Below are positions 1 through 64,000 of a stretch of DNA of 64,000 bases, one piece after another. The notes beneath the pieces were generated by a model. The model was not told the DNA's origin, did no database searches, and worked only from the letters and a program-made list of their open reading frames with translations. The DNA is from Dehalococcoidia bacterium (GTDB lineage: Bacteria > Chloroflexota > Dehalococcoidia > UBA2979). The stretch lies in assembly GCA_965261685.1 (NCBI GenBank), contig CBDHDI010000027.1, positions 344,808 to 408,807 on the forward strand, given 5' to 3'. Position 1 is the first letter of the stretch, and each line of letters opens with the position of its first letter. The translations under genes and the position numbers were made by a program.

Positions 1-1
1 G

Positions 2-1306
2 GTGCTCGTCGCGAACGCGCTGCGCGGCCGCGTGCGGCTGCGCGCGGACGGCGGGTTCCACACCGGCCGCGACGTGCTCGTCGCCGCGATGCTCGGCGCC
101 GAGGAGTACGGCTTCGGCACCTCCGCCATGATCGCCGTCGGCTGCAAGATGGCGCGGCAGTGCCACATCAACACCTGCCCCGTCGGCGTGGCGACGCAGC
201 GCGAGGATCTGCGCGCGAAGTACTTCGGCAAGCCGGAGATGGTGATCAAGTACCTCACGCACGTCGGCGAGGAAGTGCGGGCGATCCTCGCCGAGCTTGG
301 CTACGAGCGTATCGATGACATCATCGGCCGCCCGGAGCTGCTCAAGCAGCTCCCGCCCGAGGGCGGGCGCGGGGACGGGATCGACCTCGCGAACGTGCTG
401 ATGCCCGCGGATCCAACAGGCCTCGAGCCCCGGCACTCGATCCAGGAGCGCAACGATCGCGGTGAGGCGTTGCTGGACGACAGGATCATCGCCGACGTCC
501 GCTCCGCCATCGTGGGCGGCCCGCCGGTGCAGCGCTCCTACGAGATCCGCAACACGGACCGCACGGTCGGAGCGCGGCTCTCCGGCGAAATCGCGCTGCG
601 CTACGGCAACACCGGGTTGCCCGAGGGCTCGATCGAGCTTGCCTTCCGGGGCTCGGCGGGGCAGTCGTTCGGCGCGTTCCTCTCCTCCGGGATGCGCCTG
701 CACCTCGTCGGCGAGGCCAACGACTATGTGGCGAAGGGCATGAACGGCGGCGAGATCACCGTCCGCCCACCCGATGACGCGGGGTTCCTCGGCGCAGACA
801 CCGAGGCCGTACTGATCGGCAACACCGTGCTCTACGGCGCGACCGGCGGGCACCTGTTCGTCGCGGGCAGCGCGGGCGAGCGATTCGCGGTCCGCAACTC
901 CGGCGCGCGCGCTGTCGTCGAGGGCATCGGGGACCACGGTTGCGAGTACATGACCGACGGGGTGATCGTGATCCTCGGCCGCACGGGCCGCAACTTCGGC
1001 GCCGGCATGTCGGACGGCATCGCCTACGTGCTGGACGAGGAAGGCGACTTCCGTACGCGCGTCAACCAGGAACTGGTCGGCCTCGAGCAGGTCACGACGC
1101 CGGACGCCATCAACCTGCTCGAGATGCTGGTGCGCCGCCACCTCGAGATGACCGGATCGCCGAGGGCGCGCCACGTTCTCAACGAGTGGCGGCAGTACCT
1201 GCCGAAGTTCTGGAAGGTCGTCCCCAGGTTCGCGCTGACCGAGGAGGGCCCGATGACCGTCGTGCGCCGCCACCTCGCGGGCCTGCGCGCGCAGACGGCG
1301 GACTAG
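2..1306 (+). CDS. gltB: glutamate synthase large subunit, C-terminal GXGXG/beta-helix domain (5' partial, runs off window)
   Basis: ORF open at window start; conserved GltB C-terminal motifs (CHINTCPVGVATQ, GXGXG-type repeats). Confidence 0.85.
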   Translation: MLVANALRGRVRLRADGGFHTGRDVLVAAMLGAEEYGFGTSAMIAVGCKMARQCHINTCPVGVATQREDLRAKYFGKPEMVIKYLTHVGEEVRAILAELGYERIDDIIGRPELLKQLPPEGGRGDGIDLANVLMPADPTGLEPRHSIQERNDRGEALLDDRIIADVRSAIVGGPPVQRSYEIRNTDRTVGARLSGEIALRYGNTGLPEGSIELAFRGSAGQSFGAFLSSGMRLHLVGEANDYVAKGMNGGEITVRPPDDAGFLGADTEAVLIGNTVLYGATGGHLFVAGSAGERFAVRNSGARAVVEGIGDHGCEYMTDGVIVILGRTGRNFGAGMSDGIAYVLDEEGDFRTRVNQELVGLEQVTTPDAINLLEMLVRRHLEMTGSPRARHVLNEWRQYLPKFWKVVPRFALTEEGPMTVVRRHLAGLRAQTAD

Positions 1307-1361
1307 CGCCGGTCCTTCATCCCGCGACGTTCACGGTCGTACTGCAAGCGGTAGGCGGCGC

Positions 1362-4300
1362 CTACTCGTACCTGAGCGCCTCGGCGACCGCAACGCGCGA
1401 GGCGGCGCGGGCGGGCAGCAGCGTCATCAGCGCGCTCGCGCCGTAGGCGACGGTGAGCACCACCGCCAGCCGCACCCACGGCACCTGGAAGTCGATCTCG
1501 GTGCCCCCGGTAAACTCCGGACTCGCCAGCAGGTTGTAGGAGACCGCCAGACCGAGCGTGACCCCGATCGCGATGCCCGCCAGCGCGATGAACGAAGACT
1601 CGAGGAAGTAGGAGATCGCCACGAGCCTGCGGGTGTAGCCGATCGCGCGCAGCATCCCGATCTGCTGACGCCGCTCCACCACCGTGCGGAACGCGATCAC
1701 CCCGAGCGCCGCGATGCCGACGATCAGCCCGAGCGCCATGAAGCCCTCGAACAGGAACTGGAACGAGCGCGACGTGCTGGCCTGATCGTCGATCAGCTTG
1801 TCGATCGAGTCCGCCTGCACGCCGAGCTCCAGCAGCGTCGACTCGATGTCGCGCGAGGCCTCGATCGCGGCCTCGTCCGTGGCCTCGGCGGTCACCACGA
1901 AGTACCGCTCCAGGTCGCCGCCCTCGAAGGCCTCTTCGATGACCGCGGCGTGCGTGAAGATGGCGAAGAAGGCGGGGATGACCGAGCTGACCTGCGGCTC
2001 CAGCACGGCGATGATCCGCAGCTCGGTCGTGTGACCGGTCGACGGGTCGCGGAACGTGAGCGGGATCGGCTCCCACTGCTCGTGACGGAGGTCGTGGTCG
2101 GTGACCCCGAGGTAGAAGTCGCCCGGCTGATTCGGGTCGCCGCCGAACTCGGCTGGTTCCTGCAGGCGCGAGGCGTCGACGATGGCGATGCCGGGATCGC
2201 TGCGGAGCGCCTCCCACACGGCCTCGTCGCTGTCGTAAGCGGCTGCGCGGTGCGCGAGGGGGAAGCGCTGCAGGTCGATGAGCTCGTCGTCCATGCCGGC
2301 GAGCTGGTACGTCTCGAAGCCGTCGTCGCCCGCCGGGTCGTCGCTGCGCCGCAGCTGCGGGAAGGCGGAGACGAGGCGCCCGACACCGGCGAGCGTCGTG
2401 TCGGGCTCGTAGCCGGCGGAGCGGAGCGCCTCGCGCAGGTCGGGGACGCGGTTGCCGGGATTGACGGCGACGGCGACGTCGAAGCCGCCATTGGCGTCCT
2501 CACTGAGGAATGCCTGGGTGAAGTTCGAGTTGAGCGTCGCCATCACGACGAGACTGAAGACGACGAGCCCGAACATCGCGAGGGTCATGCCGGTGCGGAA
2601 CTTCGAGGCCACCGGGTAAGCGATCGCCATCTTGATCGCGGGGGCGATCCCGCCGAGCAGGCCGCCGAGCCAGCGCACCGGCGTAAGCGCCAGCTCGGCG
2701 TTCAGGATGATGACGAGCACCGCCGACGCCGTGATCGCGATCCCGGAGACGAAGAACATCTCGATGTTGCCCTCGATGACTCCCGGGCGTGGCAGGCCGA
2801 GCAGCCGCAGCACGCCGTCGACCGGGTCGAGTTCGCCACCGACGACGCTCTCGAGTTCGAAGAAGAGCGAGAACGGGAGCGGGAGGACCCAGTACCAGAC
2901 CAGCCCGAGCCCGGCGACCGTGAAGGAGAGGCGCTCGTTCAGTCCGAAGTAGACGGCGAGCATCGCGACGGCGAACACGGCGAGGGTGAAGCCTCCCGTG
3001 TATGAGAACGCCTGGCCCTGGAAGAAGCTCAAGGCGTCGAGTCCCCAGCCGGACAGCCAGACGAGCACCGCGCCGAGGACCAGCATGATCACGGCCCAGC
3101 CACCTGCGTTGCGGTAGCGTCCCGCCCAGGCGCGCGAGAGCTGCAGCAGCCACACGCAGGCGGCAACGACGTTGAAGACGCTGATCCAGAGCGCCCAGAT
3201 CAGCCAGTTTCGCCAGCCCTGCATGTCGAGGAACCGCCCTGAGCGCACGGTTTGGGCGCCGAAGAACATCAGCGCGCCCACCGCCATGAGGGCGGCGCCG
3301 CTGAAGAGGCCGGACAGGATGAACGGCAGGTTCCCGAAGACCCCGACGATCGAGAGCACGGTGATGAGGACGGTCAGGTATCCCGCCACCACCAGCACCA
3401 CGATCCAGCCGACCATCCAGAGCGCGCCGACCGCGGCCTTGAGCAGCCCGCCGATCGAGCGGTCCGCGCCTCGCAGCGGCTGCGGCTCCGGCAGGTCGCG
3501 GATCGCGCGCACGATGTTGAGGTTCGCGATGCGGAAGGCGGAGAACGCGACGGTCGCGAACGTGAGGACCACACCCAGGCTGTAGGCGATCAGGAAGCCC
3601 TGCCAGTTGAAGTGGAACGTGATCCCGAAGCCCAGCGCCTCCCTGAAGATCCGCCCCAGCACGAGCACCAGCAGGAACGAGACCCCGAGGCCGAGCAGGG
3701 CGCCCACGGCTGCCGAGCCGACGTTGTAGGCCATGCCCTCGGCGAGGAACGACTCCGTGAGGTGCAGCCGCTGCATGCCGACCGCGCGGGCCATCCCCAT
3801 CTCCGACCGCCGCTCGGCGGCGAGCATCACGAAGATCAGGAAGATCAGGAGGATGCCCGAGGCGATCGCGAACAGCCCGAAGATCAGGAAGAAGGTGACG
3901 AAGATCGACCCGATGATCTCAGCCAGCAGGACGGCGTCCTTCTTCGTGAAGAAGATCTGGGCCTGGCTCTCCGGATGGGCCTCGATGAAGTCCTCCACCC
4001 GGTCCGCGACGGCGTCGTTCAGGTCCAGCGTGTCACGCACGCCGCCGGTGATGGACACAGCGACGGCGGTCAACTTGCCCTCGCGGCCGGTCAGTTCGCG
4101 AGCGACGTCGAGGCTCGTCACGAAACCGCCTCCGCCGCCCTGGGCCTGGGTGATCGAGGTGTTCTGGACGACGTCGATCACCTCGAACTCCGTCGGCTGG
4201 CCGTCCTTGAACACGCTGAACGTATCGCCGGGACCGACGTTGATCTGGTCGGCCAGTTCCTGGGAGACGTAGGCGCGGAATCCCCCGAGGGTGGAGCCGG

Positions 4301-4829
4301 GGATCAGATCGCCGTCGAGGGTCTTGAGGCCTTTGAAGGCGTCGACGGTGTCCGGATCGACGCCGATGACGCTGGCGTCCGCCTCCGCAAGGCGCCGTTC
4401 GAGATTGACTGCGGGCAGCACCTCGGCGAGCACGCCGGTGATGCCATCGATGTCCGGATCTTCGATGAACTCGGCAGTGAGCGCGTCGAGGAACTCGTCG
4501 GTCAGGAAGCGATCGCCGAACTCGGAGATATCGTCGTCGAACGCGATCAGGATGTCGGCTTCCTCGAACTGGTCGTAGACCTCGTTCGTGATCGAGTAGC
4601 CGACAGTGTCGCCGGTGGCGAAGGCGGCGCTGATGATCAGCGTCGAGAGCATCAGCCCGATGACGATCAGCGCGGTCTGCGGCTTGCGCCGGCCGATGTT
4701 GCGCAGCCCCATGCGGACCAGCAGCGGCTGACGCCAGGCGATGACGCCGAGGATCGCGAAGATCGCGCCGAGCGCGAGCAGCAGCGCGACGAGGATGCTG
4801 GTCAGCGGGATCCCGAAGAGACTATCCAA
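1362..4829 (-). CDS. ABC transporter permease, FtsX/MacB-like with duplicated permease modules (1155 aa)
   Basis: Long ORF with two blocks of 4 TM helices separated by large extracytoplasmic domains; 8-bp overlap with downstream ATPase gene. Confidence 0.75.
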
Positions 4830-5550
4830 CCAGCATCTCCTCGCGCTCGATCTCGCCGTCGCGCATGTGGACGATGCGGTGACAGCGCTCGGCGATCTCG
4901 CGCCCGTGCGTCACCAGTACGAAGGTCTGACCGTGCGACTCGTTGAGCCCGACGAGCAGGTCCATGATCTGGTTGGCGGTCACGGAGTCGAGGTCGCCGG
5001 TGGGCTCGTCGGCCCAGACGATCGCCGGGTCGTTCACGAGCGCGCGCGCGATGGTGACGCGCTGGCGCTGGCCGCCCGAGAGCTGTCCGGGCCGGTGCTC
5101 CGCCCAGTCGGCGAGGCCGACCTGTTCGAGGCCCGCCATCGCTCGTTCCCGGGCCTCGGACGGCGCCACGCCGGAGACCAGCAGCGGCAGCTCCACGTTC
5201 TCGACCGAGCTGAGCACGGGCAGCAGGTTGTAGAACTGGAAGATGAAGCCCATACGCCTCGCCCGGTACGAGGTCTTCGTGTTGTCGTCGAGGCTGTCGA
5301 GGTCGGTGCCCTCGATCATGATGTTGCCCTCGGTGGGGTCGTCGAGGCCGGAGGCGGTGTTGAGCAGTGTGGTCTTGCCGCAGCCGGAGGGGCCCATGAT
5401 GGCGACCATCTCGGCGGGCTGGACGGAGAGCGAGACGCCGCGCAGGGCGTGGACCTGGACCTCGCCCGTCTCGTAGGTTTTGACGAGGTCCGTGATCTCG
5501 ATGATCGCTTCGCTCATCCTGCCTCCTGACCCGGACGCTGCCTCATGCAC
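4822..5550 (-). CDS. ABC transporter ATP-binding protein (LolD/MacB type)
   Basis: Walker [13 protein letters not shown] signature LSGGQRQR, Walker B/D-loop; coupled to the permease. Confidence 0.9.
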
Positions 5551-5713
5551 GCTCGTGTCATTGTCGGACGGGGCTCAGGCGAGCGCCAGCAAACGGCAGC
5601 GCAGCTACTCCAACCCAGGTGCCAGCTTGGTTGGAGTACTGCGGAACAGCTTCGCAGAAGGCGAATAACGCGAGCGTAAGGTCGATCGGGCACCGCATCG
5701 GCGGCGTGCGCCC

Positions 5714-5971
5714 TTGGATGCTGGGGCGCTGCAGCGTCGCCGTACAATGGAGCGGCGCGGGTTGCCAGGACGCTGGCGCAGCATCGAGGCGGAAGGACGG
5801 ACCGTGGCGTTCGGGGTCGTACTCGTCATCATCGGACTGATCTTCCTCGCGGAGTCGCTCGGGATCACCGAGTTCGGCATCCGCGAGCTGTGGCCGCTCA
5901 TTCTGATCGGCGTCGGCGCCGTGATCCTCTACGAGCGGCTGCGGCGTGCCTGGCGGAGGCGAGGGCAATGA
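5714..5971 (+). CDS. small membrane protein with two predicted TM helices (start uncertain)
   Basis: Hydrophobic segments VVLVIIGLIFLAESLGI / LWPLILIGVGAVIL; stop overlaps the next start (ATGA). Confidence 0.4.
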   Translation: MDAGALQRRRTMERRGLPGRWRSIEAEGRTVAFGVVLVIIGLIFLAESLGITEFGIRELWPLILIGVGAVILYERLRRAWRRRGQ

Positions 5972-6534
5972 GCGCGCGCGCGCGCGACGTGGCCCCGGTC
6001 AGCGTCGCGCTCTATCTGATCACGCTCGGCGCGGTGCTGCTGATCGACAGTACCGGCGCGCACTCGCTCGGCCGCGCCGGCGCGATTGGCAGCGCCTTCG
6101 GCCTTGCCTTCGTCGCCCTCGGTGTGCTCGCCGTGCTCGCGGCCTGGCGGGTGCGGCGCTTCACGCGACGGCTGCGCCTGGCGGTCGGCCACGTGCGCTC
6201 CTCCGTGGACGGCTGGACCGTCGAGGACGACGCCGTGATCTCGACGGTCGTCGGCGACATCGAACTCGACCTGCGGGAGGCGGCGCTGCCGCCCGGGGAA
6301 ACGGAGCTGGCGCTATTCTGCTGGCTGGGCACGATCCAGGTGCGCGTCCCGCGCGGCATCGGCGTGGACGTCACCGCCCAGTCGATCGTCGGGAGCGTCG
6401 ACATCCTCGGTCGTCGCGAGGAGGGCATCGTGCGCGACATCCACCTGCGCAGCGATGGCTACGAGGAGGCCGAGCGCCGGGTGCGGATGCGCCTCTCGAC
6501 CTTCGTCGGCGAGCTGCTTGTCGTCCACGTGTAG
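5968..6534 (+). CDS. LiaF-like (DUF2154-type) cell-envelope stress membrane protein
   Basis: N-terminal TM helices plus a C-terminal beta-rich domain (DIELDLREA...GTIQVRVPRGIGVDV); ATGA overlap with upstream small gene. Confidence 0.5.
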   Translation: MSARARDVAPVSVALYLITLGAVLLIDSTGAHSLGRAGAIGSAFGLAFVALGVLAVLAAWRVRRFTRRLRLAVGHVRSSVDGWTVEDDAVISTVVGDIELDLREAALPPGETELALFCWLGTIQVRVPRGIGVDVTAQSIVGSVDILGRREEGIVRDIHLRSDGYEEAERRVRMRLSTFVGELLVVHV

Positions 6535-6555
6535 GTAGCAGCCCGGGCCTTCGCG

Positions 6556-7173
6556 CTACTCCCGCAGCGGGCAGGCGGCGCAGCGCTCGATCGCCGGCGG
6601 CGCGGCCTCGATGCACGCGACGCGCGCGAGCAGGCCGCGCACGGTCCAGAGCGGCAGCCCGATGACGGCACAGAGACAGCCGTCCACGCTCGCGGCCGGC
6701 GCGAACTCCGCATCCTGCACGGCGTAGCCGCCCGCCTTGTCGAACGGCTCGCCGCGGGCGATGAAGCGCCGGATCTCCTCGTCGCCGTAGTCGCGCATCG
6801 TGACGGCGGTCGTCGCCGCCTCGACGGCGTCCCGGCCCTCCGAGGCGACCGCGACCGCGCTCACCACCTCGTGGCTGCGGCCGCGCAGCGCGCCGAGCAT
6901 CGCCGCGGCCTCGTCCGCGCCGTCCGGCTTGCCGAGCACGCGCCCGTCGAGGACGACGATCGTGTCGGCGGCGATTACGGGCGCGCTCGGGTGCGCCGCC
7001 GCCGCGGCGCGCGCCTTGCGCAGCGCGAGTTGCGAGGCGCGGCGCTGCGGGTCGGGCTCCTCGCTGCTCTCCTCCACGTCGGTGGGGCGGACGACGAAGT
7101 CGAGGCCGAGCGCCGCGAGCAGGTCGCGACGGCGAGGGGAGGCCGAGGCGAGCACAGGCGTCGGCTGCCCCAC
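6556..7173 (-). CDS. maf: Maf-like nucleoside triphosphate pyrophosphatase
   Basis: Motif VLASASPRRRDLLAALG; GTG start chosen, overlapping the rlmD stop by a few bp. Confidence 0.8.
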   Translation of the reverse strand: MGQPTPVLASASPRRRDLLAALGLDFVVRPTDVEESSEEPDPQRRASQLALRKARAAAAAHPSAPVIAADTIVVLDGRVLGKPDGADEAAAMLGALRGRSHEVVSAVAVASEGRDAVEAATTAVTMRDYGDEEIRRFIARGEPFDKAGGYAVQDAEFAPAASVDGCLCAVIGLPLWTVRGLLARVACIEAAPPAIERCAACPLRE

Positions 7174-7177
7174 GCGC

Positions 7178-8464
7178 TCAGCTCGTGGCCCGGTCGAGGG
7201 TCGAGATGCACTCGATGTGCTGCGTGTGCGGGAACATGTCGATCGGCTGCAGCTCGCTGAGCTCCATGCCGCCGTCGGCAAGGCGGCGCAGATCGCGGGC
7301 GAGCGTCGCCGGATCGCACGAGACGTAGACGAGCCGCCGTACCCCCGACTCGACGATCGCGTCGATCACGGAAGCGTCGAGGCCCGCGCGTGGCGGGTCT
7401 ACGACGACGACGTCCGGAGCGGGATCGAGCGCGGGGAGCTGCTCCTCGACGGTGCCGACGATGCGGCGGACGTTGTCATACGGCGCGAGGTTGACCTCGG
7501 CGTCGTCGCCGGCGGCGGCGGACGCCTCGATCGTGACGACGTCGGGCACGACCTGTGCCAGTGCGACGGCGAACGTGCCGACGCCGGAGTAGGCGTCGGC
7601 GACGAGGCGGGGCTGGACGGCGCGGGCGCGCGCGACGACGAGCTCGATCAGGCGCTCCGCCTGGCGCGAGTTGACCTGGAAGAAGGCAGGCGAGGAGACG
7701 CGGTAGCGCGCGCCGCGCAGCAGCTCGTGGTAGTGGGGCTGGCCGCTGCGCGTGCGCCCTCGGCGGTGCGGGCGCCAGCGCAGCTTCGGCTGGACGAGCA
7801 GTTCATCGCTGTGCTCGCCCGCGCGGACGGTCAGCGCTCGCGTCTGCATCGTGCGGCCCTGCGCGTCCTGCAGCACGCGGTTGGCCGCCGGGAGCGCGAT
7901 CTCGCAGTGGTCGATGCGCAGGAAGCGATGGCTGCCGTGCTCCATGAAGCCGACCTCGCCGTCGCGCCGCACGGTGAAGCGCATGTGGTTGCGGTACGCC
8001 CAGGGGTCGGCCATGCCGATCATCTCCTGCAGCACGCCGTCGATCGCCTCGTCCTCGAAGCGGCCGATGCGGCGCAGCTGGTCGCGCACGATGCCGGTCT
8101 TGAGGCGCAGTTGCTCGCCGTACGAGATGTGCTGGAGCTGGCAGCCACCGCAGCGCCCGAAGTACTGGCAGCGCGGCTCGACACGATGCTCCGAAGGCTC
8201 GCGCACCTTGATCGTCGTGGCCTCGATGTAGGACGGCGACTCCGCCGCGATCTCGGCGAGGACGCGTTCACCGGGCATGGCGTAGTCGACGAATGCGATG
8301 CGGCCGTCGGGGGCGCGTCCGACGGCCTTGCCGCCCGCGGCGAAGCCGGTCAGCTCGATCTCGATCGGCTTGCGAGGGCGATCGAGCACGCGGCGGCGCC
8401 GCCGGCTCCTCTGGCGTCGGCGCTGGGGTGCGGGCTCTGGCGAAGCGGGATACTCGTTGCTCAC
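7178..8464 (-). CDS. rlmD: 23S rRNA (uracil-C5)-methyltransferase, RlmD/RumA family
   Basis: TRAM domain, Cys cluster CQYFGRCGGCQLQH, C-terminal class I SAM methyltransferase fold; GTG start at 8464. Confidence 0.8.
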   Translation of the reverse strand: MSNEYPASPEPAPQRRRQRSRRRRRVLDRPRKPIEIELTGFAAGGKAVGRAPDGRIAFVDYAMPGERVLAEIAAESPSYIEATTIKVREPSEHRVEPRCQYFGRCGGCQLQHISYGEQLRLKTGIVRDQLRRIGRFEDEAIDGVLQEMIGMADPWAYRNHMRFTVRRDGEVGFMEHGSHRFLRIDHCEIALPAANRVLQDAQGRTMQTRALTVRAGEHSDELLVQPKLRWRPHRRGRTRSGQPHYHELLRGARYRVSSPAFFQVNSRQAERLIELVVARARAVQPRLVADAYSGVGTFAVALAQVVPDVVTIEASAAAGDDAEVNLAPYDNVRRIVGTVEEQLPALDPAPDVVVVDPPRAGLDASVIDAIVESGVRRLVYVSCDPATLARDLRRLADGGMELSELQPIDMFPHTQHIECISTLDRATS

Positions 8465-8542
8465 GGTCTGATCGTACGCGCCGGAGGCGGCCGGGCGCGA
8501 GCGCGGGTAGCATCGGCGCTGCCGAGGCGGAAGGAATCGTCC

Positions 8543-9661
8543 GTGGTCGACGTGCCGGAACGGCTGCGCGAACTCGTGCGCGAGGTGGTCTCGATCCCGT
8601 CCGCGCCGTACCTCGAAGGGGGCGTGCGCGACTACCTGCGCGACTTCGCCGCCGCGCGCGGACTGACGCACGAGGAGGACGTGTACGGCAACGTGCGCAT
8701 CACCTACCGCCGCGGCCGCCGGCGCCGCCCCCTGGTCCTCGGTGCGCACATGGACCACCCCGGCTTCGTTGTCGAGCAGGTGCGGGGCGGGCGGCTGCGG
8801 CTCGAGTTCCGCGGCGGGCTCTCCGCCGAGTACGGCAAGGGCGAGCGCGTCGCCCTCTACCGCGAGGGCGAGCGAGCGCCGCACGCCCAGGCGCGCATCA
8901 CCTCGGTGCAGCGTGACGAGCGGCAGCGGCTGACTGGCGCCGCCGCCACGCTGGAGCGCGGCGGCGGCGAGGCTGCCGAGGGCGACCTCGCGCTCTGGGA
9001 CGTGCCCGTCTGCCGCTTCCGCGGCGACTTCGTGCAGGCGCGCGCCTGCGACGACCTCGCCGGCTGCGCCGCCGTGCTCGCAACGCTCGAACGCGTCGCC
9101 GCGGAACGGCGTAGCGGGCACCTGGTCGGTCTCTTCACGCGCGCCGAGGAGGTCGGGCTGCGAGGCGCCTCGGTCGTCGGTCGCGAGCGGCTGCTGCCGG
9201 AGGACGCGCTGGTGGTGGCCGTGGAGACATCCTCGTTCGCGGGCGGGCGGGCGGTGCAGGGCGGCGGACCGATCATCCGCGTCGGCGATGCGATCCACAT
9301 CTTCTCCCCGCTGCTGACGCAGTGGATGACGACGCTCGCGCAGGAGCTGGCGAGCGAGGAGCGCGACGGCTTCGCCTGGCAGCGGCGGTTGATGGACGGC
9401 GGCGTCACCGAGGCCACGGCCTACGACCTCTACGGCTACGAGACGGGCGCGGCCTGCATCGCACTGGGCAACTACCACAACGCCGGGCCGCGCGGCCGCG
9501 TGCGCGCGGAGACGGTGCGGCTCAGCGACCTCGAGGGCCTCGTGCGGCTCTTCGAGCGGATGCACCGCGAGGCGCCGCGCAGCGGGCGGGCGCTGCCCGC
9601 GCTGCTGCGCCGCTACGACCGGCTGGGACGCGAGGCGGCGCCGCTGCTGCGGGAGTCCTGA
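8543..9661 (+). CDS. M42-family metallopeptidase (FrvX/glutamyl aminopeptidase-like)
   Basis: GAHMDHPGF motif and metal-ligand pattern; transcribed divergently from rlmD. Confidence 0.7.
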   Translation: MVDVPERLRELVREVVSIPSAPYLEGGVRDYLRDFAAARGLTHEEDVYGNVRITYRRGRRRRPLVLGAHMDHPGFVVEQVRGGRLRLEFRGGLSAEYGKGERVALYREGERAPHAQARITSVQRDERQRLTGAAATLERGGGEAAEGDLALWDVPVCRFRGDFVQARACDDLAGCAAVLATLERVAAERRSGHLVGLFTRAEEVGLRGASVVGRERLLPEDALVVAVETSSFAGGRAVQGGGPIIRVGDAIHIFSPLLTQWMTTLAQELASEERDGFAWQRRLMDGGVTEATAYDLYGYETGAACIALGNYHNAGPRGRVRAETVRLSDLEGLVRLFERMHREAPRSGRALPALLRRYDRLGREAAPLLRES

Positions 9662-9688
9662 GCCGCGCCCGGCGAAGGGCGATCCGGC

Positions 9689-10273
9689 TCAGCGACCGAT
9701 CAGCGCCCAGACGGCTTCCTCGGTGTCGTGCTCGACGTGGCCCTCGCGCATCAGGCGGGTGAGCAGGCGGCTGTCGCACTCGCCGCTGGCCTCGATGTGG
9801 TCACGGATCGCCTCGCTGCGCGCCGTGTTGCCGAGCACGACGGCGAGCAGCAGCTCCCACTCGAGCGGCGTGGCGAGGACGGTGGCGCCCTCGAATGCGA
9901 TGTGTGCGCGCGCGTCCCAGAGCGAGGGGATCTCGAGCGGCGTCAGCGTGTCGTAGGCGCCGTGGAACGTCGGGTTCGCGTGCACGAAGACCGGCACGGC
10001 TCCGCGTTGGAACTGCAGCCGCGAGGCGGCCACGTGCGCGCCTCGCTCCCAGGTCGCGTCCACGCCGAGCATCTCGGCGAGGGAACGAATCGCCGGGTCG
10101 CTGGTGATGAACTCGATGTTGGCGGCGCTTACCTCGACGCCCTGCAACTGCGTCGCGGCGGCACCGACGAGGGCCCACGGCTGCGAGTCCGCGGCTTCCT
10201 CGATGATGCGCACGAGCGGGCCGAGCACGGCGTGCTGCTCGGCGTCGAGGCGAGAGCGTTCTTCTATGGTCAC
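9689..10273 (-). CDS. hypothetical protein (194 aa)
   Basis: Clean ORF with coding-like GC3; no motif recognised. Confidence 0.5.
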   Translation of the reverse strand: MTIEERSRLDAEQHAVLGPLVRIIEEAADSQPWALVGAAATQLQGVEVSAANIEFITSDPAIRSLAEMLGVDATWERGAHVAASRLQFQRGAVPVFVHANPTFHGAYDTLTPLEIPSLWDARAHIAFEGATVLATPLEWELLLAVVLGNTARSEAIRDHIEASGECDSRLLTRLMREGHVEHDTEEAVWALIGR

Positions 10274-10443
10274 CGCGCCTCCGGGTCGGGACGGCGGGAG
10301 CTATTTCGAGGGAATCATAACCTGTCGTCGATACACCGTCTCCCAGCGCTGACGGGTTGCTCACTGCTGGTGTCGAGGGGGGAGGCCCCTCGACCACTTG
10401 CGAGGGCGTGAACGCCCATGGAGTATCATGGCGCGGAGGAACG

Positions 10444-11103
10444 ATGCCCAAGCAGGTCACCAACGTCGCCGCCGACGATGCGCTGACGACGATCTACCGC
10501 CTCTCGCACGACGAGCAGGAAGAGGTGATCGCGGTACGGGTCGCCGAGCGCCTGGACATCAAGCCTGCCTCGGCGGCAGGCATGCTCACGCGCCTGCGCC
10601 GCGACAAGCTGGTCCGAATCGACGGGCGCAAGCGGATCTCGCTCAGCGGCACGGGCTTCGCGAGGGCGGAGCAGATGGTGCGCCGGCACCGCCTGGCCGA
10701 GTGCCTGCTGGTGGACACGCTCGGCCTCGAGTGGTGGCGTGCCTACGAGGAAGCGCACCTGATGGAGCATGCGATCTCGGACGTCACCGAGCCGCTGATC
10801 GTCGAGCGCCTGGGCAATCCGCACGTCTCCCCCTTCGGCTACCCGATCCCCGGCTCCCATCACGGCCACCCGCTGTCGATGCGGCGCCTCACGGACGTCG
10901 AAGCCGGCGACAGCACGACGGTCGATCGGGTCTACGAGGAAGACGAGCAGCTGCTGCGCTTCTTCGACGAAGAGGGTATCCGCCCGGGCGCGGGCTTCGA
11001 GGTAGCGGAGGTCGCCGCGTACCGGGGGACCGTGACGATTCAGCTGAACGACCGCGCGCTGGTCCTCGGTCTCGAGGCGGCGCGGCGGATTTGGGTGCCA
11101 TAG
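10444..11103 (+). CDS. ideR: DtxR/IdeR-family metal-dependent transcriptional repressor with C-terminal FeoA/SH3-like domain
   Basis: N-terminal wHTH, metal-site residues, C-terminal SH3-like domain; ATG at 10444. Confidence 0.8.
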   Translation: MPKQVTNVAADDALTTIYRLSHDEQEEVIAVRVAERLDIKPASAAGMLTRLRRDKLVRIDGRKRISLSGTGFARAEQMVRRHRLAECLLVDTLGLEWWRAYEEAHLMEHAISDVTEPLIVERLGNPHVSPFGYPIPGSHHGHPLSMRRLTDVEAGDSTTVDRVYEEDEQLLRFFDEEGIRPGAGFEVAEVAAYRGTVTIQLNDRALVLGLEAARRIWVP

Positions 11104-11122
11104 GCAGGACAGGAGCAGGACG

Positions 11123-11695
11123 ATGACACAGGTTCACGAAGCAGATGCCAGCCCGAGGGTGATCCCGAACCCGCGGAGTCTGGCCCCGGAAGCGCAGATG
11201 GCGTTTCAGTTGTTCCACGCGGCGTGGCAGGAGTTCACCTCGCTCGACCCGGTGACGGTCGACCTCTGCCGCCTGAAGTCGGCCAACCTCAACGACTGCA
11301 AGTGGTGAATCCCCGGTCGATCTGCTGCGGCGCAGCAGGATGGCATGGACGAGGAGATGGTCGCGAAGGTCCAGGACTTCGAGGCCTCTGACCTGACGGA
11401 GAAGACGAAGCTGGCGCTGCGCTTCACGGAGCGCTGGGTGGCCGCGCACGCGCAGGGCATCGACGGCGAGCTCCTGGAGCAGATGCGCGAGCACTACACG
11501 GACGAGCAGATCATCGAGCTGGCGTTGATCGTCGGCCGCTACGACACGGCGCATCGCTTCAACGTGGCGTTCGGGCTCGAGCGCGAGCTGGACGACTTCT
11601 ACAGCTTCGGCGGCCCGAAGATCCCGAAGCTGCTTGAGGACGCCCTCGAGACCCTGCGCGAGGCGCACCGGGAGCGCACGGCCCGCGAGGGGTAG
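11123..11695 (+). CDS. AhpD/carboxymuconolactone-decarboxylase-family protein interrupted by in-frame TGA (11306-11308) at the second Cys position of the CxxC motif (C-K-W-U): candidate selenoprotein, alternatively a pseudogene
   Basis: ORFs 11123-11308 and 11345-11695 are in the same frame; flanking sequence matches the CMD pattern (RLKSANLNDCKW[TGA]...EKTKLALRFTERWV); no other stop in frame. Confidence 0.55.
11322..11338 (+). promoter_or_regulatory. candidate SECIS-like stem-loop (ctgctgc-ggc-gcagcag) 13 nt downstream of the in-frame UGA
   Basis: Perfect 7-bp GC-rich inverted repeat with a G-containing apical loop at the spacing expected for bacterial SECIS. Confidence 0.35.
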
Positions 11696-11872
11696 CCGCT
11701 GGCGCGGGCGGGCGTATGGGCATGCCTGGGCTCGCCGGCGGCGGGATCCGGGCTCGTGTTGCGTGAGATCGTCCGGAGCACGACCTGAGGCTGGGGAATT
11801 GGCGACCGCGTCGCAGTTCATTGCTGCTGCGACCCATCTGCGTCACCCCAGCACGATGCCTGAGCAGCAGCG

Positions 11873-12790
11873 CTACCAGTGCCGGTTCGGCTGGTTCCAG
11901 TACTGGCTCTCCGGGTCGTCTGCCGCCGCGATCAGGCCGCTGATGTAGTCGGCGAAGTGGGTGCCGTCATCAATGAGGGCGAGCGCCTCCAACTGGGTCT
12001 CCATGCACTCGACTTCGGCGACCTTGCCGGAGCTTACGCGACCTTCAGCGTGCTGATTGCTGTGGCACGCGTCGTGAACAATCGTGCCGGCCAGCCACAC
12101 GACCTGTACTGCCCTGGAGAAGCCCGGCGCGAACGCGGTCTGGTCGCCCACGAGAAAGGTCCTGGAGAACACATCCATCCTCGAGCCGGTGCGCACGGAT
12201 CGGATCGTCGTGATCGCCTCGTGCACGCGGACGAACGCCGCCGGTGCGCGCTCGGCGATGAGTTGGAGCGCCGACAGCACCTGTGAGGTGAACTGATCGG
12301 AGCCGACGATTCTCGGCCAATCCTCCAGCGGGATCGGTAGGGGATCGGCCGGCGCGGTCGCTGTTGCGCTCGGGCTGGGCGTGGCGGTCGGGCTGGGTGT
12401 GGCGGTCGGGCTGGGTGTGGCGGTCGGGCTGGGTGTGGCGGTCGGGCTGGGTGTGGCGGTCGGGCTGGGTGTGGCGGTCGGGCTGGGTGTGGCGGTCGGG
12501 CTGGGTGTGGCGGTCGGGCTGGGTGTGGCGGTCGGGCTGGGTGTGGCCGTGGGGCTGGGTGTGGCGGTAGGGCCTGGCGTGGCGGTGGGGCTGGGTGTAG
12601 CCGTGGGGCTGGGTGTGGCGGTAGGAGCGGCCGTCCGACTGGGCCCGGACTCCGACACGGGTGGAGTCTCGGCCGTAGTTGGTGCGGTACCACCACTACA
12701 AGCAGCGGCGAGGGCCAGGGCAAGCAGAGCAAGCGCGACAAGTATCGCGCTTACAGGGATCCGCGATCTCAACCGACGGGTGGTCCGCAT
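11873..12790 (-). CDS. secreted lipoprotein with (TATPSP)n linker and C-terminal domain of unknown function
   Basis: Signal peptide plus lipobox (LALAAACSG), 14x TATPSP repeat, conserved-looking C-terminal domain (HDACHSNQH). Confidence 0.65.
   Translation of the reverse strand: MRTTRRLRSRIPVSAILVALALLALALAAACSGGTAPTTAETPPVSESGPSRTAAPTATPSPTATPSPTATPGPTATPSPTATPSPTATPSPTATPSPTATPSPTATPSPTATPSPTATPSPTATPSPTATPSPTATPSPSATATAPADPLPIPLEDWPRIVGSDQFTSQVLSALQLIAERAPAAFVRVHEAITTIRSVRTGSRMDVFSRTFLVGDQTAFAPGFSRAVQVVWLAGTIVHDACHSNQHAEGRVSSGKVAEVECMETQLEALALIDDGTHFADYISGLIAAADDPESQYWNQPNRHW
12364..12620. repeat. 18-bp tandem repeat (gggctgggtgtggcggtc) about 14 copies, encoding the TATPSP linker on the minus strand
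   Basis: Directly visible perfect or near-perfect tandem copies. Confidence 0.9.
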
Positions 12791-12981
12791 GCACGCAGTA
12801 TCATGCGAGCAGCGACTGCTTCACCAGATCCGCGAACGCTACGACGTTGCGCGGCCCGCGAGGGGTAGCGCGCGAACTCAGGCAGGCCCCTCGGCGAAGG
12901 TGGCGAGGAGGGCCGTAAGGCTCGCTGCGAATGGCGCCTCCGGGTATTGACGCCGAGAGGCGGGACCGTCCTGATGACCAC

Positions 12982-14379
12982 ATGACGCGCGAGCACGGGG
13001 CGGTCGCGACGGCGAACGCCGGCGACAACGGCGCCCCGTCCGTCGCGGCGCCTCCGCCGCGCAGGCCGGGCGGGCGCATCTTCTTCGGCTGGTACATCGT
13101 CGCGGGCGGATTCCTGCTCTCCGCGCTCCTCGGCGGGTTGATGTTCCACGCCTTCGGGCAGTACGTCGTGGTGTTCGAGGAAGAGTTCGGCTGGAGCCGC
13201 ACGGCGCTCTCCATCGCCTTCTCGATCCAGATGGTGGAGTCCGGCCTGCTCGGCCCCCTCCAGGGCTGGGCGCTCGACAGGTTCGGTCCGAGGCGGATCA
13301 TGCTGATCGGGATCACGATCTTCGGCATCGGCTTCCTCCTGCTGAGCCAGATCAACACGCTCATCGAGTTCTACCTCGCCTTCATCGTGATCGCGCTCGG
13401 CCTGAGCGTCGGCGCGGGCATGGGTGTCGCCGTCGCGGTCGTGAACTGGTTCAACCGCAAGCGTGCGCTGGCGATGGCGATCGCGACCATGGGATTCGCC
13501 GTCGGCGGTCTCCTTCAGCCGGGCGTCGCGTGGGCGCTCGAGCACATCGGCTGGCGCGAGACCGCGATGCTCTCCGGGCTGATCGTGATCGTCACCGGGC
13601 TCCCGCTCGCGGGGCTGATGCGCCACCGCCCCGGCCAGTACGGCTACCGCGCCGACGGCGACCCGCCGCGCCAGGGCATAGCCGGTAGCGGTGCGATGTC
13701 CGACTACGACCCGGACGAGATCAACTTCACGTGGCAGGAGGCGCTGCGGACGCGCGCGTTCTGGCTGATCTCGATCGGTCACGCCGCCTCGCTGCTCGTC
13801 GTCGGCGCCGTGATGGTGCACTTCGTCTCCCACGTCACGGACAGCCTCGGCTACTCGCTGAGCGAGGCGGCGAACCTGCTGCTCGTGATCACGGTGACGA
13901 CCGTGATCGGCATGCTCGTCGGCGGCTACCTCGGCGACCGCCTCCCGATGCGCCACATCCTCGCGGTGGCGATGATCGGACACATGACGTCGCTGCTCGT
14001 GCTGACGCTGTGGACCTCGGTCTGGGGAGCCGTCGCCTTCACCGTGATCCACGGGCTCTCGTTCGGGTCGCGGGGTCCGCTCACGCAGGCGATCCGCGCC
14101 GAGTATTTTGGCCGCGCCGCGTTCGGCACGGTCATGGGCTTCTCGTCGTTGATCATCGTCCTGGGGATGGTGCTCGGCCCGATCGTGGCCGGGCTGAGTT
14201 ACGACCTCACGGGCTCCTACCGAACCGGCTTCATCGCCCTCGCGCTCGTCGCGGGCCTTGGCTCGTTCGCCTTCCTCGCCTCCACGCGCCCGCCTCCGCC
14301 GCCGTCGCTGCGATCGCCTGTGACGGCTCTCGCGGGCTCAGTCAGCCCCCTCGGCGAGCGAGACGAGGAGCGCCGGTAG
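12982..14379 (+). CDS. MFS transporter (oxalate:formate antiporter-like)
   Basis: 12-TM organisation, MFS loop motifs; ATG at 12982 (alternative 12931). Confidence 0.8.
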   Translation: MTREHGAVATANAGDNGAPSVAAPPPRRPGGRIFFGWYIVAGGFLLSALLGGLMFHAFGQYVVVFEEEFGWSRTALSIAFSIQMVESGLLGPLQGWALDRFGPRRIMLIGITIFGIGFLLLSQINTLIEFYLAFIVIALGLSVGAGMGVAVAVVNWFNRKRALAMAIATMGFAVGGLLQPGVAWALEHIGWRETAMLSGLIVIVTGLPLAGLMRHRPGQYGYRADGDPPRQGIAGSGAMSDYDPDEINFTWQEALRTRAFWLISIGHAASLLVVGAVMVHFVSHVTDSLGYSLSEAANLLLVITVTTVIGMLVGGYLGDRLPMRHILAVAMIGHMTSLLVLTLWTSVWGAVAFTVIHGLSFGSRGPLTQAIRAEYFGRAAFGTVMGFSSLIIVLGMVLGPIVAGLSYDLTGSYRTGFIALALVAGLGSFAFLASTRPPPPPSLRSPVTALAGSVSPLGERDEERR

Positions 14380-15045
14380 CTCCGTCAACGCCTCGATGCG
14401 GTGCGCGCCTTCGGGCAGCGGGTTGCCGTCGCCGAAGCGGTCGATCCAGACCGCCGTGAGCCCGGCACTGAGCGCGCCCTGCACGTCGGCGATCAGGCTG
14501 TCGCCGACGTGGGCCGTCGTCGCGGCGTCCGCTTCGAGGGCATCGAGGCCGCGCTCGAAGGCCGCGGCTGCCGGCTTCTTGGTCTCGCCGAACACCGTCA
14601 CCACGTCGTCGAAGTAGTGCGCGAAGCCCATGCGCCGCAGCACGGACTCAGGCATCGGCCCGTTGGTGAGCACCCCCAGCGCGTAGTGCTCGCGCAGCTG
14701 CTCGAGGGCGGGATAGACATCGGCAAAGGGGACGGCGTCGAGCAGCTCGCGGAAGCGCGCGATCAGGGCGTCGAGGGGGCGCTGCGGAACCTCGGGCAGC
14801 ACCGCGCGCCAGACCGGCATCGGGTCGACATCGATCCAGTAGTGCCGCCGCTCGACGATGCGCCCGTCGCGGCGATCGATGAGCTGCTCGTCGATCGCGC
14901 GCCAGATGCGCGTATCGAGGTCGCCGCGCAACTCCTCGGGCAGCATCTCGGGCACCTCGGACATGAGCTCGGCGAGGGCGCGGGCGATCCCCGCCTCCCA
15001 GTCGCGCAGCGTCCCGTCGAGGTCGAACAGCAGCGTGTCGATCAT
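14338..15045 (-). CDS. HAD-superfamily hydrolase
   Basis: Motif I FDLDGTL and downstream HAD motifs. Confidence 0.8.
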   Translation of the reverse strand: MIDTLLFDLDGTLRDWEAGIARALAELMSEVPEMLPEELRGDLDTRIWRAIDEQLIDRRDGRIVERRHYWIDVDPMPVWRAVLPEVPQRPLDALIARFRELLDAVPFADVYPALEQLREHYALGVLTNGPMPESVLRRMGFAHYFDDVVTVFGETKKPAAAAFERGLDALEADAATTAHVGDSLIADVQGALSAGLTAVWIDRFGDGNPLPEGAHRIEALTELPALLVSLAEGAD

Positions 15046-15105
15046 CGGGCGCCACGATAGCGGGGATCGGCGCAGCGGTCAGGACACCCGCGGTCTTCGA
15101 TGCGT

Positions 15106-16293
15106 TTATCCGGCGGGGGCGGCCGCGTCCGCGGGCTCGGCCCGGATCTTCGGTGGCGGCTTGCGAGAGCTGAGGAGCAGCACGGCGCCGAGCGCCAGGA
15201 CGATGGCGAGGGTGAAGAACGCGCCGTTGTAGTCGCCGACCGAATCGAAGTAGACCCCGGTGAGGATCGGGCCCGTCACGGCGATCACTACGCTGATCGG
15301 GAATCCGGTGCTGCGCACTGCGCCGATGTGGCGGCGTCCGAAGTACCAGGCCCACACGAAGTCGAAGAGCGGGAACATCCCGCCGACTCCGAAGCCGAAG
15401 AGCGCGAACACCACCAGCAGGGCGCCGAGCGAGGCGTCCGCTGCCGGAATCAGCAGCGCCAGGGAGATGCCCATCATCGCGATAGCCAGCGCGGTCAAGG
15501 TGCGCGGCGCGCGCGTTTGCATCGCCCACGCCCAGAAGAACTTCGAGGCCATCGCCACGCCGCCCTGCACCGCGAATGCAAAGGCGGCCTGGGAGCGCGT
15601 GTAGCCGACATCGGTCATGAACGGGATCACGTGCGAGTACACGGACGCCACGCCTGCCACGGCGAGCGCGAACCCGAGGACCAGGAGCCACATCGCCCTC
15701 GTGCGCAGCGCCTCGCCTCGCGTGTACGAGTTGGCGTAGTCGCTCCGCAGCTCCTCCATCTGCGCGAGTTCGCGCACGGTCTGCTCCTCGTCGCCGGTCT
15801 TGCCGTCGGGGAGCAGGCCGTAGTCCTCGGGCTGCCTGCGCATCACGAGCGAGCAGGGGAGCATCAGCACGAGGGTGGCGATGCCCATCACCACCCATCC
15901 GGACTCCCAGCCCCAGCGATCGACGATCCCAGTGAGGGCGAGCGGCGGGATCACGCCGCCGAGCGAGCTTCCGAGCGAGGCCAGCGCGATCACGCGCCCG
16001 CGGTTGATGACGAACCACTTTGAGAGCGTGGTGTTGACGACGAACGGCCCGAGCATGAAGAGACCGACCTGCGTCAGGGCGCCCCGCACGAGGATGAACT
16101 GCCACAGCGACTCGATCTGCGAGACGGCCACCAGCGCGATCCCGCCAACGACGGTGCCAACCAGCATGATCGGCCGCGCACCGTAGCGGTCGATCAGCGG
16201 GCCGAAGAAGACCCCGCTGATCCCGCCGATGCCGAACCCCAGCGAGGACGCCAGCACGAACTCGGAGCGTGTCCAGCCGAGGTCCTCGGTCAT
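15106..16293 (-). CDS. MFS transporter; TM1 is encoded in-frame upstream (to about 16424) but without a canonical start codon
   Basis: MFS topology; upstream in-frame translation gives YWGWWIFAAAIVGQFVTIGFAAQVTGVFL (TM1) preceded by an in-frame TGA and no ATG/GTG/TTG; ATG at 16431-16433 is in another frame. Confidence 0.7.
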   Translation of the reverse strand: MTEDLGWTRSEFVLASSLGFGIGGISGVFFGPLIDRYGARPIMLVGTVVGGIALVAVSQIESLWQFILVRGALTQVGLFMLGPFVVNTTLSKWFVINRGRVIALASLGSSLGGVIPPLALTGIVDRWGWESGWVVMGIATLVLMLPCSLVMRRQPEDYGLLPDGKTGDEEQTVRELAQMEELRSDYANSYTRGEALRTRAMWLLVLGFALAVAGVASVYSHVIPFMTDVGYTRSQAAFAFAVQGGVAMASKFFWAWAMQTRAPRTLTALAIAMMGISLALLIPAADASLGALLVVFALFGFGVGGMFPLFDFVWAWYFGRRHIGAVRSTGFPISVVIAVTGPILTGVYFDSVGDYNGAFFTLAIVLALGAVLLLSSRKPPPKIRAEPADAAAPAG

Positions 16294-16463
16294 CGGCTTG
16301 AGGAAGACACCCGTGACCTGTGCGGCGAAGCCGATCGTGACGAACTGCCCGACGATCGCGGCCGCGAAGATCCACCAGCCCCAGTAGATGCGGGGGCGGC
16401 GTGTCGCCGCTGTCAGCGCGATCCGCCGGTCATGTGCGCTCCTTCACGAGGCAGCACCGCATG

Positions 16464-17291
16464 CTAGTCCTCCCCCAGACCCCAGGCGATGCCGTTGCGC
16501 AGCAGCGTGCGGAAGCCCTCGGTCTCCCATGAGCCGAGGAGCTTGAGAGGCGGCTTGCCGTCGGCCGCAACGTTCTCGTGCACGAGGCGCTGGCTGTTCG
16601 TCGTCGGCGTGTGGCAGTGCCCGAGCGTCGTGTAGGCGACCGCGCCCGTGCCGAGTTCGCGCACGAAGGCAATCGCACGACGCGTGCTGCCGCCGTTCGG
16701 GAGCAGCGTCGTGTCGCGCTCGAAGTAGAAACCGGTCGGCGCCCCGGGCTGCACCTCGCCCCAGTCGGCGGTGAGCAGCAGCTGGCTGCGCTCCGGCGCC
16801 TGCAGTTCGACCATGTACGGCTCGTCGATCGTCTCGAAGGACTCCGGCAGGCCGCGCGTGAGCGGGTGCTGCGCGTCCACGAGGTCGACACGGAACTTGC
16901 GGATCGGCGGGTGGCTGAGGAAGAAGCCGCCGAGCGTCTCGTGGTAGGGCATCTTCACCATCTCGCGCTTGCTCGAGTCGGGCCGGCGCACGGCCTTGCC
17001 GCCGCTGCTGCCGTGCAGCGCCAGCCAGCGGCCCCCGGCCTCGAGCCACTGGCGCAGCACCGTATTGCCGTGCTCATCGGCGAAGGGGCCGGCGACGTAG
17101 GTGACGAGCAGGCGGCACTCGGGCAGCCACTTCTCGATGTCCGTGTAGTCCCCGGATACCGAGGTGTGCACGTGGTCCCGCTCCTTGAGCTGCTCGAGGA
17201 TGCGCAGCCGCGCGTAGTCGTGGTCGTGTCCGGCGGGCTTGCCGGGCGGGAAGCCCCCGGCGATCACGTGTGCTCGGATCGGCTCGTTCAT
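16464..17291 (-). CDS. ThuA-like (type-1 glutamine-amidotransferase-like, trehalose-utilisation) protein
   Basis: Characteristic ThuA-family sequence pattern along the whole length. Confidence 0.75.
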   Translation of the reverse strand: MNEPIRAHVIAGGFPPGKPAGHDHDYARLRILEQLKERDHVHTSVSGDYTDIEKWLPECRLLVTYVAGPFADEHGNTVLRQWLEAGGRWLALHGSSGGKAVRRPDSSKREMVKMPYHETLGGFFLSHPPIRKFRVDLVDAQHPLTRGLPESFETIDEPYMVELQAPERSQLLLTADWGEVQPGAPTGFYFERDTTLLPNGGSTRRAIAFVRELGTGAVAYTTLGHCHTPTTNSQRLVHENVAADGKPPLKLLGSWETEGFRTLLRNGIAWGLGED

Positions 17292-17322
17292 CTGCTGCTC
17301 CCTCCGGCGCTGCCCCCAAGCG

Positions 17323-18162
17323 TCAGTCGAGCGGATCCCGGTCCGAGCGATCGAAGGCGCCGAGCAGCTCGCGCGCGTCCGCCTCGATGACCTCTCGTCG
17401 GTCCGGGTGGGTGATCACGTAGAACTGGTTCTCGCGGATCGCGCGCAGCACGTGGCGTCCGACTTCCAGCGGGCCGATCGAGCGCGATCGGGCGAGGCGG
17501 TCCGGCCACTCGTAGGTCTCGGGCCCGCCGCGCTCGGCCGGGCGGTTGCGCGCGGCCTGCCAGATGCCGGTGTCGACGCCGCCGGGGCAAAGCACGGACA
17601 CGCCGATGCCGCTCCCGGCCAGCTCGCCGCGCAGGTTCCGGCTCATGCTCACCACCGCGAACTTCGACGCGATGTAGGCGCTGATCCCCCACCCGTCACC
17701 CGCGATCAGGCCGCCGATCGACGCGGTGTTGACCACGTGCGCTTCGCCGCCCCGCTCGCCGACCCGGGCGCGCATGCGCGGCACGAAGGCGTTGATCACG
17801 TGCACGACGCCGAGGACGTTCACGTCCAGGATCCAGCGCCAGTTGTCGAGGCTGTCCGGTCCGATCGGGGTGGGGCCGAGGACTCCGGCGTTGTTGCAGA
17901 GCACGTCTACGCCGCCGTGCTGCTCATCGCAGCGTGCGGCGAGCGCCTCGACGGCTGCCGGGTCGGTGACGTCGATGGTCTCCGCGCTCGCTTCGCCGCC
18001 TGCGTCGGCGATCTCTGTCGCGACCGCCGAGGCGGCGTCGGGCTCGATGTCGGCGACCACCACGCGCATGCTCTCGCCGGCGAGCGTGAGGGCGATCCCG
18101 CGGCCGATGCCGCTGCCTCCCCCGGTTACGAGCGCCACGCGGCCGTCCAGCTCCAGCACCAT
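17323..18162 (-). CDS. SDR-family NAD(P)-dependent oxidoreductase (paralogue A)
   Basis: TGGGSGIG Rossmann motif, NNAG, catalytic YxxxK (YIASK). Confidence 0.85.
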   Translation of the reverse strand: MVLELDGRVALVTGGGSGIGRGIALTLAGESMRVVVADIEPDAASAVATEIADAGGEASAETIDVTDPAAVEALAARCDEQHGGVDVLCNNAGVLGPTPIGPDSLDNWRWILDVNVLGVVHVINAFVPRMRARVGERGGEAHVVNTASIGGLIAGDGWGISAYIASKFAVVSMSRNLRGELAGSGIGVSVLCPGGVDTGIWQAARNRPAERGGPETYEWPDRLARSRSIGPLEVGRHVLRAIRENQFYVITHPDRREVIEADARELLGAFDRSDRDPLD

Positions 18163-18240
18163 GCACCTCCGAACTCCGAACTCGCAGGGGCACTATACGG
18201 GCCGCATGGGGCGCGGCAGCGGCCTGCGGCGCGGCGAGCG

Positions 18241-19080
18241 TCAGTCCAGCGGCTCGCGCTCGGATCGATCGAAGGCGCCGAGCAGTTCGCCCGAGGCTTC
18301 CTCGATCTGCTCGCGCCGCTCGGTGTGGGTGATGATGTAGAGTGCGTCCTCGCGGATCGCGCGCAGCACGTGGCGGCCGACCACCAGCGGGTCGAGCACG
18401 CGGGCGGGCAGGAGTCGGTCCGGCCGCTCGTACGTGTCGGGGCCGCCGCGCTCTGCGGGCCGGTTGCGCCCGGCCTCCCAGATGCGCGTGTCGACGCCGC
18501 CGGGGCAGAGCACGGAGACGCCGATGCCGCTCCCGGCCAGCTCGCCGCGCAGGTTCCGGCTCATGCTCACGACGGCGAACTTCGAGGCGCCGTAGGCGCT
18601 GTGGGCCCACCCGTCGCCCGCCCGCAGTCCGGCCATCGACGCGGTGTTGACCACGTGCGCCTCGCCGCCCGTGTCGCCGACTCGGGCGACCATCCGAGGC
18701 ACGAAGGCGTTGATCACGTGCGCCACGCCGAGGATGTTGACGTCGACGATCCAGCGCCAGTTGTCGACGCTCTCGGGACCGAGCGGTGTCGGACCGATCA
18801 CGCCGGCGTTGTTGCAGAGCACGTCCACGCCACCGTGCCGCTCGAAGCAGCGCTCGGCCAGCGCCTCGACGGCGGCGGGGTCGGTGACGTCGACGCTGTC
18901 CGCGCTCGCCTCGCCTCCCGCGTCGGCGATCTCCGCCGCGACCGCCTCGGCGGCGTCCAACTCGATGTCGGCGACCACGACGCGCATACCCGCGCCGGCG
19001 AGCGCGAGCGCGATCCCGCGTCCGATGCCACTGCCTCCGCCGGTCACGAGGGCCACCCGGCCGTCCAGCTCCCGCATCAT
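18241..19080 (-). CDS. SDR-family NAD(P)-dependent oxidoreductase (paralogue B)
   Basis: About 75% identical to paralogue A by eye; same motifs. Confidence 0.85.
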   Translation of the reverse strand: MMRELDGRVALVTGGGSGIGRGIALALAGAGMRVVVADIELDAAEAVAAEIADAGGEASADSVDVTDPAAVEALAERCFERHGGVDVLCNNAGVIGPTPLGPESVDNWRWIVDVNILGVAHVINAFVPRMVARVGDTGGEAHVVNTASMAGLRAGDGWAHSAYGASKFAVVSMSRNLRGELAGSGIGVSVLCPGGVDTRIWEAGRNRPAERGGPDTYERPDRLLPARVLDPLVVGRHVLRAIREDALYIITHTERREQIEEASGELLGAFDRSEREPLD

Positions 19081-19146
19081 CCACCTCCGAGTCCGGAACC
19101 CACGGGGGCACTATACGGGCGGCGAGGAGCCGCTCGATGACTTCGG

Positions 19147-20421
19147 TCAGCGCGCTCTTCGCTGCAGCGGGTTGCCTGTGGCAGCCACATACAGGGCCCA
19201 CGCACCCGCCAGCAGCGCGGCTCCGACGAGGAACCCTCCCTGGAAGCCGATTCTGGCGGCAATCAGGAAGCCCGTGAGCGGGCCCAACGCCGCCCCCAGG
19301 TCCAACCACGTCGAGTACCTGCTCATCACGGCGGCGCGCCTGGAGTCGGGCGATGTTTCGCCTATGGACGCATCGAGTGTCGCGTTCACTCCGACGGATG
19401 CGATGAACAACAGCGGTATCCCTACGACTGCGGCAACCACGGAGTCAAATGCAACTATCAGCGCCAGCGAAGCCAGTATCGTGGCCATTCCGTAGGCGAT
19501 GGACGTCCGCCTGCCCACGCGGTCCGAGAGGTGCCCCAGCGGCACGCCCAGGCTGAGGTCGGAAAGCCACCTGAACCCAATCAGGAGGCCGGCAAGCGTG
19601 ACCACGGCGAGCGATCCTCCGAGTACCTTCTCATTCTCATCGGCGAATTCAGCGAGGTAAGGAGCCGTGGTAGCAATGGCCAGACCATTCGCCGCGAACG
19701 CCGTCGCGAAGCGCATCAAGCTAATCGAGAGCAGGCGGAACCTGAGCTTGCGCCCGTAGCCGGGCAGGCCGGATACAGCGAGGTCCCAGGGGTTCAGGCG
19801 GTTTCGCAAGCCTCCGCCCGAGGAGCGGATGCGCTCGGGCCTCAGGTCCGGGACGCGAGTGGCGATGATCACGCCGATCAGTCCGACGCCTGCCAGAGTT
19901 GCGAACGTCACCTCTCGTGAAGTGAGTTGGAACAGCATCGCGCCCGCCGTGACTGCGAGCAGGCTGCCGAGCCGCTGGCCGGAGTTGAAGAACCCCATCA
20001 GCCTGCCCCGCATCGCCGAGGTACCGACTCCAAACGCCGTCAGCTGCGCCGCGAGTCGCATGTGCGAGTACGCCACTCCCCAGACGGCACGGGCCAGGAG
20101 CAGCAGCACGAGACCGTTTCCCAGACCGTACGCAAGTGTGGTGAGGGAGCCGGTGGCGATGGAAGCAACGAACGGCCAACGCACACCAAACCGCTGGTAG
20201 ACGGAGGCAGCGAAGGCGTTGCTGATGAGGCGAATGAAGCGGTTGACGCTGAGTGCGAGCCCGATCCAGAAGGACGCGGCGAGGCCGAACTGGTCACCGG
20301 CCCCAAATTCCACCGCCGCCACAGGCAGGACGACGTACATCAGCGAGTCGCCCATGATCACCGCGGCGGTGGGGGCTACCGCAAACACCATCCCGGCCGG
20401 AACGATCGGTCTCATCCGCAT
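19147..20421 (-). CDS. MFS transporter
   Basis: 12-TM MFS pattern; start moved to internal ATG (20421) to remove overlap with the SDR gene. Confidence 0.75.
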   Translation of the reverse strand: MRMRPIVPAGMVFAVAPTAAVIMGDSLMYVVLPVAAVEFGAGDQFGLAASFWIGLALSVNRFIRLISNAFAASVYQRFGVRWPFVASIATGSLTTLAYGLGNGLVLLLLARAVWGVAYSHMRLAAQLTAFGVGTSAMRGRLMGFFNSGQRLGSLLAVTAGAMLFQLTSREVTFATLAGVGLIGVIIATRVPDLRPERIRSSGGGLRNRLNPWDLAVSGLPGYGRKLRFRLLSISLMRFATAFAANGLAIATTAPYLAEFADENEKVLGGSLAVVTLAGLLIGFRWLSDLSLGVPLGHLSDRVGRRTSIAYGMATILASLALIVAFDSVVAAVVGIPLLFIASVGVNATLDASIGETSPDSRRAAVMSRYSTWLDLGAALGPLTGFLIAARIGFQGGFLVGAALLAGAWALYVAATGNPLQRRAR

Positions 20422-20491
20422 GACTGGAGTATGCCAGTGGTGCAGATGGCCGACGCCCCGGAACGCATGGCGGAGTCCATGCGGGCGCGGG

Positions 20492-21325
20492 TCAGACGGG
20501 CGTCTTCGCCGCGAGGTCGAAGGCGTCGAGGAGATCGCGGGTGGTTGCCTCGACGGCATCCCGTCGCTCGGGGTGGGTGATCGCGTAGAGCTGGTTCTCG
20601 CGGATCGCGTGCAGGGTGCGGCGCCCGACCTCGAGCGGGTCGATCACGCGGCCGTCGAGGCCGCTCGGCCGCTGGTATGTCTCGGGTCCGCCGCGCTCGG
20701 CCGGGCGGTTCCGGCCCGCCTGCCACATGCGAGTGGCGACCGCGCCGGGGCAGAGCACGGTGACGCCGATCCCGCTCCCGGCCAGTTCGTTGCGCAGGTC
20801 CCGGCTCATGCCCACGATCGCGAGCTGCGAAGCGCGGTAGGCGGCGATCTCCCACCTTCCGCCCGCAAGCAGCCCGGCGATGGAGGAGGCGTTGACCACG
20901 TGCGCCTCGCCACCCTCGGCGCCGATCCGGGCGAGCATCCGCGGCACGAAGGCGTGGACCGCGTGCACGAGGCCGAGGACGTTGACGTCAAGCACCCAGC
21001 GCCAGTTGTCGAGGCTCTCCGGTCCGATCGGCGTCGGGCCGACCACGCCGGCGTGGTTGCAGAGCACGTCGACGCCGCCGTAGCGCTCGTCGCAGCGCTC
21101 GGCCAACGCCTCGACGGCTGCCACGTCGCTCACATCGACGGTCTCGGCGCTCGCCTCGGCGCCCGAGGCGACGAGCTCCGCGGCCACCGCCTCGGCGGCG
21201 CCGGACTCGACATCGGCGACCACGACGCGCATGCCCTCGCCGGCGAGCGTGAGCGCGATCGCGCGGCCGATGCCGCCGCCTCCGCCGGTGATGAGCGCGA
21301 CCCGGCCGTCCAGTTCCTGCATCAC
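20492..21325 (-). CDS. SDR-family NAD(P)-dependent oxidoreductase (paralogue C)
   Basis: Same motifs and high identity to A and B. Confidence 0.85.
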   Translation of the reverse strand: MMQELDGRVALITGGGGGIGRAIALTLAGEGMRVVVADVESGAAEAVAAELVASGAEASAETVDVSDVAAVEALAERCDERYGGVDVLCNHAGVVGPTPIGPESLDNWRWVLDVNVLGLVHAVHAFVPRMLARIGAEGGEAHVVNASSIAGLLAGGRWEIAAYRASQLAIVGMSRDLRNELAGSGIGVTVLCPGAVATRMWQAGRNRPAERGGPETYQRPSGLDGRVIDPLEVGRRTLHAIRENQLYAITHPERRDAVEATTRDLLDAFDLAAKTPV

Positions 21326-21393
21326 ACACCTCCGCGCTCAGCGCCTCAGGAGCACGCTGGCGCAGCCGGTCGACTTCCCTGCCGTTGCTGCGT

Positions 21394-21903
21394 TCAGGAA
21401 GTGATGAGTATCCCGCCAAACAGGCAGGAGCCTGTGACAGTGAGCCTGGCTCGTGGGTCGGAGGGCTCCGCCCGTCTGGATTCAATGCTTCCGAAGGTGG
21501 CGGAGGAGCGCACATCGACCGCCCAGTCGGGCGGAACGCGGAGGTTGATCTGGCCGAACAGCGCGCTGGCGTTGACTGCGGCCACACCGTCAATGGGAGC
21601 CGCAGCGCGGAGATCAATCTCGGCGTTGCCGAAGGTGGCGGAGACGTTGCCGCCACGGAAGTGCTCGCTGGCGGAGATCTGGTTGCTACTGGAGAAGAGG
21701 CAGGCGACGTTGAGCTCGTCGTCCGCCTCAGGAGCTCTGTTGGCGCCGAAGGGCGAGTAACCGACGATGATGGCCGCACCGATGGCGATGAGCGCTACTG
21801 GCCAGAGAGATGACCCGTCGAGTCCGAGAATGCCCAGGTTGTACAGCAGAAATGCGGCCGCTACGGCAATAATCGGCAGGCCGCCCTTCCAATTGCCGCT
21901 CAA
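21394..21903 (-). CDS. LiaF-like (DUF2154-type) membrane protein, TTG start
   Basis: Two N-terminal TM helices (SLWPVALIAIGAAIIV) plus beta-rich C-terminal domain, resembling the 5968-6534 product. Confidence 0.5.
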   Translation of the reverse strand: MSGNWKGGLPIIAVAAAFLLYNLGILGLDGSSLWPVALIAIGAAIIVGYSPFGANRAPEADDELNVACLFSSSNQISASEHFRGGNVSATFGNAEIDLRAAAPIDGVAAVNASALFGQINLRVPPDWAVDVRSSATFGSIESRRAEPSDPRARLTVTGSCLFGGILITS

Positions 21904-21931
21904 GGCGGTGGAGAGGCCGGCGACTGTCGTT

Positions 21932-23545
21932 GAGCAGCGATTCGGTCAGTAGTTAACGGAGCAGCGATTCTGTCAGTCCCCAGCCAGCGAGCAGGGGGTG
22001 ACAGGTGCAGCAGTCCGAAGAAGCACGACGCTACGTACTCGAAGGGGTGATGGCCGGAGATCTGCGGGCCTCGCAGGCCGCCGAGATCCTGGGCATCAGC
22101 GAGCGACACGCGTGGCGGCTCCTCGCCGCCTACCGTGCGCGCGGAACCGCCGCGTTGGAGCACGGCAACCGCGGGCGCCGTCCGCACAACGCCGTCCCGG
22201 CCGCCGTCGCCGCGGCCGTGGTGCGCTTCGCCAGCACCCGCTACCCGGGAGCGAACCACACCCACCTCGCCGAGTTGCTCTGGGAGCACGAGGACCTGGA
22301 CGTGAGCAGTTGGACCGTCCGCCGGATCCTGGCGCGGGCCGGCATCGCGAGTCCCCGCCGCCGCCGGCCCCCCGAGCACCGTGTCCGGCGTGAGCGGATG
22401 CCCCGCGAGGGGATGCTGCTCCAGGTCGACGGCAGCCACCACGCCTGGCTCGAGCAACGCGGTCCGCGCTTCGCCTTGCTGCTCGCCGTCGACGATGCGA
22501 CCGGCGCAGCCGTGCACGCCCTCTTCCGCCCCGTCGAGGACGCGCGCGGCTACTTCCTCCTGCTGGAGGAGATCGTCCGGCTCTGCGGCATCCCGCTCGC
22601 CCTCTACAGCGACCGCCACGGCGTCTTCAAAGCCTCCTCCGACGGACGGCGGGGCCTGAAGGTCGCAACCCAATTCGCACGGGCGATGCGGGAACTCGGG
22701 ATCACCCAGATCTTCGCCCGCTCACCGCAGGCGAAGGGCCGCGTGGAACGTGCCGCAGGGACGTTCCAGGACCGGTTGGTGACCGAACTCAGCGACGCCT
22801 CGGCTTCCACCATCGCCGAGGCCCAGACCGTGCTCGAGCGCTTCCTGCCGCGCTTCAACGCCCGCTTCCGGGTCCCTGCGGCAGAGCCCGCGGTGGCCTA
22901 CCGCCCGCTCGACCCCGCGCTCCCGCTCGCCTCCATCCTCGGCTTCCGGCACCCCCGCAGCGTCGCCCGCGACAACACGGTCAAGTATCGCTGGCGCACG
23001 CTCCAGCTGCTGCCCGGGCGCGAGCGGACCAGCTACGCCGGGGCACGGGTCGAGGTGCTGGAACGGCCGGGCGGCGAGCTCTCCGTCCTGCACCAGGGGG
23101 AGACGATCGCCTCGCGCGAGGCGCCGCCGCGCGCCGGGGTGTTGAGGGCGGCGCGCTCCGAGCTGGCCCGGAACCCCGACCACGAGCGCATCGCCTCAGG
23201 GCTCGGTTCCGGAGGAGCACCCCGGCGGCTCCCCGTGGCGCCTGCCGTCCCGGCGGCGGAGGGTGCGCCCAACGGGGCCGCCGTGAAGCCCGCGCCCGGG
23301 AGCAAGCAGCTCCGCCCACCCACGCCCCGACAGCGCGCCCGCTGGAAGGCGATCCAGCAGGCGCGGCTACAGGGACTCTCGATGCGGGCAACCGCCAGGC
23401 TGCTCGGGATCTCCCGCGACACCGTCAGCAGCTACGTCCGGGCCAACGGCGTGCCTGGACGCCAGACCGGCACCGCGGCATCCTCCGACGGAGACGGCGG
23501 GACTGACAAAGTCGCTGCTCTCTTGCACTGACGAAATCGCTGCTC
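21932..23545 (+). mobile_element. insertion sequence (about 1.6 kb) carrying one DDE transposase; each end has two copies of an 18-bp terminal inverted repeat (gagcagcgattcKgtcag)
   Basis: Left end 21932-21976 (gagcagcgattcggtcag...gagcagcgattctgtcag); right end 23503-23545 is the reverse complement (ctgacaaagtcgctgctc...ctgacgaaatcgctgctc). Confidence 0.75.
22005..23531 (+). CDS. DDE transposase (rve/integrase-core, IS481/ISNCY-like) with N-terminal and extra C-terminal HTH
   Basis: HTH (ILGISERHAWRLL), integrase core with DDE-type pattern, stop inside the right inverted repeat. Confidence 0.8.
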   Translation: MQQSEEARRYVLEGVMAGDLRASQAAEILGISERHAWRLLAAYRARGTAALEHGNRGRRPHNAVPAAVAAAVVRFASTRYPGANHTHLAELLWEHEDLDVSSWTVRRILARAGIASPRRRRPPEHRVRRERMPREGMLLQVDGSHHAWLEQRGPRFALLLAVDDATGAAVHALFRPVEDARGYFLLLEEIVRLCGIPLALYSDRHGVFKASSDGRRGLKVATQFARAMRELGITQIFARSPQAKGRVERAAGTFQDRLVTELSDASASTIAEAQTVLERFLPRFNARFRVPAAEPAVAYRPLDPALPLASILGFRHPRSVARDNTVKYRWRTLQLLPGRERTSYAGARVEVLERPGGELSVLHQGETIASREAPPRAGVLRAARSELARNPDHERIASGLGSGGAPRRLPVAPAVPAAEGAPNGAAVKPAPGSKQLRPPTPRQRARWKAIQQARLQGLSMRATARLLGISRDTVSSYVRANGVPGRQTGTAASSDGDGGTDKVAALLH

Positions 23546-23718
23546 GTCGACACGGCGACCGCAAGGAATAGTGGCCACCACTGCCCCAGCGGCAATTCGA
23601 CGCTGCTTACGAGTGGCACCAGGAACAGTGCCCCCAACACGATGAGCGCAACCCCGGCAAGTCTGTTGTTGGCCATGGCAGAGTGCCTCCGCATTCCGAG
23701 GTGCCCGTAACCAAGCAT
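23546..23718 (-). pseudogene. N-terminal fragment (2 TM helices) of a LiaF-like gene, truncated by the IS insertion
   Basis: ANNRLAGVALIVLGALFLVPLV...QWWPLFLAVAV matches the N-termini of the LiaF-like genes, then the reading frame runs into the IS right inverted repeat. Confidence 0.5.
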
Positions 23719-23784
23719 AGCCCAGAGGCTGAAGACGCCGGGTTGCCTGCATGGACGCGGACCGTGCGTGACCCGCGACGCGGG

Positions 23785-24624
23785 TCAGACGGGGGTGTTC
23801 GCCGCCAGGTCGAAGGCGTCGAGCAGTTCCTCGGCGCCCGCCTCCACCTGGTGCTTTCGCTCCGGGTGGGTGATCGCGTAGAGCTCGTTCTCGCGGATCG
23901 CATGCAGCACGCGACGTCCGACCTCGAGCGGGCCGATCACGCGCTCGCCCTCGAGGCGGCCCGGCCGCTCCCATGTCTGCGGCCCGCCGTGCTCGGCCGG
24001 CCGGTTGCGCCCGGCCTGCCAGATGCGCGTCTCGACGCCGCCGGGGCAGAGCACCGAGACGCCGATGCCACTCCCGGCCAGCTCGGCGCGGAGGTCCCGG
24101 CTCATCGCCACGATCGCGAACTTCGAGGCGCGGTAGGCGGTGATCTCCCATCCACCGCCCGCAAGCAGGCCGCCGCCGAGGGACGAGGTGTTGACCACGT
24201 GCGCCTCGCCGCCGCTCTCGGCCACCCGGGCGCGCATCCGCGGCACGAAGGTGTTGATCGCGTGCACGACGCCGAAGAGGTTGACGTCGAGGATCCAGCG
24301 CCAGCTATCGAGGCTCTCCGGTCCGATCGGCGTGTGGCCAACCACGCCCGCGTTGTTGCAGAGCACGTCGACGCCGCCGTAGCGTTCGTCGCAGCGGTCG
24401 GCGAGCGCCTCGACGGCCGCGACATCGCTCACGTCGACGGTCTCGGCGATCGCCTCACCGCCCGCGGCGGTAGTCTCCGCCGCCACCGCCTCGGCGGCGT
24501 CCGACTCGACATCGGCGACCACGACGCGCATGCCCTCGCCGGCGAGTGCGAGCAGGATCCCGCGGCCGATGCCGCTGCCGCCCCCGCTGACCAGCGCCAC
24601 GCGACCCTCGAGCTCCCGCATCAT
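23785..24624 (-). CDS. SDR-family NAD(P)-dependent oxidoreductase (paralogue D)
   Basis: Same motifs and high identity to A-C. Confidence 0.85.
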   Translation of the reverse strand: MMRELEGRVALVSGGGSGIGRGILLALAGEGMRVVVADVESDAAEAVAAETTAAGGEAIAETVDVSDVAAVEALADRCDERYGGVDVLCNNAGVVGHTPIGPESLDSWRWILDVNLFGVVHAINTFVPRMRARVAESGGEAHVVNTSSLGGGLLAGGGWEITAYRASKFAIVAMSRDLRAELAGSGIGVSVLCPGGVETRIWQAGRNRPAEHGGPQTWERPGRLEGERVIGPLEVGRRVLHAIRENELYAITHPERKHQVEAGAEELLDAFDLAANTPV

Positions 24625-24814
24625 GCACCTCCTCGCGCAGAACCAGCGGAGGCACTATACGAGGCGTGGCGAGGCCGGGGACGGCGGGCTGCGGGCGAGC
24701 CGTCGGCCCGCAGCCCGCGAGCAGCGCTTGCCTCCGCCCCGGGGCGCCCTCGCTGACAGGACATGGGCCGGGGAGTAATAAACCGAGTGGTTATTAAACC
24801 GGATGGTGTAGCAC

Positions 24815-25201
24815 ATGCCGACCGCCACAACCCATCGAGACCCGCTCAGCGTCACCTTCGCGGCGCTTGCCGACCCGACGCGGCGCGCGATCCTCGCTCG
24901 GCTGGTCGAGGGGGAGGCGCCCGTAACCGAACTCGCGAGGCCGTTCGAGATCAGCTTGCCGGCGGTGTCAAAGCACCTCAAGGTACTTGAGCGTGCGGGC
25001 CTGATTGAGCGCAGCCGCCACGCCCAGTGGCGTCCCTGCCGGCTTGAGGCGGCCCCGCTCAGGGAGGTGGCCGACTGGGTGACACGCTACCGCCGATTCT
25101 GGCAAGAGGGCTTCGATCGCCTCGACGATTACCTCACCGAGATGCAGCAGGAGCCGGCGCAAGGCCGACGGCAGACGGAGCACGATGACGGCAAGCGATA
25201 G
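24815..25201 (+). CDS. ArsR/SmtB-family transcriptional regulator
   Basis: wHTH (ADPTRRAILARL...ELARPFEISLPAVSKHLKVLERAGLI). Confidence 0.85.
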   Translation: MPTATTHRDPLSVTFAALADPTRRAILARLVEGEAPVTELARPFEISLPAVSKHLKVLERAGLIERSRHAQWRPCRLEAAPLREVADWVTRYRRFWQEGFDRLDDYLTEMQQEPAQGRRQTEHDDGKR

Positions 25202-25694
25202 CAGCGGCGCGAGCACAGAGGCGCAGGCCGTCACGATCGAGCGCGTCTTCGACGCCCCGCGCGAGGTCGTCTGGCGGGCCTTCACGGAGCCCGAGCACTT
25301 CATGCGCTGGTATGGGCCACAGGGCGTGGCCATGTCCGCTTGCGAGATTGACCTCCGGGTGGGCGGCCGCCACCTCTTCGGCTTGCGCATGCCCGATGGC
25401 CGGGACTACTGGACCAGCGGCGTCTACCTCGAGATCGTGCCGCTCGAGCGCTTCGTCTGCACGGACTCGATGACGGACGAGCACGGCAACATCGTTAGCC
25501 CGGCGCACTACGGGATGGGCGGGGACACCCCGATCGAGACGACGGTCACCGTCTCGCTCGATGACCTCGGCGACGGCAAGACGATGGTCACGCTCAGCCA
25601 GGCGGGGTGGCCGGACCCGAACATGGCAGCCGGCGCCGGCGGCGGCTGGAATCAGGCCTTCGACAAGCTCGCGGAGCTGCTCGCGGCTGCCTGA
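25185..25694 (+). CDS. SRPBCC/Aha1-domain protein
   Basis: Aha1-like pattern (RVFDAPREVVWRAFTEPEHFMRWYGP); typical ArsR partner. Confidence 0.75.
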   Translation: MTASDSSGASTEAQAVTIERVFDAPREVVWRAFTEPEHFMRWYGPQGVAMSACEIDLRVGGRHLFGLRMPDGRDYWTSGVYLEIVPLERFVCTDSMTDEHGNIVSPAHYGMGGDTPIETTVTVSLDDLGDGKTMVTLSQAGWPDPNMAAGAGGGWNQAFDKLAELLAAA

Positions 25695-25705
25695 GGCGCG
25701 CCCCG

Positions 25706-28015
25706 CTAGCCGCCGCTCCGCACCGCGCGCGCGGCCTCGACCATGTGCTCGAGGGCGGGGACGACCTCGTCGTAGCGGCGGGTCTTGAGGCCGCAGTCGG
25801 GGTTCACCCAGAGGCGATCGGGGTCGAGCACGGACGCGGCGTCGCGCAGGCTGCTCGCCATCTCCGCCGTCGAGGGCACGCGCGGCGAGTGGATGTCGTA
25901 GACGCCGAGGCCGACTTCCTTGTCATAACCGTGGTCACGGAACGCATCGAGGCCCTCGGCGTCGGAGCGGGCGTTGAAGAGCAGCATCACGTCGGCCTCC
26001 ATGTCGGAGACCGCGTCCAGCACGTCGCGCAGCGGCACGTAGCACATGTGCGACTGGATCTGCGTCGTGTCGGCGGCCCCGGCGGTGGCGAGGCGGAAGC
26101 AGGGGACCGACCAGCCGAGGTAGGCGGGCCAGTCCGCGCGCCGTAGCGGGACGCCCTCGCGCAGCGCCGGTTCGTCCACCTGGATGACGGCGATGCCGGC
26201 CGCCTCGAGGTCGGCGACCTCCTCGCGGATGGCGAGCGCGATCTGGCGGCAGGTCTCGCTGCGCGGCTGGTCGTCGCGCACGAACGACCAGTTGAGGATC
26301 GTGACCGGTCCGGTCAGCATGCCCTTCACCGGGCGGTCCGTCAGCGACTGCGCGTAGGCGGACCAGCGCACGGTCATCGGGCCGGGCCGCGCCACGTCGC
26401 CGTAGATGATCGGCGGCTTCACGTTGCGCGAGCCGTAGGACTGCACCCAGCCGAAGCGCGTGAAGGCGAAGCCGGCGAGCTGTTCGCCGAAGTACTCGAC
26501 CATGTCGTTGCGCTCGGACTCGCCGTGCACGAGCAGGTCGAGGCCGGTCTCCTCCTGCAGCCGGATCACGCGCTCGATCTCGGCCTCGATGAAGGTCTCG
26601 TACTCCGCGTCGTTGATCTCGCCGCTGTTGCGGCGGCGGCGGGCGCGGCGGATCTCGGGCGTCTGCGGGAACGAGCCGATCGTCGTCGTCGGGAACTCCG
26701 GCAGCCGCAGCCGCTCGCGCTGGGCCTGGCGGCGCTCCTCGACGGAGCCGTCGCGGCTGTAGTCGGCCTCCGAGGTGGCGGCGACGCGCTCCCGCACGTC
26801 CGGGTCGTGCGTGCGCGGCGAGCTGCGGCGCGACTCGAGGGCGGCGCGGTTGGCGGCCAGTTCGCCGGCCGCGGCGCCGGGGTTGCCGAAGGAGCGAGCC
26901 AGCGTGGCGACCTCGTCGACCTTCTGGTTGGCGAAGGCGAGCCAGGAGCGCAACTCGGGGTCGAGCCTGGTCTCCAGCTCGAGCTCGAGCGGGACGTGCA
27001 GCAGCGAGCACGAGGTGCCCGCGATCACGCGGTCGTCGCCGACGGCCGCGCCGACCTCGCGCAGCGTCGCGAGCGAGGCGTCGAGGTCGTTGATCCAGAC
27101 GTTGCGCCCGTCCACGACGCCCGCGACGACGTGCTTGCCGCCGGGCAGCCCGTGGCGTTGCAGCAGCCCGAGGTTGCGCCCGCCTCGCACGAGGTCGAGG
27201 CCGATCGCGGCGACGGGCAGCGCGACCAGCGCGCCGAACGACTCGTCCACGTCGCCGAAGTAGGTCTGCACCAGCAGCTTCGTCCCGCCCGCGGCTCCCG
27301 CAAGGCGGTCGTACGCCATCGCGAGGGCGGCGAGGTCCTCGGGCGAGCGGTCCTGCACCAGCACCGGCTCGTCGAGCTGCACCCACTGCGCGCCGGCGTC
27401 ACGCAGCAGCGCGATCACCTGCTCGTAGACGTCGAGCAGGGCGGGCAGCAGCGAGAGCCGGTCGAAGCCGGGATCCTGGTGGCCGTCGCTGCCGACGCCC
27501 TTGCCGAGCAGCAGCAGCGAGAGCGGGCCGAGCAGCACCGGCACGGTCTCGATGCCCGCCTCGCGCGCCTCGAGGTACTCGTCGAGCGGCTTGCGCGAGG
27601 CGAGGCGGAAGCGCGTGGAGGCGCTGAGTTCGGGGACGATGTAGTGGTAGTTCGTGTCGAACCACTTGATCATCTCCATCGCGGTCACGTCGAGGCCCTC
27701 GCGCTGCGCCCCGCGCGCCATCGCGAAGTAGGTCTCCGCATCCACCTCGCCCTCGCCGCTGTCGCCGTAGCGAGGCGGGACCGCGCCGACCATCGCGATC
27801 GCGTCGAGCACGTGGTCGTAGTGGGAGAAGGTGTTCGAGGGAATGAGGTCGATGCCCGCCTCGCGCATGCGCTGCCAGCCCTCGAGGCGCAGCGCGCGCC
27901 CGGTCTCGTCGAGGGCGTCGCGGTCCACCCTGCCGTCCCAGTAGCCCTCGACGGCGCTCTTCAATTCGCGCCGCGGGCCGATGCGCGGGTAGCCGGTGAT
28001 GGCGGACAGGGTCAT
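25706..28015 (-). CDS. metE: cobalamin-independent methionine synthase
   Basis: Full-length two-domain MetE with conserved N- and C-terminal motifs. Confidence 0.95.
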   Translation of the reverse strand: MTLSAITGYPRIGPRRELKSAVEGYWDGRVDRDALDETGRALRLEGWQRMREAGIDLIPSNTFSHYDHVLDAIAMVGAVPPRYGDSGEGEVDAETYFAMARGAQREGLDVTAMEMIKWFDTNYHYIVPELSASTRFRLASRKPLDEYLEAREAGIETVPVLLGPLSLLLLGKGVGSDGHQDPGFDRLSLLPALLDVYEQVIALLRDAGAQWVQLDEPVLVQDRSPEDLAALAMAYDRLAGAAGGTKLLVQTYFGDVDESFGALVALPVAAIGLDLVRGGRNLGLLQRHGLPGGKHVVAGVVDGRNVWINDLDASLATLREVGAAVGDDRVIAGTSCSLLHVPLELELETRLDPELRSWLAFANQKVDEVATLARSFGNPGAAAGELAANRAALESRRSSPRTHDPDVRERVAATSEADYSRDGSVEERRQAQRERLRLPEFPTTTIGSFPQTPEIRRARRRRNSGEINDAEYETFIEAEIERVIRLQEETGLDLLVHGESERNDMVEYFGEQLAGFAFTRFGWVQSYGSRNVKPPIIYGDVARPGPMTVRWSAYAQSLTDRPVKGMLTGPVTILNWSFVRDDQPRSETCRQIALAIREEVADLEAAGIAVIQVDEPALREGVPLRRADWPAYLGWSVPCFRLATAGAADTTQIQSHMCYVPLRDVLDAVSDMEADVMLLFNARSDAEGLDAFRDHGYDKEVGLGVYDIHSPRVPSTAEMASSLRDAASVLDPDRLWVNPDCGLKTRRYDEVVPALEHMVEAARAVRSGG

Positions 28016-28049
28016 GCGTGGCCTCCGGGCGTCGGAGTTGGTGGGCTGC

Positions 28050-28355
28050 TCAGCCGGATCGTACCGGCCCGCTGTCGGACGGGCTATCCGCGCGCGCCGT
28101 ATCGCCCGTCGCGAGGCGCAGTTCGGCGAAGGCGAGCCACGCCTCGCCTCCGTCCGGCGGCGGCGCGAGCCGCACCCCGGCGAGCGTCACGGCGCGCCCG
28201 TCCTCGGCGAACGAGTACCCCTCGAGGAGCCGTAACGCCTCGGGCGGCCCCTTGAGCAGCACGCGCCCGGAGCCGCCCTCGTCGCGCGTCTGCTGCTGCA
28301 CCCGCACGAGGACGCGCTCTCCGCGCACGCGGATCGGGAGCACTCGGTCGATCAT
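28050..28355 (-). CDS. small hypothetical protein (101 aa) in the metE leader region
   Basis: ORF with coding-like GC3; no motif recognised; could be non-coding. Confidence 0.3.
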   Translation of the reverse strand: MIDRVLPIRVRGERVLVRVQQQTRDEGGSGRVLLKGPPEALRLLEGYSFAEDGRAVTLAGVRLAPPPDGGEAWLAFAELRLATGDTARADSPSDSGPVRSG

Positions 28356-28362
28356 GGGGGCG

Positions 28363-29337
28363 TCAGCTCTGACTCGGTATCCCGAGAGCGACGAGGAGGC
28401 GCGCCCGGAACGACTCCCAGTCCGACCCCTCGGCGGCGCTGATCTGAGCGTAGTCGAAGAACTGGGTGGTCGACGGCGACTCGCGGGTGATCCGGTCGCG
28501 ATCGAGGCCCATCAACGCGATCAGGGTCCAGCGATGTTCAAAGTGAGCCTGCCGAGCCTTGATGTGGCTCTTCTCGGCCTCGCCGACGCGGTTGTGGGCG
28601 TTGGAAATATCGCTGCCACCCTTGATCTCCATTGCAACCTTGGGCTCGCGCCCGCCCTCGATTACTTCGTAGATTCGTACGTCGGGATCACTCGAGAACT
28701 CGATAGCCACGGGGCGATCAGCTGCGTTGCGCAGGCGAAGGTGCGTCTTGGACTTAAACTCCAGGAACTCCCCGGCTATCGCGCGGATACGCTCGTGGAC
28801 GACGAGGACTGCGTCACTTCCGATCGCCACGTTTCGCTGTCCTTGGAGTGTTGGGCCGAGTGTCAGCAGCGCCAGGTCCTGGAGGTCCCGATCCGTGAAC
28901 GAGAACATCGCGTCGGCGAGTCTGCTCAAAGCGTCCGCCATGGTGCGGCAGAGTTCCGGAATCTCGGCGTCCCGGTCAGGGGTCAGGACGCCGTTGACTT
29001 CTGCGCCCTCGAAGCGCTGGTAGCCGTAGGTCTGTCGCCACGCCTTGCGCGAGATACCAAGCAGCATCCGGTAGTAGCCGATGAGCGTCGGCCTGGCGCG
29101 GATGACGCTGGGCACGGGGAACACCCGCTCGCCACGGATCCCGAGCGCGGCGAGCCGGGTCAGTGGCCCGTCCGCCACGAACTCGGCCAGTTCGCGGTCT
29201 ACGGTCCGCGCGCCTGCGGCTTCGACGGCCTCAGCAACGCCCTCCTGGAGGTACAGCGGGCGGAGCGCCAGCAGCGAGTCGAACAGATGGATCGCGATGT
29301 CTGGTTCGAGCTTCTCAAAGTTGCCCTGAGTCGTCAC
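28363..29337 (-). CDS. putative type II restriction endonuclease (324 aa), translationally coupled to the upstream methyltransferase
   Basis: GTG start overlaps MTase TGA stop (GTGA at 29334-29337); PD-(D/E)xK-like DVRIYEV...EIKGG; size and gene order resemble CCCGGG-type Cfr9I/XmaI/XcyI systems (inference). Confidence 0.55.
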   Translation of the reverse strand: MTTQGNFEKLEPDIAIHLFDSLLALRPLYLQEGVAEAVEAAGARTVDRELAEFVADGPLTRLAALGIRGERVFPVPSVIRARPTLIGYYRMLLGISRKAWRQTYGYQRFEGAEVNGVLTPDRDAEIPELCRTMADALSRLADAMFSFTDRDLQDLALLTLGPTLQGQRNVAIGSDAVLVVHERIRAIAGEFLEFKSKTHLRLRNAADRPVAIEFSSDPDVRIYEVIEGGREPKVAMEIKGGSDISNAHNRVGEAEKSHIKARQAHFEHRWTLIALMGLDRDRITRESPSTTQFFDYAQISAAEGSDWESFRARLLVALGIPSQS

Positions 29338-30234
29338 AGCAGCGTCGCGGTGGCTTCCGCCTCGAATCGCCGCCGGGCGATCTCCAGGTACGCTGGCTGA
29401 AGCTCGATACCGAGGAAGCGCCGACCTTGGCGCGCCGCTTCGATTCCTACCGTGCCGGATCCGAAGAACGGGTCGAGGATTACGTTTCCGCGCTCGCTTG
29501 CGAGGGCGATGCAGGGGCGGATGAGTTCGGGCGGGAACGTCGCGAAGTGGGCGCCAGGGAACGGGCGCGTCGGGACATCCCAAACTGTCCGGAGGTTGCG
29601 ATCGTTCTCGCCGCGGACGGCCGTGTTGTCGTAGAGGTAGCGCTCGGACTTCGAGAACAGGAACAGGTACTGCGTGTGATCGCGTCGGACGGTCCCTGAC
29701 TGATTCCGGCATACAGTTCGGCTTGTTCCAGACGATGTCCGACCGCAGATACCAGCCCGCATTCTGCAGAGCGAACGCAACGAGCCAGGGGATGCCGACG
29801 AGATCCTTGGGCTTCAGGCCTTTCGGCGTGGGCGGGCGCGTGTCCATCGCCCGCACGGGGTTCTTGCGGTCCGCGTCGCGCCACTTGCGCCCACCGGACG
29901 TGTATGAATCCCCGAGGTTCAGCCAGAGCGTCCCGTCGGAGCGTGTCACTCGATGGACCTCAGTGAAGATGGCGGCGAGCGTAGCCACGTAGTCGCGCGG
30001 ATCGTCCTCAAGGCCGATCTGTCCAGCTGCGCCGTAGTCGCGCAATCCCCAGTAGGGGGGCGACGTGATCGTTGTCTGAACGAAGTCGCCGGGCAACCGG
30101 GACAGGATCGTCCGTGCATCGCCGAGCAAGCCGATTGAAGCCCAACGCTCCGGCGGCAACACATCGCTGGCGAGCGATGCGACGCTGCCGTTCAGCGCTC
30201 CAAATTCGCCCCAGTCAACTCTCATCGCGCCCAC
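29334..30234 (-). pseudogene. beta-class N4-cytosine/N6-adenine DNA methyltransferase (motif IV SPPY N-terminal, motif I DPFFGSGT C-terminal) split by a frameshift near 29700
   Basis: N-terminal 178 codons in one frame (…ESVRDRPTRSHA) and C-terminal 148 codons in another (…RRDHTQYLFLFSKSERY…DPFFGSGT); total 901 nt is not a multiple of 3. Confidence 0.7.
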
Positions 30235-30276
30235 CCTGCGGCGCTAACAATAGCAGAATGGGTGTTCTATCGCTAG

Positions 30277-30504
30277 TCAACGCCCGCCTGGCGGGGTGCC
30301 TTTCCGTTGGCGCTTCTCCCATGCGCGCGCCGCATCCTCGGTTGTTGCGCGGCCGACCTGATCGAGGTGTCCGCTTTGGTTCACCTTGCGCTGAAGCTCG
30401 CGTTCCCGAATTTCCGGATCGCGCCTGGTGATGCCGCTGCGGATGATCGTCCCGTCGGGCCTCTTGAACTGGTACTTGCGGTGGTCCCGTGGCTGACTCG
30501 CCAT
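30277..30504 (-). CDS. small basic hypothetical protein (75 aa) between nrdJ and the RM genes
   Basis: ATG at 30504 preceded by strong SD GAGGAGGAG; same strand as flanking genes; no motif recognised. Confidence 0.45.
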   Translation of the reverse strand: MASQPRDHRKYQFKRPDGTIIRSGITRRDPEIRERELQRKVNQSGHLDQVGRATTEDAARAWEKRQRKGTPPGGR

Positions 30505-30515
30505 CTGTCTCCTCC

Positions 30516-33500
30516 TCAACTACACCCGGACGTGCTCCCGCAGGACATGCACTTCAGGCAGGTGCCGTTGCGCACCATCATCATCTGGCCGCACTCCGGG
30601 CAGGGGTCGCCCTCGAAGCCGTAGTGGCGCGCTGTCGTGGGCTGGATGGCCGGGGCGGCTGCCACGGCGGTCGCGGCCACAGCTGCGGCCGAGGGCGCCT
30701 CGGGGGCCGGGCCGGCGGGGGCGGGGGCTGCCTCGGCGGCTGCGGGGGTTCCGTGGCCGTTCGAGCCGCCTGCGATCGGGGTCAGCACGTACTCGCGCGG
30801 GTCGGGCGCCGGCAGTGGCTGCGGCGCCGGCGCCGGCCACGCGCCAGCCTCGTCCTCGTCCTCCGCCGTCGAGGTGCTCGACAGGTCGACCGGCCCGAGG
30901 TGGGCGAGGTCGCCGCGGCCGAGGTAGCTGACGGCCAGCTCGCGGAAGACGTAGTCGATGATTGAGGTTGCCATGTGGATGCGGTCGTTGCCGGTGACGA
31001 TGCCGTTCGGCTCGAACTTCGTGAACAGGAAGGAGTCCACGTAGGCCTCGAGCGGCACGCCGTGCTGCAGCCCGATCGAGACGGCGATCGCGAAGCAGTT
31101 CATCAGCGAGCGGAAGGCCGCGCCGTCCTTGGACATCGAGATGAAGATCTCGCCGAGGCGCGCGTCCTCGAACTCGCCCGTGTGCAGGTAGATCGTGTGG
31201 CCACCGACCTTGGCCTTCTGCGCGAAGCCGGGACGCCGCGAGGGCAGCGGCTCGCGCTCGCCGCGCTGCAGCCCGACCAGCTTCCGCGCCAGCACGCGCG
31301 CGTCCTCCCGAGGCAGCGAACGGATGATCCGCTCCACCTCGTCCAGCGCCTGCTTCGGGTCGAGCTCCGCCGCCGCGGGCTGCTCGTCGAGGTCGTCGAG
31401 GTCGTCGAAGTCCTCGAAGTCGTCGCCGAGCACGGTGGCGGCGAGGGGCTGCGAGAGCTTGGAGCCGTCGCGGTAGAGCGCGAGCGCCTTCAGCATCGAG
31501 GCGGCTCCGGCCTCGTAGACGGCGGCGACGTCGCCGACGCTGGCGTCGTCGGGCAGGTTGATCGTCTTGCTGATCGCGCCGGAGAGGAACGGCTGCGCGG
31601 CGGCCATGATGCGCACGTGCGCCATCGCCTCGATGTAGCGCGTGCCGTAGCGGCCGCAGCGGTTGGCGCAGTCGAAGACGGCGTAGTGCTCCTCGCGCAG
31701 GTGCGGGGCGCCCTCGATCGTCATGCGGCCGACGATGTAGTCGTTGGCCTCCTCGATCTGCTCGCGCGTGAAGCCGACCGCCTCCAGCAGGTTGACGCCG
31801 GCAAGCTGCTCGTCGCTCAGGCCGAGCACGTCGCGGCAGAACTCGTCGCCGAGCACGAAGCGGTTGAAGGCGAAGGTGATGTCGAACGCCGAGCCGAGCG
31901 CCTCGTCGACCGCGTCGAGGGCGCGGCGGTTGAAGCCGTGCTGGGCGAGCGTGTGGCGGTTGATGTGCGGGGCGCCCTCGAGGCGGCCACTGCCGACGCA
32001 GTAGGTAACGATCTCCTCGACCTGCGCGGGCGTGTAGCCGAGCGTCCCCAGCGCGCCGGGGACGGACTGGTTGATGATGCGGAAGTAGCCGCCGCCGGCC
32101 AGCTTCTTGAACTTCACGAGTGCGAAGTCCGGCTCGACGCCCGTGGTGTCGCAGTCCATGAGCAGGCCGATCGTGCCGGTGGGCGCGATCAGCGTGGTCT
32201 GCGCGTTGCGGAAGCCGTGCTCCTCGCCGAGGGCGAGCGCGCGGTCCCAGGAGGCCTGCGCGGCCTCCAGCAGCGCCCTGGGGCAGTGTTTGGCGTCGAG
32301 GCTCACCGGGAGCGTTGTCAGCTCCTCGTAGTCCTCGGCGGGTGCGTCGTAGGCGGCGCGGCGGTGGTTGCGGATCACGCGCAGCATCGCGTCGCGGTTC
32401 GGCTCCCAGGCGGGGAAGGGGCCGAGCTCCGCGGCGATCTCGGCTGAGGTCGCGTAGGAGACGCCGGTCAGCAGCGCGCTGTAGCCGCCGGTCTGGGCCA
32501 GCGCCTCGGGCGAGTCGTAGGGCACGCCCTGGTGCATCAGCAGCGCGCCGAGGTTGGCGTAGCCGAGGCCGAGCGTGCGGTACTCGTGGGAGAGCCGGGC
32601 GATCACGGGGCTCGGGTACTGCGCCATCAGCACCGAGATCTCGAGCACGATCGTCCACAGCCGGGCGGCGTGCTCGTACGCGGCCACGTCGAACTCGTTG
32701 CTCTCCTCGTCGTGGAAGCGCATCAGGTTGAGCGAGGCGAGGTTGCAGGCCGTGTCGTCGAGGAACATGTACTCGGAGCAGGGGTTGGAGCCGCGGATCG
32801 GGCCGCCTGCCGGCGAGGTGTGCCACTCGTTGATCGTCGTGTCGTACTGCACGCCGGGGTCGGCCGACTGCCAGGCCGCGCGCGCGATGCGCTCCCACAG
32901 ATCGCGGGCGCGCACGGTCTTCGAGGGCTTGCCGTCGACGCGGCGGTAGAGCGTCCATTCGCGGTCCTGCTCGACGGCCTCGAGGAAGTCGGCGCTGACG
33001 CGCACGGAGTTGTTGGCGTTCTGGCCTGAGACGGTCTGGTAGGCCTCGCCCTGCCAGTCCGTGTCGAACTCGCGGAAGTCGATCGGCGCCTCGCCGGCCT
33101 CGGCGAGCTGGAGGACGCGCTGGACGCAGCCGTCCGGCACGCCGTCGCGGCGCGCGCGAGCGATGGCGCGGCGCAGCGCGCGGTTCTGCGTGGGGTCGAA
33201 GCCCTCGGCGGTCGCATCGAGGACCGCGGCCAGGCGGCGGCGGATCGTGCGCGAGCCGGCGACGAGGGCGGCGACCTTCTGCTCCTCGGCCACCTTCCAG
33301 TCGATGAACTCCTCGATATCGGGGTGGTCGACGTCGACGATCACCATCTTGGCAGCGCGGCGGGTGGTGCCGCCGGACTTGATCGCGCCGGCGGCGCGGT
33401 CGCCGATCTTGAGGAAGGACATGAGGCCGGAGGACTTGCCGCCGCCGGAGAGGAACTCGTTCTCGCCGCGGATGCGGGAGAAGTTGGAGCCCGTACCGGA

Positions 33501-34163
33501 GCCGTACTTGAAGATCCGCGCCTCGCGGGTCCAGAGGTCCATGATGCCGCCCTCGTTGACGAGGTCGTCGGCGACGGACTGGATGAAGCAGGCGTGCGGC
33601 TGCGGGCGCTCGTAGGCGCTCGTCGACTGGCGCACCTCGCCGCGCTCCGGGTCGAAGTAGGAGTGGCCCTGCGAGGGGCCGGCGATGCCGTAGGCCCAGT
33701 GCAGGCCGGTGTTGAACCACTGCGGCGAGTTGGGCGCGGCGCGCTGCGTCGCCATCATCAGGATCAGCTCGTCATGGAAGGCGCGGGCGTCTTCCTCGCT
33801 GTCGAAGTAGCCGTGCTTCCAGCCCCAGTAGGTCCAGGTGCCGGCGAGGCGGTGGAAGACCTGGCCCGCGTCGCTCTCGCCGCCGGAGTCGTCGGAGCCC
33901 GCGGCGGGCTCGGAGCGCCAGAGCCACTCCGGCACGCCGTCCTCCTCGAGGGCGACGAGGTCGTCGGCGATGCCGGTCTTGCGGAAGTACTTCTGCGCCA
34001 TGATGTCGACGGCGACCTGCGACCAGCCGGCGGGCATGCGGATGCCGGCCGCCTCGAAGACGGCCGACCCGTCGGGGTTGACGATGCGCGAATCCCTGGG
34101 CGCGAAGGCGACTCCTTCGAGCGGATCCTGACCCGAGGTGGTGAAGTGTCGTTCGATGCGCAT
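30516..34163 (-). CDS. nrdJ: adenosylcobalamin-dependent (class II) ribonucleotide reductase
   Basis: Class II RNR core motifs, C-terminal Cys-rich zinc ribbon CPECG...[13 protein letters not shown]; start taken at MRIERHF. Confidence 0.9.
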
Positions 34164-34392
34164 AGCCTGCTCCCGCGACTCGGCAGTATTCGCGGTCGGC
34201 GGCAGTACGCCTCCCGCGCCCCCCATACCCCCTGGGCCCGAAAAATCACCGCGGGCAGGCGCCTGTTGGCACTGCGCACCTGCATGAGCGGGTGAGCGTC
34301 AAGGGACGGCAGATTAGCCTTTTTCGGGGCGACCTGTCAATGCGCGAACACGCCTGAGCAATTGCTCTGCGGAGCCGATCCCGAACGCCCGA

Positions 34393-35715
34393 TCAGCCGC
34401 TGCCGACGATCGCCTCGAGGCTATCGGGATCCTTCGGGATCGCCCCGGAGAGCACGCGGTGGCCGTTGCGCGTGACGAGCACGTCGTCCTCGATGCGCAC
34501 GCCGATGCCGCGCAGGCGGCGCGGGACGCCGCGCAGGCCGGGCGCGAAGTAGAGACCCGGCTCCACGGTCAGCACCATGCCCGGCCGCAGCTCCAGCGAT
34601 TCGCCGTCCTTGCGGTAGGGTCCGGCGTCGTGCACGTCCATCCCCAGCCAGTGCGAGGTGCCGTGCATGAAGTAGGGCCGGCTCGCCTCCTGCTTGAGCA
34701 GCGTCGGCACGCGGCCCTCGAGGACGCCGAGGTCACGCAGTCCCTCGGTGATCACGCGCTGCGCGCGCTCGTGCACCTCGTGGAAGCGCACGCCCGGTGC
34801 GACGATCTCGATCGCCTCGCGCTGGGCGGCGAGCACGACCTCGTAGACGTCGCGCTGGGCGGCGCGGAAGCGTCCGTTGGCGGGGAAGGTGCGGCTCACG
34901 TCCGCGCCGTAGTAGTCGACTTCCGCGCCGACGTCGAGCAGCAGCAGGTCGCCGTCCTCGATCCGCGCGCGGTTGTCGGTGTAGTGCAGCGTGCAGGAGT
35001 TGACGCCCGCCGCGACGATCGAGGGGAAGCCGTCGCGCGGCGATCCGAGGCGGCGGAACTCGGCCTCGAGGACGGCCTGCACCTCGTACTCGTGCAGGCC
35101 GGGGCGGGTCGCGCGCATCGCCGCCTTGATGCCCGCGCCGGTCACGTCGATCGCCTGCTGGAGCGCGGCGATCTCCTCGCGTGTCTTGATCAGGCGCAGC
35201 GCGTCGACGAGCGGGGCGGGGTCGATCAGCTGCTCGATAGCCGCCGCGCCGCGCTGCGCCCCGGCACGCCGCCCGGCGACGATGCGCGAGATCAGCCCCT
35301 CCAGGCGCTCGTCGCTGCCGAGCGAGAAGGCGACGGTCCGCGCCTCGCCGAGCAGCTTCGGCAGTTGCGCCTCGAGCTCGCCGATCGGGTAGGCGGCGTC
35401 CGCGCCGAGCTCGCCGGTCGCGCCCTCGACGCCGAGGCGGGGGCCGTCCCAGACGGCGGTCTCGGGGTCGTAGGGGCGCACGAACAGGACGAAGGGCTGC
35501 TCGTGCGCGGGGCGGAGCACGGCGACGGCGTCGGGCTCCTCGAACCCGGTGAGGTAGTAGAAGCTCGAGCGCTGGCGGAAGGGGTAATCGACGTCGCCGT
35601 TGCGTCGCGCCTCGTGGCCGGCGCCGAAGATCGCGGCGCTGTCGCGCGGCAGGCGGCGCAGCAGGCGCGCGCGTCGCCTCGCGAAGGCGGCCGCCGGGAC
35701 GGCGGGCGCGGTCAT
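34393..35715 (-). CDS. pepP: Xaa-Pro aminopeptidase (M24B)
   Basis: N-terminal AMP_N domain and C-terminal pita-bread fold with metal ligands (HGTSHWLGMDVHD). Confidence 0.85.
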   Translation of the reverse strand: MTAPAVPAAAFARRRARLLRRLPRDSAAIFGAGHEARRNGDVDYPFRQRSSFYYLTGFEEPDAVAVLRPAHEQPFVLFVRPYDPETAVWDGPRLGVEGATGELGADAAYPIGELEAQLPKLLGEARTVAFSLGSDERLEGLISRIVAGRRAGAQRGAAAIEQLIDPAPLVDALRLIKTREEIAALQQAIDVTGAGIKAAMRATRPGLHEYEVQAVLEAEFRRLGSPRDGFPSIVAAGVNSCTLHYTDNRARIEDGDLLLLDVGAEVDYYGADVSRTFPANGRFRAAQRDVYEVVLAAQREAIEIVAPGVRFHEVHERAQRVITEGLRDLGVLEGRVPTLLKQEASRPYFMHGTSHWLGMDVHDAGPYRKDGESLELRPGMVLTVEPGLYFAPGLRGVPRRLRGIGVRIEDDVLVTRNGHRVLSGAIPKDPDSLEAIVGSG

Positions 35716-37079
35716 CGCTCTTCGGGCGAGGGGAGCATGAACCGCAGCATCAGCAGGCCGATCAGCCCCGCCACGACCGAGGCGAGAAAGATGCCGACCT
35801 TGGCCTGCGTCAGCAGCGCCTCCTCAACGAACGACAGCTCGGTCACGAACAGCGCCACCGTGAAGCCGATGCCGGCGACCAATCCCGTCGCGAAGACGCC
35901 GGGCCAGGTGACGCCGGACGGCAACTCGGCCCCGAGGCGCACGGCGAGCCAGGTCGCGATCGTGACCCCGATGGGCTTGCCGATGAGCAGCCCGAGCCCG
36001 ACGCCGAGCGCGAGGGACGATGAGGCAGCTTCCTGGAACGCCCCGCCGCGCAGATCGACGCCGGCGTTCACGAAGGCGAAGAGCGGGACGACGAGGAACG
36101 CCGACCACGGCAGCAGGCGGTGCTCGATGCGGTCCAGCGGAGAGATCGCCTGCTCGCTGAGGTCGCTCAGCGTGAGCAGGGCGCCGACCCGGTCGTGGTG
36201 CGCGGGCTCCTCGCTGGGCGCGGACTCGCTGGCGCGGATGCGGCTGAGCAAGGCCTCGGCAAGATCCGGGAGCGCGCCGCGGCGGTACCAGGGCTGCAGG
36301 GGCGTCATCAGCCCCAACGCGACGCCGAGGATGGTTGGATGGACGCCGGATTGGTGCGCCGCCATCCAGCCGATGAGTCCGACCGCGAGATAGAGCGGCA
36401 CCAGCTTGATGCCGTTGAAGTTCATCAGCATCACAAGGGCGAGCATCGCGACCGTGAGCGCGAGTGCCGCGAGGTCGATGTTGTCCGTGTAAAACACGGC
36501 GATGACGGCGATCGCCCCGATGTCGTCGACGATCGCGAGGGCGAGCAGCAGCACCTTCAGCCCGGTGGGAACCCGCGACCCGACGAGCGTCACGACGCCG
36601 ACGGCGATGGCGATGTCGGTCGCCATCGGGATCGCCCAGCCCTGGCGGGCGGTTTCGCCATCGACGAGGGCGAGGAAGATGATGACGGGGACGATCATCC
36701 CGCCCGCCGCAGCGGCGATCGGCGCCCAGACCTTGCGCCCTCCGGACAGCTCGCCCACGACGACCTCGCGCTTGATCTCCATCCCGACGACGAAGAAGAA
36801 GATCACCATCAGGCCGTCGTTGACCCACTCCTTCAGCCCGGCTTCAAGGTGGAAGAACCCGGCGTTGATGGCGATGTGGTGATGGATGAAGTCTTCGTAG
36901 AGGCCGGAGAGTGGCGTGTTGGCGGCGATCAGTGCGAACAGCACCGCGCTGGTGATGGCGATGCCGCTGGCAGCCTCAGTCCGGCCGAATTCCTGGAAGG
37001 GGCGGACGAGGCGGATGATGCGCGCGCGCCGCTCGGCCCGCGCATGGTTCAGCGCCACGTCGTCGACCGGTTGGCTCAT
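35712..37079 (-). CDS. nhaA: Na+/H+ antiporter NhaA
   Basis: NhaA-family TM pattern and conserved acidic pair region; 4-bp overlap with pepP. Confidence 0.9.
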   Translation of the reverse strand: MSQPVDDVALNHARAERRARIIRLVRPFQEFGRTEAASGIAITSAVLFALIAANTPLSGLYEDFIHHHIAINAGFFHLEAGLKEWVNDGLMVIFFFVVGMEIKREVVVGELSGGRKVWAPIAAAAGGMIVPVIIFLALVDGETARQGWAIPMATDIAIAVGVVTLVGSRVPTGLKVLLLALAIVDDIGAIAVIAVFYTDNIDLAALALTVAMLALVMLMNFNGIKLVPLYLAVGLIGWMAAHQSGVHPTILGVALGLMTPLQPWYRRGALPDLAEALLSRIRASESAPSEEPAHHDRVGALLTLSDLSEQAISPLDRIEHRLLPWSAFLVVPLFAFVNAGVDLRGGAFQEAASSSLALGVGLGLLIGKPIGVTIATWLAVRLGAELPSGVTWPGVFATGLVAGIGFTVALFVTELSFVEEALLTQAKVGIFLASVVAGLIGLLMLRFMLPSPEER

Positions 37080-37100
37080 GGGATCGGCATCGCTTCTGTG

Positions 37101-37304
37101 CTAGCCGGCGAGGCGGTAGACGCGCTTGCTGCCGTCGCTGCTGACGACGATGCTGCGCCCGCGCTTGAGCGTGCGCAGCGCCGTGGCGAGGTGCGCGGCC
37201 TCGACATCGGGGATGCGCTTCGCGAGGTCGGCCTTGCTCTGGTCCTCGCCCTCTGCGAGGGCCTCGAGGATCTGCTGTTCCAGTTCCTGGGCGATGATCG
37301 CCAT
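37101..37304 (-). CDS. small putative winged-helix DNA-binding protein (67 aa)
   Basis: wHTH-like pattern (KADLAKRIPDVEAAHLATALRTLKRGRSIVVSSDGSKRVYRLA). Confidence 0.4.
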   Translation of the reverse strand: MAIIAQELEQQILEALAEGEDQSKADLAKRIPDVEAAHLATALRTLKRGRSIVVSSDGSKRVYRLAG

Positions 37305-37403
37305 GCCGTTCTCCCGGACTTGTCGCGGCGTCTGCGCACAGTCTGCCGAGCGCGCGGCGCTCGGTCCAGCGGCGCGGGGCGGGTGCGCCTTCCGGCCAGC
37401 GGT

Positions 37404-37478
37404 TGGCGCCCTCGGGAGGACTCGAACCTCCGCACAGGGATTAGGAATCCCATGCTCTGTCCCCTGAGCTACGAGGGC
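37404..37478 (-). tRNA. tRNA-Arg (anticodon CCT), CCA encoded
   Basis: Manual cloverleaf: acceptor GCCCUCG/CGAGGGC, U8, anticodon loop UUCCUAA, T-loop TTCGAGT. Confidence 0.85.
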
Positions 37479-37571
37479 GCTCCTTCCAATTTATGCGCCG
37501 TCGGCCTCGAACGCACTTTCCCGCGCTTGGCCAAGCTCGAGGGGGAGTCGTCCTATGTGGAGGCGGCGTAC

Positions 37572-38197
37572 CTATCTGGAGGCCGCGTAGTCGGTGTCAT
37601 CGTGCACACGCTCGTAGTCCTCACGCGAGAGCCAGTGGCACCAGAGATTCTGACTCTTGATGCTGAGTCTTTGCCCGAAGCGGCCAGCGCGCCATCCCGC
37701 GACCTCTACTTGGGTCTCGCGGTCTCCATCAAGCACCTCGTCGATGGCGGGAATCAGATCGGTGTCGGCGGAGCACACAACTCCCACGTCGTACTGGCCC
37801 TTGTACGCGAGAAGCGCAATGTCGAGCGCCATCCTCACGTCGATCCCCTTCTCCTGTGGCCGCTGACCGTCGGCGTTGTCAGGCCACCCGTACGGGTATC
37901 TCAGTTGGCGCGTGAACACGTGGCAGCCTCCCGCTCCCAAGCCTGACATTGGAGGACGTTCGCCCGGTGTGCCGTTGGTTGCAGGTACGCGTCAGGGCGT
38001 CCCGTGTACAGCCTGACTTCTGCCAGCGTCCGACCGGCGTCGCGAGAGGACAGCAGTTCACCCAGAGTCCACGGGTGAAACTGTCCGAACCTGTATGGGT
38101 CGATCGCATCGTCGAAGAATGCTCGGCGCGCGCCCCGGTAGAAGTTCTGGGCGTCCACGAAGACGATGACGCGGCTCATAGTGAAACCTTCAGACAA
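37572..38197 (-). pseudogene. NYN/LabA-like (PIN-fold) nuclease domain gene split by a frameshift (ORFs 37901-38197 and 37572-37949)
   Basis: N-terminal VIVFVDAQNFY and C-terminal DVRMALDIALLA...VVCSADTDLIP are NYN hallmarks but lie in different frames overlapping by about 50 nt. Confidence 0.6.
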
Positions 38198-38234
38198 AGC
38201 AAAACCCCGCCAGCTCCCGAAGGAGCGGCGGGGA
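38188..38234 (-). terminator. putative intrinsic terminator downstream of the halogenase gene
   Basis: GC-rich hairpin ccccgccgctcc-ttcg-ggagctggcgggg followed by UUUUGCUUUG on the minus strand. Confidence 0.4.
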
Positions 38235-38295
38235 GGATTGACGCAAGTATCTAGTGGACGATGCCCGAAGTCAATGTGGTCGACGCGCAGCTACG

Positions 38296-39903
38296 TCAGC
38301 GGCCGCGCGAGCGGCGGCGGCGTTCCGCGCGGCTGAGCCTCGGCGGGCGCGGCGGCGGCGGGGGCTGGGAGGCGACCTCGGGGGCTGAGGAGGCCTGCTC
38401 CAGGTAGCGGGCGTGCGGGATCGCGTGGCGCACGAAGCGGTCGCACTTCGCGCGCTGCTCGCGGCGGGCGCGGTTCGCCTCGTCCCAGAGGCCGTAGTAG
38501 TCCATCTCGCGCCTCGCGACCGCGGAGTCGAGCAGGCCGAGGCCGTCCAGTGTGAAGAACCACAGCTTCATGTCGATCGCCCCGAAGTACGGGTCGAGGT
38601 CGGTCGTGAGCGGGGTTTTCACCCGCCACAGGTCGAGGCGCTCGCGGGCCGAGTCGTTCATCGAGATCGATCGCCAGAACTCGGTGTCGTCGCGTCCGCC
38701 CTGGTAGTGCATTACCAGGAAGTCGCGGAAGTCGTCGTACATGCGCCCCATGCGCCGGTTGTAGCGATCGAGGATCGGCGTGGCGTCGAAGTCGAAGTGC
38801 TCCGTGAGGTACTCCTGCATCAGCACCAGCAACTGCACGAGCTGGCCGTGGATCGAGGTGGACTCGAGCGGCTCGCTGAAGGCGCCGGAGAGGCCGATCG
38901 CGACGCAGTTCTTGATCCAGAGCCGGCGGAAGCGTCCGCTCGCGATGCGGATGTCGCCCCAGGGCTCGATAGGGTGGCCGAGCACGGCCTCGACCTCGGC
39001 CTGCGCCTCTTCCGGGCTGATGAAGTCGTCGCAGTAGGCGTAGCCGCAGCCCAGCCGCTCCTGCGTCGGGATCTGCCACAGCCAGCCGGCGGAGAGCGCC
39101 CGGGCGTGCGTGTACGAGGGGATCGAGGCGCCCTCCTCGTGCGCCACGGAGAAGGGCAGCGCGCGGTTGACCGGCAGGTGCTCGGCGTACGAGATCCACT
39201 CCTCCTCGTATGCCCCGCCGATGATCAGCTTGCGGAAGCCCGAGCAGTCGACGAAGAAGTCGCCCTCGATCTCGCGGCCGTCGGCGAGCGTGACGCTGCG
39301 CACGTGCCCGTTGTCCGGCTCGATGTTGACGGCCTCGACCGTGCCCTCGATGTGCGTGACGCCCTCGCACTTCGAGCGCAGGTAGGCGCCGACGATGTGC
39401 GTGTCGAAGTGGTAGGCGTAGTCCCAGGCGCTCTCTTCGGGCTGTCCGGGCGGGCGGCTGTAGGGCGCGAGCTGGTCGAGCATGAGGCGCGAGTTGAGCA
39501 CGTTTGTCCAGGCCGGTTCGCCCTCGGCGACGGAGGCGGCGAAGAAGTAGGGGTACGTCTCCGGGGGCACCGCGGGGATCCCGAGCTGGCGGTCGTCGTT
39601 GAGCGGACCGAGGTAGTACGAGCCGTCGCCCGTCCAGTTGCGGTGCAGGATGCCGAGCTTGAACGAGGCCTTCGTCTCGCGCAGGAACTCGCGCTCGTTC
39701 GAGAGGTTGCGGATGAAGGTCGTGAACAGGCCGGTGGTCGCCTCGCCGACGCCGACGATCGGGATGTCGGGCGCCTCGACGACCGTGATCTCGAGGTCGC
39801 CCGCTCCCCGGCCGCGCTTCCAGAAGCGCGAGAGGTGGATGGCGGAGAGCCAGCCGGCGGTCCCGCCGCCGACGATCACGATCTTCTTGATCTGCGTGTG
39901 CAT
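38296..39903 (-). CDS. flavin-dependent halogenase (tryptophan halogenase family)
   Basis: GGGTAGW FAD motif, WxWxIP motif (AGWLWQIP), FSEPLESTS, about 535 aa; ATG at 39903. Confidence 0.8.
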   Translation of the reverse strand: MHTQIKKIVIVGGGTAGWLSAIHLSRFWKRGRGAGDLEITVVEAPDIPIVGVGEATTGLFTTFIRNLSNEREFLRETKASFKLGILHRNWTGDGSYYLGPLNDDRQLGIPAVPPETYPYFFAASVAEGEPAWTNVLNSRLMLDQLAPYSRPPGQPEESAWDYAYHFDTHIVGAYLRSKCEGVTHIEGTVEAVNIEPDNGHVRSVTLADGREIEGDFFVDCSGFRKLIIGGAYEEEWISYAEHLPVNRALPFSVAHEEGASIPSYTHARALSAGWLWQIPTQERLGCGYAYCDDFISPEEAQAEVEAVLGHPIEPWGDIRIASGRFRRLWIKNCVAIGLSGAFSEPLESTSIHGQLVQLLVLMQEYLTEHFDFDATPILDRYNRRMGRMYDDFRDFLVMHYQGGRDDTEFWRSISMNDSARERLDLWRVKTPLTTDLDPYFGAIDMKLWFFTLDGLGLLDSAVARREMDYYGLWDEANRARREQRAKCDRFVRHAIPHARYLEQASSAPEVASQPPPPPRPPRLSRAERRRRSRGR

Positions 39904-39931
39904 GGGCAGAGTGTAGCGCGGCAGCCGCGCG

Positions 39932-41122
39932 CTACCGCGGCGCGCGCGGCTCCAGCCGCACGCCCGCCTCGGAGTCGGGGTCGGCGACCAGCGCCGCCTC
40001 GCCGCCGAGCCAGGCGAGGATCGCGTCGCCGGCCAGCACGCCGCGCCAGCCCTCGAGCAGCGGCAGCGGCGGACGGGCGTCGCGGTCGCCCTCGATCCAC
40101 CAGCGCACGACCGCCTCGATCTCGCTGCGCGGCCCGAGGAAGCGCGAGGCGATCCCGGCCTCCAGCGCGAGCGCGCGGACGAGCCCGTGCAGCGCCGCAG
40201 CCCAGACCTCGCCCGAGGGCGGCAGCGGCGCGCGCGAGGGCTCACGTTCGATCGGGCGCGCCGCGCCGTGCTCGATTGCTTCTATCAAGCGCCTGCCGTG
40301 GCGTCGCACCATGCCCTCGTCGACGCCGCGGACGGCGCGCAGGCCGTCCTCGCTCGACGGCCCGGCACGCGCCAGTTCGAGCATCGATCGGTCGTTGAGC
40401 ACGCGCGAGGGCGGGCGGTTGCCGCGGGCGGCCTCGCGCTCGCGCCAGGCGGCGAGCTCGCGCAGCGCGCCGCGCTCCGGGCCGTCGAGGCGCGCCCAGC
40501 CCTTCACGCGGCGGTAGCTCTCGTCGGGCGCGGGCCGCCGCCAGGCCGTGGCGGCGAGCTGCTCGCACTCCTCGAGCGCCCACGCGAGCCGGTCGCTACC
40601 GGTGAGGCGGGCGTGCAGCTCGCCCCAGACGCGCGCGAGGTAGCGCACGTCGTCGAGGGCGTACGCGAGTTGCTTCTGCGAAAGCGGCCGGCGCAGCCAC
40701 TCCGTGTACTGCGAGCCCTTGTGCAGCCGCACGCCGAGCACGCTCTGCACGAGTGGGGCGTAGCCGATCTGGTCGCCGTAGCCCGCGAAGGCGGCCGCGA
40801 TCTGCGTGTCGCGGACGGCGCGGCCCGCCGTCGCGTAGCTGCCTGCGAGGATCGCGAGGTCCGCCTGCGCGGCGTGCACGATCGTCTCGAGGCCCTCGTC
40901 GGCGACGAGCCCGGCGAAGGGCGTCACATCGACCTCGAGCGGGTCGATGGCGGCGAGTTCGGGGTCGTCGGGGTCGCCCCAGGCGACCTGCACGAGCGCC
41001 AGTTCGGGGATGTAGCGGCCCTCGGGCACGAACTCGAGGTCGAAGGCGAAGCTGCCGGCGTCGCGAATACGCTCGACGATCTCGTCGAGTTCGCGTGCGG
41101 TTGTTGCGAGGACGCCGTCCAT
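39932..41122 (-). CDS. rnd: ribonuclease D (3'-5' exonuclease + HRDC)
   Basis: DEDDy exonuclease motifs (FAFDLEF..., HAAQADL), HRDC-like C-terminus; start at MDGVLATT. Confidence 0.8.
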   Translation of the reverse strand: MDGVLATTARELDEIVERIRDAGSFAFDLEFVPEGRYIPELALVQVAWGDPDDPELAAIDPLEVDVTPFAGLVADEGLETIVHAAQADLAILAGSYATAGRAVRDTQIAAAFAGYGDQIGYAPLVQSVLGVRLHKGSQYTEWLRRPLSQKQLAYALDDVRYLARVWGELHARLTGSDRLAWALEECEQLAATAWRRPAPDESYRRVKGWARLDGPERGALRELAAWREREAARGNRPPSRVLNDRSMLELARAGPSSEDGLRAVRGVDEGMVRRHGRRLIEAIEHGAARPIEREPSRAPLPPSGEVWAAALHGLVRALALEAGIASRFLGPRSEIEAVVRWWIEGDRDARPPLPLLEGWRGVLAGDAILAWLGGEAALVADPDSEAGVRLEPRAPR

Positions 41123-41157
41123 GAGCTGTCCGGACGTTCGCGAGCGGTCGGGTTGGG

Positions 41158-41233
41158 TGGTGGAGGCGAGGGGACTCGAACCCCTGACCTCGGCATTGCG
41201 AACGCCGCGCTCTCCCAACTGAGCTACGCCCCC
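41158..41233 (-). tRNA. tRNA-Ala (anticodon CGC), CCA encoded
   Basis: Acceptor GGGGGCG with G3:U70, anticodon loop UUCGCAA. Confidence 0.85.
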
Positions 41234-41313
41234 ACGAAATCCGAGTATGAGACGCCCACTCGCGAGCGGCAAACGGCGCGCGTCGCGCCGCGAGTGGAGG
41301 CGAACGCCGCCGA

Positions 41314-41820
41314 TCAGCCCTCGATCAGCCCCGGCAGCAGCTCGATCCGCATCCGGCCCGCGGCCGGGTCGACCTCGAGGATCACCTCGGGGATGGCGGG
41401 AATCAGCAGGTCGCGCGCGCCCTCGCGGCGCACGAGGTAGACGTCGTTCGCGCCGGTGCGCAGCACCTCGACGAGCTCGCCGAGGGCGTCCCCGTCCGCG
41501 TCGACGATGGTGAGGCCGACGAGGTCGTGGACGTAGAACTCGCCCTCCGGCAGCGCGGGCAGCTCCTCCTCGGCGATCTCGATCAGCGAGCCGCGCAGCA
41601 CGTCGGCGGCGTTCGCGTCCTGGTAGCCCTCGAAGACGATGCAGGGATAGCCGCGCGGGTAGACGACCTCGAGGATGCGCCGCGGCTCGCCGCGCACGAA
41701 CAGCACGGCGCCCGGCTCGAAGCGCTGCGGGTTCGAGCTGAGCGCCGTGACCTTGACGTGCCCGCGCAGCCCCCAGGTGCTGTTGATGAGCCCGACGGCG
41801 ATGCGGCCCTCGGCGCCCAC
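41314..41820 (-). CDS. rimM: ribosome maturation factor RimM
   Basis: RimM N-terminal beta-barrel motif (RIAVGLINSTWGLRGHVKV) and PRC domain; GTG start chosen (ORF extends to 41943). Confidence 0.7.
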   Translation of the reverse strand: MGAEGRIAVGLINSTWGLRGHVKVTALSSNPQRFEPGAVLFVRGEPRRILEVVYPRGYPCIVFEGYQDANAADVLRGSLIEIAEEELPALPEGEFYVHDLVGLTIVDADGDALGELVEVLRTGANDVYLVRREGARDLLIPAIPEVILEVDPAAGRMRIELLPGLIEG

Positions 41821-41950
41821 GGTGTCGGCAGCGTCGGGCGCGCTATCGCGGCGGCGGGCAGGTTGGGCAGTGCGGGCGCTGGAACGGGAGCCGGCGGGGC
41901 CGCGCCGCGGGCGCGTCCGGGACGGCCGGGACGGCGAAGGCACGGTCGTG

Positions 41951-42178
41951 CTACTCGATGTTGAGCGAGGCGCGCACGCCGGTGCGGATGCTGGCGACGT
42001 GCAGCAGCGAGCGCATCGCGTTCACCACGCGGCCCTCGCGGCCGATGATGCGCCCCTTGTCCTCCTCGGCGCATTCGAGGTGGAAGACGATCTGGTCGCC
42101 GCGCTGCTCCTCCTCGACGACAATCTCGTCGGGCCGGGAGGCGAGTGCGCGCGCGAGGTACTCGATCAGTTCTTTCAT
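41951..42178 (-). CDS. KH-domain RNA-binding protein (UPF0109/YlqC family)
   Basis: GRIIGREGRVVNAMR KH motif; conserved position between rpsP and rimM. Confidence 0.85.
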   Translation of the reverse strand: MKELIEYLARALASRPDEIVVEEEQRGDQIVFHLECAEEDKGRIIGREGRVVNAMRSLLHVASIRTGVRASLNIE

Positions 42179-42191
42179 CGGTGTCGTTTCG

Positions 42192-42512
42192 CTATGCGTC
42201 CTCGGCGGCGGCTGCGGCGGCAGCCTCGCGCTCGGCGCGGCTGGGCTTGGTCAGGCGCTGCGGCGGTGGCTCGTCGATCAGGCCCTCGCGGTGGAGCAGG
42301 CGGTGCACGGTCTCGCTGGGGCGGGCGCCCACGGAGAGCCAGTGGCGGACGCGATCTTCCTTGAAGACCAGCTCCTTCGGCTCCGAGCGCGGGTTGTAGT
42401 GCCCGATGATCTCGACGAAGTCGCCGTCGCGCGGCGCGCGCTGGTCGGCGACGACCACGCGGTAGTGCGGGGCCTTGGAGCGGCCGGTGCGGCGGAGCCG
42501 GATACGGAGCAC
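42192..42512 (-). CDS. rpsP: 30S ribosomal protein S16
   Basis: [23 protein letters not shown]... canonical S16. Confidence 0.95.
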
Positions 42513-42984
42513 GCGTTTGCCTCTCGCTCTCGCCCGCCATCGCGGGCGCTGTGAGCAGCCTACCGCGCGGGCGCGCTAACGTCAGCCTCGCGGTTGGTGG
42601 GCGATTACCCCCTCGCCCTCTGGGAGAGGGTTGGGGTGAGGGTCCGGCTGCCCCGTCGCCCGCGGTCGACACGTGACGTACGCGATGCCACGCTGGGTCT
42701 CGCTGCCGAGCGACGAGTGGAGTCCGGCCTGTGCCAACCCCGCCCCGAGAGCGACCCCCGGGCGACCCCGGCGACGTCTACTGCGACCGCCTCCAGATCT
42801 GGCTGCCCGACACCAGCTCACCGGAGTTCGCTGCCGAGGCGCATCGCCAGTCGCTGCTGGCGGCACGCAGCCCGCACGCCGAGGACGACCAGGCTTTCGT
42901 CGATTCCATCTCCGACGCGTTCGCCGACTGAGGAGGGGCCCGCGCGCCCTCGGCCCCGGCAGCGCGTCACAGCCTAGCGCTGCG

Positions 42985-43836
42985 TCAGAGTCCTTCGAAC
43001 TCCGCGAAGCTATCCGAGCCGTCGGCCTGGATGGCGTACCGAAATCGGAGTTCATCCTCAGGGTGGCCTCGGCTGTCGTCCTTGATCCCGGTCACGTGCA
43101 AGGCGGCATAGAAGCCTGCGGTGTTGCGGAGGACAGCGACCCCCCCTAACCCGACAGTTCTGGCAGGCGACGTGTAGTCGAGCGTCTCGGCATTGCTCAC
43201 CGACGAGATGGATGTGCATCTAGGCGCGAGTGCGACACCGTGGATCGATGCGGGATCGTTGTACAAGTGTATGGCGGTGTTGCTGCCCTTGCTCCACTTG
43301 GTCTCGAACTCCAGAGTCCCGTTCCCTATGACATATCTGCCGTTGTAGCTGCTGTAGTCGAACACTGCTTCGCCGGTCAAAGAACTCATTCGCGGTGGCG
43401 GTACTTCGTGAGCCTTGCCGGAGAGTCGAGGGACGCCGACCTTCTCGGCAATCATCGCTGCAAGGCCCGCTGGTGTGTGCTCCTCGGCGCGTTCGTAGAG
43501 GACATCACTCGGAAGACCTGGAACGCGTGTGTCGTCAAAGCGCACTGGCAGGATGTACTCCCTTGACTCTTGCACGGCTCGGCTCAGCGCTGCCCTTCTC
43601 TCGTGGATGGGCCACGCGCGCTCGACATAGTCCTTCGAAATGAACATAACGACGTACCCGGATCCCCGAGCGAAGACCTCCTCGAAGACCTCAGAACCGT
43701 GGGCCCCCCACAGTTGGACTCGCTCGAACCCGTCGTAGAAGACGGGTATGCCGCGAGCCTGAAGTGCGCGTGCTACTCCTTCCGCATAGGGACGTTGTGC
43801 GCCAGCAAAAGACAGCGCGACTTGGTACCGCTCCAT
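42985..43836 (-). CDS. TIR-domain protein with about 130-aa C-terminal domain of unknown function
   Basis: Bacterial TIR pattern (YQVALSFAGAQR...GIPVFYD...VVMFISKDYVERAWPIHE with conserved catalytic-position Glu); start at MERYQV. Confidence 0.65.
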   Translation of the reverse strand: MERYQVALSFAGAQRPYAEGVARALQARGIPVFYDGFERVQLWGAHGSEVFEEVFARGSGYVVMFISKDYVERAWPIHERRAALSRAVQESREYILPVRFDDTRVPGLPSDVLYERAEEHTPAGLAAMIAEKVGVPRLSGKAHEVPPPRMSSLTGEAVFDYSSYNGRYVIGNGTLEFETKWSKGSNTAIHLYNDPASIHGVALAPRCTSISSVSNAETLDYTSPARTVGLGGVAVLRNTAGFYAALHVTGIKDDSRGHPEDELRFRYAIQADGSDSFAEFEGL

Positions 43837-43885
43837 GGACCCCACCGTCACATCTGAGAGTCGGACCGGATTGCCACTCGCCGCC

Positions 43886-45220
43886 CTACAGCCCGAGCAG
43901 CCGGCCGAGGCCGCCCGCACCCTTGCCCGAGGTCATCGCCACCATCAGCTTCTTCGCCTCGCGGTACTGGTTGAGCAGGCGGTTCACGTCCGCCGGCTGC
44001 TTGCCGGACCCGGCGGCGATGCGGCGTCGGCGCGAGCCGTCGATGATCTCGGGGCGGCGGCGCTCGCCCGGGGTCATCGAAAGGATGATCGCCTCGTTGT
44101 GCTTCCAGAAGTCCTCGCCGACATCCGGGATGGCGAACTGATCCTTCATCCGGCCCGCGCCCGGCAGCATGTCGAGCAGGCCCGAGATCGGGCCCATCTG
44201 CTGCATCTGCTGCATCTGCGTGAGGAAGTCCTCGAGGTCGAACTGGCCGCGCTGCATGCGCCGCGCGACGTCCTTCATGTCGCGCTCGCCGATCGTCTCC
44301 TTCGCCTTCTCGACCAGCGACACCACGTCGCCCATGCCGAGGATGCGCGAGGCGAAGCGGTCCGGGTGGAAGGCTTCCAACGCCTCGAGGCGCTCGCCGG
44401 TGGTGATGAACTTGATCGGCAGCCCGGTCACCTGGCGCACGGACAGCACGGCCCCGCCGCGCGTGTCGGAGTCGACCTTGGTGACGACGATGCCGGTGCC
44501 CTCGACGGCGTCGTCGAAGTCGCGGGCGAGCGTCACCGCCTCCTGCCCCGTCATCGCATCGACGACGATCAGCACCTCGGTCGGGTCGATCTCGTCGGCG
44601 AGGTCCGCCAGCTCGTCGGCGAACTCGTCGTCGAGGGCGACGGCGCCGCGGGTGTCGACGATGACCGCGGTCGCGCCGGTGCGCTGCGCCTCGGCGAGCG
44701 CGCGCTTGCCGACCTGCGGCGCGGGCGCAGCGGTCTCCTCGGCGTAGACGGGCACGCCGATCTGATCGCCGAGGACGCGCAGCTGCTCGGAGGCGGCGGC
44801 GCGCTGGAAGTCGGTGGCGACGAGCAGGGGGCGCAGGCCGTCCTTCTGCAGGTGCAGCGCGAGCCGCGCCGCGAGGGTGGTCTTGCCCGAGCCCTGCACA
44901 CCGCAGACGAGGATCTTCGTCGGCCCTCGCTGCGCGCGCAGCAGCGGCTCGTTGTTGCCGCCGAGGATCTCGACCAGCTCGTCGTTGACGGCGCCGATCA
45001 CCTGCTGTCCGGGCGTGATCGACTGCAGCAGCGCGCTGCCGGAGGTGCGCTCCCGCACCCGCGCGACGAACTCGCGCACGACCTGGAAGTTCACGTCCGC
45101 CTCGAGCAGCGCGATGCGCACCTCGCGCAGCGCCGTATCGAGGTCGTCCTCGGTAATCCGCCCGCGGCTGCCGAGGCGGCCGAAGGTGGCCTGGAGTCGG
45201 GAGCTCAGGGTTTCCAGCAT
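43886..45220 (-). CDS. ffh: signal recognition particle protein Ffh (SRP54)
   Basis: N, G (GTPase motifs GVQGSGKTT) and Met-rich M domains. Confidence 0.95.
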   Translation of the reverse strand: MLETLSSRLQATFGRLGSRGRITEDDLDTALREVRIALLEADVNFQVVREFVARVRERTSGSALLQSITPGQQVIGAVNDELVEILGGNNEPLLRAQRGPTKILVCGVQGSGKTTLAARLALHLQKDGLRPLLVATDFQRAAASEQLRVLGDQIGVPVYAEETAAPAPQVGKRALAEAQRTGATAVIVDTRGAVALDDEFADELADLADEIDPTEVLIVVDAMTGQEAVTLARDFDDAVEGTGIVVTKVDSDTRGGAVLSVRQVTGLPIKFITTGERLEALEAFHPDRFASRILGMGDVVSLVEKAKETIGERDMKDVARRMQRGQFDLEDFLTQMQQMQQMGPISGLLDMLPGAGRMKDQFAIPDVGEDFWKHNEAIILSMTPGERRRPEIIDGSRRRRIAAGSGKQPADVNRLLNQYREAKKLMVAMTSGKGAGGLGRLLGL

Positions 45221-45283
45221 CGTGGGGAGTTTAGCAGCGCAGCCAGATGCGAGGTGTTATGGTGAACGTCAAGGGGACTGGAT

Positions 45284-46156
45284 ATGGTTAACGAATCAAG
45301 CGATAGTACAAATCCGTCGCGAGGCAGGGTGCCAAAGCGCCTTATATTCATCAGTCACGCGCACGCCGACCGGAAACTTGCGCAGGCGCTGCAGCGCCTC
45401 GTGCGTGCCGTCTTCGCGGGCGTCGTTGAGCCGTACGCTTCGTCGGATCCGACGCCAGGTGGCGGAATCCAGCCGGGGGAGGAGTGGGATCCGGCGATCC
45501 ACGAGCACTTGGACCGCGCTGAGGCAGTTTGGGTATTGGCCACGCCGACATCGATCACTCATCCGTGGCTCTACTGGGAGGCGGGAATAGGCCGAGCCAG
45601 AAGCCCGCACGGCGTGACCGTCCTCCGGGTGGGACTCGCTCAGGAGGAAATCCCCAGCCCGCTAAGCGCGTTCCAAGGCTTTGATGGCTTGGCCGAGGGC
45701 GACGGCGGCATGGGAGAACTGCTCAAGAAGGTCGCGGGTCAGATTGACATGGCACCTACTGCGGCACTTTTGGCCGAAGAGGTGAAGACCTGGGTCGCCG
45801 CAGCCGAAGCACACCAACCTGATGAACCAGCCTCCGAGGCGGGCTTGTCACTCACACCCGAGCACGTCAACAAGATTGAAGCTTTGATGTCCCGTATGGA
45901 ACAGTCATCCCGGGCGGTGGAGGAGTTGGTACGCATCGAAGTACACCGCCGAATCGCCCGCGAGGTTGACATGCGGATGCGTCCGCCTGTAGCGGCACCT
46001 CCCCCTCTCGAACAGCCCGTCCCCGTCGCGTCGCCTAGCCGCTTCGCGCCATCTCCCGCAGCGGTGCCGCCGGCCCCGGCCGTGCCGCGTGGTCGGCTTG
46101 GCTTGGGATTCGGCGGCGAAGATCAGTCATTGGACACTGATGATCTTCCCTTCTGA
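45284..46156 (+). CDS. TIR-like (DUF1863/TIR_2-like) domain protein with low-complexity C-terminal half
   Basis: RLIFISHAHADRKLAQAL...AVWVLATPTSITHPWLYWEAGIG pattern. Confidence 0.45.
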   Translation: MVNESSDSTNPSRGRVPKRLIFISHAHADRKLAQALQRLVRAVFAGVVEPYASSDPTPGGGIQPGEEWDPAIHEHLDRAEAVWVLATPTSITHPWLYWEAGIGRARSPHGVTVLRVGLAQEEIPSPLSAFQGFDGLAEGDGGMGELLKKVAGQIDMAPTAALLAEEVKTWVAAAEAHQPDEPASEAGLSLTPEHVNKIEALMSRMEQSSRAVEELVRIEVHRRIAREVDMRMRPPVAAPPPLEQPVPVASPSRFAPSPAAVPPAPAVPRGRLGLGFGGEDQSLDTDDLPF

Positions 46157-46170
46157 CTTGGGAGATTGAT

Positions 46171-46668
46171 ATGCCAAAGGAGAACATACGGCGCGTGGTC
46201 CGGAACGGTGATAGGGGTGGGTGGGACGTGATAAAGCCGATCGCGCATCGCGCCAGCTCGTATCACAGGACGCAATCAAAGGCCGAGGCGCGAGCGAAAC
46301 AGATCGTGTCCAACCTCGGCGGTGGCAGAGTCTTGGTAGAGGACCATGATGGCGCCCTTCATCGGGCCGTTGGCGCTCATATGACACGACTGAACTATAC
46401 TGCGCCTGCAAGAGCGGCATCCGGGAGCGAGCGCCCGTGGAGGTCCACTTCCGCACGCGCCGCCTCGAGCGCTGCTTCGAGCGCCTCGACCTCGCCATAC
46501 GCGAGTGGGGACCCGAGGTCGGTGACCGCTACGTCGAGCGAGTCAGAGCGATCCAGCGGGCGCGTGGACTCGAGTACCTCTACGGATTCCGGGCTCTCGG
46601 GCTCCATCCACTCAGAGGCGATCGGCGAGGGCAGTATGCGCTGCGGCTCACCGGCCGGATGCGGTTGA
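46171..46668 (+). CDS. DUF2188-like small protein; only the first 70 codons look genuine, 3' end uncertain because the ORF runs on and overlaps higB
   Basis: N-terminus matches the DUF2188 pattern (VVRNGDRGGWDVIKP...RTQSKAEARAKQIVSNLGGGRVLVEDHDG); the tail is low complexity. Confidence 0.4.
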   Translation: MPKENIRRVVRNGDRGGWDVIKPIAHRASSYHRTQSKAEARAKQIVSNLGGGRVLVEDHDGALHRAVGAHMTRLNYTAPARAASGSERPWRSTSARAASSAASSASTSPYASGDPRSVTATSSESERSSGRVDSSTSTDSGLSGSIHSEAIGEGSMRCGSPAGCG

Positions 46669-46733
46669 TCATCGAACAGGGAGACGATCCAGACACTGTG
46701 ATCGTCGTCGAGGTGGTGGACTATCATGGCTAG
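46437..46733 (+). CDS. higB: HigB-family toxin (RelE/ParE superfamily)
   Basis: HigB pattern (…GDRRGQYALRLTGRMRLII…VVEVVDYH); 8-bp overlap with downstream antitoxin. Confidence 0.75.
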   Translation: MEVHFRTRRLERCFERLDLAIREWGPEVGDRYVERVRAIQRARGLEYLYGFRALGLHPLRGDRRGQYALRLTGRMRLIIEQGDDPDTVIVVEVVDYHG

Positions 46734-47031
46734 CATGACAAGCATGGCGAAGCGCGTGGCAGTCTCGGACGCGGTGATCCATCCAGGCACGCTCCTCGCC
46801 GAGGAGATCGAGGCGCGCGGGATGTCGCAGCGCGAACTCGCGCTCGCCATGGGCCGGCCGCCGCAACTGATCAGCGAGATCGTCCGCGGCCGCCGAGGCA
46901 TCTCCGCGGAGACGGCCCTTCAACTCGAAGCCGCGCTCGGCACGGCCGCTCACATCTGGGTCGGCCTCGACGCCGATTACCGCCTCGCCCTTGCTCAGCG
47001 GCAGTCGCGTAGCGGCGTCTCGGTTGGGTAG
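46726..47031 (+). CDS. higA: HigA antitoxin (XRE-family HTH)
   Basis: HTH (RGMSQRELALAMGRPPQLISEIVRGRRGISAETALQLEAAL). Confidence 0.8.
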   Translation: MASMTSMAKRVAVSDAVIHPGTLLAEEIEARGMSQRELALAMGRPPQLISEIVRGRRGISAETALQLEAALGTAAHIWVGLDADYRLALAQRQSRSGVSVG

Positions 47032-47032
47032 C

Positions 47033-47302
47033 GTGGCACGGCAAAAGATCGTCCCCGACATCGCGATCCCGCCCGGCGAGCTGCTCGCCGAGGAGATCGA
47101 GGTGCGCGGGATGACACAGCGCGAATTGGCGACCCTCATGGGCCGCCCGCCGCAGGTGGTCAACCTGATCATCAACGGTAAGAAGGCAATTACACCGCAA
47201 ACCGCGATCCAGTTGGAGCGCGCACTGGGAATAGCCGCAACAATCTGGGTCGGGCTCGAGGCGCAGTACCGGCTCGCCCTCGCGCGGCGCGAGGTGGCGT
47301 AG
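47033..47302 (+). CDS. second HigA-like antitoxin (tandem paralogue)
   Basis: Same HTH pattern (RGMTQRELATLMGRPPQVVNLIINGKKAITPQTAIQLERAL); GTG start 2 nt after the higA stop. Confidence 0.7.
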   Translation: MARQKIVPDIAIPPGELLAEEIEVRGMTQRELATLMGRPPQVVNLIINGKKAITPQTAIQLERALGIAATIWVGLEAQYRLALARREVA

Positions 47303-47306
47303 CCCG

Positions 47307-48335
47307 CTACTCCAGACCGCGCTCCGCGATCAGCGCGCAGAGGTCCGCGAGGCGGCACGAGTAGCCGTACTCGTTGTCGTACCAGGCCATCGTCTTCGCC
47401 ATCCGGCCACCGTCCACCACCATCGTCGACGGCACGTCGAAGATCGAGGATCCGGGGTGGCTCTTGAAGTCCGTCGAGACCAGCTCCTCGCGCTCGGCGT
47501 AGAGGATGCCCTTCATCGGGCCGTCCGCCGCCGCCTGGAAGGCCTCGTTGATCTCCTCGACCGAGGCGGGGCGCTTCAGATCCGTTGCCAGGTCCACCAC
47601 CGAGACGGTCGGCGTCGGCACGCGGTAGGCGATGCCGGTCAGCTTGCCCTTCAGCTCCGGGACGATCTGCGCCACCGCGCCGGCCGCGCCCGTCGAGGTC
47701 GGCACGATGTTGAGGCCGGCCGCCCGCGCGCGCCGCAGGTCGCTGTGCTTCGAGTCGACGAGGTTCTGGTCGCGCGTGTAGGCGTGGATCGTGGTCATCA
47801 TCCCGCGCTCGATGCCGAACGCGTCGTGCAGCACCTTGACCACGGGCACGACGCAGTTGGTGGTGCAGGAGCCGGCGCTGATCACGTGGTGGCGGGCGGG
47901 GTCGTACTCGTCCTGGTTGACGCCGAGGATGACCATCCAGTCCTCGTTCTTGCCCGGCGCCGAGATGATCACCTTGCGCACCGAGTCGCGCAGGTGCTGG
48001 CCCGCGGTCTCGCGGTCGCGGAACGCGCCGGTCGATTCGACGACGACGTCGGCGCCCACGCTGCCCCAGTCGATCCGCGACGGGTCGTCCTCCTCGAAGA
48101 CACGCACCTCGTGGCCCTCGACGAGGAAGCGGCCCTCGCCGTTCGTGACCTCGGCGGGGAAGCGGCCGTAGTCGGAGTCGTAGCGCAGCAGGTGTGTGTG
48201 CATCGCGACCGGGCTGCGGCCGTTGATGGCGACCACATCGAAGTTGTCGCGATGGCGTTCCCACCAGGCGCGCAGGAACTGGCGTCCGGTGCGGCCGAAG
48301 CCGTTGATGCCGACACGGAGCTTCGAGGTGGTCAT
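47307..48335 (-). CDS. gap: glyceraldehyde-3-phosphate dehydrogenase, type I
   Basis: NGFGRTGR NAD motif, active site SCTTNC. Confidence 0.95.
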   Translation of the reverse strand: MTTSKLRVGINGFGRTGRQFLRAWWERHRDNFDVVAINGRSPVAMHTHLLRYDSDYGRFPAEVTNGEGRFLVEGHEVRVFEEDDPSRIDWGSVGADVVVESTGAFRDRETAGQHLRDSVRKVIISAPGKNEDWMVILGVNQDEYDPARHHVISAGSCTTNCVVPVVKVLHDAFGIERGMMTTIHAYTRDQNLVDSKHSDLRRARAAGLNIVPTSTGAAGAVAQIVPELKGKLTGIAYRVPTPTVSVVDLATDLKRPASVEEINEAFQAAADGPMKGILYAEREELVSTDFKSHPGSSIFDVPSTMVVDGGRMAKTMAWYDNEYGYSCRLADLCALIAERGLE

Positions 48336-48428
48336 GCGGTCATCCTCTCGCGGCCCGGGGAGAGGGAAGCGACGGCCTGCCCCGATTCTACCGCCTTGGC
48401 CTCTGTCCGCGAGGGGGAGGGCGGCCAG

Positions 48429-49325
48429 TCAGAGCAGGATGCGCTTCGGGGCGTCACCGGGGCGGCGGCGGAAGTTGACGATCAGGTGCCGGCGCCGCTC
48501 CTCGGCGTCCGTGTACTCCTCGAGGCGGCAGCGATCGCCGCCGGCGAGCAGCTGCTCGTTGGCGCGGACGTGCGCGACCGCCTCGTCGCGCAACTCCTGC
48601 GCTGCGGGGAAGTGCTCGCGCGCGTGCAGCGCGAGGTGCAGCTGGCTGGCGTCGATCTGCAGCAGCCAGCCGAGCAGCAGCTGCGCCCAGCCGAGGTGGA
48701 ACGCCTCGTCGGCGAAGACGAGCGGATAGCGGCGCTGGCCGGCGTCCCCGGCCGTGAACAGCGCCGTCGGCCCGAAGTTGGGACGCCCGAGGTCGCCCGC
48801 GGCGCGATAGATCGGGCGCAGCGCGGCGTCGCGGGCGATCGCCTCGCCGCCGAAGAAGTGGCCGAGGCCAACGTGCTCGGCGCGCGCCGCCTCGTCGCGC
48901 TCGTAGGCCGCGACGGCCCAGTGAGCGAAGGCGTCGGGCTCCTCGTGCAGCGCCGCCTGCGCGGCGACGTGCTCGATCGCCTGGCGGATCAGCGGGGCGG
49001 CGCTCTGGTAGGCGCCGCGGCGCACGAGGGCGACGGCGTCCGAGGCGCTGAGCAGCGCGCGGCTCCAGAGGCTGGCGAGCGCGGCCATCCGCATCGTGCG
49101 CGCCGAGGGCGTGTAGCCGCTGGCGGCGATCCGCACCTGCACGTCGAGCCCGGCCTCGAGGCGCTGCAGCTCCTCGCCGAGCAGGAAGCCGCTTTGCCGC
49201 CAGGCGTCGGCGGCCGCGGTCGAGAGCCCGTCGGGCTTGCCGGGCAGCGTCCAGCCCTCGGGCACGCGCATCCCGGACACACGCTGCGGCGGGTCGAGGG
49301 CGGGCAGGCCGCCGTTGCTGGTCAT
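48429..49325 (-). CDS. hypothetical protein (298 aa, helical)
   Basis: ORF with coding-like composition; start set at internal ATG 49325; no motif recognised. Confidence 0.4.
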   Translation of the reverse strand: MTSNGGLPALDPPQRVSGMRVPEGWTLPGKPDGLSTAAADAWRQSGFLLGEELQRLEAGLDVQVRIAASGYTPSARTMRMAALASLWSRALLSASDAVALVRRGAYQSAAPLIRQAIEHVAAQAALHEEPDAFAHWAVAAYERDEAARAEHVGLGHFFGGEAIARDAALRPIYRAAGDLGRPNFGPTALFTAGDAGQRRYPLVFADEAFHLGWAQLLLGWLLQIDASQLHLALHAREHFPAAQELRDEAVAHVRANEQLLAGGDRCRLEEYTDAEERRRHLIVNFRRRPGDAPKRILL

Positions 49326-49434
49326 GCCGGCATTGTGGCGGATCGGCGGGGAACGGGGCAGGCTCGCGCCCTCCCGGTCGCCGCCGATGCTACGATCCGC
49401 CGTGCGACCGCTCTCACGCCGAACGGAGCTGCCG

Positions 49435-49821
49435 ATGACGACCGCAGCGGCCGATGCCACCCGCGTCTTCGCCGACGCCCGCCGGATGCAAGAGTCCGCC
49501 CTGCGGCGGATGGCGGCCGGTGACATCCGCGACGCGGCGGAAAAGGCGTGATGCGCAGCCAAACGCGCCACCGACGCGCTGATCCTCGCCCGTACCGGCG
49601 AGGAGCCCCGGCGCTCCACGGACACAGGCAGCGGACTGCGCGCACTTGAGCGGGTCGAGCCGGACGCCGGTTCCCTGCGCGCTCGCTACTACGAGCGGCA
49701 GGGCGCCCTCCACGGCGAGTGCTTCTACATCGGCCTGTGTGAGCCCGTCGAGGGTATCGAACGCCTGATCCGCGAGACCGCCGACTATATCGAGGACGCC
49801 CGGCGGCTCGCCGAGGTGTGA
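49435..49821 (+). pseudogene. HEPN-domain gene with an in-frame TGA (49549-49551) at the conserved AEKA[W] position
   Basis: Continuous frame either side of the TGA gives a HEPN pattern (DIRDAAEKA*CAAKRATDALILARTGEE...); TGA is one substitution from TGG. Confidence 0.5.
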
Positions 49822-49843
49822 ACGAGGCCGTGCCGGGGCGCCG

Positions 49844-52970
<3,127 letters not shown>

Positions 52971-52992
52971 GGGGCGGCGATCCTGCGGCGCG

Positions 52993-54876
52993 CTACAGGG
53001 AGCGCTTGACCGTCTCGGCCAGACGGCTGCTGAGGCCCTCGGTGGCGGCGATCTCCTCGATCGAGGCGGCACGCAGCGCCTTCACCGAGCCGAACTTGCG
53101 CAGCAGCGCGCGCTTGCGCTTCGGCCCGATGCCCGGCACGGCGTCGAGGGCGGACTGGCGCACGCGCTTGCCGCGGACGGTGCGGTGGTAGGTGACGGCG
53201 AAGCGGTGCGCCTCGTCGCGGACGCGCTGCAGCAGGTAGAGCGCCTGCGAGCTGCGCGGCAGCCGCACCGGTTCGGCGAGGTCGGCGACGTAGATCTCCT
53301 CCTCGCGCTTGGCCAGCCCGCAGGCCGGCACGTCGCCGAGCCCGAAGTCGCGCAGCACGTCGAGCGCCGCGCCGAGCTGCCCCCGGCCGCCGTCGATGAC
53401 CACGAGGCCGGGCAGCGTGTCCCACGGCGCGTCCGGCGCCTCGGAGGCGTCCGGCTCCTGCTCGCCACCCTGCTCGACCTCCGGGGTGCGGTGCTCGGCG
53501 AGGCGCTTGAAGCGGCGGGTCAGCACCTCGCGCATCGAGGCGAAGTCGTCCTGGCCCTCGACGGTGCGGATGCGGAAGCGGCGGTACTGATCGCTGCGCG
53601 GGCGGCCGTCCTCGAACACCACCATCGAGGCCACCGTGTCGCTGCCCTGGATCGTCGAGATGTCGTAGCACTCGATGCGGCGCGGGCGCTCCGGCAGGTC
53701 GAGCTCATCCTGCAGCATGGAGAGCGCCGACTCGGTCTTGTCGCGGTCGGCGAGCCAGCGCACGCGGTGCATCGCGAGCGCCTCGCGCGCGTTCTCCTCG
53801 GCGGTCGCGACGAGGGCGCGCAGCTCGCCGCGTTCGGGGACGGCGATCTCGACCGCGCCGCCGCGCTTCGAGCGCAGCGCCTCGCGCAGCTGCTCGCGGT
53901 CGGCCGGTGCGTGCGAGAGCAGGACGCTCCGCGGCACGTAGGTCGCCGACTCGAAGAACTGCGCGAGGAACGCGCCCAGCACCTCGCCGTCGCTGGCGTC
54001 GGGCGCCTCGCGCGCGCCGTCGAGCATGAACGAGTCGGTGTCGGCGACGACGGTGCCGCGCACGAAGAAGACCTGCACGCAGGCCTCGTCGTCGCTGCGC
54101 GCGAGGGCGAAGACATCGGCGTCGAGGGCGGTGGTGGTCGCCATGCGCTGGCGCTCGGTGACGCGGCGGATCGCCTCGGCCTGGTCGCGCAGGTGTGCGG
54201 CGCGCTCGAACTCGAGCCCCGCGGAGGCCTCGCCCATCTCCCGCTCGACGTGTCGCAGCACGTCGTTGCTGCGGCCTTCGAGGAAGAGCAGCGTCTGGTC
54301 GATCACTGCGCGGTATTCCTCGGGCGTGCAGTAGGCGGTGCAAGGGGCGATGCAGCGCTTGATGTAGTAGTCGAGGCAGGGGCGGGGGTCGGTGCCGGTG
54401 ATCGTCTTCGTGCAGGAGCGCCAGGGGAAGAGCTTCTTGACGACATCGAGCGTGCGGCGCACCGAGCCCGCCGAGGCGTAGGGCCCGAAGTAGCGCGCGC
54501 CGTCCTGCTCGACGCGGCGGGTGATGGTGACGCGCGGCCACTCGTGCTGCACGTCGACCTTGAGGTAGGGGTAGTGCTTGTCGTCCTTGAGCCGGACGTT
54601 GTAGGTGGGCTGGTGGCGTTTGACGAGCGTCGCCTCCAGCAGCAGCGCGTCGGCCTCGGAGGCGGTCACGACGTGGTCGAGGGTGACGATCTGATCGACG
54701 AGCGCGTGGATGCGGCGCTCCATGCTGCGGCCGGACCCGAAGTAGGAGCGCACGCGCGAGCGCAGCCGGCGCGCCTTGCCGATGTAGAGCACTTGCCCGC
54801 GGGCGTCCTTCATCAGATAGACGCCGGGACGCTCCGGCAGCGCCCTCGCCTGTTCGAGGACGGCAGATTCGGTCAC
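52993..54876 (-). CDS. uvrC: excinuclease ABC subunit C
   Basis: GIY-YIG N-terminus (GVYLMKDARGQVLYIGKA), UvrBC domain, RNase H-like and HhH C-terminus. Confidence 0.95.
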   Translation of the reverse strand: MTESAVLEQARALPERPGVYLMKDARGQVLYIGKARRLRSRVRSYFGSGRSMERRIHALVDQIVTLDHVVTASEADALLLEATLVKRHQPTYNVRLKDDKHYPYLKVDVQHEWPRVTITRRVEQDGARYFGPYASAGSVRRTLDVVKKLFPWRSCTKTITGTDPRPCLDYYIKRCIAPCTAYCTPEEYRAVIDQTLLFLEGRSNDVLRHVEREMGEASAGLEFERAAHLRDQAEAIRRVTERQRMATTTALDADVFALARSDDEACVQVFFVRGTVVADTDSFMLDGAREAPDASDGEVLGAFLAQFFESATYVPRSVLLSHAPADREQLREALRSKRGGAVEIAVPERGELRALVATAEENAREALAMHRVRWLADRDKTESALSMLQDELDLPERPRRIECYDISTIQGSDTVASMVVFEDGRPRSDQYRRFRIRTVEGQDDFASMREVLTRRFKRLAEHRTPEVEQGGEQEPDASEAPDAPWDTLPGLVVIDGGRGQLGAALDVLRDFGLGDVPACGLAKREEEIYVADLAEPVRLPRSSQALYLLQRVRDEAHRFAVTYHRTVRGKRVRQSALDAVPGIGPKRKRALLRKFGSVKALRAASIEEIAATEGLSSRLAETVKRSL

Positions 54877-55031
54877 GCATCCAGTGTAGCGCCGCGTGCC
54901 GCGCGCCGCGGAAGCGGTTCGGGCGGCGGCGTGCTTCGGGCGCGCGCCACCCGGACTCGGGCTTGCCAGCCTCGTGCGGCATATCTACAGTCGTGTTGAG
55001 TGGCTCACGGGCCAACGAGGAGGGTGACGTT

Positions 55032-55463
55032 GTGAGATTCGCTGTAAGCGTGCTGGTCGGTCTTGTCTGCGTCCTCGCGGTGAGCTGTGGGCAGGGTTCC
55101 GCATTCTCGCTGGAAGTTGGAGACTGCCTCGACGAGCCGCGGGGCGGTGAGTTCTCGGATGTCGACAAGGTTTCGTGTGACGAGCCGCACGAGCTGGAGG
55201 TCTTTGCACTCGTTGACTACCCGGGCGGGAACGATGCCTCCTTCCCTGGGACGGGTCGTATCGAGCAAGCGGCCCTGGATCTCTGCTTTGCGTTCTTCGA
55301 GGACTACGTGGATCGGCCCTATCCGGAGTCCCTTCTGGACATCGCCACGTTCAACCCAACCCGGGAATCCTGGGACGACATCGACGATCGCGAGATCGTT
55401 TGCCTGTTGTACGACCTGGAGTCTCAATACATGGACGAGAGCATGAAGGACAGTGGCCGCTAG
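55032..55463 (+). CDS. septum-formation-family lipoprotein
   Basis: Signal peptide plus lipobox (LAVSCG), Cys pattern GDCLDEP...VSCDEPHELEVFALVDYPG...EIVCLLYD; GTG start with AGGAGGG RBS. Confidence 0.55.
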   Translation: MRFAVSVLVGLVCVLAVSCGQGSAFSLEVGDCLDEPRGGEFSDVDKVSCDEPHELEVFALVDYPGGNDASFPGTGRIEQAALDLCFAFFEDYVDRPYPESLLDIATFNPTRESWDDIDDREIVCLLYDLESQYMDESMKDSGR

Positions 55464-55652
55464 CCTCCCCCCAGCGAACTCGGGAGCACTCGCGCACGAG
55501 CTTGAGGCATCCAGGATCCAGTAGGCGCCAGGCGCGCCCCGCGTCCCGTCCGCCTTGAGGCGCGCGTACTCCTCTTGCTGAAGCCGGGGAGGCCGCAGAG
55601 CCCTGCGTGGTATCCTCCAGCGAGGTCACGCGACATCGCCGGGGGCGTGGGG

Positions 55653-55889
55653 ATGCCGAAGCAGTACAGGTTGCCGTACACCCTCAGAGCGCCATCCGAG
55701 GAGACAGAGGACATGTACCTCGCGGAAGTTCCCGTGCTCCCGGGCTGCCGGGCGTGGGGGGCGACCGCCGAGGAGGCCCTGTTCAACCTCGAGGGTGTGG
55801 CGGCAGACTTCATCGCATCCTGCAAGCGCCACGGCGATGAGCTTCCCGCCGCCATCGCGGCTGCCGGGGAGTTCATCGTCGCCGTGTGA
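55653..55889 (+). CDS. hicB: HicB-family antitoxin
   Basis: YLAEVPVLPGCRAWGATAEEALFNLEGVAADFI pattern; ATG at 55653 (ORF opens 55575). Confidence 0.65.
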   Translation: MPKQYRLPYTLRAPSEETEDMYLAEVPVLPGCRAWGATAEEALFNLEGVAADFIASCKRHGDELPAAIAAAGEFIVAV

Positions 55890-56095
55890 GGTACCGCGAA
55901 CTCACTCGCAAGTTGAGGGCGCTCGGCTGCGAATTCGACCGCCAGTCACGGGGCTCTCACGAGATCTGGCGCAATCCCGCCAACGGCGCGCGGACCACGA
56001 TCCCGAATTGGGGCGGCAGCGATCTCCGAACCGGGGCGATCCGCGCGATCGTGCGAGACCTTCGTGTGGACGCGAGCGCCTTCGACCGGGCCTGA
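55886..56095 (+). CDS. hicA: HicA-family toxin
   Basis: YcfA/HicA pattern (…FDRQSRGSHEIWRNP…TTIPNWGGSDLRTGAIRAIVRDL); 4-bp overlap with hicB. Confidence 0.7.
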   Translation: MRYRELTRKLRALGCEFDRQSRGSHEIWRNPANGARTTIPNWGGSDLRTGAIRAIVRDLRVDASAFDRA

Positions 56096-56201
56096 TGCGC
56101 CCGGCGTGCCGTACATGTCGCACGATCGGGGAGCCTGCGAGGTGGCGCGAGCGCTCGGCATCGAGGTGCTGACCGCCCTGCAGGACGACTGAGCACGCCC
56201 G

Positions 56202-57545
56202 CTACGTCGCGTCCTCCGTGTAGACGGTGCCGATGATCCCGTCCGCCTCGAGGCTGCGGTACTCCGCCTCGCTGAGGCCGATCAGGTCGCAGAGCAGCTC
56301 GTGGTTGTGCTGGCCGAGGGTGGGGGCGGGGCCGCGCACCGGGCTCAGCGGCTGCTCGGAGAAGCGGGCGAGCGGGCCGGGGTAGAGGTGCGTGCCCGCC
56401 TCGGGATGCTCGATGCGCTCGAAGAAGCCGCGCGCCTGCAGGTGCGGGTCGCCGTGCATCAGCGTCTGGCGGTTCACCATCGTCGCGGGCACGCCCGCGG
56501 CCTGGAGCAGCAGCATCAGCTCGCGGCCCGTGCGCTGCCGCGTCCATGCTGCGATTCGCGGCTCCAGTTCTTCCTGGTTCCGGTAGCGCGCGACCACGTC
56601 GGCGTAGCGCTCGTCCGCGGCCAGCGCCGGCTCGCCCATCGCCTCGCAGAGCGCGACCCAGGCGCGGTCGTCCGGCACGGCGAGGGCGACGTAGGGCGGC
56701 AGGTCGTGCTCCACGCCGGACTCCTCGGCGGCGGGGAAGACGCCGTACGGGGCCATCGAGGGGTGATGGTTGCCCCAGTGCGGCTGCAGCCGCCCGTTCA
56801 GCTGGTGGTCCATCCAGGCGTGCGCGACGTGGTGCATCACCACTTCCGACTGCGCCATCTCGATCAGCCGCCCCTCGCCGCTGCGCTCGCGCTGGTAGAG
56901 CGCGGCCTGCAGCGCGAACGCCATGTGTGCGCCGGCGTTCGGATCGGCGTGGTAGGTGGGCGGCGTCTGCGAGGGGTCGGAGTCGCGGTAGCCGCGGATC
57001 GCGGTGTGGCCGGCCAGCGCCTCCATCGCCGCCCCGAAGCCCTTGAAGTCGCGGTAGGGGCCGCTCAGGCCGAAGCCCGGGAAGCGGATCATGATCAGCT
57101 GCGGATTGACTTCGGACAGCGTCGGCCAGTCGATGCCGAGGTGCCCGGCGACGGCCTCCGCGTTGTTCTCGACGAAGGCGTCCGAGTGGCGCACGAGCTC
57201 CAGGAACAGCTCGTGCCCACGCTCGCTGTGCAGATCGAGCGTGACACTCTTGTGGGCGCGCTTCGCGTAGTTGAAGAAGGTGTAGCGGTTCCAGAAGCCC
57301 TCGCTCGTGTCGCGGTTCACGAGGCCCGCCCCGGTCGTGCCCTCGCGCTGCCGCGGCGAGATGTGCCGGTAGAAGGCTCGCGTCGGGTTGAGGTGCTGGA
57401 TCGACTCGATCTCGATCACTTCCGCCCCGAGGTCCGCGAGGATCATCGAGCCGAACGGGCCCGCCCAGACGATCGCCTGCGCGAGCACGCGCACGCCTTC
57501 CAGGGGCAGCCCCGCGGACGGCTGGCCCGCGGCCTGCGAGGCCAT
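56202..57545 (-). CDS. CoA-transferase family III (CaiB/BaiF) protein
   Basis: Family III pattern (…FGSMILADLGAEVIEIE…). Confidence 0.8.
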   Translation of the reverse strand: MASQAAGQPSAGLPLEGVRVLAQAIVWAGPFGSMILADLGAEVIEIESIQHLNPTRAFYRHISPRQREGTTGAGLVNRDTSEGFWNRYTFFNYAKRAHKSVTLDLHSERGHELFLELVRHSDAFVENNAEAVAGHLGIDWPTLSEVNPQLIMIRFPGFGLSGPYRDFKGFGAAMEALAGHTAIRGYRDSDPSQTPPTYHADPNAGAHMAFALQAALYQRERSGEGRLIEMAQSEVVMHHVAHAWMDHQLNGRLQPHWGNHHPSMAPYGVFPAAEESGVEHDLPPYVALAVPDDRAWVALCEAMGEPALAADERYADVVARYRNQEELEPRIAAWTRQRTGRELMLLLQAAGVPATMVNRQTLMHGDPHLQARGFFERIEHPEAGTHLYPGPLARFSEQPLSPVRGPAPTLGQHNHELLCDLIGLSEAEYRSLEADGIIGTVYTEDAT

Positions 57546-58801
57546 CAGACGACGTTCCGCTGGCGCAGCCGGACGACCTGCTCGCGCGTGTAGCCAAGCC
57601 GTTCGGTCAGCACCTCGACGGTGTGCTGGCCGAGCAGCGGCGCGGGACGCAGCGCGACGGGCGTCCCGTGCAGCGCGAAGGGCGGGCCGAAGTACTCGAG
57701 GCGTCCGGCTTCCGGGTGCTCGACGGTCCGGAAGTAGCCGCGTTCGCGCAGGTGAGGGTCGCTGTGGAGATCCTCCATCGTGTAGATCGCCGTCGCGCCT
57801 AGGCCGTATGCCTGGGCCTCGATCATCGCCTCGCGCTTCGTGCGCGAGAGCGCCCAGGGGAGGAAGAGCGCGTCGACCTGCGGGCCGATCGCGGGGTCGT
57901 CAAGGCGCTCGACATAATCGGGATCATCGATCAGGTCGGGCCGCCCCAGCAGGCGGCAAAGCCGGTCCCACCAGCGAATCGAGGCGTTGATGTGGAAGTA
58001 GCCGTCCTTGCACGGGTAGACCCCGGTCGGCAGCGCCTGGTTGCCGACCGAGGCAATCGGGTGCCCGAGCGCGCCCGTGTACTGCGCCGAGACGAGGTTC
58101 GTGCCTCCGCGATCCATCGAGCCCGCCAGCACCTCCATCAGCGAGATGTCCGCGCGCTCGCCGTGGCCCGTCCGCCGTCCCCCCGTGAACGCGCCGAAGG
58201 CGAACGCCGCCACCACGCCGCCCGCGAGGAAGAGCGGCGCATAGATGCCGAGCTTCACCGGCTCGCGCCCCTCCATCGCGGTGACCGAGAGCACGCCGCC
58301 CATCGCGTAGGCGAGCATGTCGTCCGCTGCGAAGTCGCGGTAGGGGCCGTCCTGCCCGAAGTTTGAGATGCGCACGAGCGAGAGCGCGGGGTTGGCCTCG
58401 CGCAACGCCGGGTCGCCGATGCCGAGCCGCTCGAGCGTGCCGGGCCGGAAGCTCTCGACGGCGAGATCGGCCTGCTCCGCGAGACGCAGCAGGATCGCCC
58501 GGCCGCTCCGTGTCTTGAGGTTGAGCGTGACGCTGCGCTTGCCGGTGTTCAGTTCCAGGAACATGCCGCTGCGCTCGCGGTGCGGCTCGTCGCCGGGGAA
58601 GGGGCCGAAGCGGCGTGAGACGTCGCCGCGGTCGGGGTGCTCGATCTTCGTGACCTCGGCCCCGTAGTCGGCGAACAGCTTCGTGCAGTAGGGCCCGGTG
58701 ATCCCCTGGCTGAGGTCGAGGATGCGGATGCCCTCGAGGGGTCCGGCGTCGGCGGGCGAGGCAGCGCTGGCTTCTGGGGACACGGGCGCCTCCGGGGACA
58801 C
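57545..58801 (-). CDS. CoA-transferase family III (CaiB/BaiF) protein, paralogue
   Basis: GIRILDLSQGITGPYCTKLFADYGAEV…; stop/start abut. Confidence 0.8.
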   Translation of the reverse strand: MSPEAPVSPEASAASPADAGPLEGIRILDLSQGITGPYCTKLFADYGAEVTKIEHPDRGDVSRRFGPFPGDEPHRERSGMFLELNTGKRSVTLNLKTRSGRAILLRLAEQADLAVESFRPGTLERLGIGDPALREANPALSLVRISNFGQDGPYRDFAADDMLAYAMGGVLSVTAMEGREPVKLGIYAPLFLAGGVVAAFAFGAFTGGRRTGHGERADISLMEVLAGSMDRGGTNLVSAQYTGALGHPIASVGNQALPTGVYPCKDGYFHINASIRWWDRLCRLLGRPDLIDDPDYVERLDDPAIGPQVDALFLPWALSRTKREAMIEAQAYGLGATAIYTMEDLHSDPHLRERGYFRTVEHPEAGRLEYFGPPFALHGTPVALRPAPLLGQHTVEVLTERLGYTREQVVRLRQRNVV

Positions 58802-58923
58802 AGGTGTTAGCGGTTCTAGCGGATCGCGCCGCGAACCTCAAAGCGGACGCTCGCCCGGACCGGACGTGCGGGCGGCCCGAACGCTTGTATCGTGGCGGCG
58901 AGGCGTGGCCTGGAGGAGCAGCG

Positions 58924-59787
58924 ATGTCCGATGCGAGCGGCCGCATTGTCGTGCTCAGCGGCGCCACCTCGGGGATCGGCAAGGCGGCCGCGCGGGCGCT
59001 GGCGGGGGCCGGCGCTCGGCTCACGCTCGTCGGCCGCAACGAGGAGCTGCTGCGCGAGCTGGCGTCCGGGCTCGGCTCGGCGACCGACTGGGTGGTCGCC
59101 GATCTCGTCAGCCTCGAACAGACGCGGCGCGCCGCCGAGGAGATCCGCGAGCGCCACGATCGCATCGACGTGCTGATCAACAACGCGGGCGGCATGTTCA
59201 GCCGTCGGCGCGAGAGTGCCGAGGGGCTGGAGCTGTCACTCGCACTCAATCACCTCTCGCCGTTCGTGCTGACCTCGGAGCTGCTGCCGCTGCTGTGCGC
59301 CTCTGCCGAGGCCAACCGCCAGTCCGGCGCGCGCATCGTCAACGTGGCCTCGGTTGCGCACGGCTCCGGGGTGCAGTGGGACGACATCGCCTTCGAGCGT
59401 GGGTACCGGATGATGCGCGCCTACGGCCAGGCCAAGGCACTGATGATCATGACCACGAACGAGCTGGCGAGGCGGCTCGCTGGCTCGGGAGTGACGGCCA
59501 ACAGCGTCCACCCGGGCGTCGTGCGCACCGGCATCATCCGCAAGTCCGGGAACCGCATCCTGGGCGTGCTGTTCGACCTGGTCGCCCCCCTCGTGCTCAT
59601 GTCGCCCGAGCGGGGTGCGTCGCACCTGCTGCGCCTCGCGACCTCGGACGAGGTCGCCGGCGTCAGCGGGACCTACTGGAGCAAGAGTCGCATCGAGGAG
59701 CCTGCCGGGGAGGCGGGCGACCGCGCCGCGCAGGAGCGCGCCTGGAGGCTGAGCGAGCAGCTTGCGGGGATGACCGCGGCGGACTGA
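58924..59787 (+). CDS. SDR-family oxidoreductase (distinct from the A-D array)
   Basis: SGATSGIGKA Rossmann motif, NNAG, YxxxK. Confidence 0.8.
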   Translation: MSDASGRIVVLSGATSGIGKAAARALAGAGARLTLVGRNEELLRELASGLGSATDWVVADLVSLEQTRRAAEEIRERHDRIDVLINNAGGMFSRRRESAEGLELSLALNHLSPFVLTSELLPLLCASAEANRQSGARIVNVASVAHGSGVQWDDIAFERGYRMMRAYGQAKALMIMTTNELARRLAGSGVTANSVHPGVVRTGIIRKSGNRILGVLFDLVAPLVLMSPERGASHLLRLATSDEVAGVSGTYWSKSRIEEPAGEAGDRAAQERAWRLSEQLAGMTAAD

Positions 59788-59814
59788 TCTCGCCGCGGTC
59801 TCGGGGGAGCCGGT

Positions 59815-61098
59815 CTACGCCTCGGAGACGGGCCGTATCTCGTGCAGCGGGGCGAGTGCGGCGATCACGGCGGCGAGGGCTGCGATGCAGCCGGCGTAGA
59901 CGACCACGCCGTGGAAGTCCCACTGCGAGTTGATAGCGCCGGCGACGACGGGCGAGATCGCGCCAACGATCGCGCCGCCGGTGAACAGCATCGCCACCGC
60001 CGAGCCCTCGCTGCCCCCGGCGACCGACTCCATCGCGGCGGCCATCATGATCGAGTTCACGGAGAACAGCACGATGCCGAGCAGCGCGAGGGTGAGCGTC
60101 AGCTCGATCCCGCTGTCCGCCCAGAGGAAGGCGAAGGTCAGCGCGGACATCGTGATCAGCCCGAAGAGGATCACCGGCCGCCGCCCGATGCGATCGGAGA
60201 CCGCGCCCATGAGCGGTCCGGCGAGGATCCCGAGCAGCGTGAGCAGCCCAAGGTGCGCGCCCACGACCACGTCGGAGTAGCCGAGGTCCTCGGCCATGTA
60301 GAGCACGAGGAAGACGGCGAAGGCGTTGTGCGCCATCCCGCGCAGCGCCGTGACGGAGACGAGCGCGATCACGGTCCGGTTGCGGAACAACGGTCGCGCC
60401 GAGCCGAGGTAGTCGCGCAGCCGCACGCGCGCCTGCGCCCCGGCGCCGGCGGACTTGAAGCGCAGCAGGATCACGACCCCGGTGACGACGGCCGGCCCCA
60501 CGTGCAGCAGCGCCACCGTGCGCCAGCCCAGCCCGGCCCACTCGAGGCCCGCAAAGCTGATCCCGCCGAGCAGCACGCCGATCAGGAACGGCGCCGAGGA
60601 GTCGCCGACCGATCCGCCGGAGCGGTGCGCGGCAATCGCGAACGCGCGCCGCTCCGGGTAGCGCACGGCCAGCTCCGTGAACGCGGGCGCGTGCCACATC
60701 GAGGTGCCGGCCCCGGCGATCGCGACGGCGAGGAGGATCAACCAGTAGTTGGAGGCGAGCCCGATCGCCGCGTAGCCGATGGCGAGGCAGGTCATGCTGC
60801 CGGCGAGCATGATCGCGATGCGGCTGCGGAACATGTCGGTGAGCACGCCGGCCGGGATGTTCATCGCGCCCATCGCCGCCGCGCGCGCGCCGATGATCCC
60901 CCCGGCGGCCACGTCGCTGAGCAGCAGCGTCTCCTTGATGTGGGGGAGCAGCAGCAGCAGCGTCTGCTGGTAGAAGTGCTTCACACCGTGGCCCGCGGAC
61001 AGCCCGACCATCAGCCGCATGCTTTCGTGTGACTGCGGCGTCACGTCGGGTCTCTCGGCGGGCGCGCGCGCATCGGGCGATCGCTCGGCGCTGGTCAT
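59815..61098 (-). CDS. MFS transporter
   Basis: 12-TM MFS pattern. Confidence 0.8.
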   Translation of the reverse strand: MTSAERSPDARAPAERPDVTPQSHESMRLMVGLSAGHGVKHFYQQTLLLLLPHIKETLLLSDVAAGGIIGARAAAMGAMNIPAGVLTDMFRSRIAIMLAGSMTCLAIGYAAIGLASNYWLILLAVAIAGAGTSMWHAPAFTELAVRYPERRAFAIAAHRSGGSVGDSSAPFLIGVLLGGISFAGLEWAGLGWRTVALLHVGPAVVTGVVILLRFKSAGAGAQARVRLRDYLGSARPLFRNRTVIALVSVTALRGMAHNAFAVFLVLYMAEDLGYSDVVVGAHLGLLTLLGILAGPLMGAVSDRIGRRPVILFGLITMSALTFAFLWADSGIELTLTLALLGIVLFSVNSIMMAAAMESVAGGSEGSAVAMLFTGGAIVGAISPVVAGAINSQWDFHGVVVYAGCIAALAAVIAALAPLHEIRPVSEA

Positions 61099-61206
61099 GG
61101 CGCAAGGGTAACGCCAGCGCCGGGCAGACGCCTCAGAGGCGGCGGAGCAGCCCTCGAGGCACCGCGGAGCGGGTCAGGCGAAGGCGGGGCGATTGGCTGG
61201 GAGTGA

Positions 61207-61282
61207 TGGCGCGCCCGGAAGGATTCGAACCTTCGGCCTCAGCCTCCGCAGGGCTGCGCTCTATCCCCTGAGCTACGGGCGC
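61207..61282 (-). tRNA. tRNA-Arg; anticodon reads GCG in my manual fold (unusual, verify)
   Basis: Acceptor GCGCCCG/CGGGCGC, U8, anticodon stem CAGCC/GGCUG, loop CUGCGGA, T-loop TTCGAAT, CCA encoded. Confidence 0.7.
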
Positions 61283-61313
61283 GTGTCGGTAAGTATGCGG
61301 GATATCCGGGTTA

Positions 61314-61401
61314 TGGTGCCGAAGGTGAGATTTGAACTCACACGGGGTTTAACCCCACTGCGCCCTGAACGCAGCGCGTCTGCCGTTCCGCCACTTCGGC
61401 A
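61314..61401 (-). tRNA. tRNA-Leu (anticodon CAG), long variable arm, CCA encoded
   Basis: Acceptor GCCGAAG, anticodon loop UUCAGGG, variable arm GUGGGGUUAAACCCCGUG. Confidence 0.85.
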
Positions 61402-61498
61402 CGATACGTGGCGCCGCTTGCGACAGGTGCTGCGCACGCGGCCCACGACGCGACCATTATACTGCACGCCTCGAATAACCTAGCGAGGAGTTCGGCAG

Positions 61499-62641
61499 AT
61501 GTTCATTCGCTTCATCAAGTCCGGCTGGCTCGCCGCCATCGCCCTGACGCTCGCGATCACCGCGCTCGCTGCCGCCTGTGGGGGCGACGACGACCCCGAG
61601 CCGACGCCGGCCGCGACCACCGCGCCGGCCGCCACCCCGGCGGCGACTCCGACCCCAACGCCGACTCCGCCGCCGCCCACTCCGACGCCAACTCCGACCC
61701 CGCCGCCAGCGACCCCGGCCGCGACGCCCGCACCCACCGAGGCCCCGGCACCCTCGGCGACCCAGCCTGCCGAGGGCGTCGCGAGCCTGGTGATGACGGC
61801 GGGGACCACCGGCAAGGACATCATGGACAGGATCTCCGAGGCCGAGCAGGCCTGCGTCCGTGAGGCCTTCGGCGACTTCGTCTATGACATCATGCTCGCC
61901 ACTCCGATCCTGCTGGCCGCCTCCGACGCCGCTGCCGGGGCGCCGCTGTTCGGCTGCCTCGAAGTCGAGAACCTCGTGACGCTGGGCGTCGCATTCATTG
62001 CGGCGCAGGCCGGTGGGTGGAGCGCGGACACCGTCACGTGCATGATCGGAGCCGGCCTGGAGCATCCGGAGGCGATCCTGATCGGGCTCGGCGTGCCGGC
62101 CAGCGACGAGGCCAGCGCAGCGGCCGCTGCGCACCCGTACTTCATCGAGTTCTACGGCTGCATGAGCGTGCAGGAGAAGGTGGACTACCTGCTGGGCCTC
62201 CAGGAGGTGATCGACGCCATGACGACCGCCGAGCATGACCTGATCGGTGCGATCCCCGAGGCCGACGTCGCCTGCATCCGTGACGCCCTCAGCGACGACG
62301 AGTACAACACGCTCCTCGCCGGCACGGTCCACGAGGCCTTCGACGTCTCGGACGCGGTGGCCGACTGCATGACGGATGACGGCTACGTCCAGGCCTTCGT
62401 CACCATCACCGTGACGACGACCGGCGAGCTGACCGATGAGACCAAGGCCTGCCTCGCGGACTTCGCCCGGGCGCATCCGCACTACACGGCGCTGATCAAC
62501 GCGCACGCGTACGATCCGTCGACGGTGGACCCGGCCGATCTCGCCGAGATCGCCGACGATGGCCTCGGGACCTCGGCCTGCATGACGGCCGAGGAGCTCC
62601 AGCGGTCGCAGCAGACGTCGCTCGCCGCACTGGGGCAGTAG
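61499..62641 (+). CDS. secreted lipoprotein with Pro/Thr-rich linker and three Cys-containing repeats
   Basis: Signal peptide plus lipobox (LAAACGG), PT-rich linker, three AC(V/I/L)R(E/D)A... repeats; GCGAGGAG RBS. Confidence 0.6.
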   Translation: MFIRFIKSGWLAAIALTLAITALAAACGGDDDPEPTPAATTAPAATPAATPTPTPTPPPPTPTPTPTPPPATPAATPAPTEAPAPSATQPAEGVASLVMTAGTTGKDIMDRISEAEQACVREAFGDFVYDIMLATPILLAASDAAAGAPLFGCLEVENLVTLGVAFIAAQAGGWSADTVTCMIGAGLEHPEAILIGLGVPASDEASAAAAAHPYFIEFYGCMSVQEKVDYLLGLQEVIDAMTTAEHDLIGAIPEADVACIRDALSDDEYNTLLAGTVHEAFDVSDAVADCMTDDGYVQAFVTITVTTTGELTDETKACLADFARAHPHYTALINAHAYDPSTVDPADLAEIADDGLGTSACMTAEELQRSQQTSLAALGQ

Positions 62642-62809
62642 CGGACGGCGCGGTCGCACGGCACGACCGCGACCGCATCCCGGACGGGTGCGGCCGCTTC
62701 ACGTACTCGAGAGATCGCGGGGGCGGCACGACGATTCGCTCCGCAGGAACAGCACCGCGTGGGCCGGCGCCAAGCCGTGCCGGCGAAGGTGTTGCCCGGA
62801 GGTCCGGTC

Positions 62810-62886
62810 TGGTGGGCGGTACTGGACTTGAACCAGTGACCTCTCGCGTGTGAAGCGAGCGCTCGTACCAACTGAGCTAACCGCCC
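62810..62886 (-). tRNA. tRNA-Val (anticodon CAC), CCA encoded
   Basis: Acceptor GGGCGGU/ACCGCCC, anticodon loop UUCACAC. Confidence 0.85.
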
Positions 62887-63084
62887 GGCGATCCGCCGGC
62901 TGGCTCGATGGCCCTCCGGCACGCCGATTCAGCGTACCGACGCCGCTGTCGCGCGGCAACCGATGCGCACCGGCACTGCGAGCGCCCGCGCGGTTGCCCG
63001 GCGGCGTGCTGACGTGCTACAACCCGCGAGGCTCGCGCACCAGTCGCGCGGGGCAATGCCGACAGGACGCCGGAGGGGGCATAT

Positions 63085-63588
63085 ATGCCGCAGTACCACG
63101 GGCTTGAGGTCGCTATTCCCGAGAACGACCGGCCGCACATCGAGTACTTCGAGCAGGCCGCGTCCGGCACGCTGCACCTGCAGTCGTGCGCCGACTGCGA
63201 CCTCATGCGCTACCCGCCCGGCCCGATGTGCCCCGAGTGCGGCGGCACGGACCTCGCGTGGTCGCCCATCTCCGGCAAGGGCACCATCCACTCCTACTAC
63301 TACGTCCCGCACGCCGTGAACCCGGCGTTCCGCGACTGGACCCCGTACCCGATCATCCTCGTCGAGATCGACGAGCAGCGCGGCCAGCCCACGGCCGACC
63401 GCTCCGTGCGTATCATCGCCAACTGCATCGACGCGGACGGCGGTCCGGAGCTGGAAGCCAACGTCGCCATCGGCAAGCGCGTCGAGGTGGCGATGATCGA
63501 CATGGGCGACGGCATGGCCCTGCCCCAGTTCCGCCTCAGCGACGAGGACCCGGAGCACGAGATCTGGCAGTTCCCCGTGGACGCCTAG
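63085..63588 (+). CDS. Zn-ribbon/OB-fold protein (DUF35 family, thiolase-associated type)
   Basis: C4 zinc ribbon CADC...CPECG followed by OB-fold region; GGAGGGGG RBS. Confidence 0.7.
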   Translation: MPQYHGLEVAIPENDRPHIEYFEQAASGTLHLQSCADCDLMRYPPGPMCPECGGTDLAWSPISGKGTIHSYYYVPHAVNPAFRDWTPYPIILVEIDEQRGQPTADRSVRIIANCIDADGGPELEANVAIGKRVEVAMIDMGDGMALPQFRLSDEDPEHEIWQFPVDA

Positions 63589-63800
63589 CTCCGCGAGCAC
63601 CAACGGACACCTGCGGTCGAGGCCCGAGCACAAACACTCGGGCCTCGTAGCGTCCGGGACAGCGCCTCGTTGATGTAGCTGCCGTGTCGCACTGTGCGTC
63701 CGGGGCGGCGCGCGACTGACGGGCGCAGTCGGTACGATAGCCACGAACCGGTGCGGGCTGGCGGCCGCCTGAACGCGGGCGGCGAGGGAGGGTGTGGCCC

Positions 63801-64000
63801 ATGGCTGTGGGATTCGAGTCGCTGGACAGCTTCGGCGCGCGAGCGAGCCTCGAGGCCGGCGGCGCATCGCACACGATCTACCGGCTCGACCGCGCCGCCG
63901 AGGCGCTCGGCTGCGATCTCGCGCGGCTGCCCTTCACGCTGCGCATCCTGCTCGAAAACCTGCTGCGCGGCGAGGACGGCACCGCCGTCAGCGCAGACTC
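63801..64000 (+). CDS. acnA: aconitate hydratase, N-terminal part (3' partial)
   Basis: AcnA N-terminal pattern (LPFTLRILLENLLRGEDG); runs off window end. Confidence 0.8.
   Translation, partial: MAVGFESLDSFGARASLEAGGASHTIYRLDRAAEALGCDLARLPFTLRILLENLLRGEDGTAVSAD

Follow-up and report, generated by a model that had tools for sequence, protein, structure and literature searches.

A TIR protein with a beta-sandwich C-terminal domain at the ffh-rpsP junction of an uncultured Dehalococcoidia bacterium is a candidate stand-alone immune effector

In a metagenome-assembled genome (MAG) of an uncultured Dehalococcoidia bacterium, we found a gene for a TIR-domain protein with a beta-sandwich C-terminal domain (CTD) lying between ffh and rpsP. 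The gene is horizontally acquired and has displaced the toxin gene of a toxin-antitoxin module inserted there earlier; its product is probably a stand-alone immune effector that acts by abortive infection. The window analysed is a stretch of 64,000 nucleotides of that genome; L numbers mark the loci compared with it. The features of the locus are:

42985..43836, minus strand: TIR-CTD gene, an intact 852-bp ORF with its ATG at 43836, encoding 283 aa plus stop
43432..43836, minus strand: TIR domain, aa 1-135, including Glu79 (codon 43600-43602)
43381..43431, minus strand: conserved linker, aa 136-152, with the motif GKA..VPPPRM.S
42988..43380, minus strand: CTD, aa 153-283, a predicted sensor/regulatory module
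43837..43885, minus strand: 49-nt spacer between ffh and the TIR-CTD gene, with an SD-like GGTGGGG ahead of the ATG
42934..43878: cassette sitting exactly where L005 and L006 have mazF (blastn break-points, L005 vs window)
42731..42931, plus strand: orphan mazE-like antitoxin ORF of 66 aa with a PF11455 match, paired with mazF in L005 and L006
42655..43885: entire insertion relative to the relatives' empty ffh-rpsP site (L008 alignment)
42604..42654, minus strand: native C/G-rich post-ffh element with the hairpin at 42616-42630, outside the insertion
42513..42603, minus strand: native rpsP leader, conserved in L001-L008
43886-45220, minus strand: ffh
42192-42512, minus strand: rpsP
41951-42178, minus strand: KH
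41314-41943, minus strand: rimM

The flanking genes are those named in an earlier, sequence-only reading of this DNA, ffh-rpsP-KH-rimM, all four present and all on the minus strand, and its proposal that the TIR gene had been inserted into a tight ffh-rpsP junction is borne out by relatives in which the site is empty. The window has 1373 bp between ffh and rpsP. In the two empty-site relatives the gap measures 177 bp (L008, ffh 94% identical to that of the window) and 107 bp (L009, ffh 70% identical), and most of 60+ further genomes have one of 50-250 bp. The L008 alignment runs to the ffh stop and picks up again near window position 42648-42654. In L005 and L006 (ffh 98% and 95% identical), the gap holds a mazE-like gene and a PemK/MazF gene, and in the window and six sister contigs (L001-4, L007, L091) the TIR gene stands in mazF's place with sharp break-points. 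Thus, genomes with flanks 94-99% identical present three successive states of the site (empty, mazEF, and TIR replacing mazF), and one strain has added an IS110 to a TIR-bearing site. Sister contigs carry an identical TIR-CTD protein; in L007, nucleotide identity to the window is 64-74% in the TIR half as compared to 94-100% in the flanks. The GC content of the TIR-CTD gene is 0.59-0.61 as compared to 0.70-0.75 in its flanks. The gene is absent from relatives at 94-98% ffh identity.

The insertion and the order of its events can be read from these loci. The ancestral ffh-rpsP junction was empty; next, a mazE-like/mazF module arrived on the opposite strand; a 0.95-kb TIR cassette then precisely displaced mazF, leaving the mazE-like ORF orphaned, and recombination later swapped TIR alleles. 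A search for direct or inverted repeats at the ends of the insertion gave short chance-level matches only and no att-like or TIR-like ends. Across ffh, on its opposite side, there is a second TIR gene that the sequence-only reading had overlooked; both it and further accessory genes are found no more than 3 kb from the TIR-CTD gene.

The stretch between the TIR-CTD gene and rpsP (42513-42984, 472 bp), previously described as about 470 bp of non-coding-looking DNA, holds the 66-aa mazE-like ORF and the native rpsP leader, because the TIR gene replaced mazF beside the mazE-like ORF. The replacement of mazF had been overlooked as well. The mazE-like ORF matches PF11455 (E 1.3e-12, 47.9 bits against a cut-off of 22) as a MazE-like antitoxin does, with the match limited to profile positions 19-61 of 65. 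Its counterpart in L005 (7361-7690) is a PemK/MazF toxin gene (PF02452, E 5e-24), and the mazF of L006 is frameshifted. No adjacent co-oriented MazF/PemK toxin gene accompanies the ORF in the window, which therefore lacks a MazEF pair at this site. We conclude that the mazE-like ORF is a remnant of the earlier mazEF insertion. An intact 66-aa mazE-like ORF, in two sequence types, adjoins the TIR gene in 7/7 TIR-bearing sister contigs, and this constancy is what one would expect of a toxin-antitoxin-like addiction module in which the TIR protein serves as toxin and the mazE-like ORF, co-opted, as its antitoxin or transcriptional regulator; likewise, in an unrelated metagenome locus (L102), a TIR-CTD family member lies ~0.8 kb from a mazEF pair. 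However, the mazE-like ORF and the TIR gene are convergent and form no operon, the PF11455 match leaves part of the profile uncovered, mazF, the true partner, sits at the TIR position in L005 and L006, and of the ~20 other loci whose flanks are usable, none has a mazE-like gene near the TIR-CTD homologue. An addiction module is accordingly a highly improbable explanation.

Downstream of the insert, the rpsP leader is kept at ~83-97% across L001-L008 irrespective of upstream content, and it contains a conserved, putatively promoter-like sequence, cTGACg-N17-TAGGCT (reverse complement, ~42557-42585). The insertion is presumably tolerated because rpsP retains this conserved leader of its own. A promoter consensus scan of 42400-44000 called no promoter, the rpsP leader included, and the sole terminator-like site in the scan of that region lies within the TIR ORF at chance level. 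The sequence ccctctgggagaggg is present at 42616-42630, where a perfect palindrome had been claimed; its reverse complement is ccctctcccagaggg, and it is an imperfect palindrome with a 6-bp stem and a 3-nt loop. It is also not unusual: there are 53 perfect 6+3 hairpins in the whole window, and the local fold is no stabler than that of shuffled sequences (z = -0.5). We rejected the idea of a repeated element on the basis of its single copy in the window and its ordinary stability. The hairpin is native DNA outside the insert, because the element that bears it directly follows the ffh stop in the empty-site L008. A scan of 41900-45400 against Rfam at E <= 1 gave no match, so no riboswitch, leader or sRNA accounts for the gap.

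Upstream, the TIR-CTD gene is likely to be co-transcribed with ffh, because they are separated by a 49-nt spacer in which a terminator scan found none. A place within a core translation/secretion string, probably on the ffh transcript, would suit a gene with no immune role, such as a housekeeping or regulatory TIR with a link to ribosome biogenesis or SRP; the same reading would also cover a TIR virulence factor that is secreted, or a passenger gene in decay, and the family profile, when compared with the PDB, does match the TIR domains of TcpB and PdTIR too. We consider this reading very unlikely. Relatives whose ffh is 94-98% identical lack the gene; in the loci examined outside the window lineage, no family member is linked to ffh or rpsP; the protein has no signal peptide and starts straight with the first TIR strand; and the ORF is unbroken, with the same sequence on several contigs, in a family under strong purifying selection.

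The protein has a TIR fold, a conserved glutamate and a modular CTD. That the ORF at 42985-43836 is a TIR-domain gene, as originally called, follows from a match of Pfam TIR_2 (PF13676) to aa 6-114 at E 2.7e-14 (54.1 bits, as compared to a gathering cut-off of 28), which makes it a member of that family, and its TIR domain has the flavodoxin-like TIR fold. The full-length AF2 model has a pLDDT of 84.9, with lower values (65-75) in the linker. A sequence search of the PDB with the TIR domain alone gave no match. The motifs SFAG, VFYD and FISKDYVERAWPIHE are all found in the protein, and the glutamate said to be retained at the catalytic position is Glu79, which is invariant in 49/49 family members aligned, occupies the W-x3-E position of helix alphaC expected of the catalytic glutamate, and lines up with the Glu of AbTir 'DWTNYE'. 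We take the Glu of this WTNYE motif to be the catalytic E208. Mean pairwise identity in the 49 members is 65% in the TIR domain, 71% in the linker and 70% in the CTD; a CTD conserved at least as well as the TIR domain (70% vs 65%) is unusual for a sensor that has to keep pace with rapidly evolving phage proteins.

The C-terminal ~130 aa had been described as beta-rich, and structure prediction agrees, giving nine strands (pLDDT 90, pTM 0.85). The predicted fold is a HmuY-like beta-sandwich, with an identity of only 10-17% to the haem-binding proteins of the HmuY family. In contrast to HmuY proteins, which are secreted lipoproteins, the CTD is cytoplasmic, has no invariant His pair that could ligate haem and has no Pfam or sequence match, and it falls outside the HmuY family. 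The CTD matched no PDB sequence and no family of Pfam (at E <= 1), PADLOC or PHROGs, and a Foldseek comparison with the viral structures of BFVD gave weak matches only (TM ~0.4) that were uninformative. In the openly accessible literature, we found no description of the CTD as a HmuY-like, beta-sandwich or sensor domain.

The CTD is joined to TIR domains (40+), bSEFIR-type SEFIR domains (9), PD-T4-6-like kinases and AbiH, and further fusions are with PDC-S60/endonuclease, HEC-01A/AAA_21, deaminases and HNH. It is also found as 2-5 tandem copies, and together with extracellular-type domains (cadherin, PKD, RTX, matrixin, CsgG-like lipoprotein). Because of the latter company, the CTD may be a general binding or assembly module and not a dedicated phage sensor. 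Some family members have an extra N-terminal domain (AbiJ_NTD4, others), which could be the real sensor in those members. We hold only tentatively, as a possibility, the combined proposal that the CTD is an undescribed, widespread HmuY-like beta-sandwich sensor family on at least ten immune effector types (TIR, SEFIR, Ser/Thr kinase, AbiH, nucleases, deaminases, ATPases and TM helices among them), that TIR-CTD proteins are an abundant unrecognised single-protein defence family, and that the cue they sense is a conserved one (a small molecule or an invariant phage fold), not a variable phage protein. Alternatively, the CTD could be a constitutive assembly or scaffold module that sets the oligomeric state of a TIR immune effector (by forming filaments or rings, for instance), in which case the trigger would act on the TIR domain or the linker, or would consist in the disappearance of a labile host factor. 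The conservation of the CTD and linker, equal to or above that of the TIR domain, would fit such a scaffold, as would the tandem arrays, the structural extracellular domains found alongside the CTD and the separate N-terminal domains that could do the sensing. We nevertheless think a scaffold unlikely, given that the commonest family architecture, also that of the window protein, is TIR plus CTD and nothing more, and that the CTD sits C-terminally on many unrelated effector classes, which is typical of interchangeable sensor domains.

The TIR-CTD family has > 1,261 matches, which are 65-70% identical across phyla. Among 24 loci there is no recurrent neighbour gene (the top Pfam or PADLOC family accounts for 2-3/132 neighbouring ORFs), so the lack of a ThsA-like partner observed in the window extends to conserved partner genes of any kind. 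We also considered a conserved small partner ORF and rejected it; the 64-aa, 73-75-aa and 115-aa neighbours are not common to different loci. L085 and L086 are the only loci with a shared neighbour, which we take to resemble the C-terminal remnant of an MmeI/PglX-type methyltransferase. The sequence-only reading proposed looking for the same two-domain protein in defence islands elsewhere, and homologues often lie in defence or mobile-element contexts: the neighbours are AbiTii, a Type IIG R-M system and an integrase in L085; an integrase, a relaxase and MmeI in L087; a Type I R-M system, another TIR, TA modules and AAA_15/DUF3226 in L088; and R-M, Mrr and mad2 matches in several metagenome loci. 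Housekeeping genes are also common in many homologue neighbourhoods. The family is not typically phage-borne, because 2.9 million IMG/VR contigs contain one full-length match and GenBank phages none, save a TM-CTD ORF on an unverified contig.

The second TIR gene and the accessory genes within 3 kb could also be taken to suggest that the TIR domain works as ThsB does, with infection leading to a cADPR-type or other NAD-derived messenger that acts on an effector encoded elsewhere, and with no direct NAD+ depletion. This is the mode of action of bacterial Thoeris TIRs (10.64898/2025.12.03.692087), and NAD-depleting and signal-producing TIRs are inseparable from sequence alone. However, there is no conserved effector neighbour in 24 loci from many phyla, and a gene that travels between phyla by itself (65-70% identity) would seldom find a fitting effector at some other place in its new genome. 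At E <= 0.1, none of the PADLOC ThsB models hits the TIR-CTD protein, and the Thoeris survey put standalone TIRs aside as non-signalling candidates. We therefore regard signalling of this kind as quite unlikely. The protein also differs from Thoeris in that no ThsA or other effector gene adjoins it in an operon in any locus and that the CTD is absent from ThsB proteins.

The sequence-only reading had held that a single gene with a TIR and a sensor domain was an undescribed architecture, and here it was mistaken. SpbK of B. subtilis ICEBs1 is a single-protein TIR NADase that acts by abortive infection and is triggered by binding the phage portal protein YonE, with oligomerisation on activation proposed (PMC11984713). 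Like the window protein, SpbK is one polypeptide (266 aa as compared to 283 here) with a NADase-type TIR and one non-catalytic domain, lies on mobile DNA without a partner gene and has a conserved catalytic Glu (E192 in SpbK, E79 here). In contrast, its domains are in the reverse order (sensor at the N-terminus, 1-115; TIR at the C-terminus), and its non-catalytic domain is unrelated to the CTD; the PADLOC spbK model does not match the TIR-CTD protein, which is thus no SpbK. In E. coli, the single-protein systems TIR-II, V, VI and IX protect against phages and require the active-site residue (Wang et al. 2024; PMC11350192). These have TPR/ATPase domains or 'only a short TIR domain' (PMC11350192), and their published descriptions mention a beta-sandwich CTD for none of them. 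Single-protein TIR defence is therefore a kind already described, and the TIR-CTD protein most likely belongs to it.

Two other systems come close to the family. In the single-gene defence bSEFIR, a STIR-superfamily domain at the N-terminus precedes a non-catalytic C-terminal region (Millman et al. 2022, 10.1101/2022.05.11.491447). The CTD is also attached to SEFIR effectors, because strong matches to the PADLOC bSEFIR model (up to E 5.8e-77) come from 9 of the 118 representative proteins that bear a CTD. In contrast, the window protein has TIR_2, no SEFIR and no bSEFIR model match, and is not a bSEFIR protein. We rejected the possibility that canonical bSEFIR contains the CTD; in P0233 the bSEFIR profile is almost fully matched before the CTD starts, so the CTD is an addition to bSEFIR and no part of its canonical form. 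The best PADLOC match of the window protein is PDC-S66 (E 1.1e-7), which 29/118 CTD-bearing proteins match. Here the match spans the TIR part only (profile positions ~137-241 of 282, with 147-240 covered in the window protein's E 1.1e-7 match) and falls short of full length; the N-terminal half of PDC-S66 is absent from our protein and the CTD is absent from the PDC-S66 model.

Taken together, for a stand-alone immune effector we infer NADase activity, a trigger, oligomerisation driven by the CTD and protection against phage. The N-terminal TIR domain would be the enzyme, a NAD+ glycohydrolase using Glu79, and the HmuY-like beta-sandwich CTD would be the regulatory or sensing module. The protein would be inactive at rest; an infection-derived trigger would bind the CTD and bring TIR domains together, their assembly would open the active site so that NAD+ is consumed, and the infected cell would then no longer support phage growth.

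If its role is not in defence, the gene still encodes an accessory TIR protein in an uncultured Dehalococcoidia lineage. From the locus one can see how a junction between core genes, where the downstream gene has a promoter of its own, turns into a small defence/TA hot spot. For those who search for defence systems, the TIR-CTD family is a cheap lead: one 283-aa gene, abundant across phyla, that is absent from PADLOC v2 and PHROGs, with a CTD absent from Pfam. Because the CTD is common to many effector classes, the trigger of one member could explain many systems at once.

We found that the ffh-rpsP junction of the window holds two ORFs, and the genes in and around it are:

43886-45220, minus strand, ffh (Pfam SRP54, E 1.9e-61)
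42985-43836, minus strand, intact TIR-CTD ORF (283 aa) between ffh and rpsP
42731-42931, plus strand, mazE-like ORF (66 aa; MazE-like antitoxin family PF11455, E 1.3e-12, profile positions 19-61 of 65)
42192-42512, minus strand, rpsP (Pfam Ribosomal_S16)
41951-42178, minus strand, KhpA-type KH gene (Pfam KH)
41314-41943, minus strand, rimM (Pfam RimM)

The TIR-CTD ORF starts 49 nt past the ffh stop, with an SD-like GGTGGGG ahead of its start. In its product, a TIR_2 domain spans aa 6-114 (Pfam, E 2.7e-14) and the rest of the protein, including the C-terminal domain (CTD), has no Pfam match. GC is 0.59-0.61 over the TIR gene as compared to 0.70-0.75 in its surroundings. The sequence-only reading had described the 472 bp between the TIR gene and rpsP as non-coding-looking; however, the 66-aa MazE-like ORF lies inside it, convergent with the TIR gene. 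An Rfam scan of 41900-45400 gave no match.

We measured the ffh-rpsP distance across 84 loci. In most genomes of other phyla the gap is 50-250 bp; the ffh protein places the organism of the window in an uncultured Dehalococcoidia (Chloroflexota) lineage. Two relatives have an empty site, L008 (ffh 94% identical to the window, gap 177 bp) and L009 (70%, 107 bp), and this synteny check bears out the proposal that the TIR gene was inserted at ffh-rpsP; with the empty site as reference, the insert as a whole spans about 42655-43885. In the relatives L005 and L006 (ffh 98% and 95% identical), the gap is about 765 bp and holds a mazE-like ORF and a PemK/MazF toxin gene on the strand opposite to ffh; the toxin gene lies at 7361-7690 in L005 (PF02452, E 5e-24) and appears frameshifted in L006. 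The window and its sister contigs L001-L004, L007 and L091 carry the TIR gene and the mazE-like ORF without mazF. In L001-L004 and L007, those measured, ffh is 98-99% identical to that of the window; the gap is 1359-1424 bp in these contigs, 1373 bp in the window and larger in L091. L091 also has an IS110-family transposase (9454-10677) between the mazE-like ORF and rpsP, a third independent insertion at the junction.

Similarity between L005 and the window ends 7 nt past the ffh stop and restarts 2 nt past the mazE stop, and these sharp break-points therefore put window positions 42934-43878 in the exact place of mazF in L005. In L007 and L091, the TIR alleles encode proteins with 78-79% identity to the window protein; at the nucleotide level, comparison with L007 gives 64-74% for the TIR-domain half, 83-94% for the CTD half and 94-100% for both flanks. 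We therefore conclude that the alleles were exchanged by recombination and did not diverge in place. Two mazE types and two TIR alleles are combined differently among strains. Most parsimoniously, an empty site acquired mazEF and the TIR gene then replaced mazF; the orphan antitoxin is best accounted for if its toxin was lost. The adjacency of the TIR gene and the mazE-like ORF could also be read as a toxin-antitoxin relationship; this is unlikely because the two ORFs are convergent, their adjacency is lineage-specific and the true partner, mazF, is present in sister strains.

Downstream of the TIR gene, the reported sequence ccctctgggagaggg is present at 42616-42630; it is no perfect palindrome, however, since a 3-nt loop separates the two arms of its 6-bp stem. 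Perfect 6+3 hairpins like this one number 53 in the window, and its local fold does not exceed that of shuffled sequence in stability (z -0.5). In the empty-site relative L008, the hairpin-bearing C/G-rich element lies directly past the ffh stop; the element is native DNA, displaced 1.2 kb from ffh by the insertion. The final ~90 nt ahead of rpsP, which include the conserved motif cTGACg-N17-TAGGCT, are kept in every relative regardless of upstream content. We infer that rpsP is transcribed from a promoter of its own, which would be why the junction tolerates insertions.

A second variable hot spot is the 2.1-kb slot (45221-47306) that separates ffh from gap/GAPDH (47307-48335, minus strand). 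Its contents in the window are:

46991-47302, HTH/HigA-like ORF
46726-47031, HTH/HigA-like ORF
46437-46733, HigB-like ORF
45284-46156, plus strand, second TIR_2 gene, just upstream of ffh

This second TIR gene (290 aa, E 1.3e-7) is unrelated to TIR-CTD; it has weak PADLOC TIR-TM and ThsB matches, keeps a W-x3-E motif (HPWLYWE), ends in a Pro-rich C-terminus and has no homologue in any fetched locus. In sister strains (L001-L004 and L091), the slot variously holds PIN and a 255-aa gene, a 347-aa gene and HTH, SLFN_AlbA_2, two HigBA-like pairs, or M78 peptidase, HTH and DUF2188. Directly after rimM, the window has tRNA-Ala(cgc) (41158-41233, minus strand); the window and L004 have RNase D and a Trp-halogenase-like gene after rimM instead of the serine recombinase (Recombinase and Zn_ribbon_recom) and cadherin-like genes of L001-L003 (12561-13769).

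The TIR-CTD protein query returned >1,261 homologues. The best 120 of these have both domains at full length (280-290 aa) and 64-84% identity; their contigs are labelled Verrucomicrobia, Gemmatimonadota, Gammaproteobacteria and others, and their sources name them only 'TIR domain-containing protein' or 'hypothetical'. Alignment of the family profile with AbTir, TcpB and PdTIR puts the family 'aWprhE' on AbTir 'DWTNYE', whose Glu we take to be the catalytic E208, the counterpart of SARM1 E642 in 'WVHKE'. In the window protein this residue is Glu79 (codon 43600-43602); it does not vary within the family, in agreement with the claim that the catalytic-position Glu is retained. Phage collections contain almost no family members, with one full-length match in IMG/VR and zero in GenBank phages; related TIR+CTD proteins are found on plasmids, such as the 14-kb Prescottella equi plasmids.

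The full-length AlphaFold2 model (49-sequence input) has a mean pLDDT of 84.9, and a model of the CTD alone (aa 150-283; pLDDT 90, pTM 0.85) has nine predicted strands, as expected of a C-terminal part called beta-rich and unrecognised. The CTD has no sequence match in PDB, Pfam (even at E <= 1), PADLOC or PHROGs. It lacks an invariant His pair resembling the HmuY haem ligands, and we treat the predicted resemblance to HmuY as fold-level only. An exhaustive HMMER search with the CTD alone, covering 1.84 billion cluster representatives, matched 633 clusters at E <= 1e-3, and 388 clusters pass E <= 1e-10. Among 118 representatives, the partner is TIR_2 in 40, TIR in 11 and SEFIR in 6 by Pfam or 9 by the PADLOC bSEFIR model (up to E 5.8e-77). 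Other partners are protein kinases fitting PD-T4-6 and mad6 models (E 1e-68), AbiH, endonuclease effector/PDC-S60, AAA_21/AAA_15 (HEC-01A), cytidine and AID/APOBEC-like deaminases, HNH, metallophosphatase and pentapeptide repeats, as well as extracellular-type domains (matrixin, cadherin, PKD, RTX, CsgG-like lipoprotein). The CTD is almost always C-terminal, and tandem arrays of 2-5 copies occur. On an unverified phage contig (MT836122), a 166-aa ORF (2354-2854) consisting of one N-terminal TM helix and the CTD directly follows a 762-aa Type III restriction Res-like gene. The CTD is a mobile module.

Homologues of the TIR-CTD gene lie in varied contexts: beside an integrase, AbiTii and Type IIG R-M (L085); beside two UvrD-type helicases and an integrase fragment (L086); right after an integrase, in an element with relaxase/MobC and an MmeI-type enzyme (L087); and beside Type I R-M, a second TIR_2 protein, two UPF0175-type TA modules and AAA_15 with DUF3226 (L088). 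An AbiJ_NTD4-TIR-CTD variant occurs amid housekeeping genes in L089 and L090. In the flanks of 19 further metagenome loci (132 ORFs scanned), the most frequent neighbour families (N6_N4_Mtase, Methylase_S, Mrr_cat, AAA_16 and mad2) appear 2-3 times each, and singletons include ResIII, EcoEI_R_C, a DUF1156 methylase, an Imm5-like protein and many housekeeping enzymes. The TIR-CTD gene travels alone, and it is often, not always, beside R-M, Abi, TA or integrase genes. No shared neighbour gene recurs across the homologue loci, consistent with the earlier statement that a ThsA-like partner is missing. The only small neighbouring ORF common to loci is a homologous ~100-aa ORF in the unrelated genomes L085 (7548-7862) and L086 (7551-7859), with the TIR-CTD gene ~140 bp downstream; it resembles the C-terminal tail or remnant of an MmeI/PglX-type DNA methyltransferase, which suggests that the cassette moved together with, or into, such genes. 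In L089, a 115-aa gene (2991-3338) ends 4 bp upstream of the AbiJ_NTD4-TIR-CTD gene (3343-4611; variants of 422-444 aa) and is a possible partner specific to this sub-architecture. On an unrelated metagenome contig (L102, 4220-4680 and 5472-6299), a TIR-CTD homologue (56% identical) lies ~0.8 kb from an intact mazE-mazF pair; its MazF is 60% identical to that of L005, and the arrangement is divergent, unlike that of the window.

The function we infer for the TIR-CTD protein is that of a single-protein, abortive-infection-type immune effector. TIR NADases require TIR-TIR assembly for activity. By analogy, the CTD would hold or sense, binding of a trigger would cluster the TIR domains, and Glu79-dependent NAD+ cleavage would starve the infected cell. 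SpbK, a one-protein TIR system, is activated by phage portal protein binding its non-catalytic domain, and its E192Q mutant is dead (PMC11984713); E. coli single-protein TIR systems require the TIR active site and give an abortive-type response (PMC11350192). The absence of a linked effector makes a ThsB-like signalling role for the TIR domain less likely. Within the family, the CTD and the linker (VPPPRM.S) have mean pairwise identities of 70% and 71%, and the TIR domain one of 65%; this conservation of the CTD relative to the TIR domain argues that its cue is conserved or that it has an assembly role.

The architecture had been presented as undescribed; however, SpbK and TIR-II, V, VI and IX are known single polypeptides that join a TIR effector to a sensor, TIR-CTD is of the same kind, and bSEFIR is the SEFIR analogue. 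The TIR-CTD protein itself falls outside Thoeris, SpbK, bSEFIR and PDC-S66. We considered the CTD as part of canonical bSEFIR and rejected this: in one CTD-bearing protein (P0233), the CTD begins only after the match to the bSEFIR profile has reached position 390 of 412, and it is thus an add-on. What appears to be new is the TIR-CTD family itself, above all the CTD as a module common to many effector classes. Pfam 2025, PADLOC v2 and PHROGs v4 hold no model of the CTD, and we found no description of it in the searchable open literature, with a moderate chance that it has already been named elsewhere; a recent systematic TIR survey explicitly set standalone TIR proteins aside. The sequence-only reading was largely accurate in its observations and right in the direction of its interpretation; it overstated the novelty and misjudged the downstream DNA. 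The TIR-CTD gene is no conceptual surprise. It offers a good lead that is cheap to follow by experiment, and the succession from empty site to mazEF to TIR forms an instructive natural series.

Follow-up and report, generated by a model that had tools for sequence, protein, structure and literature searches.

The window analysed here is a stretch of 64,000 nucleotides from a Dehalococcoidia genome. It carries, between ffh and gap, five open reading frames on the plus strand, and all five were found at the coordinates given in the preliminary description. They encode a TIR-domain protein (TIR2), a DUF2188 protein, a HigB toxin (HigB1) and two HigA-type antitoxins (HigA1 and HigA2). A second TIR gene (TIR1) and a gene for a MazE-like antitoxin lie on the other side of ffh. 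The space between ffh and gap is referred to as slot A, and that on the other side of ffh as slot B. All features are collected in Table 1. Related loci are designated by L numbers and homologous proteins by P numbers.

Table 1. Features of the region around ffh, in positions of the window
Feature	Position	Strand	Remarks
MazE-like orphan antitoxin, 66 aa	42731..42931	+	Pfam PF11455, 47.9 bits
Slot B cargo, TIR1 cassette	42934..43878	.	Other side of ffh; TIR1 gene 42985-43836, minus strand
ffh, start codon	45220	-	Neighbour of slot A
Slot A, variable cargo	45238..47300	.	Between ffh and gap
TIR2, 290 aa	45284..46156	+	Pfam TIR_2 (PF13676)
TIR domain of TIR2, about residues 18-135	45335-45688	+	
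Glu99 codon of TIR2	45578..45580	+	Motif PW(95)LYWE(99)AG
Other regions of TIR2			Helical 143-175; long helix 192-232; disordered Pro/Gly-rich tail 233-285; tip DDLPF
Tip D-D-L-P-F of TIR2 and stop codon	46139..46156	+	Resembles SSB C-terminal tip
DUF2188 gene (most likely a remnant), codons 1-70	46171..46380	+	3'-truncated, own stop codon missing
higB1 leader	46381..46436	+	Conserved in relatives; right-hand junction of DUF2188 insert
HigB1, predicted toxin, 98 aa	46437..46733	+	GTG start; C-terminus ...VVDYHG
HigA1, predicted antitoxin, 101 aa	46726..47031	+	TIGR02607, 67.4 bits (cut-off 47.7)
HigA2, orphan antitoxin by sequence, 89 aa from GTG 47033 (92 aa from TTG 47024)	47033..47302	+	ORF from 46991
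gap, stop codon	47307	-	Neighbour of slot A

TIR2 matches Pfam TIR_2 over residues 21-134 with 32.6 bits against a cut-off of 28, a margin of only 4.6 bits, and its relatives P0013, P0024 and P0009 score 25-30 bits. It had been described as TIR-like/DUF1863, of which the TIR part holds. The DUF1863 part does not, as the score for ThsB_TIR (PF08937, the former DUF1863) is 13.5 bits, below the cut-off of 21.2; the PADLOC ThsB models give only 11-25 bits. The AF2 model of TIR2 has a mean pLDDT of 75; most of the TIR core exceeds 85, two loop blocks lie near 61-62, and the tail stays below 50. Foldseek matched the model with probability 1.0 to PdTIR (3h16), BtpA (4lzp), the SPARTA TIR (8u72) and TcpB (4lqd), with target TM-scores of 0.56-0.68 for single-domain TIR chains, and B. 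cereus TIR protein 8fz9 was also among the matches; the E-values are modest (1e-4), and other flavodoxin-like folds that score similarly are mixed in. Model and matches together assign TIR2 the flavodoxin-like TIR fold. W95 and E99 do not vary among the 16 members of the family alignment. The W-x3-E spacing presumably fits the TIR_2 consensus SpWcreE, and we take E99 to be the catalytic glutamate position of TIR NADases, an assignment made from this spacing and from the place of the motif inside the matched segment 21-134. The TIR domain is under strong purifying selection (pN 0.14, pS 0.75 against the L005 ortholog).

The TIR2 family is small and uncharacterised, with about 35 representatives at 50% identity that have the full architecture. 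Its genes are solitary in L001, L002, L006, L007 and L091, and adjoin ffh in four loci (the window, L005, L089 and L090). TIR2 may therefore belong to a long-standing resident allele series rather than be a recent arrival. Most members have a C-terminal domain of about 90 aa, which matched nothing in Pfam or in the fold search and is absent from the TIR2 of the window; the latter could be a degenerate form of the family. The family profile found nothing significant among PDB sequences, and phage and plasmid collections gave only distant TIR-domain matches to TIR2 (23-36% identity). No conserved adjacent effector gene was found across the window and the eight other TIR2-family loci.

By sequence, TIR2 is a candidate stand-alone defence protein of the TIR NADase type. 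Like SpbK of ICEBs1, PADLOC TIR-TM and PDC-S66 (stand-alone TIR), it consists of one gene, whose product has its TIR domain at the N-terminus. As in stand-alone TIR NADase proteins, the catalytic Glu position is kept and is followed by a non-enzymatic C-terminal part, and as in stand-alone TIR defence proteins, the gene lies in a variable accessory locus without a conserved partner. However, TIR2 resembles SpbK in sequence only at the first strand motif (E 0.7 in PDB, 0.0012 in PADLOC), and in the window the family domain is replaced by a Pro-rich disordered tail that ends in DDLPF. Thoeris ThsB has in common with TIR2 the TIR fold, with 8fz9 among the structural matches, and gives weak PADLOC ThsB matches (24.7 bits). 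Thoeris differs in that TIR2 stays below the ThsB_TIR cut-off, has no conserved adjacent effector in nine contexts, and has as its only neighbour a 3'-truncated DUF2188 gene. TIR2 would act as a self-contained abortive-infection enzyme. An infection trigger would lead to self-association through the long helix, the TIR active site would be assembled around Glu99, and NAD+ would be cleaved. The disordered tail and its SSB-like tip could serve as a regulatory or recruiting handle.

The C-terminal tip of SSB (SSB-Ct) is DDDIPF in E. coli and DDDLPF in Firmicutes (PMC5531588, PMC5872125). TIR2 ends in ...LDTDDLPF after a disordered linker, and was scored as having the SSB-tip pattern D-D-[DE]-[IL]-P-F at its extreme C-terminus behind such a linker. 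In six frames of the window, [DE][DE][LIVM]PF followed by a stop occurs once, at the tip of TIR2, and among 7864 other stop-to-stop segments, from 1 Mb of loci, there is not one with such an end. The tip recurs in five family members, and is shared by P0002, P0024, P0013 (where one more E is added) and P0029 (as DSIPF). Three very divergent alleles next to ffh (44-64% identity) retain it, and it is kept with or without the family C-terminal domain. As in SSB-Ct, a disordered Pro/Gly-rich linker precedes the acidic D-D-L-P-F at the very C-terminus, whereas the tip is joined to a TIR domain here and to an OB fold in SSB. No ssb gene was found in the window or in the fetched loci, and literature searches turned up no TIR or defence protein described with an SSB-Ct-like tip. 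Judging from the motif and its recurrence, the tip is possibly, though rather improbably, a genuine mimic that links a TIR NADase to the network of SSB interactions. It would then tether the enzyme to replication or repair proteins that bind SSB-Ct; in another variant, phage proteins that capture host SSB tails would trigger the TIR. If true, DNA replication would be monitored by an immune effector in a novel manner. A degron would be an alternative reading of the tip (PMC5143411). The SSB-like tail is the single unusual detail of a locus of otherwise ordinary kind, and suggests a concrete hypothesis whose testing would cost little.

The DUF2188 ORF continues to 46668 (165 aa), reading across the higB leader and then across higB in a frame other than that of the toxin gene. 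It matches PF09954 with 35.4 bits (cut-off 22), over residues 8-62 only (profile positions 2-55 of 62), and PADLOC PDC-S16 with an E-value of 7.8e-8, so that its assignment to DUF2188 is upheld. The earlier view that only the first 70 codons are genuine also agrees with our results, in which codons 1-70 make up the remnant. A conserved C-terminal tail, ..DSDTVPPGHDPYPPKD, is present in the closest homolog, P0018 (82 aa, 57% identity). A complete DUF2188 gene has about 70-95 aa, this C-terminal segment and its own stop; here the conserved C-terminal 15-20 residues and the stop codon are missing. By blastn, homology of the higB leader starts at 46408 against L011 and at 46374-46380 against L089 and L093, and in the alignment with L011 it begins exactly where the DUF2188 domain stops. 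The leader directly follows codon 70, and therefore there is no room for the missing 3' end. The correction of the frame by a 1-bp indel, raised in the preliminary description, was rejected, since the P0018-type tail is absent from all three frames of the window. The copy is thus 3'-truncated at the higB-leader junction, a 1-bp frameshift is excluded, and most likely the gene is a remnant in decay. A run-on frame would also result from an intact gene if sequencing or assembly had introduced an indel into a long-read MAG. Long-read assemblies are prone to homopolymer indels, the related records resemble long-read metagenome assemblies in their contig names and sizes, and TGA stops occur in frame 2 (46382 and 46391). 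However, the conserved ...DP.PP.D tail is encoded in no frame and sequence homologous to the leaders of L011, L089 and L093 comes right after codon 70, which makes such an artefact highly improbable. The annotation of the 165-aa ORF as DUF2188 should be corrected to a truncated remnant.

The neighbourhood of the two genes could suggest a two-gene Thoeris-like signalling system, in which TIR2 would make a nucleotide signal and DUF2188 would be the effector. They are 14 nt apart, a GGGAG Shine-Dalgarno sequence stands ahead of the DUF2188 ATG, and their GC3 values are similar (0.68 and 0.69). DUF2188 is listed in PADLOC as the candidate PDC-S16, and in L088 a DUF2188 homolog adjoins a PycTM gene. 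In addition, the preprint of Yirmiya et al. (2025) describes 33 TIR genes with a DUF2188 protein as predicted effector, but by motif reading (WDVFLSHA...) these TIRs look like another type. The eight other TIR2-family loci (L001, L002, L005, L006, L007, L089, L090 and L091) all lack a DUF2188 neighbour. The L005 ortholog of TIR2, 64% identical, directly abuts higB without an intervening DUF2188 gene. Given also a DUF2188 copy that lacks its conserved C-terminus and stop, and a sub-threshold ThsB_TIR score for TIR2, we consider a two-gene system unlikely and keep to TIR2 as a stand-alone candidate.

The identification of HigB1 as a HigB toxin is supported by structure-linked matches and kept motifs, but not by Pfam, where it reaches 18.8 bits for HigB-like_toxin (PF05015, RelE/ParE superfamily), below the cut-off of 27; a paralog in L089 reaches 24.9 bits. 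The top five PDB sequence matches are all HigB proteins, at full length (E 0.0075-0.028), with Proteus vulgaris HigB as the best (E 0.0075). HigB1 keeps LHPLRGDRRG, aligned with PDB HigB, and a C-terminal D-Y-H that is presumably catalytic, as in P. vulgaris HigB. Similarity to solved HigB structures, the D-Y-H and a position upstream of a HigA-type antitoxin gene all occur together. HigB1 is 97% identical to its counterpart in L011 and 76% in L005, and HigA1 is 87-91% identical to HigA of L011, L005, L089 and L092. The arrangement is that of HigBA of the P. vulgaris Rts1 type, with the toxin gene upstream of an HTH-XRE antitoxin gene and, here, an 8-nt overlap between higB1 and higA1. Among PDB sequences the pair matches HigB and HigA of P. 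vulgaris best, and LHPL.GDR.G and DYH are kept. The window differs from P. vulgaris in the sub-cut-off Pfam score of HigB1 and in a second HigA, an orphan from another cassette, that directly follows. HigB1-HigA1 is predicted to be an intact type II toxin-antitoxin (TA) pair. By homology, HigB1 would be a ribosome-dependent mRNA endonuclease and HigA1 its neutralising repressor. With respect to its ancestral stop, higA1 has shifted frame at the 3' end, and the ORF consequently terminates at TAG 47029-47031, which corresponds to the stop of the lost HigB3 gene; only the last 8 nt or so of the tail (GGGTAG) align, with the HigB3 end of L093. The tail SRSGVSVG was also compared with the C-terminus of L089 HigB2 (SRNGVTVE) as a possible remnant of it, and this failed a shuffle test of the local alignment (score 12 against a shuffle mean of 14.5).

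HigA2 scores 55.8 bits against TIGR02607 (cut-off 47.7) and matches HigA proteins in PDB with E-values down to 1.9e-9; with HigA1, two HigA-type antitoxins are present, as had been proposed. Their interpretation as a duplication is not sustained. A recent tandem duplicate of HigA1 would account for the adjacency of the two genes (start-to-start distance 289 nt), a DNA identity of 76% over 128 nt, and the HigA1-type look of parts of HigA2 (RELATLMGRPPQV). However, the two proteins are only 61% identical, while orthologs of HigA1, the distant one of L005 included, differ much less from it (87-91% identity). HigA2 has homologs of its own at 92-99% identity. In L093 and L094 an ortholog 92.6% identical is preceded by its own intact HigB of 98 aa, with an 8-nt overlap, and the DNA homology of HigA2 to the L093 cassette sets in within the final codons of this toxin gene. 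A duplication is thus very unlikely. These comparisons identify HigA2 as an orphan antitoxin from a second HigBA cassette, of which L093 and L094 have intact copies, and it should be annotated as an orphan and not as a duplicate. The toxin of this cassette and the associated scar of the gap 3' end were deleted, and the deletion junction is also found in L092. The dN/dS of HigA2 against the HigA1 group is about 0.4, and HigA2 is accordingly no pseudogene. HigA2 begins 1 nt beyond the stop of HigA1, and so is probably translated by coupling to it. It may serve as a spare 'anti-addiction' antitoxin.

In slot B, homology to L008 and L009 stops at 42933 and restarts at 43879. L008 has a PemK/MazF toxin gene in the position of TIR1, and the MazE-like and PemK pair is intact there at the corresponding position. 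The PemK partner of the MazE-like gene of the window has been replaced by TIR1. With 54 bits for TIR1 in Pfam TIR_2 and the score of TIR2 given above, ffh is indeed bracketed by two TIR proteins, and a cooperation between them had been considered. A split sensor/effector pair would fit the flanking of ffh by both genes in the window and in L089. Yet each TIR is found without the other: L010, L092 and L093 have TIR1 but no TIR2-family gene (TIR1 is also present in L089), and L005 has TIR2 but no TIR1. Between L089 and the window the TIR2-family proteins are only 44% identical, against 83% for TIR1 and 99% for Ffh. The two genes are separate cassettes on opposite strands, with an essential gene between them. 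A pair is extremely unlikely, and TIR1 and TIR2 should be annotated as independent genes. The pieces of slot A are likewise independent of one another.

The backbone eno-DUF5677-gap-(slot A)-ffh-(slot B)-rpsP is shared by 12 related ffh loci, among which slot A has 11 different contents. In relatives it holds an OLD/Gabija-like ATPase, DndB/DpdB-like, Hypoth_Ymh/HEPN, TIR or TA genes, HigBA alone, or nothing, and relatives with Ffh 94-99% identical hold quite different genes. By blastn, homology is lost at 45235-45237 against seven loci (L008, L009, L010, L011, L089, L092 and L093). It is regained at 47287-47302 against L008, L009 and L010, and inside slot A against L011, L089, L092 and L093, which have HigBA sequence in common with the window. 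Both breaks, at 45237 and about 47300, are sharp. GC3 is 0.68-0.84 in the cargo, far below the 0.93-0.96 of the core genes, and GC, 0.70-0.77 in the flanks, drops to 0.60-0.67 over the region. Slot A thus has the kept flanks, the alternative cargo in close relatives and the foreign base composition of a core-flanked defence/TA hotspot. Its genes are not core and syntenic, and the small accessory defence/TA islet at ffh that had been proposed is confirmed by the comparison. Slot A is a recombination hotspot, and a core operon does not fit. No integrase, tRNA or flanking direct or inverted repeats were found at the slot borders, scans for consensus promoters and terminators in 45150-47400 gave nothing, and an Rfam scan of 42000-49000 found no RNA family.

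Defence hotspots and islands that are flanked by core genes and have no mobility genes are known from the pangenomes of Pseudomonas, Vibrio and E. coli. The locus studied here has in common with them the preserved housekeeping flanks, the sharp common breakpoints and many defence-like cargos. It differs in that slot A is very small (0-2 kb), lies beside ffh and belongs to an uncultured Dehalococcoidia lineage. It also differs in the stacking of HigBA cassettes with duplicated 3' fragments of gap between them, as seen in L089, L092, L093 and L094. Taken together, it is probable that slots A and B are both recombination hotspots and that slot A of the window is a mosaic of TIR2, a DUF2188 remnant, the HigB1-HigA1 pair and the orphan HigA2. 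Defence and TA cassettes would be swapped at the two slots by recombination in the conserved flanks. The locus illustrates the turnover of small defence and TA cassettes that adjoin essential genes in this lineage. Stacking of cassettes at the 3' end of gap leaves duplicates of gap fragments, and antitoxins outlast their lost toxins, HigA2 and the MazE-like gene being examples.

Two unannotatable proteins, of 329 aa and 347 aa, are also among the slot A occupants of relatives, and in L012 the slot holds a non-defence gene, for an MFS transporter.

The intervals on either side of ffh are hotspots whose cargo can be exchanged, since it differs among relatives on a conserved backbone. An Ffh scan of species-representative genomes gave Dehalococcoidia MAGs with Ffh 70-98% identical, and exact-protein look-ups supplied extra loci (Ffh 81-99% identical). 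All loci share the order eno, DUF5677-like gene, gap, slot A, ffh, slot B, rpsP, KH and rimM, in which slots A and B are the intervals between ffh and gap and between ffh and rpsP. By blastn, homology to the window is lost at 45235-45237, 17 bp upstream of the start codon of ffh. In L008, L009 and L010 it returns at 47287-47302, shortly before the stop of gap (47307). In loci sharing HigBA sequence it is regained earlier, within slot A. No integrase, tRNA or bounding repeat was found at the slot. The preliminary description of a small defence/TA islet is supported, as ffh-side cargo is exchanged while the backbone is constant; the slot A genes are neither core nor syntenic among the ffh loci of relatives, and contents vary from locus to locus.

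Contents of the two slots beside ffh in the window and in related loci
Locus	Slot A	Slot B
Window	TIR2, DUF2188, HigB1, HigA1, HigA2	TIR1, orphan MazE-like gene
L005	TIR2 (64% identity), HigB1, HigA1	empty
L011	HigB1 (97%) and HigA1 only	empty
L089/L090	44% identical TIR2-family gene, higB1 stump, frame-shifted HigA1, 99-nt gap 3' copy, different HigB-HigA pair	L089: same segment as window (TIR1 78-83% identical, with L010)
L092	AlbA_2 fragment, 329-aa protein, 227-nt gap fragment, HigA1, HigA2	TIR1; locus stops inside it, short of MazE-like side
L093	347-aa protein, HigA fragment, gap fragment, HigB3-HigA2	TIR1; locus stops inside it, short of MazE-like side
L094	IS21 genes, HigA1, gap fragment, HigB3-HigA2	
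L008	three small wHTH genes, Hypoth_Ymh/HEPN (PD-Lambda-3_B)	intact MazE-like and PemK pair
L009	592-aa OLD/AriA/GajA-like ATPase	MazE-like gene, truncated PemK
L010	DndB/DpdB-like protein	same segment as window
L012	MFS transporter	empty
L014	empty	

The comparison shows the locus to be a mosaic of independent accessory pieces within a hotspot. The recurrence of gap 3' fragments indicates successive addition of cassettes at the gap end. These duplicates (L089, 9295-9393; L092, 3451-3677; L093 and L094, 3544-3639) measure 96-227 nt (88-100% identical in amino acids), separate stacked HigA/HigBA cassettes and look like scars of serial insertion; the window has none. The simplest explanation for the exchange of cargo is DNA uptake followed by homologous recombination in ffh and gap, and the gap fragments may be products of occasional illegitimate joins. 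Insertion sequences also reach the locus, as the ffh side of slot A in L094 (1-3131) consists of IS21-family transposase genes (rve and IstB) and a DDE transposase fragment. The slot A proteins of 329 aa (L092, 2448-3437) and 347 aa (L093, 2177-3220) had no Pfam or PADLOC match and are candidate cargo genes.

ORF listing and sequence reading bore out the slot A gene set as first described, including the TIR-like identity of TIR2.

Features of the window at and near ffh, with profile scores in bits
Feature	Position	Strand	Remarks
tRNA-???	33636-33730	+	95 nt, four-base anticodon gcga (ARAGORN)
MazE-like antitoxin	42731-42931	+	Pfam PF11455 47.9; orphan
TIR1	42985-43836	-	Pfam TIR_2 54, above cut-off
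ffh	43886-45220	-	divergent from TIR2
TIR2 (290 aa)	45284-46156	+	Pfam TIR_2 32.6, cut-off 28, residues 21-134
DUF2188 ORF	46171-46668		35.4, cut-off 22, residues 8-62 only; PADLOC candidate PDC-S16 matched
HigB1	46437-46733		Pfam 18.8, cut-off 27 (below)
398-aa protein	48429-49625	-	between gap and eno; DUF5677 22.9, cut-off 27.1 (sub-threshold)

The proposed TIR-like/DUF1863 assignment held for TIR_2 but not for ThsB_TIR, the former DUF1863 (13.5 against a cut-off of 21.2); the top PADLOC matches of TIR2, TIR-TM and ThsB, were weak (25 bits). The DUF2188 ORF, 14 bases beyond the TIR2 stop codon, was confirmed by its profile. HigB1 retains LHPLRGDRRG and a C-terminal DYH, and every one of its five best matches among solved structures is a HigB chain, with Proteus vulgaris as the source of the first four. 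HigA1 and HigA2 both cleared the NCBIfam TIGR02607 cut-off. GC falls to 0.60-0.67 in the region. GC3 is 0.93-0.96 in ffh, gap, rpsP and the DUF5677-like gene, 0.68-0.70 in TIR1, TIR2 and DUF2188, 0.78 in HigB and 0.84 in the HigAs. The 398-aa DUF5677-like protein (GC3 0.93, core-like) is 60-99% identical in the examined relatives having the eno-gap segment and belongs to the backbone, not the islet.

HigB1-HigA1 is kept as a unit (97% and 90% identity in L011; 76% and 90% in L005). HigB1 would be a ribosome-dependent mRNase and HigA1 its neutralising repressor. HigA2 had been taken for a duplicated antitoxin. A tandem duplication is not supported, because HigA2 is 61% identical to HigA1 and 92.6% identical to an antitoxin in L093/L094, which is overlapped by 8 nt by its own intact 98-aa HigB (66% identical to HigB1) and followed by gap, as in the window. 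Homologs of HigA2 at 92-99% identity were found. Its dN/dS is about 0.4 against the HigA1 group, where HigA1 orthologs among themselves give 0.12-0.17; HigA2 is intact yet distinct from HigA1. Window-L093 homology begins at about 47024-47029, the last codons and stop of the L093 toxin gene. This start and the intact L093/L094 pair identify HigA2 as an orphan antitoxin left from a second cassette, whose toxin gene was deleted together with the gap scar. The HigA1-HigA2 junction is shared by L092 (colinear, 94.5%, from 46703), where HigB1 is lost. Because of a one-base shift at its 3' end, HigA1 terminates on the TAG (47029-47031) that formerly closed the toxin gene. The HigA2 GTG follows after 1 nt, a spacing that would allow translational coupling. 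HigA2 may be a spare antitoxin able to blunt incoming cassettes of the HigB3 type, the toxin of L093/L094. The MazE-like gene is a second instance beside ffh of an antitoxin retained and its toxin lost: in L008 a PemK/MazF toxin gene follows it, and in the window (42934-43878), L010 and L089 the TIR1 cassette fills that position on the opposite strand.

The abnormal run-on of DUF2188 through higB, with about 70 genuine codons, was confirmed. A search for close homologs yielded just two proteins, P0018 (82 aa, 57% identity) and P0019 (94 aa). After ...GGGEVVIHDRQGQ, P0018 reads on with IRDSDTVPPGHDPYPPKDQKH; the window copy has ...GGGRVLVEDHDGALHRAVGAHMTRLNY... at this point. A suspected one-base frameshift is rejected, since 46330-46445 does not encode the P0018 tail in any of its three frames and homology to the higB leader (L011, L089, L093) starts at about 46374-46408, directly past codon 70. 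Recombination at this junction therefore cost the gene its 3' end and stop codon. That the frame remains open through higB is due to the scarcity of off-frame stops in this G+C-rich DNA, and the same off-frame stretch is likewise open in L011. DUF2188 is predicted to be a defence component: it occurs in CapH/CapP-regulated operons (Lau et al. 2022) and beside 33 TIR genes as a putative effector (Yirmiya et al. 2025). A functional pair with TIR2 is very unlikely, as the TIRs of that preprint look, on reading their sequences, like another type, and DUF2188 is next to TIR2-family genes at none of the eight other loci. The window copy is probably a decaying remnant. In L088 (873-1773), the closest homolog, P0018, is immediately followed by a gene with a PycTM domain (Pycsar effector type) and one of 272 aa.

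A word-indexed search gave just 16 TIR2 relatives, each annotated as TIR or a nameless product; the two with an organism name are Chloroflexota MAGs. An exhaustive profile search gave 58 representatives at E up to 1e-30, about 35 with the full architecture. The family alignment has a strongly conserved N-terminal domain (IFISHAHADR ... SSDP.PGGGIQPG.EW ... VWVLAT..S...PWLYWEAGIG), beyond which lie a helical stretch and a long helix that is also conserved (LTPE.V.R.EAL..R.E). Neither W95 nor E99 varies, and their spacing fits the W-x3-E catalytic-glutamate motif of the TIR_2 consensus. A C-terminal domain of about 90 aa, present in most members, is missing in TIR2 and its L005 ortholog. The AF2 model (mean pLDDT 75, TIR core mostly >85) has a TIR-like beta-alpha core, a helical segment (192-232) and a disordered tail; Foldseek returned bacterial and eukaryotic TIR structures (target TM-scores 0.45-0.68) among other flavodoxin-like folds. 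Family genes away from ffh (L001, L002, L006, L007, L091) are solitary among unrelated neighbours, with DUF2188, HigBA or a second TIR at none of the five. Cooperation of the two TIR proteins is not supported, as L010 has TIR1 with a DndB/DpdB-like slot A and L005 has TIR2 with an empty slot B. Against the L005 ortholog, the low pN of the TIR domain (0.14) places TIR2 under purifying selection, and the saturated synonymous sites (pS 0.75; dS 0.34 in adjacent ffh) indicate that the alleles predate the genome split. By Ffh, L089 is the closest genome (99%), yet its TIR2 allele is 44% identical and that of the more distant L005 (81%) is 64% identical, a mismatch that points to allele exchange. 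TIR2, a candidate stand-alone TIR, may be a self-contained enzyme that, once triggered, would self-associate through its helical region and cleave NAD+, leading to abortive infection or growth arrest.

The elements of the locus are of known kinds: TIR2 as a candidate stand-alone TIR, HigB1-HigA1 as a HigBA pair, and the slots as a hotspot flanked by core genes. One unexplained, testable feature is the SSB-like tip of TIR2, which ends in ...PPVAAPPPLEQPVPVASPSRFAPSPAAVPPAPAVPRGRLGLGFGGEDQSLDTDDLPF. The L005 ortholog differs in its Pro-rich linker and keeps the ending LELDDLPF; P0024 (L089), with the C-terminal domain present, ends in ALDDLPF. Other family endings are DPDDLPFE (P0013) and GDSIPF (P0029). 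The ending [DE][DE][LIVM]PF was absent from all 7864 other stop-to-stop segments in 1 Mb of retrieved loci, and a literature search found no report of an SSB-like tip on a TIR or defence protein. The SSB C-terminal tail, a disordered linker rich in Pro and Gly that leads to D-D-D-[IL]-P-F, recruits many genome-maintenance proteins in bacteria (PMC5531588, PMC5872125), and in Streptococcus mutans the same LPF ending acts as a ClpXP degron (PMC5143411). TIR2 shares with it a disordered Pro-rich linker and an acidic tip ending in PF. An SSB-like role, read from sequence, is a lead and not a result; the DDLPF tail could be a regulatory or recruiting handle.
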